Source of the DNA: Candidatus Aenigmatarchaeota archaeon
GTDB lineage: Archaea; Aenigmatarchaeota; Aenigmatarchaeia; CG10238-14; SCSR01
NCBI GenBank assembly: GCA_039000165.1
Contig: JAWBTW010000003.1
Location: 21,187 to 79,355 of the forward strand
Direction: 5' to 3'
Length of the DNA: 58,169 nt
Part shown: piece after piece, positions 1-58,169 of the stretch
Layout of the letters: the number at the start of each line of letters is the position of its first letter
How positions within the stretch are numbered: the first letter of the stretch is position 1
Notes under the pieces: generated by a model
Seen by the model: the letters and a program-made list of their open reading frames with translations, nothing else
Database searches by the model: none
What the model was told of the DNA's origin: nothing
Position numbers and translations under genes: made by a program

Positions 1-1
1 C

Positions 2-892
2 AATGGAACTGTAGAAACAGTGTATGGTGAAGAATGCGAACTCCCAAACACTCAAAACAATAATTATTGCACAAATCCTTCTAATCATTGTGAATCTACT
101 CCTGGAAAGTATTGTATTTATAGCGATTTGTACGGTAATTGTAATGAAAATTGCATATGCGTACCTGATACTCCAACTTGTAATTGTTATTGGGGTGGTG
201 ATGGTGAAGGAGAAACTTATTGCAATGCTCAATGTGATTCAGATGACGACTGCCTACCAAGGTTAAGTGGAGATTACTGTTATTACAATAGAAAATGTTT
301 GGACAACTGTGTATGTTCAGAAGGAGATAAAGTGTTTTGTCCTCAAACAGTTCCTTACTTTGACCCTAACACCAACACATGTTACTATGGTGATTATAGA
401 GGATGTAACCAGAACGGATGTACTTTAGCAACTTGTAAGCCTGGACAAGGTGAGGCTTGTACGCAACACGGATGTACCGGTGCTATTGATTTTGATTTGA
501 AAGTTGGTGTAGAAAAACTAAACTCAACTGTTGATCAAACATTCTTTATAAAAGTTTATGTTAAAAACATAGGAAATTACGAGGATAACTATAAGTTTAA
601 GTTAAGCACCACACCAAATGTCCAGGCAAAGCTTTATGATACTGAAATAAGAAATGTTAAGCCGAAATCCTTGGTAACTAATACTATCCAAGCTAAAGTT
701 CTATCTCAAACACAACATGCGGAAATTAACATAACTGTTAGTTCTACCTCACTACCTTCAAGAAACAAAACAGTAGTAGTGGAAATTAAAGCTGAAAAAG
801 CAAATTTGAGTGACTTAAACACTTTTTCAGTAATTTTGCTACTTTTAATTTCTCTTTCAGTTTTAACTAAGAATATCCTAAGCCAAGAGTAA
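2..892 (+). CDS. Cys-rich surface protein, C-terminal part (5'-truncated by window edge), ending in Ig-like domain + SDLxxFS motif + TM anchor
   Basis: Frame is open from position 2 (track starts at GTG 20). Dense Cys motifs (CDSDDDC, C-x3-C-x-C). The last ~135 aa align by eye with the C-terminus of 22559..25633. Hydrophobic tail VILLLLISLSVL followed by K. Confidence 0.85.
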   Translation, partial: NGTVETVYGEECELPNTQNNNYCTNPSNHCESTPGKYCIYSDLYGNCNENCICVPDTPTCNCYWGGDGEGETYCNAQCDSDDDCLPRLSGDYCYYNRKCLDNCVCSEGDKVFCPQTVPYFDPNTNTCYYGDYRGCNQNGCTLATCKPGQGEACTQHGCTGAIDFDLKVGVEKLNSTVDQTFFIKVYVKNIGNYEDNYKFKLSTTPNVQAKLYDTEIRNVKPKSLVTNTIQAKVLSQTQHAEINITVSSTSLPSRNKTVVVEIKAEKANLSDLNTFSVILLLLISLSVLTKNILSQE

Positions 893-1880
893 AAGCATAA
901 ACTTCAAAAAAATCTCCCTTATAAACGTTTATGTAAGAGTTTTCATAACCTAAAACTTTTTTCCCATTCTCTTCATGTTTGTTAGAAGCCCAAAGAATTA
1001 AATAAGTTAAAATCCATTTCTCTTTATCGTCTAGGGAGCCATCTTTAGTTAAGTTTGCAACCCATGCAGTTCTACCATAATCCTTGTTTAAAATAACTGC
1101 CGGAACTTTTACGCCTGTAGAATTTTTGAAATTGAAAAGAATGTTAGCCTCACTTTTTGCTGTTATGTTAGCTAAGTTAAAAGAACTTGAAAAGGTATAC
1201 GGTGAACCAAAAATTCTACGCAGGTATTTCCAAGGCCCATAAACAATATCTCTAGAATTCTCTGGTTTTCTTGAAAGCTCTATGGTTTGAATATTATTTA
1301 TATAACCTGAAGCTGGAACCAAACCAAAAATTTTTTTATGTCCTTCGTCTGCGTCGAGCTGTGTATAGGTTATATCAGAAACTTCAACTATTCCTTTATC
1401 TTCAGCTAAAAAATTCTTTAGCAAATCGAAGTAATCATTTAAGTTGTTATAACCCCAAATCAGAAGAACGTCAGAAGAAGGAATAAGAGTTAAACTTGAA
1501 GAAACGATCTCAAATTTTATCTCCCTTCCGTTTAAAGTTATGGTGTTTAAAAAGGTTCCCAACTCATTTATAACCTCATCGCTACACTTACATGCTATGG
1601 TGATTTTCTTCTTAACAGCATTTTCTGTTGAAGTCCAAGCAACTAAGGGATGATTCACTAAATTTTTCTGGTAAAGAAATTCCGGAGATTCAAAAGAATA
1701 TAAATAAAGCTCTTTGTTTCTTTCCATCGAAAGAATTATGTCTCTTGAAATTAAGTTTAACCAAACCTTATCCCAATTGTGTTTGAAAGAAAGAGAGGGA
1801 AAGAAAAAATTAAACATCACAAAAAGTATTATAACTGCGCTAATCATCTCGACAACAAAAACAAAACCTTTTCTTTCCAT
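867..1880 (-). CDS. Pilin-like/pilus-associated protein with class III-like signal peptide
   Basis: N-terminus MERKG|FVFVVE followed by a hydrophobic helix; last gene of the pilus operon. Confidence 0.6.
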   Translation of the reverse strand: MERKGFVFVVEMISAVIILFVMFNFFFPSLSFKHNWDKVWLNLISRDIILSMERNKELYLYSFESPEFLYQKNLVNHPLVAWTSTENAVKKKITIACKCSDEVINELGTFLNTITLNGREIKFEIVSSSLTLIPSSDVLLIWGYNNLNDYFDLLKNFLAEDKGIVEVSDITYTQLDADEGHKKIFGLVPASGYINNIQTIELSRKPENSRDIVYGPWKYLRRIFGSPYTFSSSFNLANITAKSEANILFNFKNSTGVKVPAVILNKDYGRTAWVANLTKDGSLDDKEKWILTYLILWASNKHEENGKKVLGYENSYINVYKGDFFEVYAFTLGLGYS

Positions 1881-2393
1881 TTACCACACCTGAACCACTA
1901 ATTCAACATAGCCTCCTGTAGATAAAGCTGCTACCCTTCTTACAGTTATATTCGTTGGAGTTATCTTAACTTTCCCGGGAGGCGGGAAGCAACTAACCAG
2001 AATATTACGATTAGGTAATTGGAACATTAGCAAAGAAAAATCAAATTCAGCTCCAATTTTTTCTTTAACTTTTTCGTAGCCTTGAGGTTGACTGCAAAAA
2101 CTGTTCAAGCTATCGATTTTTGTCCGACTAAGAAAGTTTGTTTTGTTTTTTGAGAAATCAGAAAGGCCAAATCTGTTAACTGAATCAAGATCAAGTTCCC
2201 ACTCTATAGGATGACCAAAATCGTTTATTAAAAGTTCAGAAATTTGATAAGCTTCAAGTCTTTTTCTTTCGGTTTCCATTTCTTGGAGATAGATAGGATA
2301 GTACCTTAAAAGTAAGAAAAAAAGATAGGCTACAAAACTTATAAAAACTCCCATAGACGCTATAAATTCCACAAAACTTAGTTCGCCTTTCAT
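1881..2393 (-). CDS. Pilin-like protein (class III-like signal peptide)
   Basis: MKG|ELSFVE plus hydrophobic helix; abuts the TadC-like gene. Confidence 0.6.
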   Translation of the reverse strand: MKGELSFVEFIASMGVFISFVAYLFFLLLRYYPIYLQEMETERKRLEAYQISELLINDFGHPIEWELDLDSVNRFGLSDFSKNKTNFLSRTKIDSLNSFCSQPQGYEKVKEKIGAEFDFSLLMFQLPNRNILVSCFPPPGKVKITPTNITVRRVAALSTGGYVELVVQVW

Positions 2394-3397
2394 TAAGCTC
2401 CCATTATACCAAAGTTTACAAGTATGAAGAAGGAACCAAACGTTATTATAGCCATTATTATGCTATGTTTAACTCCTGAAATAGCAGAGCCCTCGCTAAT
2501 TTCTCCAGCAACCAAACCGCAAAAAATTGATTCAACTATTGCCATTAAGAAGAATAAAGAAGTGTAGTAAGAACCCATATTCTCTGGAGCTCTTATATCA
2601 CTCAAGTTGAAAATTGAAGCAATCCCCCCTAAGATATCGCAAAAAACGCATGAAAATTGAGAGCAAAAAGTACAAGGGTTTTGCAAACCAATCATCTCTA
2701 ATTGACCAATAGCTTCAACCTTGAATATGGGAATCATAAGCCTGTTTATTCCTACAACTATACCGATAAATAAAAAATTAATTATGTACATGAGAATAAC
2801 ATATTGACTAAGCAAACTTTTTCTTTCCTTTTCATAATCATCAAGAACTGTCATATTTTCTGCTACTGTCTCTAGAGTAGAAATTATGTCCCCGCCAGAA
2901 AGATAGGCTTCCTTAATTATTTTTGAGACGATTGTAAGCCTCTTGCTTGCTTTTACTCTTTCTGCAAACTGATCCAAAACTTTATCGAAAGACATGCCCC
3001 AAGAGATTTGGGAAGCCATCTTCTTGATTTCTGGTGTAAGCTTTCCATATTCATACTTACTTGCTATCATCACGGAAGTATGGAGTGGTGAGCCAGACCT
3101 CAAAGCTTCTATAACATCTCTCAAGAAAAAAGGAAATTTTTCTTCCATTTCTTTTATTTCTCTTGCTTTCATATACTTAAAGAAAAACAAAGGTCCAGCT
3201 ACAGCAAAAGCTGAAAGAATTATGGAATTTCCTAGCACTGCTCTATCGTTACTGAGTATTCCAACAGCTAAGAAAAAAGCACAAGCTACAACGGAAGCGA
3301 TCAAAACTTTTGTGTTAGTTGAGAGTTCAAACTTTTTAGGATAAAGCTTAACTTTTTTCGCTGGCTTAACTTTTTTCTCTTCTTTTGCTTTCATCAT
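2393..3397 (-). CDS. Type II secretion system F / TadC-like pilus membrane platform protein
   Basis: FPFFLRDVIEALRSG...YGKLTPEIKKM...GMSFDKVL pattern typical of the T2SSF domain; multiple TM helices; downstream of the pilus ATPase. Confidence 0.88.
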   Translation of the reverse strand: MMKAKEEKKVKPAKKVKLYPKKFELSTNTKVLIASVVACAFFLAVGILSNDRAVLGNSIILSAFAVAGPLFFFKYMKAREIKEMEEKFPFFLRDVIEALRSGSPLHTSVMIASKYEYGKLTPEIKKMASQISWGMSFDKVLDQFAERVKASKRLTIVSKIIKEAYLSGGDIISTLETVAENMTVLDDYEKERKSLLSQYVILMYIINFLFIGIVVGINRLMIPIFKVEAIGQLEMIGLQNPCTFCSQFSCVFCDILGGIASIFNLSDIRAPENMGSYYTSLFFLMAIVESIFCGLVAGEISEGSAISGVKHSIIMAIITFGSFFILVNFGIMGA

Positions 3398-4263
3398 TCA
3401 CCGCCTGGACTTATGCTTTTGATAAAAATTATGAAAGCTAAAGAAACAATAGGCAAGAAAAGAAATATTACTAAAAATTGAAGAAAGATTATGTTGCTTC
3501 CAATTCCTGCCAAACCACTAAAAATTGCTGAAAGAATGGTGAAAAAGACTGCGCCCAAAATTATTGCTGTTATATAAATTTCTATAAACATCGTTAGTTG
3601 ATGAGAAAATTCATAAAGCTTTCTCCTGTATTCTGTCATAAAAGTTCTTGCCTTTTCTCTTAAGAATGAATGAATATCTCCTCCTGTTGTACTCATAGAT
3701 AATAAGCCCCAAAAAAGTTCTCTCAAGTTTTTTGAGGGTGCCCTTTCTACTGCTCTTTCTAGAGCTGTATTTATGTCCATTCCGAAAGTTTCTGTATCGT
3801 TAACTATTGATTTTATTTCTTCTGTGAATTGACCGTATTCACTATAAGTTGAAAAAATCTTGAAAACTTTGTGCAAAGGGACTTTTGATCCTGCTATCGT
3901 TGATAAGTAGACAGAAGCAAAAGGTAAAATTTTATCTATTTCTTTTGCTCTCTCCCTTATTACCAGTTTAGGGTAGCTCATCATGGAATAAAAGAAAGTT
4001 AGGGAAAAGAACATAGAAATAGTAAAGGAAAAGATAAAACTAAACAAAGGGTTTTGGGAAATTATAACAAAAATGACACAAAGCATAGGAAACTCTGCAC
4101 AAAAAACTATTAAGCCTGTTAGGATTGCTATGCTTATGTATTCTTGGATAGAATAGCCCATTCTTGCTCTCCTTAGATCAGTTTTCACTTCTGTATAATA
4201 AGGAGCTAGTTTTTCTCCCCATTCACCAAAGTATCTCATAGCTATGGTAGTGTAAAAACCCAC
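3394..4263 (-). CDS. Type II secretion system F / TadC-like pilus membrane platform protein
   Basis: LPFASVYLSTIAGS...GMDINTALERAVERAPS...GGDI T2SSF pattern; TM helices. Confidence 0.88.
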   Translation of the reverse strand: MGFYTTIAMRYFGEWGEKLAPYYTEVKTDLRRARMGYSIQEYISIAILTGLIVFCAEFPMLCVIFVIISQNPLFSFIFSFTISMFFSLTFFYSMMSYPKLVIRERAKEIDKILPFASVYLSTIAGSKVPLHKVFKIFSTYSEYGQFTEEIKSIVNDTETFGMDINTALERAVERAPSKNLRELFWGLLSMSTTGGDIHSFLREKARTFMTEYRRKLYEFSHQLTMFIEIYITAIILGAVFFTILSAIFSGLAGIGSNIIFLQFLVIFLFLPIVSLAFIIFIKSISPGGE

Positions 4264-6050
4264 TATTTCCCACCCATTATGGAAGCCAAAACTTTTTCTG
4301 GAGAAGTGTAGTACATGTTAAAAACATTGTAAACATCTTTATAGCGGGTAATGTTCTTCTCCACCATCCAATTCAAGACAACCATTCTCCTTTCTAGCTC
4401 CTCTTTTACTTGCTGCTCTGTCAAACCCATAAATTCAGCTATTTTTTTCAAAGTCATACTTTTGTTAACAACTACAATTTTATCTTTCATAGCGTCCCAT
4501 CTAAAAACTTCGTTTACGATTGGCTCTTTCGTTTCTGGGTCTATCCCGACTATTTCTATGATTTGATTAACCTTTCTCACATGCTTTTCTCTGTATCTTA
4601 CTCTCAAAAGAAAAACCACCAAATCCAAACTTCCTATCAAACTAGCAGGTAATGAGATTGGTGGTGTGGTCAACCTATCAATAAGCTTGTTTATGTTTTC
4701 TGCATGAATCGTTGCTAAAGAAGGATGACCGGTTGCCATTTCTTGGAATAAAACATAAGCTTCTCTTCCTCTAACCTCACCTACAACTATATAGTCAGGC
4801 CTTTGTCTCAAGCTTTCTTTGAGTAAATCAAACAAATCTATTTCTCCTCTTAATTTTTTATCTTCAGTTCCTATTGCAGTTCTTGCAACATAAGGAACCC
4901 AGTGAGGATGTGGCAATTTAAGTTCAGGTGTATCTTCTATGGAAACTATTCTTTTTTCTGGCCTGATAAAAAGTGAAAGTACGTTGAGCAGAGTTGTTTT
5001 CCCTGAAGCAGTTCCTCCTGCAACTAAAACACTTCTTCCAAAATCAACAGCGAGCCAGAGAAAAGCCAAGGAAGGAATGTCGATAGTATTATACTTCAAG
5101 AGGTGGATTGGAGTTAAAGGTTCAATCGTAAACTTTCTAATGGTAAAATTGGAACCTCTTCTTGCTATATCCGTAGCCAAAGCTGCTTGGACTCTGCTTC
5201 CGTCGGGAAGCGAACCTCCAACAAGGGGGGTAGCTACTGATATGGATTTTCCACAAAGTTGAGCAAGTCTATGAATGAAAGAATCAAGCTCGTCTGGATC
5301 TTCAAAAACTATGTTTGTGACTATGGATCCTAGCTTAGGGTTTCTGTGAAAAACAAATATGGGAATGCCCACCCCGTCACAACTTATATCTTCTATATTT
5401 TCATCAGCCATTAAAGGTTCTATCCTTCCCAAACCGATGAAATCCCTTTCTATATAGTATCTGATTATGAGCTTTTCTTTCTCGCTTACTTCTATCCTGT
5501 AATAGCTTAGCAAATCGTCTATGGTTTTATAAAGATAATTTTTCATTTCAAATTTTTTCAATTTTCCAAACTCTACATCGAGCTTTTCTTGAATCAATTC
5601 CTTGAGCTTATTTATTATTTCTTTAAGTCTATCTGTTAGTTCAGGTTCGATAACTTGGTAAACATACTTGTTTAACGAAGTATCCCAAAAGATTTTTGCG
5701 TATGCAAAAACAAGCTCATCCTTTTGAGGCTTTCTTGGAATCAAAGGATATGCTAGGGTAATCTTCCTTTTTTCTTCTTCTGTTAAAGGAATCTCACCAA
5801 TCTCTATCTTTTCGGGTATAAATTCTGGTATTTCTATTCCATCTACAAGCTTTGGTTTCTCGACAGGCTTAATTTCTGTTTCCTTTTTTTCTTCCTTTTT
5901 TTCCTCTATCCTCTCTATTTTTATGGGAATTGTAATAGGAGCTAAGCCTTGAAAACCAATTTGCGAAGGCAAAACTTGAATTTGTTTGCTCATGTATTTT
6001 TTATATCCTTCCTTTGCCCTTCTTAAAAAATTTTTTAAAAGCTCCACCAT
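4263..6050 (-). CDS. Type IV pilus assembly ATPase (VirB11/TadA/FlaI family)
   Basis: Walker A GGTASGKTT, Asp box IEDTPE, LRQRPDYIVVGEVRG, His box GHPSLATIHA. Confidence 0.95.
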   Translation of the reverse strand: MVELLKNFLRRAKEGYKKYMSKQIQVLPSQIGFQGLAPITIPIKIERIEEKKEEKKETEIKPVEKPKLVDGIEIPEFIPEKIEIGEIPLTEEEKRKITLAYPLIPRKPQKDELVFAYAKIFWDTSLNKYVYQVIEPELTDRLKEIINKLKELIQEKLDVEFGKLKKFEMKNYLYKTIDDLLSYYRIEVSEKEKLIIRYYIERDFIGLGRIEPLMADENIEDISCDGVGIPIFVFHRNPKLGSIVTNIVFEDPDELDSFIHRLAQLCGKSISVATPLVGGSLPDGSRVQAALATDIARRGSNFTIRKFTIEPLTPIHLLKYNTIDIPSLAFLWLAVDFGRSVLVAGGTASGKTTLLNVLSLFIRPEKRIVSIEDTPELKLPHPHWVPYVARTAIGTEDKKLRGEIDLFDLLKESLRQRPDYIVVGEVRGREAYVLFQEMATGHPSLATIHAENINKLIDRLTTPPISLPASLIGSLDLVVFLLRVRYREKHVRKVNQIIEIVGIDPETKEPIVNEVFRWDAMKDKIVVVNKSMTLKKIAEFMGLTEQQVKEELERRMVVLNWMVEKNITRYKDVYNVFNMYYTSPEKVLASIMGGK

Positions 6051-6051
6051 C

Positions 6052-6462
6052 CTATTCTACCCTTAATTTATTTTCTGTTTTGCTAAATGTTAAAGTTAAT
6101 GTTTTTGTTATAACTGCACTACCAGCTGAACTAACAGAATAATTCAAATTACTTAAAGAAAAAGAGTACCTTCTTTCATTTGGCAATATTATTTCCCAAA
6201 CATTGTCAGCCTTAACTATAAACTCGTAGTTTGGGTTGAGGTTAATAATAACCCTAGAGTCTTCACACTCCTTACAGGAATCTATAAGAGATATGGCTGT
6301 AGAAGTAATATAATCAGCAACAATTTTTGCATTTCTATAGCTCAACTCGTTTATAAAGAAATCAGACTGTATCTTAAAGAAGCTGCCTATACTTAAGAAC
6401 ACCACAAACCCTACAACAAAAAAAATTATGAATTGGATTATGTAACTTTGGGCTTTTTTCAT
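6052..6462 (-). CDS. Putative pilin (class III signal peptide)
   Basis: MKKA|QSYIIQ followed by hydrophobic helix FIIFFVVGFVVFL. Confidence 0.7.
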   Translation of the reverse strand: MKKAQSYIIQFIIFFVVGFVVFLSIGSFFKIQSDFFINELSYRNAKIVADYITSTAISLIDSCKECEDSRVIINLNPNYEFIVKADNVWEIILPNERRYSFSLSNLNYSVSSAGSAVITKTLTLTFSKTENKLRVE

Positions 6463-6464
6463 TC

Positions 6465-7097
6465 TTACCCAAGAAGTATTTGTACTTCTGTAATAATCAA
6501 GTTATTGGTTGGGTCAAACTTTGGCTCGGTTATTCTTGAAATCCTTATTGATTTACCTGTCGAAGCGTTATAACTAGGGTTTCTCGGTAAAAGCCTTGTT
6601 TGATAAATTTTCCCATCTTCAGTAAGGTTTCTTAACCATATTCTATACCTTATTATAAAAGCGTTATCTGAACTTTCGGCCTTAGCTAAAACAACAGTTG
6701 CTTCATCTATACCCACATATCCAGGAGAAATTATACTAGAAGTTTTAAAAGGTATCCAACCTAACTCTGGAGCTATATTAGTTACTTTGCTTCTGAACAT
6801 GAACTCGAGAGAATTGTTCTGAGGGCCAGGATAATCGTAAGGATAAAGTTGCCATATTCCGTCTACTTCTGAATTAAAAGTCTCCTCACCACCATTCCTT
6901 GCAACAAATTCTATTTTTTTCACCAGGGAATTTGCATTATCCCTATCAAAATAGCTTGCAACTTTTTCAACCATTGCAACCTCTTGCCTTTTTTGAACGA
7001 GAGGCATACCCCATAAATAAGCTGAAGTTGTTAAAGTTGCAGCTAAAAGGATTATAATAACGGCAGTAATTACATCTGCTTGACCTTTAAACCCCAT
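6465..7097 (-). CDS. Putative pilin (class III signal peptide)
   Basis: MGFKG|QADVITAVIIILLAATL, a canonical KG|Q archaeal prepilin site. Confidence 0.75.
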   Translation of the reverse strand: MGFKGQADVITAVIIILLAATLTTSAYLWGMPLVQKRQEVAMVEKVASYFDRDNANSLVKKIEFVARNGGEETFNSEVDGIWQLYPYDYPGPQNNSLEFMFRSKVTNIAPELGWIPFKTSSIISPGYVGIDEATVVLAKAESSDNAFIIRYRIWLRNLTEDGKIYQTRLLPRNPSYNASTGKSIRISRITEPKFDPTNNLIITEVQILLG

Positions 7098-7100
7098 AAC

Positions 7101-7565
7101 TTACACTTTTACAGGCTTCACGGGCAAAGCTGGTCTCGTTATTACTGGTCTTTTAAGTTTTTCACTTATCTCACTTAGAACATTCAAAACTGACTGGTTG
7201 TTCTCGATAATCTTCTGATTCTGTTCTATGAGCTTTTCTATTTTTTCGGTCAATGGTTTGAATGAAGGTTGAGTCTCTTCTGGAGCAGAGGCTTTAATAT
7301 AATTTAGCAACTCGTTCAAATTTCCTATGAGTTCGTCTAACCTTGCAGGTAACTTAGAAATTTCTATTCTTAAGGCATCGTTAGCCTTGGCAAGCTCATC
7401 AACTAATTGTTGATTCATTCTAACTATTTCTATTATCTCTTTAAGTATTCCTCTATTATCAACACTCCCAAGAGAAGCTTCTAATTGTTCTATCCTCCTT
7501 TCTAGTCTTCTTAGCGGGGATAAAGGGACTATTTCAACTTCCTCTGTAACCTCATCGTTAACCAT
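7101..7565 (-). CDS. Coiled-coil hypothetical protein heading the pilus operon
   Basis: Heptad-rich sequence; SD AGGTGA upstream; 3 nt gap to the first pilin. Confidence 0.75.
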   Translation of the reverse strand: MVNDEVTEEVEIVPLSPLRRLERRIEQLEASLGSVDNRGILKEIIEIVRMNQQLVDELAKANDALRIEISKLPARLDELIGNLNELLNYIKASAPEETQPSFKPLTEKIEKLIEQNQKIIENNQSVLNVLSEISEKLKRPVITRPALPVKPVKV

Positions 7566-7622
7566 TAATTCACCTAACTAAATATTTCTCTTAGAAATTA
7601 ATAAAAGTTTCTTAAGTCCTTT

Positions 7623-9272
7623 TTAAGCTTCTTCTTCGCTCGTAGTTGGTGTAGAAGGTGTGGTTTTTTCAAGTTTGCTTGCTGCTATAACGTCATCAAT
7701 TCTTAGTATCATTTCTGCAGCTTCTGCAGCTGATTTTATCGCTTGTAATTTTACTTTTAGTGGTTCAATAACTTCCATCTCTTCCGCATCTCTTACTTTT
7801 CCGTTGAAAATATCTAGGCCATAATAAATTTTTCCTTGCTCGTGAGCTGCTCTTAGCTCGACAAGCATATCTATTGGATCTAAACCTGCATTCTCAGCTA
7901 AACTTCTTGGTATGACTTCCATGGCATCAGCAAAAGCAAGTATTGCTAGTTGCTCTCTACCAGAAAACTTCTCTGCAAACTTTCTCAACCTTCTTGCAAT
8001 CTCTGCCTCTGGTGCTCCAGCCCCTGGTATGATTTTTCCTAGCTCAAGAGCAGAAGCTACTGCTCCTACCGCATCTTCCACACTTCTATCAACTTCATCA
8101 ACAACATGTTCTGTGCTTCCCCTTACTAGAATTGTCACTGCTTTCGGATCTTTACACTCGCGAACAAAAGTCATAGCTTCTCCTGCAATTTTCTTTTCTT
8201 CAACAATTTTTGCAAAACCTAAGTCTTCTGGGGTCAAATCATCTAAGTTAGTGACAATTCTTCCTCCTGTAGCTTTTGCCAGAGCTTCCATGTCTGAGCG
8301 TTTTACTCTCCTGCAAGCAAGAATTCCTTCTTTTGCAAGATAATGTTGAGCTAAATCGTCTATTCCTTTCTGGCAGAAAACAACGTTTGCGCCACTTGCC
8401 ACTATCTTCTTTACCATATCCTTTAGCATTTTCTGCTCTTGTTCAAGAAAAGCTTGCATTTGTTCAGGAGAAGTTATCCTTATTTCAGCATCGGTCTCTG
8501 TTTCTTTTATTTCTAAAGCACAATCCAATAAAGCTATTTTAGCGTTTTTAACTGTTTTGGGCATTCCAGGATGAACTACTTCCTTATCTATAACTATTCC
8601 TTTTATAAGCTCAGTATCTTCTACAGAACCACCATGCTTTTTTTCTCTTTTTATGTTTTCTCTGTCAACTATAACTTTTCCGTTCTCTACCCTTGCTACT
8701 GTTGAAACTGCTTCAACAACAAGTTCAGCAATTTTTGGTGAAGCCTTTTCCATAGACTTGCCAGACATTGCTGTCATAGCAATTTTCTTTAAGATTTCTT
8801 TATCCTTTAGCGAAACAGGTTTTGCTATTTCTTCAAGAATTCTTAAAGCTTCATCCTTAGCAATTTTGAAACCTTTTGTTATAACTGTAGGATGAATCTC
8901 TTGGTCTAAAAGCTCTTCTGCTTTTTTAAGGAGTTCACCAGCAAGAACTACTGAAGTAGTTGTACCGTCCCCAACTTCTTCGTTCTGAGTCTTTGCTACT
9001 TCTACCATCATCTTTGCTGAAGGGTGTTCTATTTCCATTTCTTCAAGTATAGTTACCCCATCGTTTGTTATTACTATATCACCAACAGAATCGACAAGCA
9101 TCTTGTCCATTCCTTTTGGTCCTAGCGTTGTTCTTACTGCGTCTGCAACTGCCTTAGCTGCAGCTATGTTATTTCTTTGGGCATCTCTCCCAACAGTCCT
9201 CAGAGTACCTTCTGGAAGTATTAAAACAGGTTGTCCGCCTAACTGACCAATCAAGGCTTTTCCATTAGTCAT
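7623..9272 (-). CDS. ths: Thermosome subunit (group II chaperonin)
   Basis: [26 protein letters not shown] and CQKGIDD motifs; strong SD AGGAGGTG upstream. Confidence 0.98.
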
Positions 9273-9332
9273 AGTACACCTCCTAATCTAGAAATATCTT
9301 AATGTGTATGTAGGTATACAAATATTTAAGCT

Positions 9333-10247
9333 TTACTCCACTCTTTCTTCCATAAGCTTTTCCAATTCTCTCACACTCTCTATCTCTGGAATTTCTGATT
9401 CCAAAATTATCGGCACGTCTTCGACAGATTTTTTCTCGCACTTTTTTGTAACAAAAACGCATCTTGAAGAAAAAAGAAAGGACATTCTTTTAATGTGAGA
9501 CGCTTCCTTCTCAATTTTTTTCATATTGTGCGAAAGCCCTATTATCATGGAAAACTTCTCTTTTCCCACGATTTCAAAAGGTGCAGAATAGGTTGGGCTG
9601 TTACTCAAACCTATTCTTAAAAATTCTTTTGAAACTTTTTCTTGAAATTCGTTTTTAGGCTTAAGGTAGGCTGGCTCTGAGACCCTAAGCCTAAAAGGAG
9701 TTTTTAAGTTAACATTAAGGACTCTTTCTAAATTTTTGACAGTTTTTAAAGAAGGGTTTGCTCTTTTGTTTTCTATTTCATACAAAGCCTTTTTTGTTAT
9801 TCCTACTAACTTTGAAAGTTCCTCAAGGGTAAAACCTAGCTCTTTTCTTCTATTTCTTAAAACCTCAGTGTTTATAGGAACTGTATGTTTTCCTTTTGCA
9901 GCCTCTATTTCTGGAATTTCTCTATTCTCCAAAAATTTTTCGAAAAAGTAAGGGGTAACAACTGGTAAATCAAACCTTGAATAGACTATTTCTTTCCTTA
10001 GGAATTCTCTGTTTGTTTTAAGTGAAACCACAAGAGGGTAAGCAGAAAGAAAGTAAGAAATTGCTTTAAGACTTAAGGCTTGCTCTTTGGTTAAACCATC
10101 CACGTTTATCAAGGCCTTTATAAGCATCAAGAAATCTTTTTTTGCAGCTATGTCAAAAGCCCCTTCGCTAACTAGTACTTGAAACTTGTGAAAAAGTAAA
10201 GAATTTACTATTTTTTCAACTAAAAAAGATTTATTAAACATTTGCAT
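9333..10247 (-). CDS. Archaeal Cro/C1-type HTH transcriptional regulator (COG1395-like)
   Basis: Central HTH RRKELGFTLEELSKLVGITKKALYEIEN flanked by FDIAAK and APFEIVG segments typical of this family. Confidence 0.85.
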   Translation of the reverse strand: MQMFNKSFLVEKIVNSLLFHKFQVLVSEGAFDIAAKKDFLMLIKALINVDGLTKEQALSLKAISYFLSAYPLVVSLKTNREFLRKEIVYSRFDLPVVTPYFFEKFLENREIPEIEAAKGKHTVPINTEVLRNRRKELGFTLEELSKLVGITKKALYEIENKRANPSLKTVKNLERVLNVNLKTPFRLRVSEPAYLKPKNEFQEKVSKEFLRIGLSNSPTYSAPFEIVGKEKFSMIIGLSHNMKKIEKEASHIKRMSFLFSSRCVFVTKKCEKKSVEDVPIILESEIPEIESVRELEKLMEERVE

Positions 10248-10300
10248 CCAAATAATTATTGATAAGGAAAAGGTTAATAAATGTGCATGTAAGTATACAA

Positions 10301-10394
10301 GGGCCTATAGCTCAGCCTGGTTAGAGCAATCGCCTTATATGGCTCGCTTTCGTGAGAAAGCGATAGGTCGAGGGTTCAAATCCCTCTAGGCCCA
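10301..10394 (+). tRNA. tRNA-Ile(UAU) with 19-nt intron at 37/38 (10340..10358)
   Basis: Acceptor GGGCCTA/TAGGCCC, D-stem GCTC/GAGC, anticodon stem ATCGC/GCGAT, loop CT-TAT-A|A, T-arm GAGGG-TTCAAAT-CCCTC. BHB central helix CUUA/UGAG. Spliced length 75 nt; CCA not encoded. Confidence 0.92.
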
Positions 10395-10451
10395 TAAATT
10401 AACCTAATAAATCTCTTTTCCTTAGTAATTTAATTATGGGTAAAAATAAAA

Positions 10452-10684
10452 ATGAATTGGTCTGGAGTTTTATATGGTGGTTTCGGATGTGAACTTGCTT
10501 TGTGCGGTGCGATTGCTGCTTCTTGTCAAATCAATTATGCAAAATAGCTGGCATTACTCTTGTTGCCTCAGGTTCCATGATTGCGTATGCTGGTTTTGTC
10601 GAAGACACTATGTATGAAAAGTATAAACTACATGAAACACTTTATAAAGGCTTAAAAAATTTATATAAAAAGTTGATAAGATAA
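10452..10684 (+). pseudogene. Small two-TM membrane protein gene apparently split by a 1-nt frameshift
   Basis: ATG 10452 frame (MNWSGVLYGGFGCELALCGAIAASCQINYAK*) and the -1 frame (KIAGITLVASGSMIAYAGFVED...) join at the AAAA run 10541-10544 into ~77 aa. Confidence 0.45.
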
Positions 10685-10719
10685 CAGTGTAACTATTTTT
10701 ACTTCTCTTCTATTTTCTT

Positions 10720-11709
10720 TTAAACTACAATGCTCATAAATGCTTCTGCTATTAGAAAGTAAATTGCTAAAGTTAATATATCGCTTAGCAAGGTTGCTAA
10801 AGGCCCAGTTGCTATTGCCGGATCTTTCCCAATTTTTTTGAAGAAAAGGGGTAAAAGACTTGAAACCAAAACTCCAGCAAACATCCCAACAAATAATGCT
10901 ACTCCAACTATACAACTTAATAAAAAATTTTTCCATCCTATTAAAGCGATTAAAGCAAGAGTTAGAGAACAAACAGAAGAAAGAGCAAGAGTAACTTTAA
11001 GCTCTCTTATCATGTAAGACTTAACAGAAAACTTTGGGTCTAAAGCTATACTCCTTACTATCAAAGTTTCTGATTGAGTTCCTATGGAATCTGTTATGTA
11101 AACCATAACTGGAATGAAAGAAGCCAAAGCGAGGAAAACGCTTAAAACACTTTCAAAAAAAGTTACTATTGAAGCTGCTATAATTCCGCCAAAAATTCCT
11201 ACTAAAAGCCATGGTAACCTTGATTTAATCATGTGCTTAGCAGGAGATTTTATTGTTGTATATTCCTTTCCTACTTTGTGAAACAAACCGCCAAACTTAA
11301 AAATATCTTCTCTTACTTCCTGATTAAAAATTGTTAGAATTGTGTCATAAGGAACTACTCCAAGCAAATGATTTTTCTCGTCTACTACAGGAACTGCTTT
11401 TATTCCCTTTGAAAGAGCAAGATAAACTATCCTTTCCTGATGAGTTCTTGGATGAGCAAAAACCAAATCTTTTTTCATGATATCTTTAGCTTTCAAGTTT
11501 TTATCTTTAGCTTTCATAAGTTCTTTAATGGAAAAAACTCCGCAGAGGACTTTTTCTTTATCCACAACGTATATATAATCCAAAACCTCAAATTTCTCTG
11601 CTTCTCTAGTTAAAATTTTCTTAACCTCTTCCAAAGAAGAATCAACGCTAACTACAGGAACTTCTTTTATCATTAAAGATTCTGCAGTTTTTAAACTTTT
11701 TTGTTCCAT
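10720..11709 (-). CDS. mgtE: MgtE-family Mg2+ transporter (CBS pair + TM domain)
   Basis: Two CBS domains, SRLPWLL, FIPVMVYITDSIGTQ, DPAIATGPLATLLSD. ATG 11709 preferred over TTG 11736. Confidence 0.93.
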   Translation of the reverse strand: MEQKSLKTAESLMIKEVPVVSVDSSLEEVKKILTREAEKFEVLDYIYVVDKEKVLCGVFSIKELMKAKDKNLKAKDIMKKDLVFAHPRTHQERIVYLALSKGIKAVPVVDEKNHLLGVVPYDTILTIFNQEVREDIFKFGGLFHKVGKEYTTIKSPAKHMIKSRLPWLLVGIFGGIIAASIVTFFESVLSVFLALASFIPVMVYITDSIGTQSETLIVRSIALDPKFSVKSYMIRELKVTLALSSVCSLTLALIALIGWKNFLLSCIVGVALFVGMFAGVLVSSLLPLFFKKIGKDPAIATGPLATLLSDILTLAIYFLIAEAFMSIVV

Positions 11710-11789
11710 TAAACTCTTCAAAAATAATTTCTTCAATCTTACTTAAAAACTTGCTTAAATTAATAAAAGCAAAAGAATAAAAAGAAAAT

Positions 11790-12164
11790 ATGGAAATACA
11801 AGAAGCTTTTGGAAAAGTTGTTAACCTTTCTCACAAGAGTTTAGAAAAAGCGCTTGAGGTTTTAGAGTTAAGCAAAGATAAACTTGAGAAGAACATAAAA
11901 AATAAGAAATTCTTGATTTCTCATAAAAATTTTGACTTAATAATCGATTACAAACCAAACTCAAAACAAATTGTTCTTTATTTAACTGCAAAAAAATGGA
12001 GTAAAAAGTTGTTAAAAAGCTTAAAAGAAGGGGACGAATTTAAGTCTATGGTTGTTCTTTTAGGAAATACAAAAATTCTTAAAAGTGACTTTGACATAAG
12101 AATAGGTGCTTTTGGTATTCCTAGCTCTGAACTTGTAAGAGCAGTAATCCAGCATAAATCATAA
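11790..12164 (+). CDS. Hypothetical protein
   Basis: 124-aa ORF filling the gap, host-like codon usage; no motif recognised. Confidence 0.7.
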   Translation: MEIQEAFGKVVNLSHKSLEKALEVLELSKDKLEKNIKNKKFLISHKNFDLIIDYKPNSKQIVLYLTAKKWSKKLLKSLKEGDEFKSMVVLLGNTKILKSDFDIRIGAFGIPSSELVRAVIQHKS

Positions 12165-12671
12165 AGATTTTTCTATTAGCTCTAGAATTAACTTAGGTAA
12201 CGAATTTCTGTTTTTTTCCGTAACTTCTATGATTTCGCCAAAATCATTGAATTTTCTTACGAAATTTCTATGCAAAACTGCAACTAAAGGTTTCTCTGAA
12301 AGAAGAACTTGAGTAAGCTTTTCTCTAAACCTTTGACTGAAAAATTCCATTTTCCCTATTTCATCTATCGCTATAACATCACATTCTCTAAGAGCAAAAT
12401 CCATCGCATTTAAAGCAACTCTCTCAAAGTCTTCAAGATTTATTCCATAACCTCCAAGTTGCGGGCCAATCTTTATATCCTTGCTTGCTAAAATTCCAAT
12501 TTCATTAGAAAAGATATCTTTAACACAAAAACCTACTCTCTTGCCTTTTTCTCTTATCTCTGGTGTAACAAAACCACCTACTCTCTTGCCTTTTTCTTTG
12601 AGTAAATTCACGACCTTTTCCAAAACTGTTGATTTCCCGATGCCAGGCTTACCTGTTAAAAAAATTTTCAT
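12159..12671 (-). CDS. Nucleoside-triphosphatase (THEP1/COG1618 family)
   Basis: IFLTGKPGIGKST, GGFVTPEIRE.G.RVGF, VIAIDEIGKME. Confidence 0.95.
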   Translation of the reverse strand: MKIFLTGKPGIGKSTVLEKVVNLLKEKGKRVGGFVTPEIREKGKRVGFCVKDIFSNEIGILASKDIKIGPQLGGYGINLEDFERVALNAMDFALRECDVIAIDEIGKMEFFSQRFREKLTQVLLSEKPLVAVLHRNFVRKFNDFGEIIEVTEKNRNSLPKLILELIEKSL

Positions 12672-12723
12672 AATTTTCTGTTTGGTTGGTTATTTTAAAT
12701 ATTTCATGATGCAACAATAGATT

Positions 12724-13308
12724 ATGATTAAAAAAATAGTTTTGTCCATCCTTCTTCTAGTTGTTTTATTAATGACATTAAACTTTTCTTTAACAAGTTT
12801 TACTTACCATAGCTCTAACTTTAGTTTAAGTTTACTCTTCGGGTTCATAGTTTCTTCTTTTTTATTGTTTTTGCTTTTCAAGAAGAAAGAAGAAAAAATT
12901 TTGGAAAAAGCTGGTATAAAAAAAGAAGTTGAAAAAAACAGGATAATTGAAGAGTATGGTCTAACTAAGTACTCTTGTGAATTAAGAAAAAACATAGAGT
13001 ATGTAAGCAAAATCTACAGTAACATAAGGGAAAAACTTGTTTATTTAGGGTATATGGAAACTGAAGAGATGAAGCAGTTAGAAGAAAGAAGTAGAATTGT
13101 GGAAGAGATGTTAGATAGCTTGTACGATGCTTTAGAAAATCTCAAAAAAGGTAGAGAGTACAACTCTGTTAGTAGTGTAGAGCATGCTTTTAAATTATCA
13201 GAAGATTTACCTTATTCTGAATTGGTTGAAAATCTTAGAAATCTTGCCACAAAAATGAGAGAAGCTTACACCTTAAAAACTATCAAATTAAAAGAGCTAA
13301 AAAATTAA
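12724..13308 (+). CDS. Two-TM membrane protein with helical cytoplasmic domain (paralog A)
   Basis: Two N-terminal hydrophobic helices; similar to 13348..13971. Confidence 0.8.
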   Translation: MIKKIVLSILLLVVLLMTLNFSLTSFTYHSSNFSLSLLFGFIVSSFLLFLLFKKKEEKILEKAGIKKEVEKNRIIEEYGLTKYSCELRKNIEYVSKIYSNIREKLVYLGYMETEEMKQLEERSRIVEEMLDSLYDALENLKKGREYNSVSSVEHAFKLSEDLPYSELVENLRNLATKMREAYTLKTIKLKELKN

Positions 13309-13347
13309 TCACACTTAATAAATATTTTGAAAGCGTAAGATTAAATT

Positions 13348-13971
13348 ATGTTAAAAAAATTTTTTGCAGTTTTCGGAGTATTTCTCTTCTCTTTTATTTC
13401 TTACTTATTCTTAAGCAGTCCTACAGCTATGAGCGTTTCACAAACAAACCCAAACTTTTGGCTTCCTTTGAGCGTTTCAGTAGTATTTTTAGCTCTTCTT
13501 ATAATTCTTCTATCCGTAGATGAAAGAAAACTTGCAGAAAAAGTTGGAATTTTGAAAAGGATAGAAGAACAAGAAGCTATAGAAGAAGTGAGAAAAGTTA
13601 GAAGACTGTTTGGTCTTGAGAAATATCAGGAAGAACTTAGAAAAGCGATAGAAAAAGCTTCGTCTATCTATCAGAATATAAGGAAAGAATTCGCAGAAAG
13701 TGAAAGAAGTGGTCTAAAAGGCGAAGAAGACAAATTGTTTTACGCAAAAACTATGTTTGAAGAGCTTTATGGAGCTGTTCACAATTTGAAGCTTAAAAAG
13801 CCAAACAAAGCGATAAAATACCTAGAAGATGCAAGAAAAGCGTGTGAAGAATTAGGCTATTCTGATTTTGCTGAAGAGCTTGCATATTTGCAAGCAAGGA
13901 TGGAAGTAACTTATACCCAACTGAAAAAAATGCTAAAAGAGATTCAAGAAAAAGTGGAGACCTTTTTATGA
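13348..13971 (+). CDS. Two-TM membrane protein with helical cytoplasmic domain (paralog B)
   Basis: Same architecture as paralog A; EKVGI..FGLEKY..ELRK.IE..S.IY.NIR pattern is shared. Confidence 0.8.
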   Translation: MLKKFFAVFGVFLFSFISYLFLSSPTAMSVSQTNPNFWLPLSVSVVFLALLIILLSVDERKLAEKVGILKRIEEQEAIEEVRKVRRLFGLEKYQEELRKAIEKASSIYQNIRKEFAESERSGLKGEEDKLFYAKTMFEELYGAVHNLKLKKPNKAIKYLEDARKACEELGYSDFAEELAYLQARMEVTYTQLKKMLKEIQEKVETFL

Positions 13972-13976
13972 TTAAA

Positions 13977-14101
13977 TAGCGGGGAGTGGATTTGAACCAC
14001 TGACCTTTCCCCCAGACTTAGTCTGTCCGGGTGTCGCATGAGCAGCCATTATGAGCCATTCGCAAAGCTTCGGCGAGCACTCCAGGCTGCTCTACCCCGC
14101 T
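13977..14101 (-). tRNA. Initiator tRNA-Met(CAU) with three introns (29/30, 37/38, 43/44)
   Basis: A1:U72 acceptor AGCGGGG/CCCCGCT. Removing 14058..14070, 14033..14049 and 14007..14026 yields a 75-nt tRNA with CCGGG-CT-CAT-AA-CCCGG (three G:C pairs, the initiator signature). Each junction has a BHB-like motif. Confidence 0.9.
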
Positions 14102-14233
14102 TTGACATTTTATATTATTGATTAAAAACAACAATTTATATATTTTTTTACTAAGGAAGTGGTATTTTTTGTACCCGTTTTTCACTCTTAAAGTTAAAAA
14201 CCTAATTATTTAGTTTGAAGCAACTTTTTCATC

Positions 14234-14548
14234 ATGTATGAAGAGAAAAGTATCCTTAAAAGAACAAAAAATTACATCAAGAGTTATTTTACTTTACCAT
14301 GTCTAATTGGTGGTGCTACAGGCACTGCCTTAGGCTACTGGGGATCTTTAACTGCATTATCTCTTTACGATATTATAACTAACAAATTGCCACAAGCTAT
14401 AAACACAGGCAATCTTAGCATTTTTCTATATTCAAATTATTGGGATGCTGCAGGAAAAATTGCTTTCGTAAGTGGAATTGCAGGCTTAATTTTAGCAAGA
14501 AGAGTAGAAAGATCGACAATTTCTTTTCTCAAAAGAATCTTAAGGTGA
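14234..14548 (+). CDS. Small membrane protein with glycine-zipper-like helices
   Basis: LIGGATGTALGYWG and FVSGIAGLIL helices; 4 nt upstream of the TrmB gene. Confidence 0.7.
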   Translation: MYEEKSILKRTKNYIKSYFTLPCLIGGATGTALGYWGSLTALSLYDIITNKLPQAINTGNLSIFLYSNYWDAAGKIAFVSGIAGLILARRVERSTISFLKRILR

Positions 14549-14552
14549 AACT

Positions 14553-15362
14553 ATGTTATTTACTAGCGAAGAAGAAACGATAAAGAAAGATGAAATTCTT
14601 AACACTTTCAAAGAACTTGGTTTGAGTGAGTACGAGACAAAAGTCTATTCTGCGTTGTTGTTTCTTGGTCCCTCAAAGGTTGGAAAAATAAGCAAAGTAT
14701 CAAAAGTTCCGCAATCAAAAATTTATGGCGTGCTAGAAGAACTTACGCAAAAGGAGCTAGTTGAGGTTTTTGATGGAAGACCTAAAGAATTCAAGGCAAT
14801 TCCAATAAAAATAGCTTTTAAAAACCTTCTGCACAAAAAAGAAGAAAACCTTAGAATTTTAAAAAGCAGAATAAATTTCTTGACAAAATTATTTAGACCT
14901 TTGAAAAATGATGAAGAATTTTGTGAAGGAATTTGGGTGCAAAAAAATGAAAAAAGTTGGGAAGCTCTAAACAGGTTTTCAACCATGCTAGAAAACTGTA
15001 AAGAATATGTTTTCGATATAACAAAAGATTTTTCCTTAACCCCTTCTTTGAGAGACTCTTTAAGAAGATGTGTGAAAAAAGGTGTAGAACTTAGGGTAAT
15101 AAGTACAACAAAAATTACAAAAGAAAATTTTTGTAGAGCAAAATGGTTTTATGATAACGGTTTCAAAATAAAAGTTTTTGAAGCAGGAAATCATCCAAGA
15201 GTTTTGATAGTAGATGGAAAGGAAGTTGGAATAAAGCTCGAAAGCAACTCGAATAAGTTTTATTTCCAATTCCTTTGGTCTAAAAACAACTCTTTAGTTA
15301 GAATTTTTGATAATTACGCAAAAGCATTATGGAAGATTGCTAAACCGCTAAGAATTAGCTAA
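14553..15362 (+). CDS. TrmB-family transcriptional regulator
   Basis: LGLSEYETKVYSALL...SKVPQSKIYGVLEEL..K.LV N-terminal wHTH, then a PLD-like effector domain (HPRVLIVDGKE). Confidence 0.92.
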   Translation: MLFTSEEETIKKDEILNTFKELGLSEYETKVYSALLFLGPSKVGKISKVSKVPQSKIYGVLEELTQKELVEVFDGRPKEFKAIPIKIAFKNLLHKKEENLRILKSRINFLTKLFRPLKNDEEFCEGIWVQKNEKSWEALNRFSTMLENCKEYVFDITKDFSLTPSLRDSLRRCVKKGVELRVISTTKITKENFCRAKWFYDNGFKIKVFEAGNHPRVLIVDGKEVGIKLESNSNKFYFQFLWSKNNSLVRIFDNYAKALWKIAKPLRIS

Positions 15363-16437
15363 GTGCTTTAGATATAGAGATTATTCTTGTCTTCCCTTTC
15401 ATACCTTTCTTCACTTCTTTTATTTTTATTAGTCCGATTTGATTGAGATGATTGATTAAATCTCTAAAAGCTCTGTCGCTAAGAGGATTTTCCGTTTTTT
15501 TACAATATTCTCTATACAACTCTCCTGAAGTTAAACTTTTTTTCTCTTTCAAGATTTCCAAGATAATTTTTTCATTCTCGCTTATATTTTCTTCCAAAAT
15601 TTTTGGCTTAGCTGGTTTAATTTGTGGCAAAACTTTTTTCACATGAAGAACTTTAAGCTTATCTGAATTTTCACTTTCTGCCAATCTACCAGCCCTAAGT
15701 AAGCATTCCAAACCAACTCTCACGTCACTTCCCTTTTGAACAGCAAAGTTTGCTACTAGAATAGCTACTCCTTCTTCTACAGAGTGGAAAGCATTTTTTA
15801 TTCTTTCCTCAATGATATCTTTCATCTCTTGTACATTATAAGGCTTAAATTCTATTTCCTCTACTCTTAAACTGCTTTTTATTCTTGGATCAAGATTAAC
15901 AAAAACATCTTTGAAATTAGAAATAAAAACAAGACATACTGGGTTTTTTAAGTATTGGTTAATTCTCAACAAATCATAAAGGATTTCCGGACTTTTGAAT
16001 ATTAGTTGATCTACCTCATCCAAACAAACAACCAAACCCCTTTTTGTTTTACCTAAAAATTCTATCATTTTTTCCAGAACTTCATCCTTGCTTATCCCTC
16101 TTCTTGGAGCAAATACGCCTAACTCGTTTGCAATTTTTGTAAGGATAGAAAGAGGAGTATTATAATCCCAACAATTTATGTAAATTGTCTTTATATTTTC
16201 ACTAAAATCTTCAAACTCGCGGAAGACAAATTTAATAACATGCGTCTTTCCTATTCCTGGTGGACCAAAAATAAAAGTGTTTTGTCCTGCTGAACCTCTA
16301 GCTACTGGCATTAAATTCCTTGCTATTTGTTTTATTTTATCTTCTCTGTGTGGTAAAAACTCGGGCAAATAATCAGGAGATAAAACTTCCTCGTTTTTAA
16401 AAATTCTTGATTCGTAAATTTCTGAAAAAGTTTTCAT
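15355..16437 (-). CDS. cdc6: Orc1/Cdc6 replication initiator
   Basis: LSPDYLPEFLPHRE, Walker A GPPGIGKT, Walker B LDEVDQL, C-terminal wHTH. Confidence 0.95.
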   Translation of the reverse strand: MKTFSEIYESRIFKNEEVLSPDYLPEFLPHREDKIKQIARNLMPVARGSAGQNTFIFGPPGIGKTHVIKFVFREFEDFSENIKTIYINCWDYNTPLSILTKIANELGVFAPRRGISKDEVLEKMIEFLGKTKRGLVVCLDEVDQLIFKSPEILYDLLRINQYLKNPVCLVFISNFKDVFVNLDPRIKSSLRVEEIEFKPYNVQEMKDIIEERIKNAFHSVEEGVAILVANFAVQKGSDVRVGLECLLRAGRLAESENSDKLKVLHVKKVLPQIKPAKPKILEENISENEKIILEILKEKKSLTSGELYREYCKKTENPLSDRAFRDLINHLNQIGLIKIKEVKKGMKGKTRIISISKALS

Positions 16438-18035
16438 ATCACTTCCTTCAATTTTTTAATCGAATCTTCTTTTGTTTCGACAAGATAAGGTCCGAGTCTT
16501 GGTCCTTTTTCAACTTTCAAAAGAATTTTATACAAAAGTTTAAAAAAGTCTGCTGGTTTGATTCCATGAGCTCTTGAAATTTCAAAAATTTTTGTTTGCA
16601 TTTTTTCTCCATCTTCTTCTTTCTCTAAACTATCAACAAGCTCTCTTATTGCTTCTTTTTCTTCTTCCGAAATTTCCACTTTTGCTTCTAATTTTTCTTC
16701 TTCAACCCAATTTATAGCAAACTCAAGTCTCTTTTTCAAATCTTCTATTAATTCTGTGTCAAGTTCACTCACAAGTTTCATTTCTTTTAATTTTTGAATT
16801 GCAAACTCCAATCGATTCTTTTCTGGCAACATTCTTGCAATTTCAACAAACCTTGAATAAGGAATTTGTAAAGATGGTTTGTTTGGTGGTTTAAGAAAGT
16901 AAACGTACTCAAAAAGTCTTTTTGCATTGAGTAACTCTCTTTCGTTTTCAACTTTTTCTAAGCCAAAGTATATTCTTTCAAGTTTTATAAGCTCGTCCAT
17001 ATACTTTGGGATATCGCTAATATCAAGCTCTCTTGTTCCTTCAAACCTTTTAAACATTAGTAGAATTAAACTTTGGACACTTCCGTACTTAAACCAAACT
17101 TGAGGGGTAAAGACATTACCATAAGATTTTGAAATTTTTTTCCCTCCTTTTTCTAGAAACATCTCGTACATTATGTGAATCGGGGGTTCAAAACCTAGAA
17201 TTTCTTTACAAATTATATCGTTAACTCTAACAGAATCATGAATGTCTTTTCCATAAGCTTCAAAAACTATTCCCAGAGCTTTCCATCTTGCTGCAAATTC
17301 ACCTTTCCAGCTAAGCTTACCATTTCCTTTAAAGTAGCTTGCCTCACCTTCATAACCGCAACCTTTAACTATTATTTCTTTTCCTGTGTTTAGGTTTTTT
17401 CCGATAAACTCTTGGTCACAAACATACAATACCTTATGCTCTTCAGGAAGAAGCTTATAAGCTCTAGTTGTATAAATTTTTCCACATCTTTCACAAACAG
17501 GAAAATAAGGAAGCATTTCCACAAATTTTTCTTGCCCAAGCAAATCTTTTACTATTCTTCCAATTTTTTCCGCGTTTAGAAGAATTTGCTCTATTTCCTT
17601 ATCTAAAACTCCTTTTCTGTAGTTTTCTGTTCCAGATTGAAAAGTGTAATCTATTCCAGCCTTTTCTATAGCTTCTATAAGTAAAGAGCTCATGTGCTCA
17701 CCATAACTTGAATGACAATTGAAAGGATCGGGAATGTTAGTAACGGGAACTCCTATGTATTTTTCAAGCCAATTTGGCATAGTTAGAGGAACTTTCCTTA
17801 AACCGTCTCTATCGTCAGAGTAAGCAATAAACTCTGATTTAAACCCCAAATCCCTTAAACCTAGGGTCACTCCATACTGCCTAACTACATCACCAAAACT
17901 ACCTAGATGAGGAAAACCAGAAGCTCCTAAACCAGATTCTGTTCTCAAAACCTTTATTCCTCTTTTTAATTTCTCTTCTCTTTCAACTATTTGTTTTGCT
18001 ACTCTATCAATCCAAAACTCGTATTTTTTTTCCAT
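16434..18035 (-). CDS. lysS: Lysyl-tRNA synthetase, class I
   Basis: SGLGASGFPHLGS (HIGH), SDDRDGLRKVP, KISKS (KMSKS), GPRLG. Confidence 0.97.
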   Translation of the reverse strand: MEKKYEFWIDRVAKQIVEREEKLKRGIKVLRTESGLGASGFPHLGSFGDVVRQYGVTLGLRDLGFKSEFIAYSDDRDGLRKVPLTMPNWLEKYIGVPVTNIPDPFNCHSSYGEHMSSLLIEAIEKAGIDYTFQSGTENYRKGVLDKEIEQILLNAEKIGRIVKDLLGQEKFVEMLPYFPVCERCGKIYTTRAYKLLPEEHKVLYVCDQEFIGKNLNTGKEIIVKGCGYEGEASYFKGNGKLSWKGEFAARWKALGIVFEAYGKDIHDSVRVNDIICKEILGFEPPIHIMYEMFLEKGGKKISKSYGNVFTPQVWFKYGSVQSLILLMFKRFEGTRELDISDIPKYMDELIKLERIYFGLEKVENERELLNAKRLFEYVYFLKPPNKPSLQIPYSRFVEIARMLPEKNRLEFAIQKLKEMKLVSELDTELIEDLKKRLEFAINWVEEEKLEAKVEISEEEKEAIRELVDSLEKEEDGEKMQTKIFEISRAHGIKPADFFKLLYKILLKVEKGPRLGPYLVETKEDSIKKLKEVI

Positions 18036-18059
18036 TTTTCTTCACTTTTAAAAAATCTG

Positions 18060-18130
18060 TGGGCCTGCCAGGAATTGAACCTGGTTCTTGGCGTTGTAAG
18101 CGCCACGTCCTACCGTTAGACTACAGGCCC
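18060..18130 (-). tRNA. tRNA-Val(UAC), intronless
   Basis: GGGCCTG/CAGGCCC acceptor, TGGCG-CT-TAC-AA-CGCCA anticodon arm, CCAGG-TTCAATT-CCTGG T-arm; 71 nt; no CCA. Confidence 0.95.
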
Positions 18131-18177
18131 TTAGCCAATATTTATTTTTGTGTCGAGTAAACTAATAAATTATTTTT

Positions 18178-18660
18178 TTAAAGCTTAAGTGAATGCTCAA
18201 TTCTTATAGGAATTTCTTTTGATTTCTTGTTTTTGCCATCATCTAAAACTTTATAAGCTTTTATTAATCCATAACTAACGTAAGAAACATTTCTTTTAAA
18301 AAATTTTTCTTCAAATTCTGCCCTTGCCCACAAAACTATTTCTACATCTTTTACCACATCCAAATCATCCGGGGATAAATCCATTTTACCATTCGGGTGT
18401 GAATGATACTGGAAAAATAAATATTCTGGATTAAATTTCTTAAACATTTTGATGTACATTTCTGTCCTTTGATTATCAACCTCATTATTGCTAGCTTTTT
18501 CGAAAACAGGAATCACTCCTTTCAAGTAGAATTTTTTACCTTTCTTGATTCCGTAAACAAAACCACTAAATTCAGTTCTAGCAAGAGCAGATATTCTTGC
18601 TAGTTCTGTTAGTCTAATGGCATCAACCGTTGACAAATAAATTTCTTCTATTTCTACCAT
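18178..18660 (-). CDS. JAB/MPN (JAMM) metalloprotease-domain protein
   Basis: E(FSG) plus HSHPNGKMDLSPDD = E...HxH-x7-S-x2-D. ATG 18660 preferred over the track start 18726, which overlaps the PIN gene. Confidence 0.8.
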   Translation of the reverse strand: MVEIEEIYLSTVDAIRLTELARISALARTEFSGFVYGIKKGKKFYLKGVIPVFEKASNNEVDNQRTEMYIKMFKKFNPEYLFFQYHSHPNGKMDLSPDDLDVVKDVEIVLWARAEFEEKFFKRNVSYVSYGLIKAYKVLDDGKNKKSKEIPIRIEHSLKL

Positions 18661-18691
18661 AAAAATTAAAGAATCCTCAAACTTTAAATCC

Positions 18692-19168
18692 CTACTTTTT
18701 AACCTTAAGAAAATCAGAATATTCAAGAATCAACTCTTCTGGAACAACTATTTTCTTGTAGCTTAGGATTCCTTTTTCAGCAAGCCTCTTATCACAAGTC
18801 AGAAGAGCTAATTTTTTCCTTTTTGAAATGGATAGATGCAGAGCATCTTTTGCCTCTAAACCGAAATTTTTCACTAAACCAGCAATAGAAGAATTCAGAT
18901 GAAATTCTTCTATTATTTCAGCCTTACTTTCTTCTAGAAACTTTTTAAAAATATTAGAAATTTGACTTTTATCTAGTTTAAACTCTTTCTGCATTATTTC
19001 AAAAACTTCTGCCAAGGTCCATGAAGAAACAAAAATCTTAAAATTATTGTTTGAAGTCAAAGCCTTGATTATAAACGGAACTTTCTTTTTGTTAATCACA
19101 TTCTTAAAGTATCTTAAAACTATGTTTGAGTCAAGGTAAAATTTTTCAATTTCTATAAATTTATGCAT
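18692..19168 (-). CDS. PIN-domain (VapC-like) nuclease
   Basis: YLDSNI, LAEV, KDALHL and TCDKRL supply the four acidic PIN residues. ATG 19168 (or 19177). Confidence 0.88.
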   Translation of the reverse strand: MHKFIEIEKFYLDSNIVLRYFKNVINKKKVPFIIKALTSNNNFKIFVSSWTLAEVFEIMQKEFKLDKSQISNIFKKFLEESKAEIIEEFHLNSSIAGLVKNFGLEAKDALHLSISKRKKLALLTCDKRLAEKGILSYKKIVVPEELILEYSDFLKVKK

Positions 19169-19189
19169 AGAAAACATTTATATACTAGT

Positions 19190-19203
19190 AATATTTAAAT
19201 ATT
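19190..19203. promoter_or_regulatory. Perfect 14-bp palindrome AATATTTAAATATT (bidirectional TATA box or operator)
   Basis: Lies ~28-33 nt from both divergent start codons (19168 and 19229). Confidence 0.55.
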
Positions 19204-19228
19204 TTGAGAGTTCATTTCCGGTGATTTG

Positions 19229-19687
19229 ATGAAAATAAAAAATATAGAGTATGACACAAAAAATGCCCAAAAGATATTTGAACTACTTGAAAAAAGCCCT
19301 AGAGGATTAACCATCAGTGAAATCTCTAAGGAGCTTGGATTGAATCGCCATACCGTAACAAAACTTTTGGAGAGAATGCTCATAGAGAAAAAAGTAAATT
19401 ATGAGGAAAAAGGCCCAGCAAAAATTTTTTACTCAGTTGGGACAAGCAAGTTTGTTGGAAGAATCGATCAAGAGAAATGGGATACATTATGGTTTAATGT
19501 CTTTAGACCAAAGTACCCAGGAGAAGAAGAATTTTTAAGAATAAATCAAACGAAGCACGATTATCTTATTAGGTCTTCTAGTAAGTTTAAGTCTGTTGGT
19601 GCAGTTGCTATTAAAAAAAGTAGTTTAGTAAGCGTGATTAAGTTATTAAAAGAAGTGGCAAAAAGAGAGTTTGGTTTAGAAGTTTAA
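19229..19687 (+). CDS. Winged-helix DNA-binding protein with extra C-terminal beta/alpha domain
   Basis: GLTISEISKELGLNRHTVTKLLERM wHTH; SD GGTGA before ATG 19229. Confidence 0.8.
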   Translation: MKIKNIEYDTKNAQKIFELLEKSPRGLTISEISKELGLNRHTVTKLLERMLIEKKVNYEEKGPAKIFYSVGTSKFVGRIDQEKWDTLWFNVFRPKYPGEEEFLRINQTKHDYLIRSSSKFKSVGAVAIKKSSLVSVIKLLKEVAKREFGLEV

Positions 19688-20406
19688 GAAGCTAGCAACC
19701 CTAGAGTTGCTGCAATTATAAATATGATTTGTCTTATCTCAAACCTTGGTCTCCAGTTAAAGTAGTTAGAAGAAAGTTTGATCGTACCCTTATCTCCGTT
19801 TATAGTTACTTGATATTTACTAGAATTCAGGAATTTTATCTTTGGTCTGAAGCTTATAACTCTTAAGCAGCTAGGAAACTTTGCCAAATAAAAATTAAAC
19901 TTTCTATTTTTTTCCAAATAATTCCCTTTTAAAACTTCATAAATTAAACCTTCTATATTTCTGAACATAGCTTGTTTAAGTTCTATCGCATGCTTTGAAT
20001 AAATTTCCTTAAGTTTTTGTGAATCAAGCTTAAGAGGATAAAACTTTACCTTGAGCAAACTTTCAAGAAGAAGAACTATTTCTTCAGTTTTTTTGTCAGG
20101 ACCTCGGTAAACTTCAAGAGTTTTAGTTAAAGTGTTAATAAAGCAATAAGTTCTTTTCAAGATTTTGTTTTTACCGTTTTGTTTCAAAAAGCTGACTATT
20201 TCATAAATATCTTCTTCTGAGAAAGCTTTTTTTAAAGCATCCTCTAAACTTTCATAGTAAAAATACTGGATAAAAACCTCATTTTTATCGTATCTGCTAA
20301 CCTTTGCTTGAATCCAACCATCTTTAAACTTTTTATTGTTCAAAATGTTACATATCTCAAAAGGGGAACCAAGTTTTTCAAAAAGAAAAATTGTTATGGT
20401 TGGCAT
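19684..20406 (-). CDS. Hypothetical protein
   Basis: 240-aa ORF; no motif recognised. Confidence 0.75.
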   Translation of the reverse strand: MPTITIFLFEKLGSPFEICNILNNKKFKDGWIQAKVSRYDKNEVFIQYFYYESLEDALKKAFSEEDIYEIVSFLKQNGKNKILKRTYCFINTLTKTLEVYRGPDKKTEEIVLLLESLLKVKFYPLKLDSQKLKEIYSKHAIELKQAMFRNIEGLIYEVLKGNYLEKNRKFNFYLAKFPSCLRVISFRPKIKFLNSSKYQVTINGDKGTIKLSSNYFNWRPRFEIRQIIFIIAATLGLLAS

Positions 20407-20462
20407 AATTAAGAAGAGAAAAAATTAAGTTGATAAAAATTTTTAACTTAAAAAAGTGGTAA

Positions 20463-20912
20463 CTACCAAACAATCAACCTTAGCCAAACTCTCTTAATTT
20501 TACCGTTTAAATCTTGAATCAAAATCGGTTCTTCATAAGCTACCCTACTTATCGAGTTAGGAGGAAGTCTTCCATAATAAGGGGAAACTTTAAAGGATGT
20601 GAAGTTAAGAATTCCACTAATGTTGACAAAAAGTTGATAATTTTTGATTTCCTCTGGAGCATTAAAAACACAAGCCCATTGACCATTAGAACTAGTATTG
20701 GGACAATCTCTTTCTCTATCAAAAAAAATTTTCACTTTAGCGTTTGTGACAGGCAAACCGTTAGAGTCTCTTGCCTCGCCATAAGCTAAAATAGCATCCT
20801 CCCACCAGGAAACAGAAGAATTTAATTTCAAGGTTACTGTTCCCTCTTCGGAAGCGAAAGCAAAAACTAAAAAAATTACCGAAAGAATTAAAAAAAGTAA
20901 TAAGAGCTTCAT
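20463..20912 (-). CDS. Secreted protein with Ig-like domain
   Basis: Signal peptide MKLLLLFLILSVIFLVFAFA; G.ARDSNGLPVTNAKVKI and NGQWACVFNAP Ig-like strands. Confidence 0.75.
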   Translation of the reverse strand: MKLLLLFLILSVIFLVFAFASEEGTVTLKLNSSVSWWEDAILAYGEARDSNGLPVTNAKVKIFFDRERDCPNTSSNGQWACVFNAPEEIKNYQLFVNISGILNFTSFKVSPYYGRLPPNSISRVAYEEPILIQDLNGKIKRVWLRLIVW

Positions 20913-20951
20913 GTTTAATATTAAGTTATCTTAAATTAAAATTGTGATAGC

Positions 20952-21353
20952 ATGGAAAAAAAGGAGCTCCAAGAAAAAATCTTAGTTTATAGGCTTTTGG
21001 AAGCTAGGCTCAATTCTCTACTTAAAGAAAGGGAACTGCTGATAGCAAAAATCGTAGAAATTCAAACTACTTTACAAAGTATAGAGGAAATTAAGAAAAG
21101 TGAAGAGGTGCTCTTTGCCTTAGGCTCAGAAGCTTACGCTTTCGGAAAAATAAAAGAAAAAGACAAGATTATAGTTGAAGTTGGTAGTAACATAGCTTTA
21201 GAAAAAAATTTTGACGACGCAAAAAAAACTTTGGAGAAAAGGAGAGTTGAAATAGAAAAAACTTTGAATGATGCAGAAAAGGAAATTAACGAGATTTCTT
21301 TAAGACTTCAAGAACTTGCCCCAGAAATAGAGAAACTAGTTAAAGGGAGTTGA
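20952..21353 (+). CDS. pfdA: Prefoldin subunit alpha
   Basis: Coiled coils around LFALGSEAYAFGKI...IIVEVGSNIALEK; upstream of ftsY as usual in archaea. Confidence 0.93.
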   Translation: MEKKELQEKILVYRLLEARLNSLLKERELLIAKIVEIQTTLQSIEEIKKSEEVLFALGSEAYAFGKIKEKDKIIVEVGSNIALEKNFDDAKKTLEKRRVEIEKTLNDAEKEINEISLRLQELAPEIEKLVKGS

Positions 21354-22490
21354 ATGTTCGGAATTCTTAAGAAAAAAATCTCAAAAGCAATAGAAGCTAT
21401 CTCTGAGAAATTTAAGAAAAAAGAAGAAGTTAGCAAAAGGATTGAGAAAAAAATCGAAGAAATGGAAAAGAAAGAACCTGAAAAAGTTATCGAAGAAATA
21501 AAAAAAGAAACTCAAAGTGAAGAAGTTGAGAGAATTCTTGAAGAAAGTGAAAAGGAAATAAAAGAAGCTAAACCAAAGGAAAGAAAAGGTCTTATCAAAA
21601 AAGTTAAGGAGAAGATAATAAAGAAAATAAGAGAGAAGAAGTTAGAAGAAAAAGATTTGCTTCCTGTTCTTAATGAAATGAAGTTTGACTTGATAGAAGC
21701 TGATGTTGCTTTAGAAGTCGCAGAAAAAATAATAAACGAGCTTAAAAATAGCCTTTTGGGAAAAGAAATTAAGAAAGGTGAAGAGGGAAAGATTATAAAA
21801 GAAGCATTAAGGAAAAGTTTGTTTGAAATTCTTTCGGTTCCAAAAATAAGTCTTGAAGAAACAATAGAAAAAGCAAAAAAAGAAAACAGACCTGCACTTT
21901 TTGTTTTTCTTGGTTTTAATGGTGTAGGAAAATCTTTGAATTTGGCAAAAGTAGCTCTTTGGCTCAAGAATAAAGGTTACAAACCCCTGATAGCAGCAGG
22001 TGATACTTTCAGAGCTGCTGCAATAGACCAAATAGAGGAATACGCAAAACTTGTTGGCGCGCCGGTAATCAAGCAAAAGTATGGGGCTGATTCTTGCGCA
22101 GTAATTTACGATGCAAGAAAAGCTGCAAGCGCAAGAGGTTTTGATGTAGTTTTAGCTGATACTGCAGGAAGAAGCCACATGAATAAAAATTTGATGGAGG
22201 AACTAAACAAGATTTGTAGGATAAACAAACCAGACCTTAAAATTTTAGTTCTGGATAGCTTAAGCGGAAGTGATGTCATTAATCAGTTTAACTTTTTTGA
22301 TAAGGCTGTAGGTGTGGATGCGGTTATATTTTCAAAAGTTGATGTTAACGAGAAAGGTGGAAACATTCTTTCTGTTTGTTACTCTTTTAAAAAACCAATT
22401 TTATTCATTGGTATTGGCCAGAAACCTGAGGATTTGATGGAATATAACCCGAACTTTTTTGTTTCAAACTTACTAGAAAATAACGTTTAA
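21354..22490 (+). CDS. ftsY: Signal recognition particle receptor FtsY
   Basis: GFNGVGKS, AGDTFRAAAIDQ, DTAGR, SKVD..KGG; charged N-terminal region. Confidence 0.96.
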   Translation: MFGILKKKISKAIEAISEKFKKKEEVSKRIEKKIEEMEKKEPEKVIEEIKKETQSEEVERILEESEKEIKEAKPKERKGLIKKVKEKIIKKIREKKLEEKDLLPVLNEMKFDLIEADVALEVAEKIINELKNSLLGKEIKKGEEGKIIKEALRKSLFEILSVPKISLEETIEKAKKENRPALFVFLGFNGVGKSLNLAKVALWLKNKGYKPLIAAGDTFRAAAIDQIEEYAKLVGAPVIKQKYGADSCAVIYDARKAASARGFDVVLADTAGRSHMNKNLMEELNKICRINKPDLKILVLDSLSGSDVINQFNFFDKAVGVDAVIFSKVDVNEKGGNILSVCYSFKKPILFIGIGQKPEDLMEYNPNFFVSNLLENNV

Positions 22491-22558
22491 CTCTTTATTT
22501 TAAATAAAAAAGTCTAGAAAAGCGACCGAACAACAATTAAAAATTATATCACTGAGAA

Positions 22559-25500
22559 TTACATGCTATTGCTGTACATTCTCTTTATTAAAAAAATTAC
22601 CGAAACTCCTATAATCAAAACAATAGAGAAAACATCTAAATCGCTCATGCTACTACTTCCAATTTTAAGTTTTATGGTAATTTCTTTACTTCTTCTTGAG
22701 CTTTTTGAGGTTACGAGAACTTTAACTTCTTCTCCTTGGGAAGAAAATGCAAAAACTTTTATTTCTACTTTTGTAGAAACTACCGAACCTGGTAAAACAT
22801 TTGAAATTTCTTTATCATAAACTCTCGCTTGAACGTTAGAAGAAGTTGTAACGCTGAAATTGTAAGAATCTTTTGTTAATCCTGTATTTTTTACGTAAAT
22901 AGAAACAGGAAAAGCTTGACCTACAGTAACGCTTAATTCGCCAATTCCAGTCCAAATATCAAAATCAGCTTGTGTGCTACCTATACACTTGCAAGAAGCG
23001 TCACAAGTACCACCTGTACCACAGTCTGAACCTACTTTTTTACCATCACATTCTAAATCAGCTCCACATGCAGCATTACATATATCAGTACAAGAACCTG
23101 CTGAACAACCAAAAGGATTACAGGTTTGAGTATTTGCCAATTGCCAAAACTTATTACAATTTCCGAACCCGTCACATCTATATAGTTTTTGACCTTTTGT
23201 ACAAGGATCTTCACACTCATTTTGAATTAAGCAAGCAACAGAAGACAAACATTGCCCAGCTGAACAAGAGGTATCTACAGGACAATTTTCTGTATGACTA
23301 TAAACGCAATTGCAAGAACTATCGTAAACATAAACTTTTCTTCCACATGAACCATCACATTCTGACTTACATCTGTCGCCTGGAGTGCATGTTACACTTC
23401 CAGATACATTATAACTACCTGTAGCAACCGTATTTCCGTTAGGATCTTTTATTTTTAAATCCAAAGTACAACTTGTACCAGCTCTCTTAACTGTCACGCT
23501 AAAAGCATTAGTCAAAGTGCTACCTCTGTTTATAGAGAAAGAATTTGTGCTTATGCCAGTACTTGCGGAATCACAGCTTCCTGAAGTTGAATAAGAAATA
23601 GAATAAGTTATTGGGGAAATGCAATGACTGTTTGAAGAATCGGTAACATTTATGTTCCAAGTCTTAGTAGTATCACTCCAGGTTTCAAACTCAGGAGTAA
23701 TCGATAAGGAATAAGAACAGGCTCCACAGGGAGTTGTTTGCCATTTATATCCGTTATCGTAACAACACCAATAATCTGTGTTGTTGCAAGATTGCTTAGT
23801 GTTCACCTTAGTGGAATCACAAGTCCATTCATTTTTTACTATCCAATCACCAGTCCAGGCACAAACATTGCCAAACAAAGGAACACACTCATAATCTCTA
23901 CATTCTTCCCTTAGTTTTGAACCATACACAGCACACCTGCAATAATTGTTATCGTAATTGTCACAATTCTCAGATTGGTAAACACAATTTCCGTTTGAGC
24001 ATGTACCATAATGAACATAGTCACAAGTAATATCCTTACATTCATCTCCTGAAGAATGCGTGGCAGATTTTGAACAATGTTTTGTTCCGCAAGGGGCACC
24101 ATTATTGTAATCAAAATTAGCAGTTTGAGTAGGAGTATTACCTTTATCTGCGAACAAAATAGCTTCCATATCAATCTTTACAGTTGCAGGATTTGCTGTT
24201 CCTGTGTAGCCACCGCTCCAATTAGCAGTCCAGTTTTTGAATAGGTAACAAGTATAAGGAGATGCTGAGATAGACGCATTTGCGCCGTAATTGTACCATC
24301 CTGCGCCGGAAATATTGCCCCAGCTAGGATTGTTAGCTGTAACATTTAGGTAAACCTGATAAGCATAATAGGCTGTATAGGTTGCTGGGTAAGAAGGAGT
24401 AATTATCGAATGTGTTTGAGATCCTCCATCAGACCAGCTTAAAAAAATGAAACGAATAGCTGGTTTTCCTTTTAGATAATTGGGAGAAGGTGCTGATAGA
24501 TTATGTGAAGATCCTGGCAACCACTCAAAATAGCTTGGAGTTCGGTAAGGAACTTTGTCTACTTCTATAGTCAAACCCTGAGGAGATGAGTCGATTGTAA
24601 TTATCACAGGTTGAATTTTTGTATAACTACATACCTTTCTGTTCACAATGATGCTACAATTTTGTATTTCATCCATATAAGAGTCTGAGTAATTACACTG
24701 ATAAGCATCGCTAGAAGTTCCGGACATAACTCTTACTTTATAAGTATAGGAAGTATTTGTAACTACACATTTATCTATGGTAGACGGATCGTTATCGTTA
24801 CAATCGGAATCACTGTTACATTGATTGCTACCTGGCGCAATTAGAGTTTTAGAGTAATAGTTCCAAGTACATGCATCTTTGTCATAAACATTACATGCTT
24901 CTTGTTTTGAACCTTGATAGATGGAGATAACCTGCCACCAGTAGGCACCTGGAGCGGCAGTACCATAATCCGTTCCCTTAAAGTAAAAGGAAATGTTAAA
25001 AGGGTCTCCTACATTTACAACTGAAGGGCAACTTAAATCTTTAATCTTAGACTTGCTTACAGGTGTTTCGTCTAAATCAGCAGGAGCACCACAAGCAGAT
25101 TCACATTCTTTATCACCTTCTTTAGGTTCATCTCTTGGATAAATCGTAGTAGTGTCTGCCATGATTTTAACCTCTATTGGAGAATAAGCATCACATACCA
25201 CACACTTACCTTCTTTCCCATCAAATTTACCTTCATACCTGTCACAATAACATCCCCAATCCCACCTGTCATAATAAACTGCACAAACGGTATCTTCGGT
25301 AGAACCTGGGCAAGAACCTGTTTTGCATGCTGAATAGTACCCTGGACAACCTGCTAGACCTCCACAACAGTCTGGAAAGCCTCTACACAATTCGGAACCT
25401 ATTGCACAACTTTGCCAAGGTGACCAACCTATTTTAGCAAAACCACCTTCGCAGTACCAAAAAACCCCATCAGTACACTTATAACTTGGAGCTGGTCTAC

Positions 25501-25633
25501 CGCCACAATCGCAACCGCAAGCGGCAAAAGAATCCTTTACCATCAGTAGAAAGGAAAAAACTATTAGAGGTATTAAAATTGTGTTCCAAACTTTCAATCT
25601 CTTGAAGTTCATTGCCAACACTACCATTAACAC
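22559..25633 (-). CDS. Large Cys-rich surface protein with InlB B-repeat-like and Ig-like domains and C-terminal SDLxxFS-TM anchor
   Basis: N-terminal signal peptide (likely start ATG 25612 or 25627); many Cys clusters; GNISGAGWYNYGANASISASP..YLFKNWT repeat-like unit; C-terminal module shared with 2..892. Confidence 0.88.
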   Translation of the reverse strand: MLMVVLAMNFKRLKVWNTILIPLIVFSFLLMVKDSFAACGCDCGGRPAPSYKCTDGVFWYCEGGFAKIGWSPWQSCAIGSELCRGFPDCCGGLAGCPGYYSACKTGSCPGSTEDTVCAVYYDRWDWGCYCDRYEGKFDGKEGKCVVCDAYSPIEVKIMADTTTIYPRDEPKEGDKECESACGAPADLDETPVSKSKIKDLSCPSVVNVGDPFNISFYFKGTDYGTAAPGAYWWQVISIYQGSKQEACNVYDKDACTWNYYSKTLIAPGSNQCNSDSDCNDNDPSTIDKCVVTNTSYTYKVRVMSGTSSDAYQCNYSDSYMDEIQNCSIIVNRKVCSYTKIQPVIITIDSSPQGLTIEVDKVPYRTPSYFEWLPGSSHNLSAPSPNYLKGKPAIRFIFLSWSDGGSQTHSIITPSYPATYTAYYAYQVYLNVTANNPSWGNISGAGWYNYGANASISASPYTCYLFKNWTANWSGGYTGTANPATVKIDMEAILFADKGNTPTQTANFDYNNGAPCGTKHCSKSATHSSGDECKDITCDYVHYGTCSNGNCVYQSENCDNYDNNYCRCAVYGSKLREECRDYECVPLFGNVCAWTGDWIVKNEWTCDSTKVNTKQSCNNTDYWCCYDNGYKWQTTPCGACSYSLSITPEFETWSDTTKTWNINVTDSSNSHCISPITYSISYSTSGSCDSASTGISTNSFSINRGSTLTNAFSVTVKRAGTSCTLDLKIKDPNGNTVATGSYNVSGSVTCTPGDRCKSECDGSCGRKVYVYDSSCNCVYSHTENCPVDTSCSAGQCLSSVACLIQNECEDPCTKGQKLYRCDGFGNCNKFWQLANTQTCNPFGCSAGSCTDICNAACGADLECDGKKVGSDCGTGGTCDASCKCIGSTQADFDIWTGIGELSVTVGQAFPVSIYVKNTGLTKDSYNFSVTTSSNVQARVYDKEISNVLPGSVVSTKVEIKVFAFSSQGEEVKVLVTSKSSRRSKEITIKLKIGSSSMSDLDVFSIVLIIGVSVIFLIKRMYSNSM

Positions 25634-25743
25634 TACTAATATATATTTGTATTTTTTTGATGTTTAAAGTTCTCGATTAAACTTAACTTTGTTTTCTTCA
25701 AATTAAGTATTTATTATCTAAGCTTAGAAGTATTAATGGGAAA

Positions 25744-27066
25744 ATGTTCGATAGCCTGGGAAAAAACCTTAGTGGTTTGATAAGAAGAATAATAACAGGC
25801 GTTACCATAGACAAAAAAGCAGTAGAAGAAATTTTAGACAATTTAAAAGTAATTCTGTTGCAAGCTGATGTTGACGCTAAGCTTACCGAGGAGCTAATAA
25901 CAAAAATAAAGAGAAAATGTTTAGAAGAAAAAATTCCTGCAGGCTTAACTCTCAGAGAGCATGTGTTAAAGGTAATATATGAAGAACTGGTAAATTTGCT
26001 TGGAGGAAGACCATCTACTCTAATTGGAAAGAAAAAAATAATGGTTGTTGGTTTGTTTGGCTCAGGAAAAACAACAAGCATAGCGAAAATTGCAAAGTAT
26101 TTCCAAAAGCAAGGATTAAAGCCTGCTTTAGTTGCCTTAGATTATCATAGACCTGCTGCTGTTGAGCAACTTTTACAGTTAGGGAAACAAATTAACGTTC
26201 CTGTCTATTTTGATGAAAGTAAAGACCCTTACAAATGCGCAAAAGATGCTTTGGAGAGATTTAAAAACTATGATACAATAATTTTTGACACTGCAGGAAG
26301 GGATGCTTTAGATAAAGAGTTAGCAGAAGAATTAAGAAAATTGGGGGAAATAATTAAGCCAGATGAAGTTTTGCTAACGATTCCTGCAGATATAGGTAAA
26401 ATTGCTGGTCCTCAAGCAAATGAATTCAACAAGCTAGTAGGAATTACAGGAGTAATAGTAACTAAAATGGACGGCACGGCAAAAGGAGGAGGAGCCTTAA
26501 CTTCTTGCTTTGCTACAGGGGCAAAAGTTAAATTCATAGGAACAGGAGAAAAGCTAGAAGATCTAGAAGTTTATAACCCAGAAAGGTTTGTTTCTAGGTT
26601 GCTCGGCTTAGGTGATTTACAAACTTTGTTAGAAAAAGCAAGAGAAGCAGAAATCAAGCCTGAGAAAGTTGAAAAAATAATTGAAGGTAAGTTTACCCTT
26701 CAAGATTTTTACGAGCAAATTCAGGCTATGCAAAAAATGGGACCGCTTTCAAAAGTAATACAAATGATTCCAGGTTTAGGAATGCAGCTTCCAGAAGAAC
26801 TTTTAGAAAAACAGGAAGAGAAACTAAGGAACTATAAGTACATTATTGATAGTATGACCAAAGAAGAAAGGGAAAACCCAGAGATAATAAACTCAAGTAG
26901 AATTTCAAGAATTGCTAAAGGGAGCGGAAGACCTGAATCTGAAGTTAGGGAATTGCTTAGCCAGTATGAGAAAATGAAAAAGTTACTAAAAACTTTTGGT
27001 GGAAAGGCTGGACTCGAAAGAGGAAACTTGAAAAAGCTTGCAAAACAATTTGGATTTAGGTTTTAA
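25744..27066 (+). CDS. srp54: Signal recognition particle protein Srp54
   Basis: GLFGSGKTT, DTAGR, TKMDGTAKGGG, Met-rich M domain (SRISRIAKGSG). Confidence 0.97.
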   Translation: MFDSLGKNLSGLIRRIITGVTIDKKAVEEILDNLKVILLQADVDAKLTEELITKIKRKCLEEKIPAGLTLREHVLKVIYEELVNLLGGRPSTLIGKKKIMVVGLFGSGKTTSIAKIAKYFQKQGLKPALVALDYHRPAAVEQLLQLGKQINVPVYFDESKDPYKCAKDALERFKNYDTIIFDTAGRDALDKELAEELRKLGEIIKPDEVLLTIPADIGKIAGPQANEFNKLVGITGVIVTKMDGTAKGGGALTSCFATGAKVKFIGTGEKLEDLEVYNPERFVSRLLGLGDLQTLLEKAREAEIKPEKVEKIIEGKFTLQDFYEQIQAMQKMGPLSKVIQMIPGLGMQLPEELLEKQEEKLRNYKYIIDSMTKEERENPEIINSSRISRIAKGSGRPESEVRELLSQYEKMKKLLKTFGGKAGLERGNLKKLAKQFGFRF

Positions 27067-27067
27067 A

Positions 27068-27922
27068 ATGGGGGAGAAAAAAGTAGTTTTATTTTTTGCT
27101 GGAATTTTTCTTTTAACTCAAATTCTAGGGCTTTACATAGGTAACGAATATATTCAGCTAATAAAAGCTGGCGAAGCTGAACCTTTTTTTGAGAACCCAG
27201 AAAGCGTTGAAAATTCCGTCATTCTATTGATTTATATGCTTTTAATGACAGCTTTAGTACTACTAATAATCAAATACAGAATAGCCCTTATAAGAGCTTT
27301 GGAAGCAGTTGCTATTTTTGTTGCTTCGGCTTGGACTTTCGATTTCCTTTTTCCTGTTGTAATTTATTTCATCCCAGTCTCTTTAATTCTTGCTTCAGCT
27401 TTGACTGCCTGGAAAATTTTAAGGCCAAGTGTGTTAAACCAAAATCTTGCCCTCATTTTTTCAATAGCTGGGGTAGGAGCAATATTGGGTGCTTCTCTAG
27501 GAGTTTTTCCTGTTTTAGTTTTCATAGCGTGTATAGCAATTTATGACTTTATCTCTGTTTTTTTAACAAAACATATGGTTTATATAGCAAAAGAAATAAC
27601 AAAAACTCCAACTGCCTTTACTGTTGCTTTCCCTTATAAATTTGAAAAACCAAAAAAGGTTATCTTGAAAGAGAAAAAAATGAAGAAAAAAATCCATGTA
27701 TTTCAACTTGGAGGCGGCGACATAGCTTTACCCTTAATTTTTTCGGTTTCTGTGCTCAAAAGTTTTGGTTTAATTCAAGCGATTTTTTCAGTTTTTGGCG
27801 CTTTACTCTTTCTTTCTATTCTTGTTTATTATGTTACAAAAAGGCCAGGCACAGCTTTACCAGGAATTCCATGGATAAGCTGCGGGATGCTTACTTTTTT
27901 CATAATTTCTCTAGCATTTTAG
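27068..27922 (+). CDS. Presenilin/SPP-like GxGD intramembrane aspartyl protease
   Basis: YD motif (IYDFISV), LGGGD and ALPGIP; multi-TM. ATG 27068 sits 1 nt after the srp54 stop. Confidence 0.9.
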   Translation: MGEKKVVLFFAGIFLLTQILGLYIGNEYIQLIKAGEAEPFFENPESVENSVILLIYMLLMTALVLLIIKYRIALIRALEAVAIFVASAWTFDFLFPVVIYFIPVSLILASALTAWKILRPSVLNQNLALIFSIAGVGAILGASLGVFPVLVFIACIAIYDFISVFLTKHMVYIAKEITKTPTAFTVAFPYKFEKPKKVILKEKKMKKKIHVFQLGGGDIALPLIFSVSVLKSFGLIQAIFSVFGALLFLSILVYYVTKRPGTALPGIPWISCGMLTFFIISLAF

Positions 27923-28617
27923 GTTTTTCCTATAAAGATTTGCTCTTTTGGAAAAACTACCAAACCATTCTTTGTTATTTGAAGAGGATGAACTCCAGAG
28001 TCATGATTGGTAGCTCTCATTTTCCTGACGCACAAACCTCTCGTATAAAAACCTGCTTCCTTTATGTAGTAAAGTATAATTATTCCGTCAACAACAAATT
28101 CTTCCACCCCTAGACCAGAAATTTTCTTAGAACCTTCTTCTATTTCTGAAACAAGAACTGTTGTACAACCCAAGCGTTTAACCAACCTTGTTAGGTCTAA
28201 AATGCTTTTTCTAACCTCTAAAGTTTTTTCAAAGTATAAGCCTAAAATTGTTGAAGGATCTATAACAAGCCTTTTTGCTTTTATTTTTGTTGCTTCACTT
28301 TCTATTAAGTCTCTTAATTTTTCAAAACTATACATTTCTGCGGAAACGAAAGAAACCATTTTTTTATCTATAAGTTCTTTAAAATTCCAGTTGAATTCTT
28401 CCGTGGCATAATTAATAAGTCTTTCAGGCTCTTCTTCCAAAGAAATATAAACTCCTGGCTCGTTATAAACATAAGCTCCGTTGTAAATAAACTGCAAACA
28501 AAATATTGTCTTTCCTGCACCAGCGACACCAGAAAGCAGTATAGTAGAAGATTGAGGAAAGCCTCCAGCTATCAAATCATCTAAGCCAGGAATTCCTGTC
28601 TTTACCCTTTCCACCAT
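27919..28617 (-). CDS. KaiC-like (RAD55/COG0467) ATPase, single domain
   Basis: TGIPGLDDLIAGGFP, GVAGAGKT, YISLEE, EFVVDGIIIL, VRKMRATNH. Confidence 0.93.
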   Translation of the reverse strand: MVERVKTGIPGLDDLIAGGFPQSSTILLSGVAGAGKTIFCLQFIYNGAYVYNEPGVYISLEEEPERLINYATEEFNWNFKELIDKKMVSFVSAEMYSFEKLRDLIESEATKIKAKRLVIDPSTILGLYFEKTLEVRKSILDLTRLVKRLGCTTVLVSEIEEGSKKISGLGVEEFVVDGIIILYYIKEAGFYTRGLCVRKMRATNHDSGVHPLQITKNGLVVFPKEQIFIGKT

Positions 28618-28671
28618 AATAAAGAGTTGAATTTCTATTAAATTAAATTTAAAATTACATAAGTTGATTTA

Positions 28672-29274
28672 ATGAGAGAATTTATACTCAGAGCTTCAAA
28701 AGCAGTTACTACGCCAGATTTTAACTTAAATGATTTAGCAGGTTCGGCAGGAAGAATGGACTTGGTTTGTAGATGCATTTCTAGTGCTCTCTGGATTTCT
28801 AACGATTTGAGAAGAGATGCTAGAATATTTGTGGTTTTGGAAGGACCACCAGTTCCACCAAAGATGTTAGTATTTGAAGGAAGCTCTTTAAAAGGAGTTA
28901 ACCCTGACGAAAGGAACATAGCCTCGCATATAAAAAAAGCTTTGAGGCTTGGTCTTAACTTAAAACTTAACGAGGAAATAGAAGTTTCTCCTGGAATCAA
29001 GGTTGCAAAAAAAAGTTTTGAAACTCTGATAAAAGAAAAAATAAAAGAAACTCAAGTTTTATACTTACATCCAAAAGGAAAGGATATAAAGGAAGTGGAA
29101 GCTAAAGAAAAAGTTGCTTTCGTCTTAGGCGATCATGTGGGAATTGCCAGAAAAACTGAAAAGTTGATGGAAAGACTCGGTATAGAGAAAGTTTCGCTAG
29201 GAAAAACGATTTATTTGGCAAGTCATGCTATAGTTATAGTAAATTACGAGTTAGATAGAAGATGGTTAAAATGA
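28672..29274 (+). CDS. trmY: tRNA (pseudouridine54-N1)-methyltransferase
   Basis: LNDLAGSAGRMDLVCRC, NPDERNIA, FVLGDH.G SPOUT motifs. Confidence 0.95.
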   Translation: MREFILRASKAVTTPDFNLNDLAGSAGRMDLVCRCISSALWISNDLRRDARIFVVLEGPPVPPKMLVFEGSSLKGVNPDERNIASHIKKALRLGLNLKLNEEIEVSPGIKVAKKSFETLIKEKIKETQVLYLHPKGKDIKEVEAKEKVAFVLGDHVGIARKTEKLMERLGIEKVSLGKTIYLASHAIVIVNYELDRRWLK

Positions 29275-30554
29275 AAATAGAAGAAATCGCCTTAAAAGTT
29301 TTGAAAAATTATACATTATGCGACAATTGTTTAGGAAGGATTTTTGGTCAAGTTCTAACTGGCCTTACCAACAAAGAAAGAGGAAAAATAATAAGGTACT
29401 TTATAGCTTTTTTGCTAGATTCTGGAGAAAAAATAGAAGTAAAACCTTCGAATTTTTACAAAATTGAGTTCAGAAACATAAGCTTAAAGGTAGAAAAACC
29501 TGAAAGATGCTCTCTTTGTAGAAACATATTTGAAAAAAAGGAAAAAATAGCAGAAAAGATAGCAGAAAAGTTGAAAGGAATAGAGTTTGAGACTTTTGTT
29601 ATAGGATCAAAAATTCCTGACGAAATTCTAAAGGTTGAAGAAAAAATTTGGGAAGAAGTTGGAATAGAATTTGTTGAATCAATAAAGTCAGAAATAAATA
29701 GAGAAATAGGGAAAGAAGTTGCAAGAATTACAAAGAAAAAATTTGAACCAAAAAATCCTGACATTACTGTCCTGATAGATTTAGAAAAAGGAAGAATAAA
29801 GATTGAAATAAGAAGCTTGTTTGTTTTTGGTGGTTATAAAAAACTTGTTAGGAACATACCTCAATCAAAATGGGTTTGTAGTAGATGTAAGGGAAAAGGA
29901 TGCAAATATTGTAAAGGAAAAGGGAAACTATATCCAACTTCCGTTCAAGAAATAATAGAAAAACCTTTGTTGAAAGCCACGAGAGGAAAAAGAAGTTTCA
30001 TGCACGCAACAGGAAGAGAAGACATAGATGCAAGATGTTTAGATTACAGACCATTTATAATAGAAATCGAAAACCCTTTAAGAAGAAACATCAACTTGAA
30101 GAAAATCGAAAAAGAAATAAACAAGTCAAAAAAGGTTAAGGTAAAAGGCTTGAGAATGACTGAAAAGGAGTTTATAAAAATTTTAAAGTCTGCTAGATTG
30201 GACAAAACTTATTTAGCTGAAGTTGAGTTTGAAAAAAATGTAGAGAAAAGTAAGTTAAAAGAGCTAAAAATTTTGGAAAAAGAGCCGATACTTCAAAAAA
30301 CTCCTCTGAGAGTTTTACATAGAAGAGCTGACAAGTTCAGGAAAAGAAAAGTGAAAAGCATTTCCTATAAGCTTTTGGGAAAGAAAAAGCTTCTTTTAAA
30401 AATAAAGGCTGAAGCAGGACTTTACATAAAAGAACTGATTACAGGAGATGAAGGAAGAACTAAGCCTAACGTACAAGAAATTTTGGGGAACAAAGTTAAA
30501 AAGATAAAGTTAGATGTTATAAAAATACATGATGAAAAACTAAAATTTTGGTGA
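29271..30554 (+). CDS. pus10: tRNA pseudouridine(54/55) synthase Pus10
   Basis: [13 protein letters not shown] domain, catalytic [22 protein letters not shown] 29271 overlaps the trmY stop (ATGA). Confidence 0.96.
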
Positions 30555-30558
30555 TGCT

Positions 30559-30843
30559 ATGGTTAAAAAATCAAGAGGATTGCGAACAAAAACAAGGGAA
30601 AAATTAAGACAAAAACCAGGTTATAGGCCTGCGATAACAAAGTTTTTGCAAGAATTTAACAAAGGGCAAAGAGTAGTAATAGTACAAGAACCTTCTTCCC
30701 ATAAAGGAATGCCGCATCCAAGATTTAAAGGAAGAGTGGGAAAGGTTATAGGGAAAAGGGGAAAAAGTTATATTGTTGAAATAACAGATGGAAATAAGGT
30801 TAAAAAGATAATTTCAAGACCTGAACACTTAAAGGCGGTTTAA
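30559..30843 (+). CDS. rpl21e: 50S ribosomal protein L21e
   Basis: [28 protein letters not shown]. Confidence 0.97.
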
Positions 30844-31170
30844 ATGAAGATAATAGCAGAAGAAACAATAACCAATGCGGAAGCAAAAGAAATACTTGAA
30901 AATAGGGCAAAAGAAGTTGAGCTAAAATACGAGCAAAAAAATGCCCTAGAAATTTTGAGAAAGTTTGTTAAGCTTGATTCTGAAAAGGCGAAAAAGCTTG
31001 CTGAAGAGCTAAAAAAAATTGAAAAATTAAGGGAAAGACAAATAGTTGAAATAATCAACTTTTTACCGGAAGATAAAGATGAGTTAAGAGTTGTGCTTCA
31101 CAAGGAATACAACAGTTTTACACCCGAAGAAATAGACATGATTTTAGAAATAGTAAAAAAGTATATCTAG
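30844..31170 (+). CDS. rpo4: RNA polymerase subunit Rpo4 (F)
   Basis: ITNAEAKEIL...YEQKNALE...IINFLPEDKDELR; conserved position after rpl21e. Confidence 0.93.
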   Translation: MKIIAEETITNAEAKEILENRAKEVELKYEQKNALEILRKFVKLDSEKAKKLAEELKKIEKLRERQIVEIINFLPEDKDELRVVLHKEYNSFTPEEIDMILEIVKKYI

Positions 31171-31188
31171 CCCTTTCTGGCGATTGAA

Positions 31189-31737
31189 ATGATGAAAGAC
31201 GAATATGCAATAGTTTTAGATTTTCTTCCTCACGGAAAACCTGGGGATAGAAAAGCAGAACCTATAGCTCAAGCTATAGGAGAGAAATTCTTTAACCTTT
31301 TAGAGTTAGCTATAAGAGAGGGGGTGGAAGTTAAACCAAAGGAAAGGGTTTATATAGGAGAAGATAAAAGAGATAAGGTAAAGTACATAAGAGGGAGAAT
31401 AAGCTATAACGAGCTTACAAATTTTGCAAAAAATGAACTAGAAGAAGTTTTGCTTGAGCAGATAACGAAAGATGAAAAAAGATTCGTGAATATTTTTAAC
31501 AAGGCCGGACCTATTTCAACAAGAATGCACGCCTTAGAACTATTACCTGGAATAGGAAAAAAACACCTTTGGGATATAATAAGTGAAAGAAAGAAAAAAC
31601 CTTTTGAAAGTTTTAAGGAGTTACAGGAAAGGATAGAAATGCTTCCAGATCCCAAAAAAATGATATTAAAGAGAATTTTAAGCGAACTTGAAGGAAAAGA
31701 TAGACACAAACTTTTTGTCGGTTTTTCCTTAGTTTAA
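31189..31737 (+). CDS. DUF655 RNA-binding protein
   Basis: EYAIVLDFLPHG, TRMHALELLPGIGKK (HhH); conserved position after rpo4. Confidence 0.93.
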   Translation: MMKDEYAIVLDFLPHGKPGDRKAEPIAQAIGEKFFNLLELAIREGVEVKPKERVYIGEDKRDKVKYIRGRISYNELTNFAKNELEEVLLEQITKDEKRFVNIFNKAGPISTRMHALELLPGIGKKHLWDIISERKKKPFESFKELQERIEMLPDPKKMILKRILSELEGKDRHKLFVGFSLV

Positions 31738-31952
31738 CTCTCTTCTTCTATTTCTTTTATCGCAACTGCAACAGAAATCCAGAGTAGGCCACCTACTAAA
31801 AAAAGGACAAAAGCAATTAGCAAAGCTAAAGAGAAGCTCATATCACTTACACCCAAACCCTTTTCCAAATGACCAGCAATCATAGAAGCAAAGAGTATAC
31901 AAATAGAACCCAAAACCCAAAAACTTACTATCTTCCAGTTTCTCTTTACCAT
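31734..31952 (-). CDS. Small two-TM membrane protein
   Basis: Two hydrophobic helices and an acidic tail; downstream of ef1b. Confidence 0.7.
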   Translation of the reverse strand: MVKRNWKIVSFWVLGSICILFASMIAGHLEKGLGVSDMSFSLALLIAFVLFLVGGLLWISVAVAIKEIEEES

Positions 31953-31982
31953 CTTCTCTTAAATTAGATAGTTTTTCAAAAT

Positions 31983-32240
31983 TTATAAACTTCTTGTTAT
32001 CCCTGTAACTTCTACTTCTCCTACTTCCTCTATTTCCTTAAGTTTATTTTCTAGCTTCTCTACTTCTCCTCCTGCGTCTGGAACTATTTTAACAACATGA
32101 ATAGCAACTAAACCAAAAGCAATAGGCTCGCGGGAAATTTTTTCTGGTTTTATCGCATTCTCTATTTTTTCTTCTAACTTATCTAAGTCAACTTCTATTG
32201 TTTTTGGAAGAACCTTTAATCCAACTATTACTTCTCCCAT
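31983..32240 (-). CDS. ef1b: Elongation factor 1-beta
   Basis: MGEVIVGLKVLP...EPIAFGLVA...VGEVEV. True start is ATG 32240; the track extension overlaps the DUF1610 gene. Confidence 0.95.
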   Translation of the reverse strand: MGEVIVGLKVLPKTIEVDLDKLEEKIENAIKPEKISREPIAFGLVAIHVVKIVPDAGGEVEKLENKLKEIEEVGEVEVTGITRSL

Positions 32241-32242
32241 TT

Positions 32243-32404
32243 TTACGGCCCCGTAAACCCACATTTTGGGCAAGTATACTTATTGCTTAAAGCTTTACAA
32301 GTTGAGCATCTAACTATTAAAGCTTCCCCGCAACTTGGACACTCAAACTTAACGAAATTTTCTTTTGCTAAAACATTAACCTTACAAGTTGAGCATTTAA
32401 ACAT
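32243..32404 (-). CDS. DUF1610 zinc-ribbon protein (53 aa, not in ORF track)
   Basis: Hand translation MFKCSTCKVNVLAKENFVKFECPSCGEALIVRCSTCKALSNKYTCPKCGFTGP; canonical neighbour of ef1b. Confidence 0.92.
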   Translation of the reverse strand: MFKCSTCKVNVLAKENFVKFECPSCGEALIVRCSTCKALSNKYTCPKCGFTGP

Positions 32405-32443
32405 TATTTAAGCTTAGTATTAATAATTTTTATAGGTTACGCT

Positions 32444-32528
32444 GCCCCTGTAGTCTAGCCTGGACAGGATAGAAGCTTGCGGTAAGAGTGAAAAGCTTCT
32501 GGCCCGGGTTCGAATCCCGGCAGGGGCA
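32444..32528 (+). tRNA. tRNA-Arg(GCG) with 11-nt intron at 37/38 (32483..32493)
   Basis: GCCCCTG/CAGGGGC acceptor, GAAGC/GCTTC anticodon stem, TT-GCG-G|A loop; central helix UUGC/GUGA; spliced length 74 nt. Confidence 0.92.
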
Positions 32529-32570
32529 TTAAAAATTTAAAATACCAATTCCTAAAAATTGTTAGAGAAA

Positions 32571-32753
32571 ATGCCAAATTTAATTCTTATAATCATCTTA
32601 CTAATCCTAATTTTTCTTCTCTTCCTAAACTTAGACTGTATAATGGAAGGAATAAACAGAGAAAACAAAGCTTTTTGCTTTTACCAAGATTTTGGGTTGA
32701 ACAAAATAGGCGCAAAAACTATTCCTTTAAGCAAATGTGTTTGTTTCCCTTAA
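32571..32753 (+). CDS. Small membrane-anchored Cys-containing protein
   Basis: ATG 32571, strongly hydrophobic N-terminus, four Cys; downstream of tRNA-Arg. Confidence 0.5.
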   Translation: MPNLILIIILLILIFLLFLNLDCIMEGINRENKAFCFYQDFGLNKIGAKTIPLSKCVCFP

Positions 32754-33658
32754 TTTTTTAAAACAACCTTCATAAAATCATAAGCAACTTTCGTGTTTTC
32801 AAAAATCTTTTTTGCATTTTCTTCTAAATCTTTTACGTCAGTATACCTTCTACTTATGTGAGTTAAGATTAATTGTTTAACGTTTGCCTTTTTTGCTATT
32901 CTTGCTGCTTGTTTAACGTCAGCATGAGCTTTTCCACTTTCTTCCTCAAGAAAAGTTCCGTCATGAATTAGCAAATCAGCGTTTTCAGAAATTTTTACAA
33001 TATTATCGCAAGGTTTTGTATCACCTGTATAAACAACCTTTAAACCTTTCTTTAAATTTGCTACTTCTTCGATTCTAATCTCTTTTCCCTTATATTCTGC
33101 TTTCCCATATTTTTTAAGTTTCTTGAGCCAATAACCTCTTTTTAAACCAAGCTTTTTCATTTTTTCCAAATCAATACTCCATCTATCCTTTTCCTTAAAA
33201 GCATAAGCTACAGAAGGAATAGAATGAAAAGCTGGAATTGAAAAAATTTGATAATCTTCTGTTTCATCTATAAGAGTAACTTTTTCACCATGAAAAGGAA
33301 CGTTTATAGCAACAACAGGAAACCTACAACCAAAATAGCCTAAGCTTAAAATGTTTGCCACAAACTTTTCAGCTTCTGGGGCAAAAATTTTCAATTCTTT
33401 TTTTCTTTTTTCCAAGCTCATAGTTTGGAGCAAAGGAATTAAACCAGCAAAATGATCAGCATGCCAATGAGTTATGAAAATCTTATCTATTTTCATAAAG
33501 CTAATTCCAGCAAGCATTAATTGCTTTTGGGTTCCTTCACCGCAATCAAAAAGTAAAGTTTCTTTTTTCTTGCTATAGTACTCTAAAGCTATTGCTGGGT
33601 GGTTTCTTTCTTTGCTCGGTATACCAGAAACCGTGCCCAAAAAAGTTATTTCTATCAC
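32750..33658 (-). CDS. rnz: Ribonuclease Z
   Basis: FLGTVSGIPS..R, LFDCGEGTQ, THWHADH, YTGDT, LIHDGT, LTHISRRY. Confidence 0.97.
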   Translation of the reverse strand: MIEITFLGTVSGIPSKERNHPAIALEYYSKKKETLLFDCGEGTQKQLMLAGISFMKIDKIFITHWHADHFAGLIPLLQTMSLEKRKKELKIFAPEAEKFVANILSLGYFGCRFPVVAINVPFHGEKVTLIDETEDYQIFSIPAFHSIPSVAYAFKEKDRWSIDLEKMKKLGLKRGYWLKKLKKYGKAEYKGKEIRIEEVANLKKGLKVVYTGDTKPCDNIVKISENADLLIHDGTFLEEESGKAHADVKQAARIAKKANVKQLILTHISRRYTDVKDLEENAKKIFENTKVAYDFMKVVLKN

Positions 33659-33680
33659 AATCCTAATTATAGGAAAATCT

Positions 33681-35111
33681 TTATATTAGGCTTTCCTTTT
33701 CAAAGTATTTTCTCAAGAATATGCCAAAATTTTCATCTTTTTTAACAAGCTCCATTATCTTTTCATTCTCGTAAATTAGCTCAAAACCTTTTACTATTTG
33801 TTCAGCTATGTGATTTGGTATTCCTTTTGCTTTAAGCACTTCCAGATTCTTGCTTAGACTGTCAAAAATTTTCTCTCTTGCGGTGATGAATTTTCTTTTA
33901 ACTTCAACACACCAGAAATTGTCTTCTATAAAAGGTCCAGTAATTGCTTGAGTTTTATACTTTTCTAAAAACCTTTCAGAATCGTCCAAATCAAAAATTT
34001 TCGGTCCAATTCTTTTTTGAATTAAAGGCAGCTTGGAAACTTCCATCTCAAGTAGAACTACAGCCAAATCTTTTTCATTTGTATAAACATCCTTCCTTAA
34101 AACTTTAAACTCATACTTAACTTCTTCCAAGATACTTTGAATCCTTTCAGCAAATTTTCTTAGCTGAGGCCAAAGAATGTCAGGGACAACTTTTGGCGGT
34201 GAAAATTTAATAAGTATTATTTCCGTTCTTCTTTTCATTTGATAAACTATTAGTTCATTTTCAGTTATTGGCTCGATTTTTCTCTTAAAGAAAAGCTCTT
34301 CTCTCGGGTTTTCCAAGAATTCTTTAGCCAGTTTTTTAAACTTGAAGAAATTAGTAGAAGAGAGGGCAGCACAGGTATTTCTGTTTTTGTCTGTCGGGTC
34401 TATAAGAATTAAAGCTTGGTTTTTAAACATCCTTATAAGCTTAGGATAATCACTTTTCGAATAATAATTTTTTATTTGAATTATTTCACCTGGTTTCCAG
34501 TTTGCAGCCTTTTTCATGAGTTTAAGGAAACTCTTGTACTTTATTATAAGCAACTCACAAACATAACCAGAAAAACCTTCAGTTTTTGCATCAGCTCCAT
34601 ATATTTCGTTAGCCTCACAAAACTTCTTCAAAAGTCTTACTTCCTCTGCCATTTTTTTAGTTAAATTCTTTTCTATGAACCTAACATGGAAAGGAGTTCT
34701 GTCTACTGCGGACTTTATTTTTTCTGGACTTTCTACTTCATAACAAGGCACTATATCAACGCTTATTTCTTTAATTTTCCCTGAAACATAAGGATGTTGC
34801 GCATACTCTATTGTGTATTCTCCCTTCATCCTTTCTATAACTTTTTTTCCTATTTCTAGACCAAGCTTTTCGAGCTCTTTTTCTTTCAGTTCAGGAGGGA
34901 AAAGAATGAAAACGTCAAACTCTCTTTTTTCTGGAAGCCAAGTATCTCTTGTTATACTTCCTACAAGCATAGCTTTTGCCTTGTATTTTTTTGCTTCCTC
35001 GTTAGCAATTTTTAGAACACGCTGAGCTAAAGATTTCAGTCTTCTCTCTTCCTCTTTCTTTGGCTTTATTTTTTCAAGTACTTCTTTCAATACTTTTGCG
35101 TGCTTATCCAT
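33681..35111 (-). CDS. cca: CCA-adding enzyme, archaeal class I
   Basis: GSITRDTWL...EFD, YAQHPYV, VDIVPC, SAVDRTPFH, GFSGYVCELL, IDPTD..RN. Confidence 0.96.
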   Translation of the reverse strand: MDKHAKVLKEVLEKIKPKKEEERRLKSLAQRVLKIANEEAKKYKAKAMLVGSITRDTWLPEKREFDVFILFPPELKEKELEKLGLEIGKKVIERMKGEYTIEYAQHPYVSGKIKEISVDIVPCYEVESPEKIKSAVDRTPFHVRFIEKNLTKKMAEEVRLLKKFCEANEIYGADAKTEGFSGYVCELLIIKYKSFLKLMKKAANWKPGEIIQIKNYYSKSDYPKLIRMFKNQALILIDPTDKNRNTCAALSSTNFFKFKKLAKEFLENPREELFFKRKIEPITENELIVYQMKRRTEIILIKFSPPKVVPDILWPQLRKFAERIQSILEEVKYEFKVLRKDVYTNEKDLAVVLLEMEVSKLPLIQKRIGPKIFDLDDSERFLEKYKTQAITGPFIEDNFWCVEVKRKFITAREKIFDSLSKNLEVLKAKGIPNHIAEQIVKGFELIYENEKIMELVKKDENFGIFLRKYFEKESLI

Positions 35112-35115
35112 TCTT

Positions 35116-36087
35116 TCACTTTATTTCAAACTCTCTTTCGATGCATCTTACCTTTCCTGTTACTTCACATCCTCCGTACTGAAGGCCTCCTTTGTAAGAA
35201 GTATAATAACAAAACATTGCTTTGTACTTTCCTGGTTCTGCCATTTTTTCCTCGTTGCAATTCTTTGGGAATGTCCTATTTCCAGAAGTACAGTTTATTG
35301 TTTTTGGTTCATAAACTTTTTGGTTCCATACATAACTAAATACTCCAAGAGGTTTAATTTCTGAGCAAAGTTTAGCCTTTGCAGGGCATAATGGACAAGC
35401 TAAACAATCACAGGGGCATGGACAGTAAACTTTTATTTCTTGTTCTACCCATTCACCGTTTTTATACAAGTATAGAAACTTCTCGTCCCAGTCGTAAAAA
35501 TCTACGTAAATCGAAGAATTAAGGTTGTTTATTATCTTAAACTCAATATCTTCTCCCTGTTTATAAGATTCTTTAAGAAGGAAGTTCACCCCTGGCTCAA
35601 GCCCACAAACCTCTTCTATTTCTATTTCTTTGTCTCCAACTCGAACGTATGCGCATGAAAATTCACCTTTCTCTCCAACTAAACCAATTAAGTAATAAAC
35701 CTTGCAATGTGGTAAGTAAGCTTCACAACCTTCAGGCTCTTTTTTCCAAAGTTTTGAAGCTCTAAAAACTTCTACACTAGTGTTTGGCTTAATGTAATCC
35801 TCTATGCCGTCGCAACTTTTTTTAAGAGTATTGAACAAATTTTCATCTACAAAAAGAGATACTTTACTTATTTCTTCAAAGCTAGTTCCGCATTTTGCTA
35901 TTTTTTGATTTATAAGGTTGAGTGCTTCTTCATTTGTTATTTCAACAGGAAAAGGTTTTGGTGAATAGTACAAATAGTATAAAACTATTATTACTACAGT
36001 TAAAACCATTACTGGTATGACTAGGCTCTTCCAGCTTATTTCTTTCTTAACTCTTTTAGCTTCCTTTTCTCTTGCTTTTTTCGCCAT
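35116..36087 (-). CDS. Membrane-anchored extracellular protein with Cys cluster and Ig-like C-terminal domain
   Basis: Basic N-terminus + TM helix; CPCPCDCLACPLCP; YKQGEDIEFKIINN...SYVWNQ...PGKYKA Ig-like pattern. Confidence 0.78.
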   Translation of the reverse strand: MAKKAREKEAKRVKKEISWKSLVIPVMVLTVVIIVLYYLYYSPKPFPVEITNEEALNLINQKIAKCGTSFEEISKVSLFVDENLFNTLKKSCDGIEDYIKPNTSVEVFRASKLWKKEPEGCEAYLPHCKVYYLIGLVGEKGEFSCAYVRVGDKEIEIEEVCGLEPGVNFLLKESYKQGEDIEFKIINNLNSSIYVDFYDWDEKFLYLYKNGEWVEQEIKVYCPCPCDCLACPLCPAKAKLCSEIKPLGVFSYVWNQKVYEPKTINCTSGNRTFPKNCNEEKMAEPGKYKAMFCYYTSYKGGLQYGGCEVTGKVRCIEREFEIK

Positions 36088-36120
36088 AATTATTTTTTTC
36101 TTTTTTATAACTTAAATTTG

Positions 36121-36741
36121 CTAGTAAAAGAAAAGAAAGAAAATCAGAAAGATTAGTAAGGAAACCAAAAGGATTAAAGGAGAGGTTTGAGGATAAGGCA
36201 AAGAGAAAAAACCAGTAGTTGTACTCGAAACAAAGAAAGCCAAAAATCCTAGGAAAAATAAAGGAATAAGTTTTATAAACTCTTTAAAGCCAAACTTTTT
36301 CTCAATTTTAATTTCTTTTTTAGTAAGTAAAGATTCTAAGCAGCTCTGAAGCATTTTATAAACTTCTCTTCCATAGCCCACTTTTAACAACAAATCCTCC
36401 GCTGGGATTAAGCCTTTTTCAATATAAACCTTGAACCTGGAGTAAATTCCGTTTTTGTAAAGATTATACAAGAGTTTTCTTGCTTCTTCACTTAAGCTTA
36501 TTTCTATTTTTCTCCTGTAAGAATAATCCTTTTTTCCATAGCCCATAAGTTCAAAAGAAGTTTGGGGTAAGTATTCAAGAGTTAAATTGTTTGTCTCTTG
36601 TTTTAAAACAACTCTTTTTCTTTTTTCTAAAGGTAACTTTTCCCAATAAATTTCAAAAATCCTTCCTAAGCTCTTAGCAATTTCAGAAGTAAGGCTATTA
36701 TTTTGATACAAACTCTTGCTCAGATTTGAAAAAAAGCTCAT
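36121..36741 (-). CDS. Hypothetical protein with two C-terminal TM helices
   Basis: 206 aa; C-terminal helix-TTGFFS-helix hairpin. Confidence 0.72.
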   Translation of the reverse strand: MSFFSNLSKSLYQNNSLTSEIAKSLGRIFEIYWEKLPLEKRKRVVLKQETNNLTLEYLPQTSFELMGYGKKDYSYRRKIEISLSEEARKLLYNLYKNGIYSRFKVYIEKGLIPAEDLLLKVGYGREVYKMLQSCLESLLTKKEIKIEKKFGFKEFIKLIPLFFLGFLAFFVSSTTTGFFSLPYPQTSPLILLVSLLIFLIFFLFFY

Positions 36742-36773
36742 TATTTAATTTTTGTTTTTCCCTTACCTTAACT

Positions 36774-37010
36774 CTAACTCCTAGCTAAACATTTTTCCAT
36801 TTCTGCTATAACTTCAGAGTAAGGTTCCTTATCGTAACTTGTATAATTTTTCTTTAAGTAATTGTACACAACCAAAGCCTCCCATTTTGGAAGAGCTCGA
36901 AACTCTTTCAAAGCTTCTTCTATGCTAATCCCTCGGAAAATGCTGTAAGGACAAGGAAAATTACAACTCTTAAGCAATAATTCAAAAGTTTCGATTAAAA
37001 GTTGGTTCAT
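36774..37010 (-). CDS. Small hypothetical protein
   Basis: 78-aa ORF just downstream of elp3 on the same strand. Confidence 0.6.
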   Translation of the reverse strand: MNQLLIETFELLLKSCNFPCPYSIFRGISIEEALKEFRALPKWEALVVYNYLKKNYTSYDKEPYSEVIAEMEKCLARS

Positions 37011-37031
37011 ACTCTATTAATAGCAAAAAAA

Positions 37032-38591
37032 CTATAAAAGTTTTGAAACATAAGCTCCATCTTGTTTATAACCAAGTCTGTAGTAGTATTTTTTGACGCC
37101 TGCTCCACTAATAACAACAATTTTATTTTTATCAAACTCTTCCTTTGCAATTCTTTCTGCCTCTTCTAAAAGTCTTCTTCCAAAACCTTTGTGCTGAAAA
37201 GCTTCTTCTTTAAACTCTCCTACAGGAACCAAAGGCCCATAAACATGAAGCTCCCTTACTAGAGCAGTTTTTTCTGTTATTTCCTTTCTAAAAGGTTTGA
37301 ACGGAATCCTTAATCTAAGGAAAGCGATTAAAATATCATTTTTTATATCTTCAAAACTTAAGAAAACTTCTTCTCCCTGTGAAGCCTCATAATCAAGCCT
37401 ACAAAGCTTTATTTTATCAAAATCAATGCTCACACCTTTTTCAAGCTTATGACCAACTTCTCTGTATCTTATCTCTTTTATCTTTATTCCCAGTTCTTCT
37501 GCTCTTTTCTCGACAAATTCTCTTAGATTGCTTTTCTTAACTCCCGCAACTATATGAGTTGCAGGTATATCTCTTTGAACCCTTATTATTCTGCAATACT
37601 TTGGAATGTACTTCAAAGCTCTTGCTATTAGTTCTATTGCTTCCTTTTCTTCCAAAGGTTTATACTCACCTTTTTTCCACATTTCATAAAGTTTTGTTCC
37701 CTTAATCACAAGAGTAGGGTAAATTTTAAGTGAGTCTGGTCTAAAGTCAGGGTTTTCAAAAATTTCTTTAAATTGATTTAAATCTTCTTCAAAACTTGTA
37801 AACAGGCCTGGCATAACATGCCAAGTAATTTTTAAGCAAGAGTCTTTTGCTAGTTGCGTTGCTTTAATAACATCTTCTAAAGAATGAATTCTTTGCGCTT
37901 TCCTCAAAATTTCCGGATAAATAGACTGAACTCCAATTTCGACTCTTGTCGTAGCTAGTTTAAGCATTTGATTTATATGCTTCTCAAAACAAAAATCAGG
38001 TCTTGTTTCTATGGTTAAACCAGAACACCTTATTCTTCCTTCCTCGTTTAGTCTTATAGCTTCTTCTAAGCTTTTTGCCTCACTTCCGTTCAAAGCATCA
38101 AAAAGTCTTTTAACAAACCATTCTTGATATTCTTTTTCTAAAGCAAGAAAAGTTCCACCTATTATTATAAGCTCAACCTTATCGATGCTGTGACCCATTA
38201 AACGATACTGATTTATTCTACAATTCACCTGAAGAAAAGGATCATAATTATTCTGTATAGCCCTTTGAATCGCAGGTTCTAAACCAACGTAGCTTTGTGG
38301 TGCATTCTCACCTTTTGGGCAATAAATACATATACCAGGACATTTTGCAGGTTTAGGTACAACAGTGATAACTGAAACTCCAGAAATTGTTCTTCCTGGT
38401 TTCATAACTAAAAAATCCTTAAGCTTTTCCCTTTCTTCTTTTGTGCAAGCTTGAAGAATTTGAATGCTTGTTGGAATTTTCTTTGCATTATATTTTTTAC
38501 AAACTCTTTTAACTATTGACCAAGCTTTTTCTCTTGTAAGCTTTTCTTTTTTTAGTTCCTCGATTATCTCTCTTAGCAGTTTTTCTTCCAT
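37032..38591 (-). CDS. elp3: tRNA uridine(34) acetyltransferase Elp3 (radical SAM + KAT)
   Basis: RTISGVSVI, CPGICIYC (CxxxCxxC), IETRPD, LRLR, RELHVYG, QHKGFG. Confidence 0.97.
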   Translation of the reverse strand: MEEKLLREIIEELKKEKLTREKAWSIVKRVCKKYNAKKIPTSIQILQACTKEEREKLKDFLVMKPGRTISGVSVITVVPKPAKCPGICIYCPKGENAPQSYVGLEPAIQRAIQNNYDPFLQVNCRINQYRLMGHSIDKVELIIIGGTFLALEKEYQEWFVKRLFDALNGSEAKSLEEAIRLNEEGRIRCSGLTIETRPDFCFEKHINQMLKLATTRVEIGVQSIYPEILRKAQRIHSLEDVIKATQLAKDSCLKITWHVMPGLFTSFEEDLNQFKEIFENPDFRPDSLKIYPTLVIKGTKLYEMWKKGEYKPLEEKEAIELIARALKYIPKYCRIIRVQRDIPATHIVAGVKKSNLREFVEKRAEELGIKIKEIRYREVGHKLEKGVSIDFDKIKLCRLDYEASQGEEVFLSFEDIKNDILIAFLRLRIPFKPFRKEITEKTALVRELHVYGPLVPVGEFKEEAFQHKGFGRRLLEEAERIAKEEFDKNKIVVISGAGVKKYYYRLGYKQDGAYVSKLL

Positions 38592-38662
38592 AATTTCATG
38601 GTTATCAAGAGTTTATAAAAGCTTGATTTTCTAAGTTTTATTTAATCACTATTCTTTAGTAG

Positions 38663-38677
38663 CGAAATCTTTAAATA
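38663..38677 (+). promoter_or_regulatory. BRE-TATA promoter (CGAAA...TTTAAATA) for a probable leaderless gene at 38701
   Basis: The TATA box ends ~24 nt before ATG 38701. Confidence 0.55.
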
Positions 38678-38700
38678 GTATCACTTATAAATAGTAACAC

Positions 38701-38856
38701 ATGAAAAAAAATACAGAGGAAATAGCATTGATAGAAGAGCAGCTTTACGAAGCACAAATGGCTTTGTTTAAAGCAAAAACAGTGAGAGAAGCAAAGTTCT
38801 TGCAAAACAAAATAGAATACTTAAAGAAAAGAGCAAAAGAACTAGGAATAATTTAA
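38701..38856 (+). CDS. Small helical protein (51 aa, not in ORF track)
   Basis: MKKNTEEIALIEEQLYEAQMALFKAKTVREAKFLQNKIEYLKKRAKELGII; well-placed promoter upstream. Confidence 0.7.
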   Translation: MKKNTEEIALIEEQLYEAQMALFKAKTVREAKFLQNKIEYLKKRAKELGII

Positions 38857-38907
38857 AGTTTTAATTCTTGAGTCCGCTTACAATTTATAGAAACTAGAAA
38901 AATAATT

Positions 38908-40356
38908 TTAACTTTTTTCTGCTGTAACTTTTATTATACTTGGTGTCTCATACAGCATATCGCCAAACGCAATTTCAAACGGCTTGTAAAGCAACCAATC
39001 CCCTGTATGCCAATAAAAGTCCTCAATATAATAATGTGAAAACCTTCTTGCCAACTTACTAAGATATTTTTTATTTTCACCTAGCTTTTCTTCTAATTTT
39101 TCTAATACCTCATTTGCCCAGATAATATCATTTGGACTAACTTTTGTCATAAAATAGATTTTAATTACTTCGTTAACAACCCCTATTTTTTCTTCTGGAA
39201 CTATTGTTTGAATAGCTTTTTGTAAAATTGTTTGAGTATGTACAGGGTTGTCTTTGTAATTCTTTTTTATTATGTACTTAACACCATATTTGTCTACTTT
39301 CTTTTTATCTACTTTCTTTAAAGGCAAATTGTTTGCTGCACTTTTACAAACCTCTTCAACATAATCTATAACACTTCCTAATTTCCTGAGATTTTCTACA
39401 CTTTTAAGGTTTCTTAAAATTTGAAGGAAATCCGTATCAGCCTTACGAAACCCGACAACAGGCAAATAATTAATCAAAAACTCATAAAATTGGTATGTCT
39501 GTCTTTCCACTTTTTCTCTTAATAATTCCAAAGCTTTTATTTTAATTTCATCTAGATTTATACAAGTTTTAGGTTGAAAGAGTTTTACAAATCTAACGAA
39601 ACTTCTTGGTTTAGGACTGATTCTGTACAACACTTGTTGGAAAGATTCTTCTAAGAAAATTCCATAATCTTCGATAAGACTGCACCATTCCAAATAGGTA
39701 TATGTAGGAATTTCCCTAAAAGCTAGATAATCAATCTTTTCTGAAAAACTTTCCCATTCTTCTTTAGTTTTGTAAAAACTCCGAGGATGAATACCAAACT
39801 TAGGCCAAACATCATCAAACTCTTTCATTTTTAAATTTTCCGTATAAAAGGATGGTATATCCTCAGAAATTAGAACTACTTTTTTTCCTGAATCAACGAA
39901 GTTGAGTATTTCTTTTAAAAATTTCAAAAAATCCTCTGGGGTATACTCTCCTTTCGCTATTGCTTCACAAACGTAATGAATATCATCAACCACTATAACA
40001 TTTGACAAATCTAACAAATCCTTTGTATCACTTGAATATACCTTAAGCCTATCTTTCCATATTTCTGGTGCTGCTAGTTTTAATGGATTAAGAATCTGTC
40101 TTCCTAAACCTTCCTTAAATATGAACATAGTTGGTATTAGTTTTTCATTTTCTCTTACCACCTCACTTAAGCTTTTCATTACCTGAAATGTTTTACCGGA
40201 ACCCTTAGGTCCTAGCACAAACAAAGGTCTTTTTTCTTCTGAAAGAAAGTATTCTTTTAATCTTTCCTTGAAATGAAAGAGTGCTGATTCTAACTCATTA
40301 AGAGTCGCAAAATCTAAGTTTTCTGCTCTTTCCTCTATTAAAACCATAGACTTCAC
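38908..40356 (-). CDS. P-loop ATPase (AAA+/archaeal ATPase-like) with unknown C-terminal region
   Basis: LFVLGPKGSGKT Walker A; VIVVDDIH Walker B. Confidence 0.8.
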   Translation of the reverse strand: MKSMVLIEERAENLDFATLNELESALFHFKERLKEYFLSEEKRPLFVLGPKGSGKTFQVMKSLSEVVRENEKLIPTMFIFKEGLGRQILNPLKLAAPEIWKDRLKVYSSDTKDLLDLSNVIVVDDIHYVCEAIAKGEYTPEDFLKFLKEILNFVDSGKKVVLISEDIPSFYTENLKMKEFDDVWPKFGIHPRSFYKTKEEWESFSEKIDYLAFREIPTYTYLEWCSLIEDYGIFLEESFQQVLYRISPKPRSFVRFVKLFQPKTCINLDEIKIKALELLREKVERQTYQFYEFLINYLPVVGFRKADTDFLQILRNLKSVENLRKLGSVIDYVEEVCKSAANNLPLKKVDKKKVDKYGVKYIIKKNYKDNPVHTQTILQKAIQTIVPEEKIGVVNEVIKIYFMTKVSPNDIIWANEVLEKLEEKLGENKKYLSKLARRFSHYYIEDFYWHTGDWLLYKPFEIAFGDMLYETPSIIKVTAEKS

Positions 40357-40427
40357 TTTTAATTAGAATAGCAAAAAAATTAATTCCTTTGGTTTTTAGT
40401 TTATGCAATTAGTTAAACAAAGTAGTA

Positions 40428-40523
40428 TAGCCCCGAGCGGATTCGAACCGCTGTCACGAGGTTTCTCCCAGCGACCAGAGCCTTCTACCCTTTTCGTATG
40501 CTTGGCCGCTGCACCACGGGGCT
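40428..40523 (-). tRNA. tRNA-Gln(CUG) with two introns (29/30 and 37/38)
   Basis: AGCCCCG/CGGGGCT acceptor. Removing 40483..40493 (11 nt) and 40463..40474 (12 nt) gives CGAGG-CT-CTG-GA-CCTCG and a 73-nt tRNA. Central helices AUAC/GUAG (3 of 4 pairs) and CUCU/GGAG. Confidence 0.9.
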
Positions 40524-40614
40524 ATATGTAATAATTAAGGGGACAAAATTAAAAATGTGACATTTGGAAAAATATTTTAACTTATTCTTTTTAAAAATAT
40601 TTTAAGTGAAAAGG

Positions 40615-40894
40615 ATGAAAGGTGAATTAGAAACAAATCGTAATTTCTTCTTATTCTGACTTGTTTAAATCTTCTTCTCTAGTTAGCTACTTACACTTTA
40701 GAAAATTCTTGAGCAAGAGAATGTTAGAATTTATCCTTAAAAACTGTAAAAACATAAAAATTATTTCAATGTCAAAGTATGCTTATAAGAGATGCGACAA
40801 AAAAATTATAGAATTAATAGAAAAGCGAGGTATAAAATTAATTGTTAGACAAAACTTAGGAAGACCAAGCATAATAGAGAGGCGAATGAAATGA
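40615..40894 (+). CDS. DUF1699-like small protein with interrupted 5' end (frameshift or in-frame TAG)
   Basis: KQIVISS...YLHFRKF...FILKNCKNIKII.MSKYAY...GIKL resembles DUF1699 as I recall it. The frame is open from 40631 with no ATG before the conserved first strand. Confidence 0.5.
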
Positions 40895-42747
40895 GAATCT
40901 TACAATTGCATGCAGATTTCATAGAATATGAACCGATAAAAAAAGAAATTGCCCAAGCAGAAGATGCCGAAAAGAAAAAATACAAGTTTGAAGAAATTCT
41001 AGTCTTATTAACTTGTGTAGAAGAAGGAGATAACCAGGAAGTTGCAAGAGAAGCTATAGAAGAAACAAAAGAATTTCTCCAAAAATTAAAGTTAAACAGG
41101 ATTTTGATCTATCCTTTTGCTCATTTAAGCTCAGACATCGCAAAACCTACCGAAGCCCTAAAGATAATAAAGGAAATGGAAAGTTATGCAAAAAAAATTG
41201 GAATAGAAACTTTCAGGGCCCCTTTTGGTTGGAACAAAGCTTTGCAAATAAAAGTTAAAGGCCATCCGTTAGCTGAGCAGTCAAGGCACATAACAGCAAA
41301 GAAAAAAGAGGAAAAAGTTTCCGAAGCAGTAAAAGCAGAAGAAAAAATTAAATCTTTTTGGTTCATCCTTTTGCCTGACGGAAAACTAGTAGAAGTGGAA
41401 AAGTTTGATTTTTCGAAACATCCTAACCTTAAAAAATTTGCAGATTATGAGATAAGCAAAGTTAGAGCAGTTCAACAAGTTCCTCCTCATGTTACCTTAA
41501 TGAAAAAACTAGAAATAGCAGATTATGAAGAAGGTTCAGACCCAGGAAACCTAAGATGGTATCCGAAGGGAAGATTAATTAAATCTTTACTTGAAAATTT
41601 TGTTACTCAAAAAGTCTTAGAGTATGGAGGAATGGAAGTCGAAACTCCAATAATGTATGACTTTAACCATCCTGCTCTAGCAAATTATTTAAACAGATTT
41701 CCTGCAAGGCAGTATGTGGTTAAATCTGAAGATAAAGAGCTTTTCCTTAGGTTTTCAGCATGCTTTGGCCAGTTTTTAATGAGTAAGGACGCTCAAATTT
41801 CTTACAAAAACTTGCCTTTTAGGATATACGAGCTTACAAGATACAGCTTCAGAAGAGAAAAAAGTGGGGAAGTTGTTGGGCTTAAAAGATTAAGAGCGTT
41901 TACTATGCCAGACGTCCATGCATTTTGTGAAGACATAGAACAAGCTAAGGAAGAATTTATAACCAGGTTTAAACTTTGTATGGAAGTTCTGAGGGAGATA
42001 GGCTTAGAAAAGGAAGATTATGAGCTTGCTATAAGGTTTACCAAGGATTTTTATGAGAAAAATAAGAATTTTATAGTTTCCTTAGTCAAGCAGTTTGGTA
42101 AGCCTGCGTTGGTTGAGATGTGGAACGAAAGGTTTTTCTACTTTGTTTTGAAATGGGAATTCAACTTTGTCGATAACTTGAACAAAGCTGCAGCTCTCTC
42201 TACGGATCAAATTGATGTTGAAAACGCTGAAAGATATGGAATAACTTATATTGACAAAAAAGGCAAGAAAAGGTATCCAATAATACTTCATTGCTCGCCT
42301 AGTGGAGCGATAGAAAGATGTATTTATGCTCTTTTAGAAAAAGCTTATTCAGACCAACAGAAAGGAAAGGTCCCAAAAATTCCATTATGGCTCTCTCCCA
42401 CACAAGTAAGGCTTGTTCCTGTTTCGAACAAATTCTTAAGTTTTGCGGAAAAAGTAGCTGAAAGTTTAGAAAAAAATTGCATAAGGGTTGATATAGATGA
42501 TAGAGAAGAAACTGTAAATAAAAAAATAAGAGAAGCTGAGATTGAATGGGTTCCCTTTATCTGCGTTTTAGGTGAAAAAGAAGTCAAGAATAATATTTTG
42601 GCAGTTAGAATAAGGGAGAAAAAAGAAGTTAAAGAAATGAAAATAGAAGAATTGATAGAAATGATTAAAGAAGAAGTGAAAGGGAAGCCTTTCAAGACTC
42701 TTTCTTTACCAAAGTATTTGTCGAGGCGTGCTATTTTTGTTAGCTAA
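40891..42747 (+). CDS. thrS: Threonyl-tRNA synthetase (archaeal type with N-terminal editing domain)
   Basis: MRILQLHADFIEY, YPFAHLSS, LRFSACFG, RLRAFTMPDVH, ILHCSPSGAIER. Confidence 0.97.
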   Translation: MRILQLHADFIEYEPIKKEIAQAEDAEKKKYKFEEILVLLTCVEEGDNQEVAREAIEETKEFLQKLKLNRILIYPFAHLSSDIAKPTEALKIIKEMESYAKKIGIETFRAPFGWNKALQIKVKGHPLAEQSRHITAKKKEEKVSEAVKAEEKIKSFWFILLPDGKLVEVEKFDFSKHPNLKKFADYEISKVRAVQQVPPHVTLMKKLEIADYEEGSDPGNLRWYPKGRLIKSLLENFVTQKVLEYGGMEVETPIMYDFNHPALANYLNRFPARQYVVKSEDKELFLRFSACFGQFLMSKDAQISYKNLPFRIYELTRYSFRREKSGEVVGLKRLRAFTMPDVHAFCEDIEQAKEEFITRFKLCMEVLREIGLEKEDYELAIRFTKDFYEKNKNFIVSLVKQFGKPALVEMWNERFFYFVLKWEFNFVDNLNKAAALSTDQIDVENAERYGITYIDKKGKKRYPIILHCSPSGAIERCIYALLEKAYSDQQKGKVPKIPLWLSPTQVRLVPVSNKFLSFAEKVAESLEKNCIRVDIDDREETVNKKIREAEIEWVPFICVLGEKEVKNNILAVRIREKKEVKEMKIEELIEMIKEEVKGKPFKTLSLPKYLSRRAIFVS

Positions 42748-43558
42748 CAGCTTTTGAATGACTCCAAACTAGGTTGAACAAAGGCTCAAGCACTTGGCTT
42801 GCTGCATGCTCACTTTTGCTCCAAACAACCAAATCTTGAGTTGAGTGTACACTTTTAGGGTCAGTTAAACCAAAAATTAACTGACTTCCGTCTACAACTG
42901 CAAACCTTCCGCTTATTGGCACTTCTTTTTCGTTAGCAACCCTTATTTCTGCTAGGCTGCTCAAAGCTTTTATCGCATCAGAGCATCTTTCACTGCTACT
43001 TGTTACTATCTTGATTTCCACTCCTTTTTCTTTTGCCTTTTTCAGGGCTTCAAAATGGTTTGAAAATAAATCGTTTAAGCCTTCTGGAGTAGTTACTATG
43101 TTAATCTTTTGAGTTGCGTTTCTTATCATTGAATCAAGCTGCTGAAAGACAGAAAACTTTCCTTTTAAAGTTCCTGTAACTTCTTCAGGAGAAATAACTT
43201 TTAACCCTTGAGAATAAATGTCCATAAGCTCTCTCATTACTGGCGACTCCTTAAGCGTGTTTATCCTTTCTACCATGGCCTTAAAATCTTCCTCTAGCTT
43301 TTTCTTTGCTCTTTCTAGAGCTTCGTCGGGAGAAACTGCCACATAGCGAATAGGCTTTCCTGTTTGAACGACAACAAAACCCTTTTCTGCTAGGCTTTGA
43401 AGAACATCATAGGCTCTGCTTCTTGGCACTCCAGCAATCTCAGAGAGCTCGCCTGCTGTTGAATTCCCCCTTGCTAAAAGAGCTATCCAAAGTTTTCTTT
43501 CATACAAATTTAGTCCTATACCTTTCAAAGCATCTAAAACTTTTGTTGAGGCTATCAT
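42740..43558 (-). CDS. TrmB-family regulator (TrmBL2-like)
   Basis: GLNLYERKLWIALL...EIAGVPRSRAYDVL.SL..KGFV wHTH, coiled coil, then PLD-like domain (RFAVVDG). Confidence 0.93.
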   Translation of the reverse strand: MIASTKVLDALKGIGLNLYERKLWIALLARGNSTAGELSEIAGVPRSRAYDVLQSLAEKGFVVVQTGKPIRYVAVSPDEALERAKKKLEEDFKAMVERINTLKESPVMRELMDIYSQGLKVISPEEVTGTLKGKFSVFQQLDSMIRNATQKINIVTTPEGLNDLFSNHFEALKKAKEKGVEIKIVTSSSERCSDAIKALSSLAEIRVANEKEVPISGRFAVVDGSQLIFGLTDPKSVHSTQDLVVWSKSEHAASQVLEPLFNLVWSHSKAVS

Positions 43559-43639
43559 TTTCTCCCTTGTTACTATGTAGTGATTTAATTTATAAATTAT
43601 TAAATTTAACTATTGTTGGTGTAGATAATTTTAAATACT

Positions 43640-45346
43640 TTAGCCCCTTAATCCTTGAGATTTGTAAAGCTCTATTAATCTATCTATGGTGTCAGCTTCT
43701 TCAGGACCTTTATCCTCCCTTATCCTTACCAAACGAGGAAATCTTAGGGCATAGCCTGAAGAGTAATTTGGCGATTTTTGAATTTCTTGAAAAGCCACTT
43801 CTACAACAATCTTTGGTCTTATTCTTACCTCCCTTCCCTTTTCTTCAACTATCAAATCTTTTAAAGTATCTGTCATTAGTTGAAATTGTTCTTCTGTCAA
43901 ACCTGTGCCCATCATACCGCAAGGTAAAAATTCCCCTGTATCAGGGTCTCTACAAGCTAAAACATAAGAACTTAACCATTTTGCTCTTAGGCCTTCGCCA
44001 TAAGTTGCACCAACTATTACTAAATCTAGAGTTTCCATTATTGGTTTAATCTTATACATAGTTCCCACATGCCTTCCAAAGACATAAGGAGAATCTAAAA
44101 CTTTAAGCATCAGACCTTCTTGCTTTGCGTTCAAAGCCTCTTGATAAAATTCTTCTGCTTCCTTTAAATCAGAAGTAACTATCTGCTTTGCAAGCTCAAC
44201 TTTCCCAGGAATAACTTTAACTATTTTTTCTAAGATTTTTCTCCTCTCTTTAAAAGTTTTTTCAAAAAGTTGTTTTCCCTCAAGATAAACTACATCAAAC
44301 AAATGGATTTGAACAGGAATTTCTTTTATCATTTTTTCTATCTCATACTTTCTATGAATTCTTTGAGAAAGAACTTGAAAAGGTGAGGGTAAACCAGTTT
44401 TTGGATTAACTGCTAAAGCTTCGCCTTCAACTATACATTCATCCGGCTTTAAAGCTTCTCTCAAGTATTGAACCAAATCTGGAAATTGTTTTGTGACTTC
44501 CTCTTCTCTTCTAGTAAAAAGCCAAATTTTATCTCCTTGTTTATGAACTTGCATTCTTGCTCCGTCATACTTATATTCTGCTGCTATTTTTTTGAATTCG
44601 TCCAAGACTTCCTTTATACTTTCAGCTTTTTCACCAAGCATTACTTGTATAGGTCTACCAAGTTTTACTTTCACGCTTTTTAACCCTTCTACACCTTTTT
44701 CCTTAGCTATTCTTGCAACCTCACCAAAATCTGAAACGATGTTCCAAGCATACTCCACAGCTTCCGTCAATTTTTCTTTTTCTTCTTTGTCCATTCCTTT
44801 TCGAAAAAGAAAAGCATCAACTATAGCATCTCTTATTATTCCTTCAGCAACTCCTATTCTTAACTCTTGAAGAATCGTTCTTACTATATACCTTGCTTCT
44901 TCCGGTTTTGCTGAAGCAAGAAGCTCTGCTATTATTTTTAACTTTTTTTCCTGCGAACCTTTACCAGTAACTACAGCCAATTCTTGTAAATTTTTAAAGA
45001 CAAAATCTACTGTCAGTTTTTTCGTAAAAAGTGTAACTTGTTTTTTCATTTTAACGCATTGTTCGGCTGCAAGTCCTAAATCTCCTGTTTCTTTAAACTT
45101 TTCTTCCACAACCTCAGGCTTAATTCCAGTTGCTTTTGATATTGCCTTTATCATCATTTGAGTTGCAATTCCCAGCTCCAAGCCAGTATACTTAGGATAA
45201 ACTAACCCTTGAACAAGTAAAACTACTTTTTCCAGGTCTTGTGTTGGAGTTTGAGAAAAGAGTTTCGCAAGTATTTCAGTCTTTTTTAATTTTGCTGAAA
45301 CAGCTTCTAATTCTTTGTAAACTTCAACTAGTGTAGAGTAATCCAT
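43640..45346 (-). CDS. lig: ATP-dependent DNA ligase
   Basis: Motif I EYKYDGAR, EGEA, LFDV, EGLMLK, KIKP, ALRFPR...R.DK. Confidence 0.97.
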   Translation of the reverse strand: MDYSTLVEVYKELEAVSAKLKKTEILAKLFSQTPTQDLEKVVLLVQGLVYPKYTGLELGIATQMMIKAISKATGIKPEVVEEKFKETGDLGLAAEQCVKMKKQVTLFTKKLTVDFVFKNLQELAVVTGKGSQEKKLKIIAELLASAKPEEARYIVRTILQELRIGVAEGIIRDAIVDAFLFRKGMDKEEKEKLTEAVEYAWNIVSDFGEVARIAKEKGVEGLKSVKVKLGRPIQVMLGEKAESIKEVLDEFKKIAAEYKYDGARMQVHKQGDKIWLFTRREEEVTKQFPDLVQYLREALKPDECIVEGEALAVNPKTGLPSPFQVLSQRIHRKYEIEKMIKEIPVQIHLFDVVYLEGKQLFEKTFKERRKILEKIVKVIPGKVELAKQIVTSDLKEAEEFYQEALNAKQEGLMLKVLDSPYVFGRHVGTMYKIKPIMETLDLVIVGATYGEGLRAKWLSSYVLACRDPDTGEFLPCGMMGTGLTEEQFQLMTDTLKDLIVEEKGREVRIRPKIVVEVAFQEIQKSPNYSSGYALRFPRLVRIREDKGPEEADTIDRLIELYKSQGLRG

Positions 45347-45385
45347 AACATTAAATTATTGTAAGTTTAAATATTTTATGGAAAA

Positions 45386-45550
45386 ATGGCGGGCTATACT
45401 TGGACGTTCGGCTTTTGCGAAACTTGTTTAAAAAATTCGCACGAGAAAGTGAAACTTGTTAGAAGAAGAATTATTTCTGGGGATTTGGAAGGTAAATGTT
45501 CAAGAGAATTTTGGGTTTGTCCTATTTGTGGAGCAACCAAAAGGTTATGA
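45386..45550 (+). CDS. Small zinc-ribbon protein (54 aa, not in ORF track)
   Basis: MAGYTWTFGFCETCLKNSHEKVKLVRRRIISGDLEGKCSREFWVCPICGATKRL has CxxC and CPxCG knuckles; divergent from lig. Confidence 0.75.
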   Translation: MAGYTWTFGFCETCLKNSHEKVKLVRRRIISGDLEGKCSREFWVCPICGATKRL

Positions 45551-45717
45551 TTAAGAATTATCCCTAATAAACTCTATGCCTTTTGAAAGGTAAGGATTCC
45601 TTCTTTTGGATGAAAACTGTATAAAATCTTATAAACCTTAGTTCCAAAAATTTGAAACTTACAAAATTCTTTAACCTAAAAGCTTTAATGGTTAAAATAA
45701 AAATTTAATTAGAGAAA

Positions 45718-46371
45718 ATGAACGTCTTTGAGGCAATCTTCGGAAGAAGAAGTATAAGAAGTTTTAAGAAAGAAGAGATTGACGATAGACTTATTGGTTT
45801 AATGCTTTATTGTGCAACCCAAGCACCTTCAGCCGGAAACACTCAAGACTGGGTTTTTATAGTTGTGAAAGATGAAAAAGTAAAAAGAAAGTTAGCAAAA
45901 GCTGCTTTAGACCAAGACTTCATAGCAGAAGCTCCTGTAGTTATAGTTGCTTGCTCGGACTTGAAAAAGATAAGCTTAAGGTATGAAGAAAGGGGTGAAA
46001 GACTTTATTCCATTCAAGATGTTGCTGCAGCCATTCAAAATATACTATTAGCTGCTTATGCCTTAGGCTTGGGTTCTTGTTGGGTTGGTGCTTTCGACGA
46101 GGAAGAGGTTAAGTTCATTTTAGAGTTACCAGAGCATATAAGACCTTTGGCAATAATTCCTGTTGGTTATCCAGAAGAAAAACCAGAAGCTCCGTCAAGA
46201 ATTCCTTTTGAAAACCTTACCTATTTAGACAGGTTTGGCGGAAAGTATCAAATCGAGTTTAAACCTTTAGAAACCTATTTGAGAGAAGCTTTAAAAAAGA
46301 TTAAAACTATGGAAAAGAAACCAACTAAAAGAATTAGTTTTGAAGAATTCATCAAAAGATTAGTTAAATAA
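45718..46371 (+). CDS. Nitroreductase-family protein
   Basis: RRSIRSF, APSAGNTQDW.F, QNILLAAYALGLGSCWVGAF, IIPVGYP. Confidence 0.95.
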   Translation: MNVFEAIFGRRSIRSFKKEEIDDRLIGLMLYCATQAPSAGNTQDWVFIVVKDEKVKRKLAKAALDQDFIAEAPVVIVACSDLKKISLRYEERGERLYSIQDVAAAIQNILLAAYALGLGSCWVGAFDEEEVKFILELPEHIRPLAIIPVGYPEEKPEAPSRIPFENLTYLDRFGGKYQIEFKPLETYLREALKKIKTMEKKPTKRISFEEFIKRLVK

Positions 46372-46405
46372 ATATTAAATTCAAAAATATATTAAGGTTG
46401 AGTAG

Positions 46406-47830
46406 ATGAAAAAGTTAATTTTCTTTTTCATTCTTGGAATAGTTTTGTTAGCTGAACCGGTTTTTGCCCAAGATGTAGAACTTTATCTTGAAACTTCCCA
46501 ACTAAAAATATACGCAGGAAAATCTGGCTCCGTAGAAGTGAATGTTTTTAACAACCAAAATTTTACTGATACTTTTTCCATAACAATATGGCCTACTCAG
46601 TTTGCCGATGTTATAACAACTGTAGAAAACCCAAACTTAAGAATAAACGCAAAAAGCAATGCTAGCACAAAAATTTATTTTTTTGCTTCTGAATGCGCAG
46701 ACGAATCCACGATTCAATTTGAAATTACAGCAAGTTCTACGACAAGCAATGCATCGAAATCAAAAAACCTCTTGCTTAGTGTTTTAAGAACTTTCATAGT
46801 TTGTATTTCAGATTTTAAACTTGACAAGTATGGTGAAATTGAACCCAACGAATCTCTTAAAATAACAACATACCTTACAAACCCTACTTATAAGATTTCA
46901 CCTCAATTTTTTGTTCAGACTAACATCAAACTTGAAAACAAAACTATAGAAAGTTTTGACGAGACTGTTCAACCCATGTCACAAAAGTCGACGAAAATTT
47001 TAAGTTTAACCTATAATTTTAGCGAATACGCAAGCCCAGGAATCTACAGGATAGAAGTTTTACTTAAGGATGAACTTAACAACCTAGTAACAAAGAAAGA
47101 AGAAACAATTAGAATGAAAATAGTGAACAAAACTTCTACCCAAAGCTGGACTGACATAGGAATTCTTTCTGCAGTAACAACAGTAAAAATAAAGAATGAA
47201 GGAAATGTAGTAGTTCCTATAAAAATAACAACCTCTATTCCAAGTTTTGTTAAAAACCTTTTCTTCCCAGAAATTCAACCTACCCGTGAAAAAACACAAG
47301 ATGGTTGGATAGAATACGTGTGGGAATTTGAGAACGTTAAGCCAGGAGAAGAAGTTATAGTAAGGTATGAAATAAAGCTTCTTTATGTTTGGCTTTTCTC
47401 CTTGGGTATAGTAATTGTAGTAATTCTTGCTTTTAAGTTTGTTTATGGCCCTACTGTTGTCAAAAAATATAAGCCAATAGTTCCAACTTTGGGAAAGGAA
47501 ATTACTATCGCTCTAGAAATTAAAAATAAAAGCAAGCATGAAATAGAAGATGTTGAAGTTAGGGATTTTGTTCCTACATTGTTCGAGGTTAGTGAAAAGT
47601 TCGATACTGTTAGACCAGACTCAGTCAAAAAAGTTAAAGGTGGGACCATAATAACCTGGAAGTTTAACTCGCTTAAACCCCTAGAAGAAAGAGTTTTAAC
47701 TTATAAGATTAAACCAAAAATGGAAATAAGTGGAACTTTCAAGCTACCAAACGCTTATATGAAGTACTTGGACAAGAAAAAAGAAGTTAAAAGTATAGTT
47801 TCCAAATCTATTTTACTTAAAGCAGAATAA
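46406..47830 (+). CDS. Single-pass membrane protein with Ig-like domains on both sides of the membrane
   Basis: Signal peptide, several Ig-like segments, TM (LYVWLFSLGIVIVVILAF), then a DUF11-like domain (ITIALEIKN...VEVRDFVP...WKF..L). Confidence 0.8.
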   Translation: MKKLIFFFILGIVLLAEPVFAQDVELYLETSQLKIYAGKSGSVEVNVFNNQNFTDTFSITIWPTQFADVITTVENPNLRINAKSNASTKIYFFASECADESTIQFEITASSTTSNASKSKNLLLSVLRTFIVCISDFKLDKYGEIEPNESLKITTYLTNPTYKISPQFFVQTNIKLENKTIESFDETVQPMSQKSTKILSLTYNFSEYASPGIYRIEVLLKDELNNLVTKKEETIRMKIVNKTSTQSWTDIGILSAVTTVKIKNEGNVVVPIKITTSIPSFVKNLFFPEIQPTREKTQDGWIEYVWEFENVKPGEEVIVRYEIKLLYVWLFSLGIVIVVILAFKFVYGPTVVKKYKPIVPTLGKEITIALEIKNKSKHEIEDVEVRDFVPTLFEVSEKFDTVRPDSVKKVKGGTIITWKFNSLKPLEERVLTYKIKPKMEISGTFKLPNAYMKYLDKKKEVKSIVSKSILLKAE

Positions 47831-47864
47831 AATTTAAAAAACCTTGCTACAATTTTTATTATAG

Positions 47865-47978
47865 CCCCGCTTAGCTCAATGGTAGAGCGACCGGCTGTAG
47901 GCGAGCGCTTTGGCGCTTGCTAGTAGCTATCGCTCGGTCAATACCGGTAGGTTGGGAGTTCAAGTCTCCCAGCGGGGA
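47865..47978 (+). tRNA. tRNA-Tyr(GUA) with 42-nt intron at 37/38 (47901..47942)
   Basis: C1:G72 acceptor CCCCGCT/AGCGGGG, ACCGG/CCGGT stem, CT-GTA-G|A loop; spliced length 72 nt. The junction motif is non-canonical. Confidence 0.88.
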
Positions 47979-48048
47979 CTATTATTTTTAGGCTATAAAA
48001 ACCAAAAACTTTAAAAGTTTTTAAATTCCAAATATCATAAATATATTC

Positions 48049-48164
48049 GTTGGCGGCCAAAGCGGGGAGGAAACATCTGTTCCCGTTCCGAACACAGTAA
48101 TTAAGCTCCCCAGCGATCTGGGTTGTACTTTCCGAAAGGAAGGGAACTCCAGGACGCCGCCAAC
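48049..48164 (+). rRNA. rrf: 5S rRNA (stand-alone, not with 16S/23S)
   Basis: Terminal helix GTTGGCGGC/GCCGCCAAC, CCCGTTCCGAACACAG..TTAAGC core, TTCC-GAAA-GGAA loop; 116 nt. Confidence 0.95.
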
Positions 48165-48239
48165 AATTTAAATTGGTGTCTGTATTAAAGAAAAAACAGA
48201 GAATGATGACTTTTCCTTAGAATTCCATGAAATAAGGAT

Positions 48240-48325
48240 GCCTCGGTGGTGTAGGGGCCTAATGGATAGGCTAAGCATACGAGCCTGTCACGCTCGTGAC
48301 ACGGGTTCAAATCCCGTCCGAGGCG
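48240..48325 (+). tRNA. tRNA-Asp(GUC) with 13-nt D-arm intron at 21/22 (48262..48274)
   Basis: GCCTCGG/CCGAGGC acceptor, G73, CGAGC-CT-GTC-AC-GCTCG arm. The 22-nt D-loop resolves via BHB (GGCC/GGCU helix, UA|A and AA|G bulges). Spliced length 73 nt. Confidence 0.9.
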
Positions 48326-48337
48326 TTTGGTGAAATT

Positions 48338-48568
48338 ATGGAAATAGAGAGCCATAGACTCGTACCGAAACATATTTTGTTAAGTGAAAAAGAAAAAGAA
48401 GAACTTTTGAAAAAATACGGAATAACACTTAAGGAATTACCAAGAATTTTATCTTCAGACCCGATGGTAAAAGCTTTAAACGCCAAAGTTGGTGATGTTA
48501 TAAAAATAATAAGGAAAAGCCCGACCGCTGAGGTAAGTGAATATTATAGGGTAGTTGTAAAGGGGTGA
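48338..48568 (+). CDS. rpo5: RNA polymerase subunit Rpo5 (H)
   Basis: [11 protein letters not shown]...LPRILSSDP...[12 protein letters not shown]. True start ATG 48338 after SD GGTGA; the track extension runs through tRNA-Asp. Confidence 0.96.
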
Positions 48569-48575
48569 AATTTGT

Positions 48576-50054
48576 TTGAATGAAACTTTCCTTACCTTGT
48601 TGGAAGTATTCACTAGAGAAAAAGGTTTTGTTAGGTTTCAGATAGATTCTTATAACGACTTTATAACAAGAAGAATACCAAAGGTCCTTTCAGAAATAGG
48701 TGTAATAAAACCAGAGGTTCCAGAGCTTGGAGAGTTCAAAATTAAACTCGGGGAATTTAAAATAGGAGAACCCACAGTTAAAGAAGCGGACGGATCTACT
48801 AGACCAATACTACCAATGGAAGCAAGAATTAGGAATTTGACCTATGCTGCTCCAATGTATGTGGAAATGACCCCAGTACTTAACAATATAGAAAGTGAAA
48901 GTGTTGTTGTTAATTTTGGTGACATGCCGGTAATGGTAAAGTCAAAGATCTGTCCTCTTTCTTACATGAGTAAACAAGAACTCATAGAAGCTGGTGAAGA
49001 CCCTGAAGATCCAGGAGGGTACTTTATAATTAACGGTACAGAAAGAATTCTTGTTTTGGTAGAGGAAATAGCACCAAATAGAATAATAGTTTCTAAGGTT
49101 GACACAGGGAGCATTACAGAAATTGCTAGAATTCATTCCGAAAAAGACGGCTATGTTCAAAGGCATTTACTCGAAAGGAAAAATGATGGTTTGATATTCA
49201 TAAGTTTTGCTAATATAACAAGGTTACCTATAGCTGTTATTTTAAAGGCTTTAGGTCTTGAATCTGATAAAGATATAGTTACCGCAATTTCACTTGATCC
49301 AGAAGTTCAAGAAGAATTTTATGTTAACCTTTATGAGACTGAAATTTCAACAAGAAATGAAGCTTTGGATGAAATTGGTAAGCATATAAAAATACCTCAA
49401 AAGGAGTACAGAATTGACAGGGCCACAAAGCTTATAGATAAGTACTTACTTCCTCACTTAGGCCAGAACCCTGAAAACAGAATGGAAAAAGCTATTTTCT
49501 TGGCAAAGGCTGTTGGTAAGCTAATTAAATTACATCTTGGGAAGATTGAGGAAGACGATTTGGACCATTATTCTAACAAAAGAATTAAGCTTGCTGGTGA
49601 TTTGTTAGAAATTCTACTTAGGTCTATTCTCCTTGGAAAATGGGGATTGATAACAAGAATCACTTACAACTATCAAAAACTGACAAAAAGAGGAAGATTA
49701 CCTCCTCTACAAGCAATAGTAGAATCCAATGTTTTAACAAACCAGATTGTCTCTGCTCTAGCAATAGGTTCATGGGTTGGTGGAAGAACAGGAGTAAGCC
49801 AAAGGTTGGAAAGGGGTAGCTATATAAAGACTTTATCCCATATGAGAAACGTGCTTTCACCTCTAACTTCAACTCAGGAGCACTTCGAAGCAAGAGAGCT
49901 TCACCCAACTCATTGGGGTAAGTTATGTACAAGCGAAACACCAGAAGGTGCAACAATAGGGTTAAGAAAATACTTAGCTTTGATGGCTGAGGTAACTAGC
50001 GGCTTAGGAGAAAAAGAAAAGAAAGCAATCTTAAACATAGTAAAAGGTGGTTGA
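48576..50054 (+). CDS. rpo2N: RNA polymerase subunit Rpo2N (B'')
   Basis: QIDSYNDF, EARIRNLTYAAP, GGYFIINGTE, RELHPTHWG, TPEG. Confidence 0.96.
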   Translation: MNETFLTLLEVFTREKGFVRFQIDSYNDFITRRIPKVLSEIGVIKPEVPELGEFKIKLGEFKIGEPTVKEADGSTRPILPMEARIRNLTYAAPMYVEMTPVLNNIESESVVVNFGDMPVMVKSKICPLSYMSKQELIEAGEDPEDPGGYFIINGTERILVLVEEIAPNRIIVSKVDTGSITEIARIHSEKDGYVQRHLLERKNDGLIFISFANITRLPIAVILKALGLESDKDIVTAISLDPEVQEEFYVNLYETEISTRNEALDEIGKHIKIPQKEYRIDRATKLIDKYLLPHLGQNPENRMEKAIFLAKAVGKLIKLHLGKIEEDDLDHYSNKRIKLAGDLLEILLRSILLGKWGLITRITYNYQKLTKRGRLPPLQAIVESNVLTNQIVSALAIGSWVGGRTGVSQRLERGSYIKTLSHMRNVLSPLTSTQEHFEARELHPTHWGKLCTSETPEGATIGLRKYLALMAEVTSGLGEKEKKAILNIVKGG

Positions 50055-51851
50055 ATGGCTGATATATTCTTAGACGGAAAGTATATTGGCTCAACAAACG
50101 AACCAGAAAAATTGGTTGAAAAGATAAGAAACGAAAGAAGAAGTGGTTTAATTTCCAGCCAAGTAAACGTCGTTTATTACAAAGAATTAGATGAGATAAG
50201 AATTCTAACTGATCCTGGAAGAGTAAGAAGGCCTTTAATAATCGTGGAAAACGGAAAACCAAAACTAACTCAAGAACATATAGAAAAATTGAAAAGAGGA
50301 GAAATGAAGTGGGACGATTTGCTTAAAAACGGAATTATCGAATATCTAGATGCAGAAGAAGAGGAAAATGCATATATAGCACTTAAACCAGAAGATGTTA
50401 CTCCAGAACATACTCATTTAGAATTAGACCCTTCTTTAATTCTTGGCCTTTCTGCTTCTTTCATTCCTTATCCTGAATTTAACAGGGGTGATAGGGTAAA
50501 CTATGGAGCCAAAATGATTGGTCAATCCATTGGTTTATTCATAACAAACTATCTTAGCCGAGTGGACACAAAATCCAATGTTTTAATTTATCCGCAAGTT
50601 CCTATAGTTCAAACTTATTCCCATAAAATTATAAATTATGAAAAGCATCCTAGTGGGGCTAATATCATAATTGCTGTTGCTTCTTTCCAAGGATACAACA
50701 TGGAAGATGCCATTATAATAAATGCTAGCTCTTTGCAAAGAGGTTTGTTCTGGTCTTACATGTTTAGAACTTATGAAGCTGAACAGAAAAGATATATGGG
50801 TGGACAAGAAGATATTATAGGAATACCTGAACCTGGAGTAAGGGGTTATGCTGGAGAAGACGCTTACAAGCACCTACCAGAAGATGGGATAGTTAATCCT
50901 GAAACAATCGTTAACTCAGACCAAGTGCTTATAGGAAGAATTTCACCTCTCAGGTTCTTGGGCTCGATGGACCAGTTTGTTACTGGAATCGAAAACATAA
51001 GGGAAACTTCTGTCAGACTAAGACACGGAGATACAGGAATTGTTGACAGAGTTTTCTTAACCGAAACCGTAGACGGAACGAAACTTGTAAAAGTTGTGGT
51101 TAGAGACTTGAAAATTCCTGAAATAGGTGATAAATTTGCTAGTAGACACGGACAAAAAGGAGTAATCGGTTTAATAGTTCCTCAAGAAGATATGCCTTTT
51201 ACAGAAGATGGAATAGTTCCAGATATAATTTTTAATCCTCATGGTATACCTTCAAGAATGACGATGGGTCAACTTTTGGAAATAATTGCAGGAAAGGTTG
51301 GTGCACTTTCTGGTAAATATATCTTATCTCCACCTTTCAATCCAACATCAGAAAAAGAGTTAAGAAGCATGCTTGAAGCCTATGGTTTTAGGAACGACGG
51401 AAAAGAAACAATGTACGACGGTATAACCGGGAAAAAGTTTGAAGCACAAATTTTTATAGGAAGCTGTTTCTATCAGAAATTGGACCATCTTGTATCAAAC
51501 AAAATTCATGCAAGGTCAAGGGGACCTGTTGCATTATTAACCAAACAACCTACAGAAGGAAGGAGCAAGGAAGGAGGATTAAGGCTGGGAGAAATGGAGA
51601 AAGATTGCTTAATTGCACATGGAGCTGCTCTTGCTTTAAAAGAAAGGTTTGATTCTGACAAAACAACCGTATCAGTTTGTAGTGAATGTGGTCTGATTGC
51701 TATATTCGATAGGATAAAAAACAAAAAGTATTGTCCAGTTTGTAAAGAGTCAAAAATAGTTGACATTGAAATGAGCTATGCTTTCAAGTTAATGCTTGAT
51801 GAACTCAAAAGCATGCTTATTTACCCGAAAATAGTTGTGAAGGAGGAGTAA
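50055..51851 (+). CDS. rpo2C: RNA polymerase subunit Rpo2C (B')
   Basis: GYNMEDA, GDKFASRHGQKG, NPHGIPSRMT, GGLRLGEME, C-terminal Zn finger. Confidence 0.97.
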   Translation: MADIFLDGKYIGSTNEPEKLVEKIRNERRSGLISSQVNVVYYKELDEIRILTDPGRVRRPLIIVENGKPKLTQEHIEKLKRGEMKWDDLLKNGIIEYLDAEEEENAYIALKPEDVTPEHTHLELDPSLILGLSASFIPYPEFNRGDRVNYGAKMIGQSIGLFITNYLSRVDTKSNVLIYPQVPIVQTYSHKIINYEKHPSGANIIIAVASFQGYNMEDAIIINASSLQRGLFWSYMFRTYEAEQKRYMGGQEDIIGIPEPGVRGYAGEDAYKHLPEDGIVNPETIVNSDQVLIGRISPLRFLGSMDQFVTGIENIRETSVRLRHGDTGIVDRVFLTETVDGTKLVKVVVRDLKIPEIGDKFASRHGQKGVIGLIVPQEDMPFTEDGIVPDIIFNPHGIPSRMTMGQLLEIIAGKVGALSGKYILSPPFNPTSEKELRSMLEAYGFRNDGKETMYDGITGKKFEAQIFIGSCFYQKLDHLVSNKIHARSRGPVALLTKQPTEGRSKEGGLRLGEMEKDCLIAHGAALALKERFDSDKTTVSVCSECGLIAIFDRIKNKKYCPVCKESKIVDIEMSYAFKLMLDELKSMLIYPKIVVKEE

Positions 51852-51853
51852 AA

Positions 51854-54385
51854 ATGCAAGTTGATAGAATAGAGTTTTCAATTTTGAGCCCAGAAATGAT
51901 TAAGAAAATGAGCGTAGCAAAGATAACAAAAACTGAACTTTATGACCAAGAAGGTTATCCAATAGAAGGTGGGCTAATGGACCCAAGGCTTGGTGTAGTT
52001 GACCCAGGAATAAGGTGTAGAACATGTGGGGGAAGTGTTGGGGAATGTCATGGCCATTTTGGCTATCTTGAACTTACTCGTCCTGTAGTTCATGTTCACT
52101 ATGCAAAAATAATTTTAAGTCTCTTGAAATTGTGTTGCAAAAAGTGTGGTAGAGTTTTAATAGCTGAAAAGGATATACAAAAAATAAAAACGAAAAAAAT
52201 TCCTTTGAAGGAGATAGCCAAGCTTGCTAAAAAGAAATGTCCTTATTGTAACGCTGAACAAGGTAAAATAAAATTCATCAAACCTTACACTTTTCTTGAA
52301 GATAACGAAATCTTAAACCCGATAAAATTGAGAGAAAGACTTGAAAAAATTCCAAACGAAGACCTCGAAATTTTAGGTTTCAGGAACATGCGCCCAGAAT
52401 GGCTTATTTTAACGCTTTTGCCCATTCCTCCAGTAACTGTTAGACCTTCTATCACCTTAGAAACTGGTGAAAGATCAGAAGATGATTTAACACATAAGCT
52501 TGTTGATATTGTAAGGATTAATGAAAGGTTAAAAGAAAACATAGATCTTGGGGCGCCTGAGTTTATTATAGAAGATCTTTGGGAACTTTTACAATATCAT
52601 GTTGCAACATTTTTCGATAATGAAATAACAGGTGTACCCCCTGCAAGACATCGCTCAGGAAGAGTTCTTAAAACTTTATCACAAAGATTAAAAACAAAAG
52701 AGGGAAGATTCAGAGGAAACTTAGCAGGAAAAAGGGTAAACTTTTCGGCAAGGACTGTCATAAGTCCTGACTCGATGATTGATATAGATGAGGTTGGAGT
52801 TCCAGAAGCCATAGCAAAAGAACTAACAATTCCTGTAAGAGTTAACGAAAAAAATCTAGAAGAAATGAGAAGATTAGTTCTTAACGGAACTAATTGGCCT
52901 GGAGCTAACTACATAATAAGGCCAGATGGAAGAAGGAAAAAAGTAACCAATGAAAATAAAGAAGATTTAGCAAAAGAACTAGCTCCTGGCTATATAGTTG
53001 AAAGACATATAAGAGATGGTGACATAGCTCTTTTTAACAGACAACCAAGCTTACATAGAATGAGCTTAATGGCCCATAGGGTAAGAGTAATGCCTTTCAA
53101 AACTTTCAGGCTGAACTTATGTACTTGTCCTCCTTATAATGCAGATTTTGACGGTGATGAAATGAACCTTCATATCCCGCAGACAGAAGAGGCACAAGTC
53201 GAAGCACAAGAATTAATGATAGTACCTAAGCACATTAGAAGCCCTAGGTTTTCTGGACCGATAATAGGTGCTGTAAAAGATCATATTACTGGTTTGTACT
53301 TGTTAACTCATGGAAATAAAAAGTTTAAAAGAGAAGAGTTTGTCCAACTTATAAGAGCTGTTGATCAAGAAATAGAAATACCAGAAAAAGAGTATATGAC
53401 CGGGAAAGAGATATTTAGCCTTTTCCTTCCGAAAGACTTTTCTATAGAGCACAAAGCCAAATCATGCAGAGGTTGTGAAAAATGTTTGAAGGAAAAGTGT
53501 CCTTATGATGCTTATGTTGTAATAAAGAATGGAAAACTAATATGTGGAACTATAGATAAAGCAGCACTTGGAGAGGAAGACGGGAAAGTAATAGATAAAA
53601 TGGAGAAAGAATACGGAGCAATGTTCTTGAAAAAGTTTCTTTTCAATATTACAAGACTTTCTATTCAAGTTTTGATGAATTCCGGGTTTTCAATTAGTAT
53701 CTCAGATCAAGACCTGACAGAAGAAGAAACAAGAGAAATTAAAAATATCCTTGAAAAAATAAGAAAAGAAGTCGACGAACTCATAGAATCTTATGAAAAA
53801 GGGGAAATAAGAATTCTTGCCGGAAGAACTCCGAAAGAAAGTTTAGAGCATTTGATTAAGATAAAATTGAGGAACGGTTTAAACGAAGTAGGAAAGATTT
53901 TAGCTGAACGTATGAAAGAAAACCCAACCATAATAATGGCCAAAAGTGGAGCAAGGGGAAGTCTTGTAAACCTTGTTCAGACTGCAGCAGTCATAGGACA
54001 AGAGACTGTTATGGGTGAAAGAATGGAAAGAGGTTATCGCGAAAGAACATTCCCACATTTCAGAAGAGGGGATGTGAGTCTAGAAGCAAAAGGTTTTGTA
54101 GCAAGAGGGTTTAAAAATGGTCTAACACCTTTTGAATTTTTCTTTGATGCAATTAACAGTAGAGAGTCCTTGATGGACAAATCCCTCAAAACAAGACACT
54201 CGGGATACATGGAAAGAAGATTGGTAGGAGCTTTACAAGATTTGAAAGTAGAATATGATGGTAGTGTGAGAGATAGTGCTAAGAGAATTATTCAATTCTT
54301 ACCAGGGGAAGATGGACTCGACCCTTCAAAAATTAAAAAGGTGGGTATAGATGTCAGAGGAATTGCAGAAAAACTATTTGGATGA
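51854..54385 (+). CDS. rpo1N: RNA polymerase subunit Rpo1N (A')
   Basis: Zn motif CRTCG...CHGHFG; catalytic [11 protein letters not shown]. Confidence 0.98.
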
Positions 54386-55484
54386 AATAGCCTTGCCCAG
54401 AAAAATTGTTAAGGAAATAGAAGAAGTTGCTAAGGAGAAAAAATTAACTAAGGAACAGGTAAAGAAGTTAGAGGAAGAAGTAAAAAAAGAATATTTAAAA
54501 TCCATGTTTGAGCCTGGAGAAGCCATAGGCATAATCGCAGCTCAAAGCATTTCTGAACCTGCAACCCAAATGACCATGCGAACTTATCATTTTGCTGGCT
54601 CTGCTGGTATAAAAGTTACTTATGGATTACCCCGCTTAATTGAAATTTTCGACGCGAAGAAAAATCCTGAGACACCTATGATGACTATTTATCTTAAAAA
54701 AGAGTTTAACAACAAAGATGATGCAAAAAAAGTTGCTGAAAAAATTCTTGAAAAAAATGTTTCAAAATTGATGAAAAGAGCTTCTATAAACTTAAGTGAA
54801 GGTTTTATAGAAATTGAACCAATCGACCTAAGAAAAACTGAAAGTATCGGGAATGCTATAAAAGAAAATTTCAAAGACTTAAAGGTTTTGATAAAAAAGG
54901 ATAGAATAATAGCTAAACCTAAAAAAGAAATTGAAGTAAGGGAACTACAGAGATTAAGAGAAAAAATTCTGAACACAAAAGTCAGTGGAATAAAAGGTAT
55001 TTCCAACGTTATTGTGAGAAAAGAGGGTGAAGATTGGATAATAAACACCATAGGTTCTAACTTAGAAGAAGTTCTTAAGATGAAAGAAGTTGACTGTACC
55101 AGAACTATCACAAATGATATATACGAAACTGCTAGAGTTTTGGGAATAGAAGCTGCAAGGAACCTTATAATTAACGAGGCTCTTAAAACTTTAGAAGAAC
55201 AAGGATTAAACGTTGATATTCGTCATTTAATGCTTGTCGGAGATATAATGACAAGAAGCGGGACAATAAAACCAATAGGGAGATATGGAGTTGCAGGAGC
55301 TAAATCTTCAATATTAGCAAGAGCAGCTTTCGAAGAAACAATTAAACACTTAGTTAAAGCTTCTGTTAGAAATGAGATTGATAATTTCCAAGGAATCTTT
55401 GAAAATGTTATGATTGGACAAGTGGTTCCTGCCGGAACTGGAATGTTTGAACTAGTAGCAAGATTTGAAGAGGAAGAACAATGA
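54351..55484 (+). CDS. rpo1C: RNA polymerase subunit Rpo1C (A'')
   Basis: [42 protein letters not shown]. Start is ATG 54351 or TTG 54378. Confidence 0.97.
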
Positions 55485-55741
55485 GTTTAGCAAAAATAAT
55501 TCAAGATGCAATAAAAAGCAAAAAAGCGATAATAGGTTATAGAGAATCGATTAAATATTTGAAGTTAAACAGAGCAGAATTAATCATATTAGCAGAAAAC
55601 TCACCTGAAAAAATAAAAAAAGAAATTGAACATATAGCAAAAATTGGAAATATAAAGTTAGAGACTGTGAAAGAAAGCAAAGAACTAGGAATAATTTGCG
55701 GAAAACCGTTTCCAGTAACAACTGTAGTGATTAAAGGATAA
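55481..55741 (+). CDS. rpl30e: 50S ribosomal protein L30e
   Basis: IIGYRESIK...[12 protein letters not shown]; conserved operon position. Confidence 0.95.
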
Positions 55742-55743
55742 CT

Positions 55744-56166
55744 ATGAGCTTGACTTTCAACACAGAAACTATAAGGCTTATAACGCTATTCGAGAACCTT
55801 ACTGGAGCTAGAGTTAGAGATTGTATAGTAGACAAGGAAACAAATACTGTTTATTTTCTTGTAGAAGAAGGAATGGTAGGAAAAGCCATAGGAAAAAACG
55901 GAAACGTAGTTAAAAACACAGAAAAATTAATAGGAAAGAACATCAAAATATTCGAATTTTCAAACGACTTGAGAACTTTTGTTAAAAAGCTCATACCGCA
56001 AGCCAACGAAATAAGGATAAAAAATGAAAATAACACGATAACCGTAGAGGTAAAAGTAGATAAAAAAGAAAAACCTTTAATCATAGGAAGAGATGAGAAA
56101 AACTTAAAAATATTAAAACAATTATTTCAAAGAAATCACAAGGTTAGTGATTTAATTGTAAGGTGA
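55744..56166 (+). CDS. nusA: Transcription factor NusA (archaeal, KH domains)
   Basis: [27 protein letters not shown]; conserved position. Confidence 0.95.
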
Positions 56167-56170
56167 GAAA

Positions 56171-56596
56171 ATGGGAAGAGGTTTATTTGCGGCGAGGAAA
56201 TTGAAGAAAACAAGGAAAAAAATGAAATGGAAAGATATACACTATAAAAGAAGAGTCTTACAACTTTGGAAAAAAGATCCCTTAGAAGGGGCTCCTCAAG
56301 CTAGGGGAATTGTTATAGACAAACGTGGAGTAGAACAAAGAAAACCTGCTTCTGGTTTAATAAAGGCTGTAAGAGTCCAACTCCTTAAAAATAACGTCCA
56401 AGTTACCGCTCACGTTCCTGGAGAAGGAGCAATAGATATAATTAACGAGCACGATGAAGTACTTATAGAAAGTATTGGTGGCGCGCAAGGTGGGCCAAAA
56501 GGAAGTATGTGGGGGATAAAATATAAAGTTGTAAAAGTTAATGGAGTAGCTTTAAGTGAAATTTTAGCTGGAAAGAAACAAAAACCAACAAGGTAA
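56171..56596 (+). CDS. rps12: 30S ribosomal protein S12 (uS12), divergent
   Basis: [48 protein letters not shown]. Confidence 0.96.
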
Positions 56597-56602
56597 AAGA
56601 TT

Positions 56603-57202
56603 ATGGAAATAAAAATTTTTGGAAAATGGAGTACAGAGGGGATAGAAGTTAAAGATCCTGGTTTAGCAAAATACATAAACCTTAAACCAGTAATAGTTCC
56701 TCGCTCTGGAGGAAAGCACGCTAAACAACAATTCCATAAGTCTAAAATGAACATTGTTGAAAGACTTATGAATAAGCTTATGGTTCCTGGCCATAGAGGG
56801 AAGAAACATGTAATCAGCTCAGATCATTGTGTGGGAAAAACTTCTATTCAATATAAAATTGTTAAAAAAGCTTTTGAAAAAATTGAACAAATAACGAAGA
56901 AAAACCCGATAGAAGTTTTGGTAGGAGCTATAGAAAACGCTGCACTAAGAGAAGAGATAACTTCCTATCAACTTGGAGGAATAATCGTTAGAAGAGCTGT
57001 AGTTACTAGTCCACAAAGAAGAGTCGACTTGGCTTTGAGAAATATAGTTCAAGCAGCTTACAGGAAAGCTTTTGGTAAAAAGGAAAATATGGTTGATGCC
57101 TTAGTAAACGAAATAATTGCTGCTTATAATAATGATGCAAGTAAGAGTGAAGCAATAAAAGAAAAGGAAAGAATAGAAAGGGAAGCTGAAGGTGCAAGAT
57201 AA
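56603..57202 (+). CDS. rps7: 30S ribosomal protein S7 (uS7)
   Basis: NIVERLMNKLM, NPIEVLV.AIENAALREE, SPQRRVD.A, EGAR. Confidence 0.97.
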   Translation: MEIKIFGKWSTEGIEVKDPGLAKYINLKPVIVPRSGGKHAKQQFHKSKMNIVERLMNKLMVPGHRGKKHVISSDHCVGKTSIQYKIVKKAFEKIEQITKKNPIEVLVGAIENAALREEITSYQLGGIIVRRAVVTSPQRRVDLALRNIVQAAYRKAFGKKENMVDALVNEIIAAYNNDASKSEAIKEKERIEREAEGAR

Positions 57203-57400
57203 AAATGTTAAAATTTTGGATACAATTTTAACTAGTTTGTTCAAAACTAAAGAATAGAATAATTCTCTGGCCGAAATCTTTTTACCTTTGGGTTTTACCT
57301 TTTGGTTAGCCAAAAAATGACAAAGAATAAAAATTTATAATCGAAAAGTGAAGATTATAACTTATAATTGCAAAAAAAAAGATTAAGGAGGCGAAAACAA

Positions 57401-58169
57401 TTGGCAAAAAAAGAGATGATCGAAAGAATTAAGGAAGTGATGAAGGATCCAGCAAGAATAAGAAATGTTGCAACAAGCTCCCATGTACATCATGGTAAAA
57501 CAGCCTTAACTGATAATCTAATGGCTGGAGCAGGAATGCTAGCAGAAGAAATGGCAGGAAAAGTAATGTATACTTGGTTTGATGAACAAGAAAGGAGAAG
57601 ACAATTAACAATTTATGGAGCAAACGTTTCAATGGTTCATGAATATGAAGGTAAAGATTATTTGATTAACTTAGTGGATACACCTGGTCATGTAGATTTT
57701 GGTGGTGATGTAACCAGAGCTATGCGTGCTGTCGATGGCACCATTGTTTTGGTCTGCGCAGTAGAGGGGATAATGCCACAAACAGAGACTGTTTTTAGAC
57801 AAGCTTTAAGGGAATATGTTAAACCTGTACTTTTTATAAACAAGACTGACAGACTGATTAAAGAATTAAAACTATCACCCGAAGACATACAAAAAAGATT
57901 TGAGGAAATTATTCGAGATGTTAATATTTTGATTCAAAAGTATGCTCCTGAAGAATTTAAAAATAAATGGTTGGTAAGTGTTGCCAATGGAAGTGTAGCC
58001 TTTGGTTCTGCAACCAAAAGATGGGCAATCTCTATTCCTTACATGCAAAAAACTGGAATCACTTTCAAGGAAATTATCGAGCTAACCTTAGCTGGAAAAG
58101 AAGATGAACTAGCTAAAAAAGCTCCTTTACATCAGGTTGTTTTGGATATGATTATTAAACATCTACCAA
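57401..58169 (+). CDS. fusA: Elongation factor 2 (N-terminal G domain; runs off the window end; absent from ORF track)
   Basis: TTG start after SD AAGGAGG; [59 protein letters not shown]; follows rps7. Confidence 0.96.

What the first reader, a model, noticed from the sequence alone, without database searches (positions are those of the whole stretch)
56336..56518. uS12 altered in both highly conserved decoding-centre loops
Seen: QRKPASG (56336-56356) replaces the archaeal/eukaryotic AKQPNSA, and GSMWGI (56501-56518) replaces GDIPGV. The latter loses the Asp equivalent to methylthiolated D88 of E. coli and the following Pro; the changes are multi-codon, so not a single-base error. Known: these loops govern decoding accuracy and contact elongation-factor complexes. 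Inference: a retuned decoding centre, perhaps co-evolved with tRNA-Ile(UAU) (AUA/AUG discrimination) and the variant EF-2.
Basis: partly seen in the sequence, partly recalled or inferred. Interest (0 to 1): 0.65.

Follow-up and report, generated by a model that had tools for sequence, protein, structure and literature searches.

The report
Rewired uS12 decoding loops in DPANN archaea
The ribosomal protein uS12 of this hot-spring Aenigmatarchaeon has lost several supposedly universal residues beside the decoding site, as whole DPANN lineages have. The lost residues brace the protein's two loops against each other, while the residues that touch the codon are kept.

Summary
The gene at 56171-56596 is a full-length archaeal uS12 in its usual operon. 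It reads QRKPASG and GSMWGI where other archaea and eukaryotes read AKQPNS(A/G) and GDIPG(V/I).

It is not an error. Four independent hot-spring assemblies give the identical sequence, and all 120 closest homologues (those named are Aenigmatarchaeota) share the variant.

- Three residues change together: N45, R49 and D88 (E. coli numbering). In E. coli simulations these form the hydrogen-bond network that ties the PNSA and PGVR loops.
- This change occurs in Micrarchaeota, Aenigmatarchaeota and Nanopusillaceae-type Nanoarchaeota.
- P44, S46 and G91 stay essentially invariant across 454 sequences. P44 and S46 are the residues that contact the codon.
- The window carries the most derived form: K42R, N45A, R49I, D88S, L89M, P90W and R93K.

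My best reading is a compensated rewiring of an inter-loop brace. K42R is the known thermophile "hyperaccuracy" variant.

The proposed link to tRNA-Ile(UAU) is not required. The window does encode that tRNA, but Nanoarchaeum equitans uses UAU and keeps N45, D88 and P90. The link remains open, because 16S decoding-site changes co-occur in two related variant lineages.

The parts
56171..56596 (+). rps12 gene encoding uS12, 141 aa. ATG start with a GGTGA Shine-Dalgarno-like motif 6 nt upstream; the end coordinate includes the stop codon.
   Evidence: ORF. Pfam PF00164. NCBIfam TIGR00982 and NF003254 above cut-off. E = 3e-50 to solved archaeal uS12. Identical in four assemblies.
56336..56365 (+). 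Loop 1, the PNSA-loop equivalent: Q56-R57-K58-P59-A60-S61-G62-L63-I64-K65. Changes are K42R (56339-56341), Q/K43K, N45A (56348-56350) and R49I (56360-56362). P44 (56345-56347) and S46 (56351-56353) are kept.
   Evidence: Roles of Q61, Hyp62 and S64 in human uS12. N45 and R49 belong to the H-bond network with D88.
56501..56521 (+). Loop 2, the PGVR-loop equivalent: G111-S112-M113-W114-G115-I116-K117. Changes are D88S (56504-56506), L89M, P90W (56510-56512), V92I and R93K. G91 is kept.
   Evidence: D88 lies next to G527 of 16S in E. coli. R93 contacts C910 of h27 in E. coli simulations.
56366..56368 (+). Ala66, where most archaea have Cys (RK-C-VRVQ). In relatives this Cys is the +1 residue of a roughly 505-aa intein, so the window allele cannot host that intein.
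54351..56166 (+). Upstream operon genes: rpoA'' (54351-55484), L30e (55481-55741) and a NusA-like KH protein (55744-56166).
   Evidence: NCBIfam TIGR02389. Pfam PF01248 and KH domains.
56603..57202 (+). rps7 (uS7), immediately downstream.
   Evidence: Pfam PF00177, E = 4.7e-34.
57416..58169 (+). 5' part of the EF-2 gene, cut by the window end; the start codon is provisional. The P-loop reads SSHVHHGKT (57476-57502) instead of AH[VI]DHGK[TS].
   Evidence: NCBIfam aEF-2, E = 3e-127 on the 251-aa fragment. Sequence. Distribution in relatives.
10301..10394 (+). tRNA-Ile(UAU) gene with a 19-nt intron at the canonical 37/38 site. It lies 46 kb upstream of rps12.
   Evidence: Rfam tRNA alignment shows the anticodon loop CUUAUA. 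Sequence. The spliced form folds as a cloverleaf with loop CUUAUAA. ARAGORN miscalls it as tta or aga.

Best explanation
This is the single, functional uS12 of a hot-spring Aenigmatarchaeon (DPANN). It carries a lineage-wide rewiring of the contact between its two decoding-centre loops.

In canonical uS12 the side chains of N45 and R49 (PNSA loop) and the carboxylate of D88 (PGVR loop) form a hydrogen-bond and salt-bridge network that holds the loops together. Here the polar triad is replaced by A60, I64 and S112. The adjacent L89 and P90 are replaced by M113 and W114. The result would be a small/hydrophobic/aromatic packing in place of a buried charged network.

The residues that reach the codon-anticodon helix, Mg2+ and C518 (P44, S46) and G91 are retained. 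Basic decoding geometry should therefore be preserved.

The path appears stepwise and compensated:
1. N-R-D-P (canonical).
2. N-I-D-P, with R49 lost first, as in N. equitans.
3. H/Y-I-S-P (Micrarchaeota, Nanopusillaceae, some Aenigmatarchaeota).
4. H-I-S-W/H.
5. A/S/C/T-I-S/T-W/V (the window's subclade).

Separately, K42R is the natural thermophile variant that lowers stop-codon readthrough when engineered into flies.

Shown: the sequence states, their covariation, their distribution, and the invariance of the contact residues. Inferred: that the swap is structurally compensatory, that it leaves decoding roughly intact or mildly more restrictive, and that it may be matched by 16S h18/h44 changes.
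For: 1. Real and fixed. The sequence is identical in four assemblies. All 120 nearest homologues are variant. All six Ser codons are used at the D88 site. The gene sits in the canonical rpoA''-L30e-NusA-S12-S7-EF2 context.

2. Contact network. [quoted passage not shown]

3. Covariation. Among 454 distinct uS12 sequences the states are N-R-D-P 180, H-I-S-P 58, A-I-S/T-W 65, H-I-C-P 18, Y-I/N-S-P 20 and N-I-D-P 11. In the sets collected by homology alone, N45 against D88 gives 196 both canonical, 142 both changed and only 4 discordant. R49 against D88 gives 186, 142 and 14.

4. Probably repeated origins. With both loops masked, Nanoclepta-type sequences are closest to N. equitans-type sequences (minimum distance 0.10). 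Both are closer to canonical sequences (0.24-0.25) than to the Micrarchaeota or window types (0.33-0.39).

5. Contact residues kept. P44 is present in 454/454, S46 in 451/454 and G91 in 452/454. Their roles in human ribosomes: Hyp62 and S64 with C614 and Mg2+ at codon base 3, Q61 with codon base 2 and A1824 (PMC10156603).

6. Second-order coupling. Small residues at site 45 occur only with W, V, Q or A at site 90, whereas H or Y at site 45 occurs mostly with P90.

7. K42R. R is reported only in thermophilic archaea and K60R lowers readthrough (PMC8570412). The window comes from hot-spring metagenomes. R is found in 106 of the 120 nearest homologues.

8. General divergence. The protein also differs at other conserved columns (F81H, G101S, K76V, D85E), as expected of a fast-evolving lineage.
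Against: - No coordinates could be inspected. The N45-R49-D88 network is documented for E. coli simulations, not for an archaeal ribosome.
- The proposed hydrophobic or aromatic replacement packing is inferred from residue types only.
- The covariation is confounded by phylogeny. Only about 2-3 independent events are supported, on a 141-aa protein. A rough neighbour-joining/Fitch count gave 2 changes for R49, 7 for D88 and 11 for N45.
- Exceptions exist: N with S, C or A at site 88, and C with D.
- Functional near-neutrality is not shown. In eukaryotes even R67K (equivalent to R49K) lowers fidelity, and P90 changes in bacteria give strong accuracy phenotypes (my knowledge). The variant could therefore change decoding substantially.
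- Co-occurring changes in 16S (G518 in L062; G518, A527 and h44 1404-1406/1495-1497 in Micrarchaeon A_DKE), in EF-2 and in AUA decoding hint at a wider functional shift than a purely internal compensation.
Confidence: 0.6

Rival explanations
1. Adaptive retuning for AUA decoding. After loss of TiaS/agmatidine, AUA is read by tRNA-Ile(UAU). The uS12 loops, perhaps together with 16S and EF-2, changed so that the ribosome rejects U34-G wobble at AUG, as reported for the Mycoplasma mobile ribosome.
For: - The window encodes tRNA-Ile(UAU), and so does the related Aenigmatarchaeon L075.
- AUA is the commonest Ile codon in the RNA polymerase and ribosomal-protein genes, 161 of 290.
- The ARMAN lineages, including Micrarchaeota, have tRNA-Ile(UAU) and lack tRNA-Ile(CAU) and TiaS (PMC3239211). 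All 120 Micrarchaeaceae-type uS12 sequences are variant.
- The M. mobile ribosome blocks AUG misreading by tRNA-Ile(UAU), and S12 or 16S was proposed as the cause (PMC3575796).
- The altered loops sit beside codon position 3.
Against: - N. equitans has tRNA-Ile(UAU) but keeps N45, D88 and P90 in uS12 (ERRQPNSG/GDIPGV).
- Korarchaeota, which also use UAU, are reported to have only an isolated K-to-R change.
- K-to-R is shared with Thermoprotei and Archaeoglobaceae, which to my knowledge use agmatidine.
- P44 and S46, the residues nearest codon base 3, are unchanged.
- The co-occurrence lies entirely within DPANN, so it is not phylogenetically independent.
- TiaS absence could not be tested for the window's genome.
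Confidence: 0.12
2. Protein-rRNA co-evolution. The uS12 changes compensate for, or are compensated by, substitutions at normally invariant 16S decoding-site nucleotides (h18 position 518 or 527, top of h44) that arose in fast-evolving, small-genome DPANN lineages.
For: - L062 is an Aenigmatarchaeon with an H-I-S-P uS12. It has G at 16S position 518, where the archaeal Rfam consensus has c.
- C518 stacks on G530 and shares a Mg2+ with uS12 P44/S46 and codon base 3.
- The 16S of Micrarchaeon A_DKE reads GGTGGCAGCCGCCACGG, which gives G518 and A527. It also has compensated changes at 1404-1497, 1405-1496 and 1409-1491, and U1406-U1495 is replaced by C-G (the numbering comes from my own alignment to E. 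coli).
- G527 lines the pocket next to D88 in E. coli.
Against: - There are only two 16S data points, and neither comes from the window's subclade.
- The window organism's own 16S was not recovered.
- The 16S state in lineages with canonical uS12 inside DPANN, such as N. equitans, was not checked, so G518 may simply be a DPANN trait.
- L062 keeps G527.
Confidence: 0.25
3. Natural resistance to decoding-site inhibitors. K42R and changes at P90 are classic streptomycin-resistance or dependence positions in bacteria, so the variant might protect against aminoglycoside-like compounds in the habitat or made by the host.
For: The positions coincide with bacterial rpsL resistance sites (my knowledge). 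In A_DKE the aminoglycoside-site pair U1406-U1495 is changed.
Against: - No inhibitor is known.
- Archaea are largely insensitive to streptomycin for rRNA reasons (my knowledge).
- The pattern is ancient and clade-wide, not patchy as resistance alleles usually are.
- The covarying triad is not a resistance signature.
Confidence: 0.04
4. Artefact, pseudogene, or a divergent spare copy alongside a canonical rps12.
For: The NF003254 score is only just above its cut-off, 196.6 against 196. Whole genomes could not be scanned.
Against: - The reading frame is intact, in the canonical operon.
- The sequence is identical in four assemblies.
- More than 300 variant homologues are under purifying selection.
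- The window has only one copy, and each of the 120 genome loci has one match.
Confidence: 0.01

Closest known systems
Canonical archaeal/eukaryotic uS12 (RPS23), for example the Pyrococcus and Thermococcus chains in solved 30S/70S structures (4v6u, 6skf)
   Same: - Same family, length and operon position.
- 63% identity to the Pyrococcus chain.
- The alignment has no gaps in or between the two loops.
- P44, S46, G91 and Y94 are kept.
   Different: K42R, Q43K, N45A, R49I, D88S, L89M, P90W and R93K. The "universal" PNSA and PGVR motifs read PASG and WGIK. Further substitutions occur at conserved columns: F81H, G101S, K76V and C66A.
Natural K-to-R variant of the KQPNSA lysine in thermophilic archaea (RPS23 K60R; Martinez-Miguel et al. 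2021, PMC8570412)
   Same: Arg at the same position, in an organism from hot springs. The Nanoarchaeales also have it, reading RRQPNSG or KRQPYSG.
   Different: That paper reports R only in Thermoprotei, Korarchaeota and Archaeoglobaceae, and as an isolated change. Here it lies in a DPANN lineage and is embedded in a multi-residue rewiring. Within the clade, 14 of the 120 nearest homologues keep K.
Bacterial rpsL accuracy and streptomycin mutants (K42, K87, P90) and RimO-methylthiolated D88
   Same: The same structural positions at the h18/h27/h44 junction. D88 is described as universally conserved.
   Different: These are fixed natural states in archaea, not laboratory alleles. RimO is exclusively bacterial, so no modification is known to be lost. 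Several sites change together.
Human RPS23 R67K ribosomopathy allele
   Same: R67 is the R49-equivalent member of the triad. Even a change to Lys lowers fidelity and blocks Pro62 hydroxylation.
   Different: Here the position is Ile (Ile, Leu, Val, Thr or Asn in relatives), and the partners N45 and D88 have changed as well, which suggests compensation rather than a defect.
Mycoplasma mobile AUA decoding by tRNA-Ile(UAU) with a discriminating ribosome (Taniguchi et al. 2013, PMC3575796)
   Same: A tRNA-Ile(UAU) gene occurs together with a suspected ribosomal contribution from S12 or 16S.
   Different: That system is bacterial, and the responsible ribosomal element was never identified. Here no functional data exist, and N. 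equitans shows that UAU decoding works with a uS12 that keeps N45, D88 and P90.

Membership tests
uS12 (Ribosomal_S12_S23; archaeal/eukaryotic type) | Profile HMM score above the curated cut-offs | tested here: met
   PF00164: 118.7 bits against 22.3. TIGR00982: 192.2 against 140.2. NF003254: 196.6 against 196.
uS12 (Ribosomal_S12_S23; archaeal/eukaryotic type) | Full-length collinear alignment to uS12 chains of solved ribosomes | tested here: met
   Residues 3-141 align to 4v4n_BN and 4v6u_AN at E = 3e-50. The only gap is a single residue near position 33, outside both loops.
uS12 (Ribosomal_S12_S23; archaeal/eukaryotic type) | Conserved operon context (rpoA''-L30e-NusA-S12-S7-EF2) | tested here: met
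uS12 (Ribosomal_S12_S23; archaeal/eukaryotic type) | "Universally conserved" PNSA and PGVR motifs | tested here: not met
   The window reads PASG and WGIK. Only P44, S46 and G91 are kept. The same departure is seen in hundreds of DPANN uS12 sequences, so the motif definition is too narrow. This does not argue against the gene being uS12.
uS12 (Ribosomal_S12_S23; archaeal/eukaryotic type) | Sole copy in the genome | tested here: inconclusive
   There is one copy in the 58-kb window and one match per genome locus. Whole genomes could not be read.
Natural K60R-type (thermophile, hyperaccurate) uS12 | Arg at the lysine of KQPNSA | tested here: met
   R57, codon AGA at 56339-56341.
Natural K60R-type (thermophile, hyperaccurate) uS12 | K-to-R is an isolated change in an otherwise canonical protein | tested here: not met
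   At least seven further changes occur in the two loops.
Natural K60R-type (thermophile, hyperaccurate) uS12 | Thermophilic host | tested here: inconclusive
   The sequence is held by hot-spring metagenomes. The growth temperature is unknown. The 5S and tRNA G+C of 53-58% is moderate.
Natural K60R-type (thermophile, hyperaccurate) uS12 | Lower translational error rate | not testable with these tools
   Needs reporter assays or in vitro kinetics.
RimO-modified uS12 (beta-methylthio-Asp88) | Asp at position 88 | tested here: not met
   S112, codon AGT. RimO is exclusively bacterial.
TiaS-independent AUA decoding system (tRNA-Ile UAU) | tRNA-Ile gene with anticodon UAU | tested here: met
   Window 10301-10394.
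TiaS-independent AUA decoding system (tRNA-Ile UAU) | Absence of TiaS and of tRNA-Ile(CAU) from the genome | not testable with these tools
   Only 58 kb of the genome is available. Reported for ARMAN, N. equitans and K. cryptofilum in the literature.
TiaS-independent AUA decoding system (tRNA-Ile UAU) | A ribosome-level feature that is specific to, and needed for, UAU decoding | tested here: not met
   N. equitans uses UAU and keeps N45, D88 and P90. The K-to-R change is shared with lineages outside the UAU group.

The most novel reading that the evidence does not exclude
Several DPANN lineages (Micrarchaeota, Aenigmatarchaeota, Nanopusillaceae) have rebuilt the ribosomal decoding centre as a unit. 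The rebuilt parts would be the uS12 N45-R49-D88/P90 brace, 16S h18 (G518, sometimes A527) and the top of h44 (including loss of the U1406-U1495 pair), with changes in the EF-2 P-loop alongside. On this reading the rebuild alters wobble-position monitoring so that an unmodified or differently modified tRNA-Ile(UAU) can read the very frequent AUA codon without misreading AUG after TiaS was lost.
Probability: 0.12. Interest if true: 0.85.

Novelty: new variant of a known kind. Interest (0 to 1): 0.6.

Why it matters
D88, the PNSA motif and the PGVR motif of uS12 are textbook "universally conserved" elements of the accuracy centre. Mutations there in bacteria, yeast and humans change fidelity or cause disease.

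Whole archaeal lineages live with N45, R49, D88 and, in the window's clade, P90 all replaced in a coupled way. This gives three things:
1. A natural experiment showing which parts of the loops are truly indispensable (P44, S46, G91) and which form an exchangeable brace.
2. A concrete set of compensatory residue combinations to test in model ribosomes.
3. Further occurrences of the K-to-R "hyperaccuracy" variant in thermophilic Aenigmatarchaeota and Nanoarchaeales, beyond the three clades reported.

If the co-occurring 16S changes and tRNA-Ile(UAU) prove to be linked, this would make a long-standing question testable: how ribosomes prevent AUG misreading by a UAU anticodon.

I found no paper describing these uS12 changes in DPANN.

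Tried and rejected
- **ARAGORN tRNA calls.** It gave "tRNA-Stop(tta)", or Ser(aga) with introns allowed, for 10301-10394. I rejected both in favour of the Infernal alignment and the spliced cloverleaf, which give Ile(UAU).
- **First DNA pattern.** The first local pattern had the wrong spacer length and found nothing. It was corrected.
- **Cluster look-up.** The listing of cluster members returned almost no organism names for the intermediate forms.
- **Metatranscriptomes.** Runs X10-X12 from the same study gave no reads on rps12 in the 3-5% sampled, so expression is not shown.
- **The window organism's 16S.** I laid hot-spring contigs on the L062 16S fragment and matched depth profiles (against 70). 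No contig could be assigned. Unitigs break at variable position 518, and no letter differences were reported there.
- **Loci scan for 16S.** Scanning all 120 loci and the window for the 530-loop core found only L062.
- **Anton et al. 2008.** The paper is not held in the library.
- **Phylogeny-aware count.** A neighbour-joining/Fitch count of events on the masked alignment is too noisy on 141 aa to give a firm number.
- **TiaS.** Its presence or absence could not be tested, because I had no query sequence and no whole genomes.
- **Structure prediction.** I did not run it. The tool returns no coordinates and no rRNA, so it could not test the contact hypothesis.
- **Rejected readings.**
  - Sequencing or assembly error and pseudogene.
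  - Loss of a D88 modification, because RimO is bacterial only.
Full report
**1. What is there**

The window holds one 141-aa ORF at 56171-56596 on the + strand. It begins with ATG six bases after a GGTGA motif. The region 56336-56356 translates to QRKPASG and 56501-56518 to GSMWGI.

The protein is uS12 by every test available:
- Pfam PF00164, E = 1.2e-34.
- NCBIfam equivalogs TIGR00982 (192 bits against 140) and NF003254 (196.6 against 196).
- An end-to-end alignment with solved archaeal uS12 chains at E = 3e-50, with no gap in or between the two loops.

It sits in the standard archaeal cluster: rpoA'' (54351-55484), L30e, a NusA-like KH protein, S12, S7 (56603-57202) and EF-2 (from about 57416, cut by the window end). 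tblastn with a canonical uS12 finds no second copy in the window. Contigs from four independent hot-spring metagenome runs cover 55400-57400 without a single differing letter.

**2. Which residues changed**

In the alignment to Pyrococcus/Thermococcus uS12, and using E. coli numbering, the window has:
- K42R, Q43K, N45A and A47G in loop 1 (A47G is also seen in Pyrococcus);
- D88S, L89M, P90W, V92I and R93K in loop 2.

P44, S46, G91 and Y94 are retained. The protein also departs from conserved columns elsewhere: F81H, G101S, K76V, D85E and C66A. It is a generally derived sequence, not a canonical one with two edited loops.

**3. Whose gene it is, and how widespread the variant is**

The 120 closest database proteins are 79-99% identical, and those with names are Candidatus Aenigmatarchaeota. 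All of them carry Q[RK][KQ]P[ASCT]SG and G[ST][ML][WQVA]G[IV].

Among diverse representatives of a 1.84-billion-protein library, 93 of 103 usable sequences have the canonical N45/R49/D88/P90. Only two have a variant triad.

I then scanned 185,579 species genomes with a degenerate DNA pattern for EHDEV-13 aa-G[S/T/C][I/M]xG. By record title:
- most are Micrarchaeota in the broad sense (including Anstonellales, Burarchaeum and Norongarragalinales);
- many are Aenigmatarchaeota;
- one is Nanoclepta minutus;
- the rest are unlabelled, or obviously mislabelled MAG contigs.

None is labelled Woese-, Pace-, Nanohalo-, Iain- or Altiarchaeota. A further homology search seeded with a Micrarchaeaceae protein found 120 of 120 sequences lacking D88 and R49. 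Ser at the D88 site is encoded by all six Ser codons, so the state is old and selected.

**4. The structure of the variation**

Across 454 distinct sequences the four sites 45, 49, 88 and 90 fall into a few classes:

| Sites 45-49-88-90 | Count | Where |
|---|---|---|
| N-R-D-P | 180 | canonical |
| N-I-D-P | 11 | Nanoarchaeum equitans type |
| H-I-S-P | 58 | Micrarchaeota, some Aenigmatarchaeota |
| H-I-C-P | 18 | Micrarchaeota, some Aenigmatarchaeota |
| Y-I/N-S-P | 20 | Nanoclepta/Nanopusillaceae |
| H-I-S-W/H | 14 | Aenigmatarchaeota |
| A/S/C/T-I/L/V/T-S/T-W/V/Q/A | more than 130 | the window's subclade |

In the sets gathered by homology alone:
- N45 against D88 gives 196 concordant canonical, 142 concordant changed and 4 discordant.
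- R49 against D88 gives 186, 142 and 14.

P44 (454/454), S46 (451/454) and G91 (452/454) do not vary.

The literature explains this pattern. [quoted passage not shown] The residues that reach into the decoding centre are different ones. In human ribosomes they are Q61 (codon base 2 and A1824), hydroxy-Pro62 and S64 (Mg2+ with C614, equivalent to C518, and codon base 3) (PMC10156603).

So the contact residues are kept and the brace between the loops is exchanged. Small residues at site 45 occur only when site 90 is W, V, Q or A, whereas H or Y goes mostly with P90. This suggests a stepwise, volume-compensating path from N-R-D-P to the window's A-I-S-W.

R49 matters functionally. The conservative R67K change in human RPS23 lowers fidelity.

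**5. How many times it happened**

With both loops masked:
- Nanoclepta-type sequences are nearest to N. equitans-type sequences (minimum distance 0.10; 75% overall identity).
- Both are nearer to canonical sequences (0.24-0.25) than to the Micrarchaeota or window types (0.33-0.39).
- The window type is nearest to the H..W/H Aenigmatarchaeota (0.22).
- The Micrarchaeota are equidistant from all other groups.

This favours at least two, and probably three, separate replacements of N45 and D88, each on a background that had already lost R49. A crude neighbour-joining/Fitch count is too noisy to be more exact. The inference that the substitutions are structurally compensatory is mine. No coordinates could be examined.

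**6. K42R**

Martinez-Miguel et al. found the Lys of KQPNSA nearly invariant. They found it replaced by Arg only in Thermoprotei, Korarchaeota and Archaeoglobaceae, as an isolated change. K60R lowers stop-codon readthrough in flies, and K60R yeast, worms and flies are more heat-tolerant and longer-lived.

The window's R57 is the same substitution, and the organism comes from hot springs. Of its 120 nearest relatives, 106 have R and 14 have K. N. equitans and the Nanoclepta group also have R. This extends that observation to DPANN thermophiles, but here the change is not isolated.

**7. The proposed link to tRNA-Ile(UAU), TiaS and EF-2**

The window does encode tRNA-Ile(UAU) at 10301-10394, with an intron at 37/38. 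ARAGORN miscalls it. A related Aenigmatarchaeon, L075, has one too. AUA is the commonest Ile codon in the neighbouring genes, 161 of 290.

Relevant literature:
- The ARMAN lineages have tRNA-Ile(UAU) and lack tRNA-Ile(CAU) and TiaS.
- Among 167 complete archaeal genomes, only K. cryptofilum and N. equitans had tRNA-Ile(UAU).
- The M. mobile ribosome prevents AUG misreading by tRNA-Ile(UAU), with S12 or 16S suggested as the cause.

The idea is therefore reasonable, and every variant lineage with tRNA data uses UAU.

The converse fails, however. N. equitans NEQ058 reads ERRQPNSG...GDIPGV, which is canonical at N45, D88 and P90. Korarchaeota are described as having only the K-to-R change. K-to-R itself occurs in lineages that, to my knowledge, use agmatidine. 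The variant is thus not needed for UAU decoding. All positive cases lie within DPANN, so the association cannot be separated from ancestry with the data I could reach.

The EF-2 variant is real. Its P-loop reads SSHVHHGKT instead of AH[VI]DHGK[TS] (57476-57502). It tracks the window's subclade, and a D-to-H P-loop also appears in a Micrarchaeota subgroup. The diphthamide HRG motif is retained in all relatives' EF-2 in which that region could be read. I see no mechanistic tie between the P-loop and the uS12 loops.

**8. rRNA**

The window has no 16S, only a 5S gene at 48049-48165.

One genome locus, L062, is an Aenigmatarchaeon with the H-I-S-P type. It carries the first 731 nt of 16S directly downstream of rps12. 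Aligned to the archaeal SSU model, its 530 loop reads GGUG-G-CAGCCGCCGCGGUAA, which puts G at position 518 where the consensus has c.

The 16S of the cultured Micrarchaeon A_DKE, printed in bioRxiv 10.1101/103150, shows the following (the numbering comes from my own alignment to E. coli):
- G518 and A527;
- compensated changes at 1404-1497, 1405-1496 and 1409-1491 in h44;
- C1406-G1495 in place of the U-U pair.

C518 shares a Mg2+ with uS12 P44/S46, and G527 lines the pocket next to D88. These two data points suggest that the rRNA side of the decoding centre is also remodelled in variant lineages. They do not come from the window's subclade, and I could not check DPANN genomes with canonical uS12. 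Attempts to recover the window organism's 16S from the same metagenomes failed.

**9. Verdict**

The feature is real, fixed, and more interesting in its pattern than in the two motifs alone. It is a coupled replacement of the N45-R49-D88 brace and, in this clade, of P90. These are residues repeatedly called universally conserved. The codon-contacting residues are strictly retained.

The best-supported mechanism is compensated rewiring of an intramolecular and rRNA-packing contact in fast-evolving DPANN lineages, with K42R as a separate thermophile-associated accuracy variant (confidence about 0.6). Co-evolution with 16S (about 0.25, compatible with the main reading) and adaptive retuning for tRNA-Ile(UAU) (about 0.12) remain open.

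I found no description of this in the literature searched. I classify it as a new variant of a known kind.

Noticed in passing
window 10301-10394 (+): Intron-containing tRNA-Ile(UAU). ARAGORN calls it tRNA-Stop(tta), or Ser(aga) with introns allowed. Infernal and the spliced cloverleaf give the anticodon loop CUUAUAA. This tRNA is rare in archaea: it was found in only K. cryptofilum and N. equitans among 167 genomes in PMC6000648.
   Followed up: yes
window 57476-57502 (+), within EF-2 (57416 to the window end): The EF-2 P-loop reads SSHVHHGKT instead of the usual AH[VI]DHGK[TS], so the P-loop Asp is replaced by His. To my knowledge that Asp coordinates a monovalent cation in translational GTPases. 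All relatives in the window's uS12 subclade share this. A Micrarchaeota subgroup, all 19 GCIPG-type loci where EF-2 could be read, has AHVHHGKT. The diphthamide HRG motif is retained in all relatives' EF-2 in which that region could be read.
   Followed up: partly
window 56366-56368; proteins P0121, P0127, P0130, P0133, P0136, P0138, P0151, P0259 (site 1) and P0222, P0187 (site 2): Some archaeal uS12 genes, including those of some Aenigmatarchaeota, carry a roughly 505-aa intein/homing endonuclease inserted at RK^CVRVQ. Others carry an intein inside the PNSA loop itself, at KQPN^SA. The window allele has Ala instead of the +1 Cys at the first site.
   Followed up: partly
L062 1-731 (-) and the rps12 gene just upstream (pattern match at L062 1040-1107, -): In this Aenigmatarchaeon the 16S rRNA gene follows rps12 directly, instead of rps7 and EF-2. 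Its 530 loop has G at E. coli position 518, where the archaeal consensus has C.
   Followed up: partly
Published 16S of Micrarchaeon A_DKE (bioRxiv 10.1101/103150, section 23): The sequence shows G518 and A527 in h18. In h44 it shows C1404U/G1497A, G1405A/C1496U and C1409A/G1491U, and U1406-U1495 is replaced by C-G. It also has a large ORF-containing insertion in the gene. The position numbering comes from my own alignment.
   Followed up: partly
window 47865-48325 (+): A 5S rRNA gene (48049-48165) is flanked by two tRNA genes, 47865-47978 with a roughly 45-nt intron and 48257-48325. No 16S or 23S gene lies in the window.
   Followed up: no
window 48576-57202 (RNA polymerase and ribosomal-protein genes): AUA is the most used Ile codon (161 AUA, 103 AUU, 26 AUC; 70 AUG) in a genome region of 33.8% G+C. 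The single tRNA-Ile(UAU) therefore carries a heavy decoding load.
   Followed up: no
L050, L064, L071, L073, L079, L087, L118: MAG contigs titled Methanobacteriota, Acidiferrales bacterium, Hydrogenothermaceae bacterium or Marsarchaeota carry DPANN-type (Micrarchaeota- or Nanoclepta-like) uS12. These are likely binning or labelling errors in the public records.
   Followed up: no
window 56171-56596, residues 76, 81, 85, 101, 109: Further substitutions occur at columns that are more than 93% conserved in canonical uS12: K76V, F81H, D85E, G101S and S109P.
   Followed up: no

Follow-up and report, generated by a model that had tools for sequence, protein, structure and literature searches.

The last gene of the window (by which we mean the whole stretch of DNA analysed, 58,169 nucleotides from a contig of a small DPANN archaeon of the Candidatus Aenigmatarchaeota) encodes an archaeal elongation factor 2 (aEF-2) in which a histidine stands in place of the P-loop Asp of translational GTPases (trGTPases). 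We refer to such proteins as His-type and to those with the usual residue as Asp-type. As judged from aligned sequences, the two residues that serve as protein ligands of the cation, together with one further acid in switch I, have been replaced jointly and repeatedly in the His type. We hold with about even confidence that the EF-2 of the source organism is a single, working, diphthamide-modified translocase with a lineage-conserved His-type GTPase centre, whose His replaces the cation held by Asp; the part of this reading in which His does the cation's job is one that we infer.

The gene is preceded by a run of transcription and ribosomal protein genes. The features, all on the plus strand, are:

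54351–55484, plus strand, rpoA'' (archaeal equivalog model, above cut-off)
55481–55741, plus strand, ribosomal protein L30e (archaeal equivalog model, 66.6 bits, below the cut-off of 77)
55744–56166, plus strand, NusA-like protein (archaeal equivalog model, above cut-off)
56171–56596, plus strand, ribosomal protein S12 (archaeal equivalog model, above cut-off)
56603–57202, plus strand, ribosomal protein S7 (archaeal equivalog model, above cut-off)
57401–58168, plus strand, 5' part of the aEF-2 gene, encoding the G domain (TIGR00490 match), running off the end of contig C3
57476–57505, plus strand, G1 or P-loop (motif read in the translated frame and alignment)
57575–57577, plus strand, switch-I Trp, where Asp-type EF-2 has the initial Asp of LDFD; the Gly position follows nine residues on
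57590–57613, plus strand, switch I or G2, ERRRQLTI (motif read and alignment)
57677–57691, plus strand, G3 or switch II, DTPGH; the catalytic His is retained
57839–57850, plus strand, G4, NKTD, intact

The operon rpoA''-L30e-NusA-S12-S7 (54351–57202) thus ends with EF-2, which is truncated where window and contig C3 both end. Its start is likely to be the in-frame TTG at 57401, which lies 9 nt past a GGAGG (57387–57391) and predicts an N-terminus that agrees with those of orthologues; alternative starts are an ATG at 57416 and a TTG at 57368, where the frame opens.

According to a model of Kuhle and Ficner, the P-loop Asp carboxylate and the carbonyl of the switch-I Gly (RGITI) reportedly bind a monovalent cation in trGTPases. 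Neither feature is present here: the Asp, which precedes the P-loop Lys by three residues, is replaced by His (codon 57488–57490) and the cation-ligand Gly by Gln (57602–57604). Further changes are Ala to Ser (57479–57481) and the second Thr to Ala (57503–57505) in G1, and Leu (57605–57607) at the Ile position of switch I. What is canonical is the Mg-binding Thr of both G1 (GKT) and G2 (QLTI, 57608–57610), the P-loop Lys, the switch-II His, G4 and G5 (VAFGSA). A sequence-only reading of this DNA had described the G1, switch-I, G3 and G4 motifs correctly and had placed them correctly; it overlooked a third switch-I change, that of Asp to Trp at 57575–57577.

Is this the EF-2 with which the organism translates? 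The N-terminal fragment matches the aEF-2 equivalog TIGR00490 with 425.8 bits (E 2.8e-127, model positions 5–255), and when the entire assembly (783 kb in 25 contigs, 91.6% complete) was searched for the family, there was just one other aEF-2 piece, a C-terminal one (322.7 bits, positions 472–719) at the end of contig C17, where it is followed by EF-1alpha. The two pieces are presumably one gene split by an assembly gap that joins C3 to C17, with about 215 residues, the middle third of the protein, absent from the assembly; it is this split alone that puts each piece under the full-length TIGR00490 cut-off. A 99%-identical orthologue (P0001) is full-length, with 730 aa and all EF-2 Pfam domains. 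The diphthamide acceptor motif (HEDPVHRG, matching HxDxxHRG) is intact on the C17 piece, and the genome has the diphthamide synthesis genes Dph2 (214 bits) and Dph5 (275 bits), for which the sequence-only reading had advised a search. (The Dph2 match, at C7:25265–26119 on the plus strand and so outside the window, reads through one TAA, which could be a stop overrun or another small insert.) That reading had also called the gene operonic and probably the main EF-2, and had named a canonical second copy as the thing to look for. Its place next to S7 and its being the only EF-2 found in the genome bear this out: searches with the protein and with TIGR00490 found no second EF-2 in the source genome at its 91.6% completeness, 37 genomes of relatives have one EF-2 each, and the closed genome of Nanopusillus acidilobi has one, of His type, among four trGTPase matches. 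In five His-type genomes from a scan across all species genomes (see below), Nanopusillus included, four or five trGTPases were matched and the sole EF-2 among them was of His type.

Set beside the canonical aEF-2 structures (Pyrococcus horikoshii, 5h7j and 5h7k; M. nitroreducens, 6u43 and 6u45), the protein belongs to the same family, with the same five domains and the same operon, and residues 3–260 align without gaps to P. horikoshii 5h7k (E 1.7e-118). G3, G4, G5, the Mg-binding Thr, the catalytic His and the diphthamide motif are shared. The P-loop Asp, switch-I Asp, Gly and Ile of the canonical protein are, in contrast, His, Trp, Gln and Leu; of the residues replaced, the P-loop Asp and the Gly are the named cation ligands (PMC8244253). 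On the features tested, then, the protein is an aEF-2 in every one of them, and it lacks the two sequence features of the cation-dependent trGTPase model.

The four positions behave as a package. We aligned 72 EF-2 sequences and scored all of the roughly 730 columns for their ability to separate His-type from Asp-type proteins. Only four columns do so, namely the P-loop Asp/His and, in switch I, the Asp, the Gly and the Ile directly after that Gly; no other column of this alignment discriminates between the types. Residues were then counted in 258 His-type and 103 Asp-type sequences, which are related and hence not independent. The switch-I Asp position has Trp in 213 of the His-type sequences, Asn in 44 and Asp in one (Trp or Asn in 257/258), versus Asp in 95 of the Asp-type sequences. 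The Gly position has Gly in none of the 258 versus 89 of the 103, and the Ile position has Leu or Met in 257 of the His-type versus Ile in 98 of the Asp-type proteins. The P-loop Asp to His and switch-I Asp to Trp/Asn changes therefore pair almost perfectly, P0150 being the single His-type sequence that keeps the switch-I Asp, and Gly to non-Gly and Ile to Leu/Met changes accompany them. In some Asp-type proteins (P0134, P0136, P0170 and P0178) the switch-I pair is Gln-Met or Arg-Met, so the Gly/Ile change can exist without Asp to His; the reverse, Asp to His without the Gly/Ile change, was not seen among the EF-2s compared. Across the His-type lineages the Gly position holds Q, E, L, R, K or C, a variability more in line with relaxation than with one particular new contact.

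The His type is widespread. A DNA pattern for H[VIM]HHGK has matches in 133 of 371 Aenigmatarchaeota species genomes whereas the reversed control pattern has none, so the matches are not due to chance. Both His codons (CAT and CAC) are in use; the residue has therefore been kept through synonymous change. Three subtypes occur in the phylum: SSHVHHGKT with ER.R[QE]LT[IV], in the families of the source organism; [SA]HIHHGKT with ERERLMTI; and AHIHHGKT with ERQRELTI. Thirteen sampled genomes from other families, two of them in the source organism's own order, have the canonical AHIDHGKTT with EQERGITI. A scan across all species genomes gave at least 120 His-type stretches; all of those listed are EF-2 and none has the switch-I Gly. 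Going by their labels, the matches listed include Woese-, Pace- and Nanoarchaeota, Micrarchaeota (some labelled Marsarchaeota) and Aenigmatarchaeota; Nanopusillus acidilobi, which is in culture, and a lineage of Thermoplasmata/Lutacidiplasmatales are also among them. The sequence-only reading had mentioned HxHHGK variants in other DPANN EF-2s, and this proves correct. Among the papers searched for the motif, we found none that describes a His-type P-loop in EF-2.

The EF-2 tree was made under LG+G4 with a quick search after removal of the trait columns, and its placement of long branches is less safe than that from a site-heterogeneous model. Aenigmatarchaeota EF-2s form one well-supported clade that holds both types, and the source organism's subtype adjoins canonical EF-2s of its own order. 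The Thermoplasmata His-type EF-2 lies beside a canonical Poseidoniia protein, and canonical sequences are sister to Nanopusillus and, separately, to the Woese/Pace group. The minimum number of state changes on the tree is seven for the P-loop, seven for the switch-I Asp and ten for the Gly. Five independent pairs can be drawn on well-supported branches and all five are concordant, with five pairs setting the floor of the sign test at p = 0.06. A single origin of the His type across all lineages was rejected with and without Thermoplasmata: forcing all His types into one clade cost 390 log-likelihood units (p-AU 4e-6) and forcing the non-Thermoplasmata ones together cost 323. A single His clade within Aenigmatarchaeota was not rejected (p-AU 0.12). 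Gains, losses and transfers of the His type are indistinguishable on this tree without a rooted species tree.

What do the replaced residues do? In M. nitroreducens EF-2 the Asp31 carboxylate and the Gly69 carbonyl make up a nascent monovalent-cation site (PMC8244253); the changed residues match these published ligands, in keeping with the sequence-only statement that the G1 Asp helps to bind a monovalent cation. In EF-Tu the corresponding Asp21 has been called a second catalytic residue, since the D21A change cuts ribosome-stimulated GTPase activity about 1000-fold; this P-loop Asp is described as conserved in all trGTPases except eIF2gamma, and in structures of ribosome-bound EF-G it coordinates Mg2+ near A2662 (PMC5084732). 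What the cation does on the ribosome is disputed, and K+ stimulates only the intrinsic EF-Tu reaction, with no stimulation on the ribosome (PMC5084732), so the identity of the cation that would have to be replaced is uncertain. The cation sites vary in EFGII, Ria1, Snu114, eEF2, aIF5B and eIF2gamma, and the His of aEF-2 is not among the variants listed (PMC4342817). The switch-I Gly had been described as near-invariant, which overstates the case, since the position is Cys, Ser or Ala in eEF2, and Gln, Arg or Lys in some archaeal EF-2s of the Asp type (PMC4342817).

Other GTPases offer partial parallels. In eIF2gamma (Ala, Asn) and EFGII (P-loop Gly), too, one or both of the P-loop Asp and the switch-I Gly are naturally absent (PMC4342817, PMC8244253). 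Unlike His-type EF-2, these are paralogs or factors without the usual ribosomal activation, and they have a small residue at the Asp site instead of His; Thermus thermophilus EF-G-2 lacks the catalytic His as well, whereas the His-type main translocase keeps it. At the same P-loop register, three residues before the Lys, dynamin Ser41 holds Na+/K+ and GBP1 Arg48 is a cationic finger (PMC5084822), and the Asp or His of EF-2 falls in the same register of the motif. GBP1 and dynamin differ from EF-2 in belonging to another GTPase family, in being activated by dimerisation rather than by the ribosome, and in that the finger is Arg, not His. By analogy with GBP1 Arg48 we infer a possible finger role for the P-loop His of EF-2.

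The mechanism that we propose runs as follows. In ordinary trGTPases the P-loop Asp would hold a cation beside the triphosphate. Off the ribosome this would be K+ or Na+, held jointly by the carbonyl of the switch-I Gly, and on the ribosome it may be Mg2+ bridging to a phosphate of the sarcin-ricin loop (SRL). In the His type an imidazole or imidazolium at the P-loop position would take over the job of the cation, its ring reaching beyond a carboxylate, and could form a hydrogen bond with the gamma-phosphate or the bridging oxygen and/or the SRL phosphate, or neutralise their charge. Were His to do this job the cation pocket would be unneeded, and the switch-I Gly, Ile and Asp would consequently be free, or forced, to change. 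GTP hydrolysis would still be triggered by the ribosome via the conserved switch-II His. We put forward only tentatively, with slightly less than even confidence, that His-type EF-2 fires without an Asp-held metal, with the P-loop His as finger and/or SRL contact, and that the four-residue package arose or was swapped several times.

An explanation that needs no new mechanism, and that we think unlikely but worth keeping in mind, is compensated drift: the cation would be kept by phosphate oxygens and backbone carbonyls, His would be tolerated and perhaps neutral, and switch I would simply repack. Imidazole nitrogen is, as a matter of general chemistry, a poor ligand for K+ or Na+, which speaks against this, and the near-perfect pairing of the two Asp losses, repeated across lineages, points to a functional switch instead. 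Drift does draw support from the second protein ligand being a backbone carbonyl, because loss of the Gly side chain need not then abolish the site (PMC8244253) and loss of Gly alone does not exclude cation binding. It also draws support from eEF2, which has the Asp without the Gly (PMC4342817), so that loss of Gly alone does not mean loss of the cation, and from the intermediates of the Asp type whose switch I has Q/M or R/M. The roughly 1000-fold cost of Asp to Ala in EF-Tu (PMC5084732) nevertheless makes a neutral replacement of Asp by His unlikely.

A poorer account, to which we give little credence, is regulatory or environmental tuning, in which His would confer sensitivity to pH or to another metal (a transition metal or Mg2+ at HxHH) in host-dependent or acid-soil archaea. 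The three P-loop His are clustered (H-V-H-H), but two of the three are canonical (AHxDHGK). The variant occurs in DPANN and in a Thermoplasmata lineage, but the sampled lineages carry five taxon labels and have no evident habitat in common. The aIF2gamma and a GTPBP-like factor of the source genome also lack the P-loop Asp; against this, in four further His-type lineages the remaining trGTPases for the most part retain it, so there is no genome-wide shift. Least credible of all, and essentially excluded, is that the gene is a degenerate paralog, a pseudogene or an assembly artefact with a canonical EF-2 elsewhere doing the work: the split over two contig ends, the missing middle third and the incomplete genome would allow it, but it is contradicted by the sole copy in the source genome and 37 relatives, the full-length 99%-identical orthologue, the operon position, the intact catalytic and diphthamide motifs, the strong conservation of His-type EF-2 across the phylum and the closed Nanopusillus genome in which this EF-2 stands alone.

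Separately, we considered a genome-wide loss of the P-loop Asp as a general cause. This was rejected, as EF-1alpha, aIF2gamma and aIF5B keep the Asp in the Pace-, Woese- and Micrarchaeota and Thermoplasmata His-type genomes; the exceptions are the aIF5B of Nanopusillus and, in the source lineage, aIF2gamma and the GTPBP-like factor.

Returning to the proposal that His stands in for an Asp-held metal, its interest lies in the debate over how the Asp acts, be it by way of a monovalent cation, of Mg2+ as a bridge to the ribosome or of its charge alone. The His-type EF-2, which is natural, essential and widespread, provides matched His- and Asp-type proteins within one phylum and one cultured organism, Nanopusillus acidilobi, and the defined four-residue swap allows a direct test of ribosomal GTPase chemistry. 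The variant also marks lineages and may aid the reading of DPANN EF-2 trees.

Some other trGTPases met with in this work are of note. The aIF2gamma of the source genome (L212, C15:10541–11107, plus strand, outside the window) has GHVAHGKTT, with Asp to Ala as in eukaryotic eIF2gamma, and keeps KRGITI. This Ala form is found in 39 of the 371 genomes of the phylum, all in families that have the source organism's EF-2 subtype. A GTPBP-like, EF-Tu/SelB-like GTPase (L210, 533 aa, C7:12275–12934, minus strand, outside the window) has GHVAHGKST, and its counterparts in genomes G127, G144 and G153 have GHVHHGKST, with ERRL, ERNL or KRRL in switch I versus ERGL, making this a second trGTPase with Asp to His/Ala. 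The aIF5B of Nanopusillus acidilobi (G371, L230) has GHVGAGKTS, without the P-loop Asp, and in the aIF2gamma of a Micrarchaeota genome (G374, L237) switch I reads KRNMTI, the Gly position being Asn, as it is in eIF2gamma.

The EF-2 genes of several relatives are interrupted. Those of G003 (L023), G005 (L239), G015 (L240), G019 (L241), G020 (L242) and G024 (L238) contain hairpin-bearing inserts of 13–32 nt, most of which are not multiples of three, with up to five in the first 300 nt in G019; no such insert is present in the EF-2 part in the window (57401–58168). Some insert sites are common to more than one genus: one lies inside G1 and others follow WFDE, GHVD and GGDV. Of the inserts, two were checked by hand and fit a relaxed bulge-helix-bulge intron, in which a cut behind the second base of the bulge brings back the reading frame. 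Inteins also occur, of about 200–480 residues between the P-loop Lys and Thr (...HHGK/C...HN/T...), in G006, G025, G031 and G038 (L031–L034), and the same GKT site is used in P0032, P0050, P0121, P0123 and P0172. LAGLIDADG and intein-splicing domains are present in the longer inteins; the site is a classic one for inteins, occupied here in His-type EF-2.
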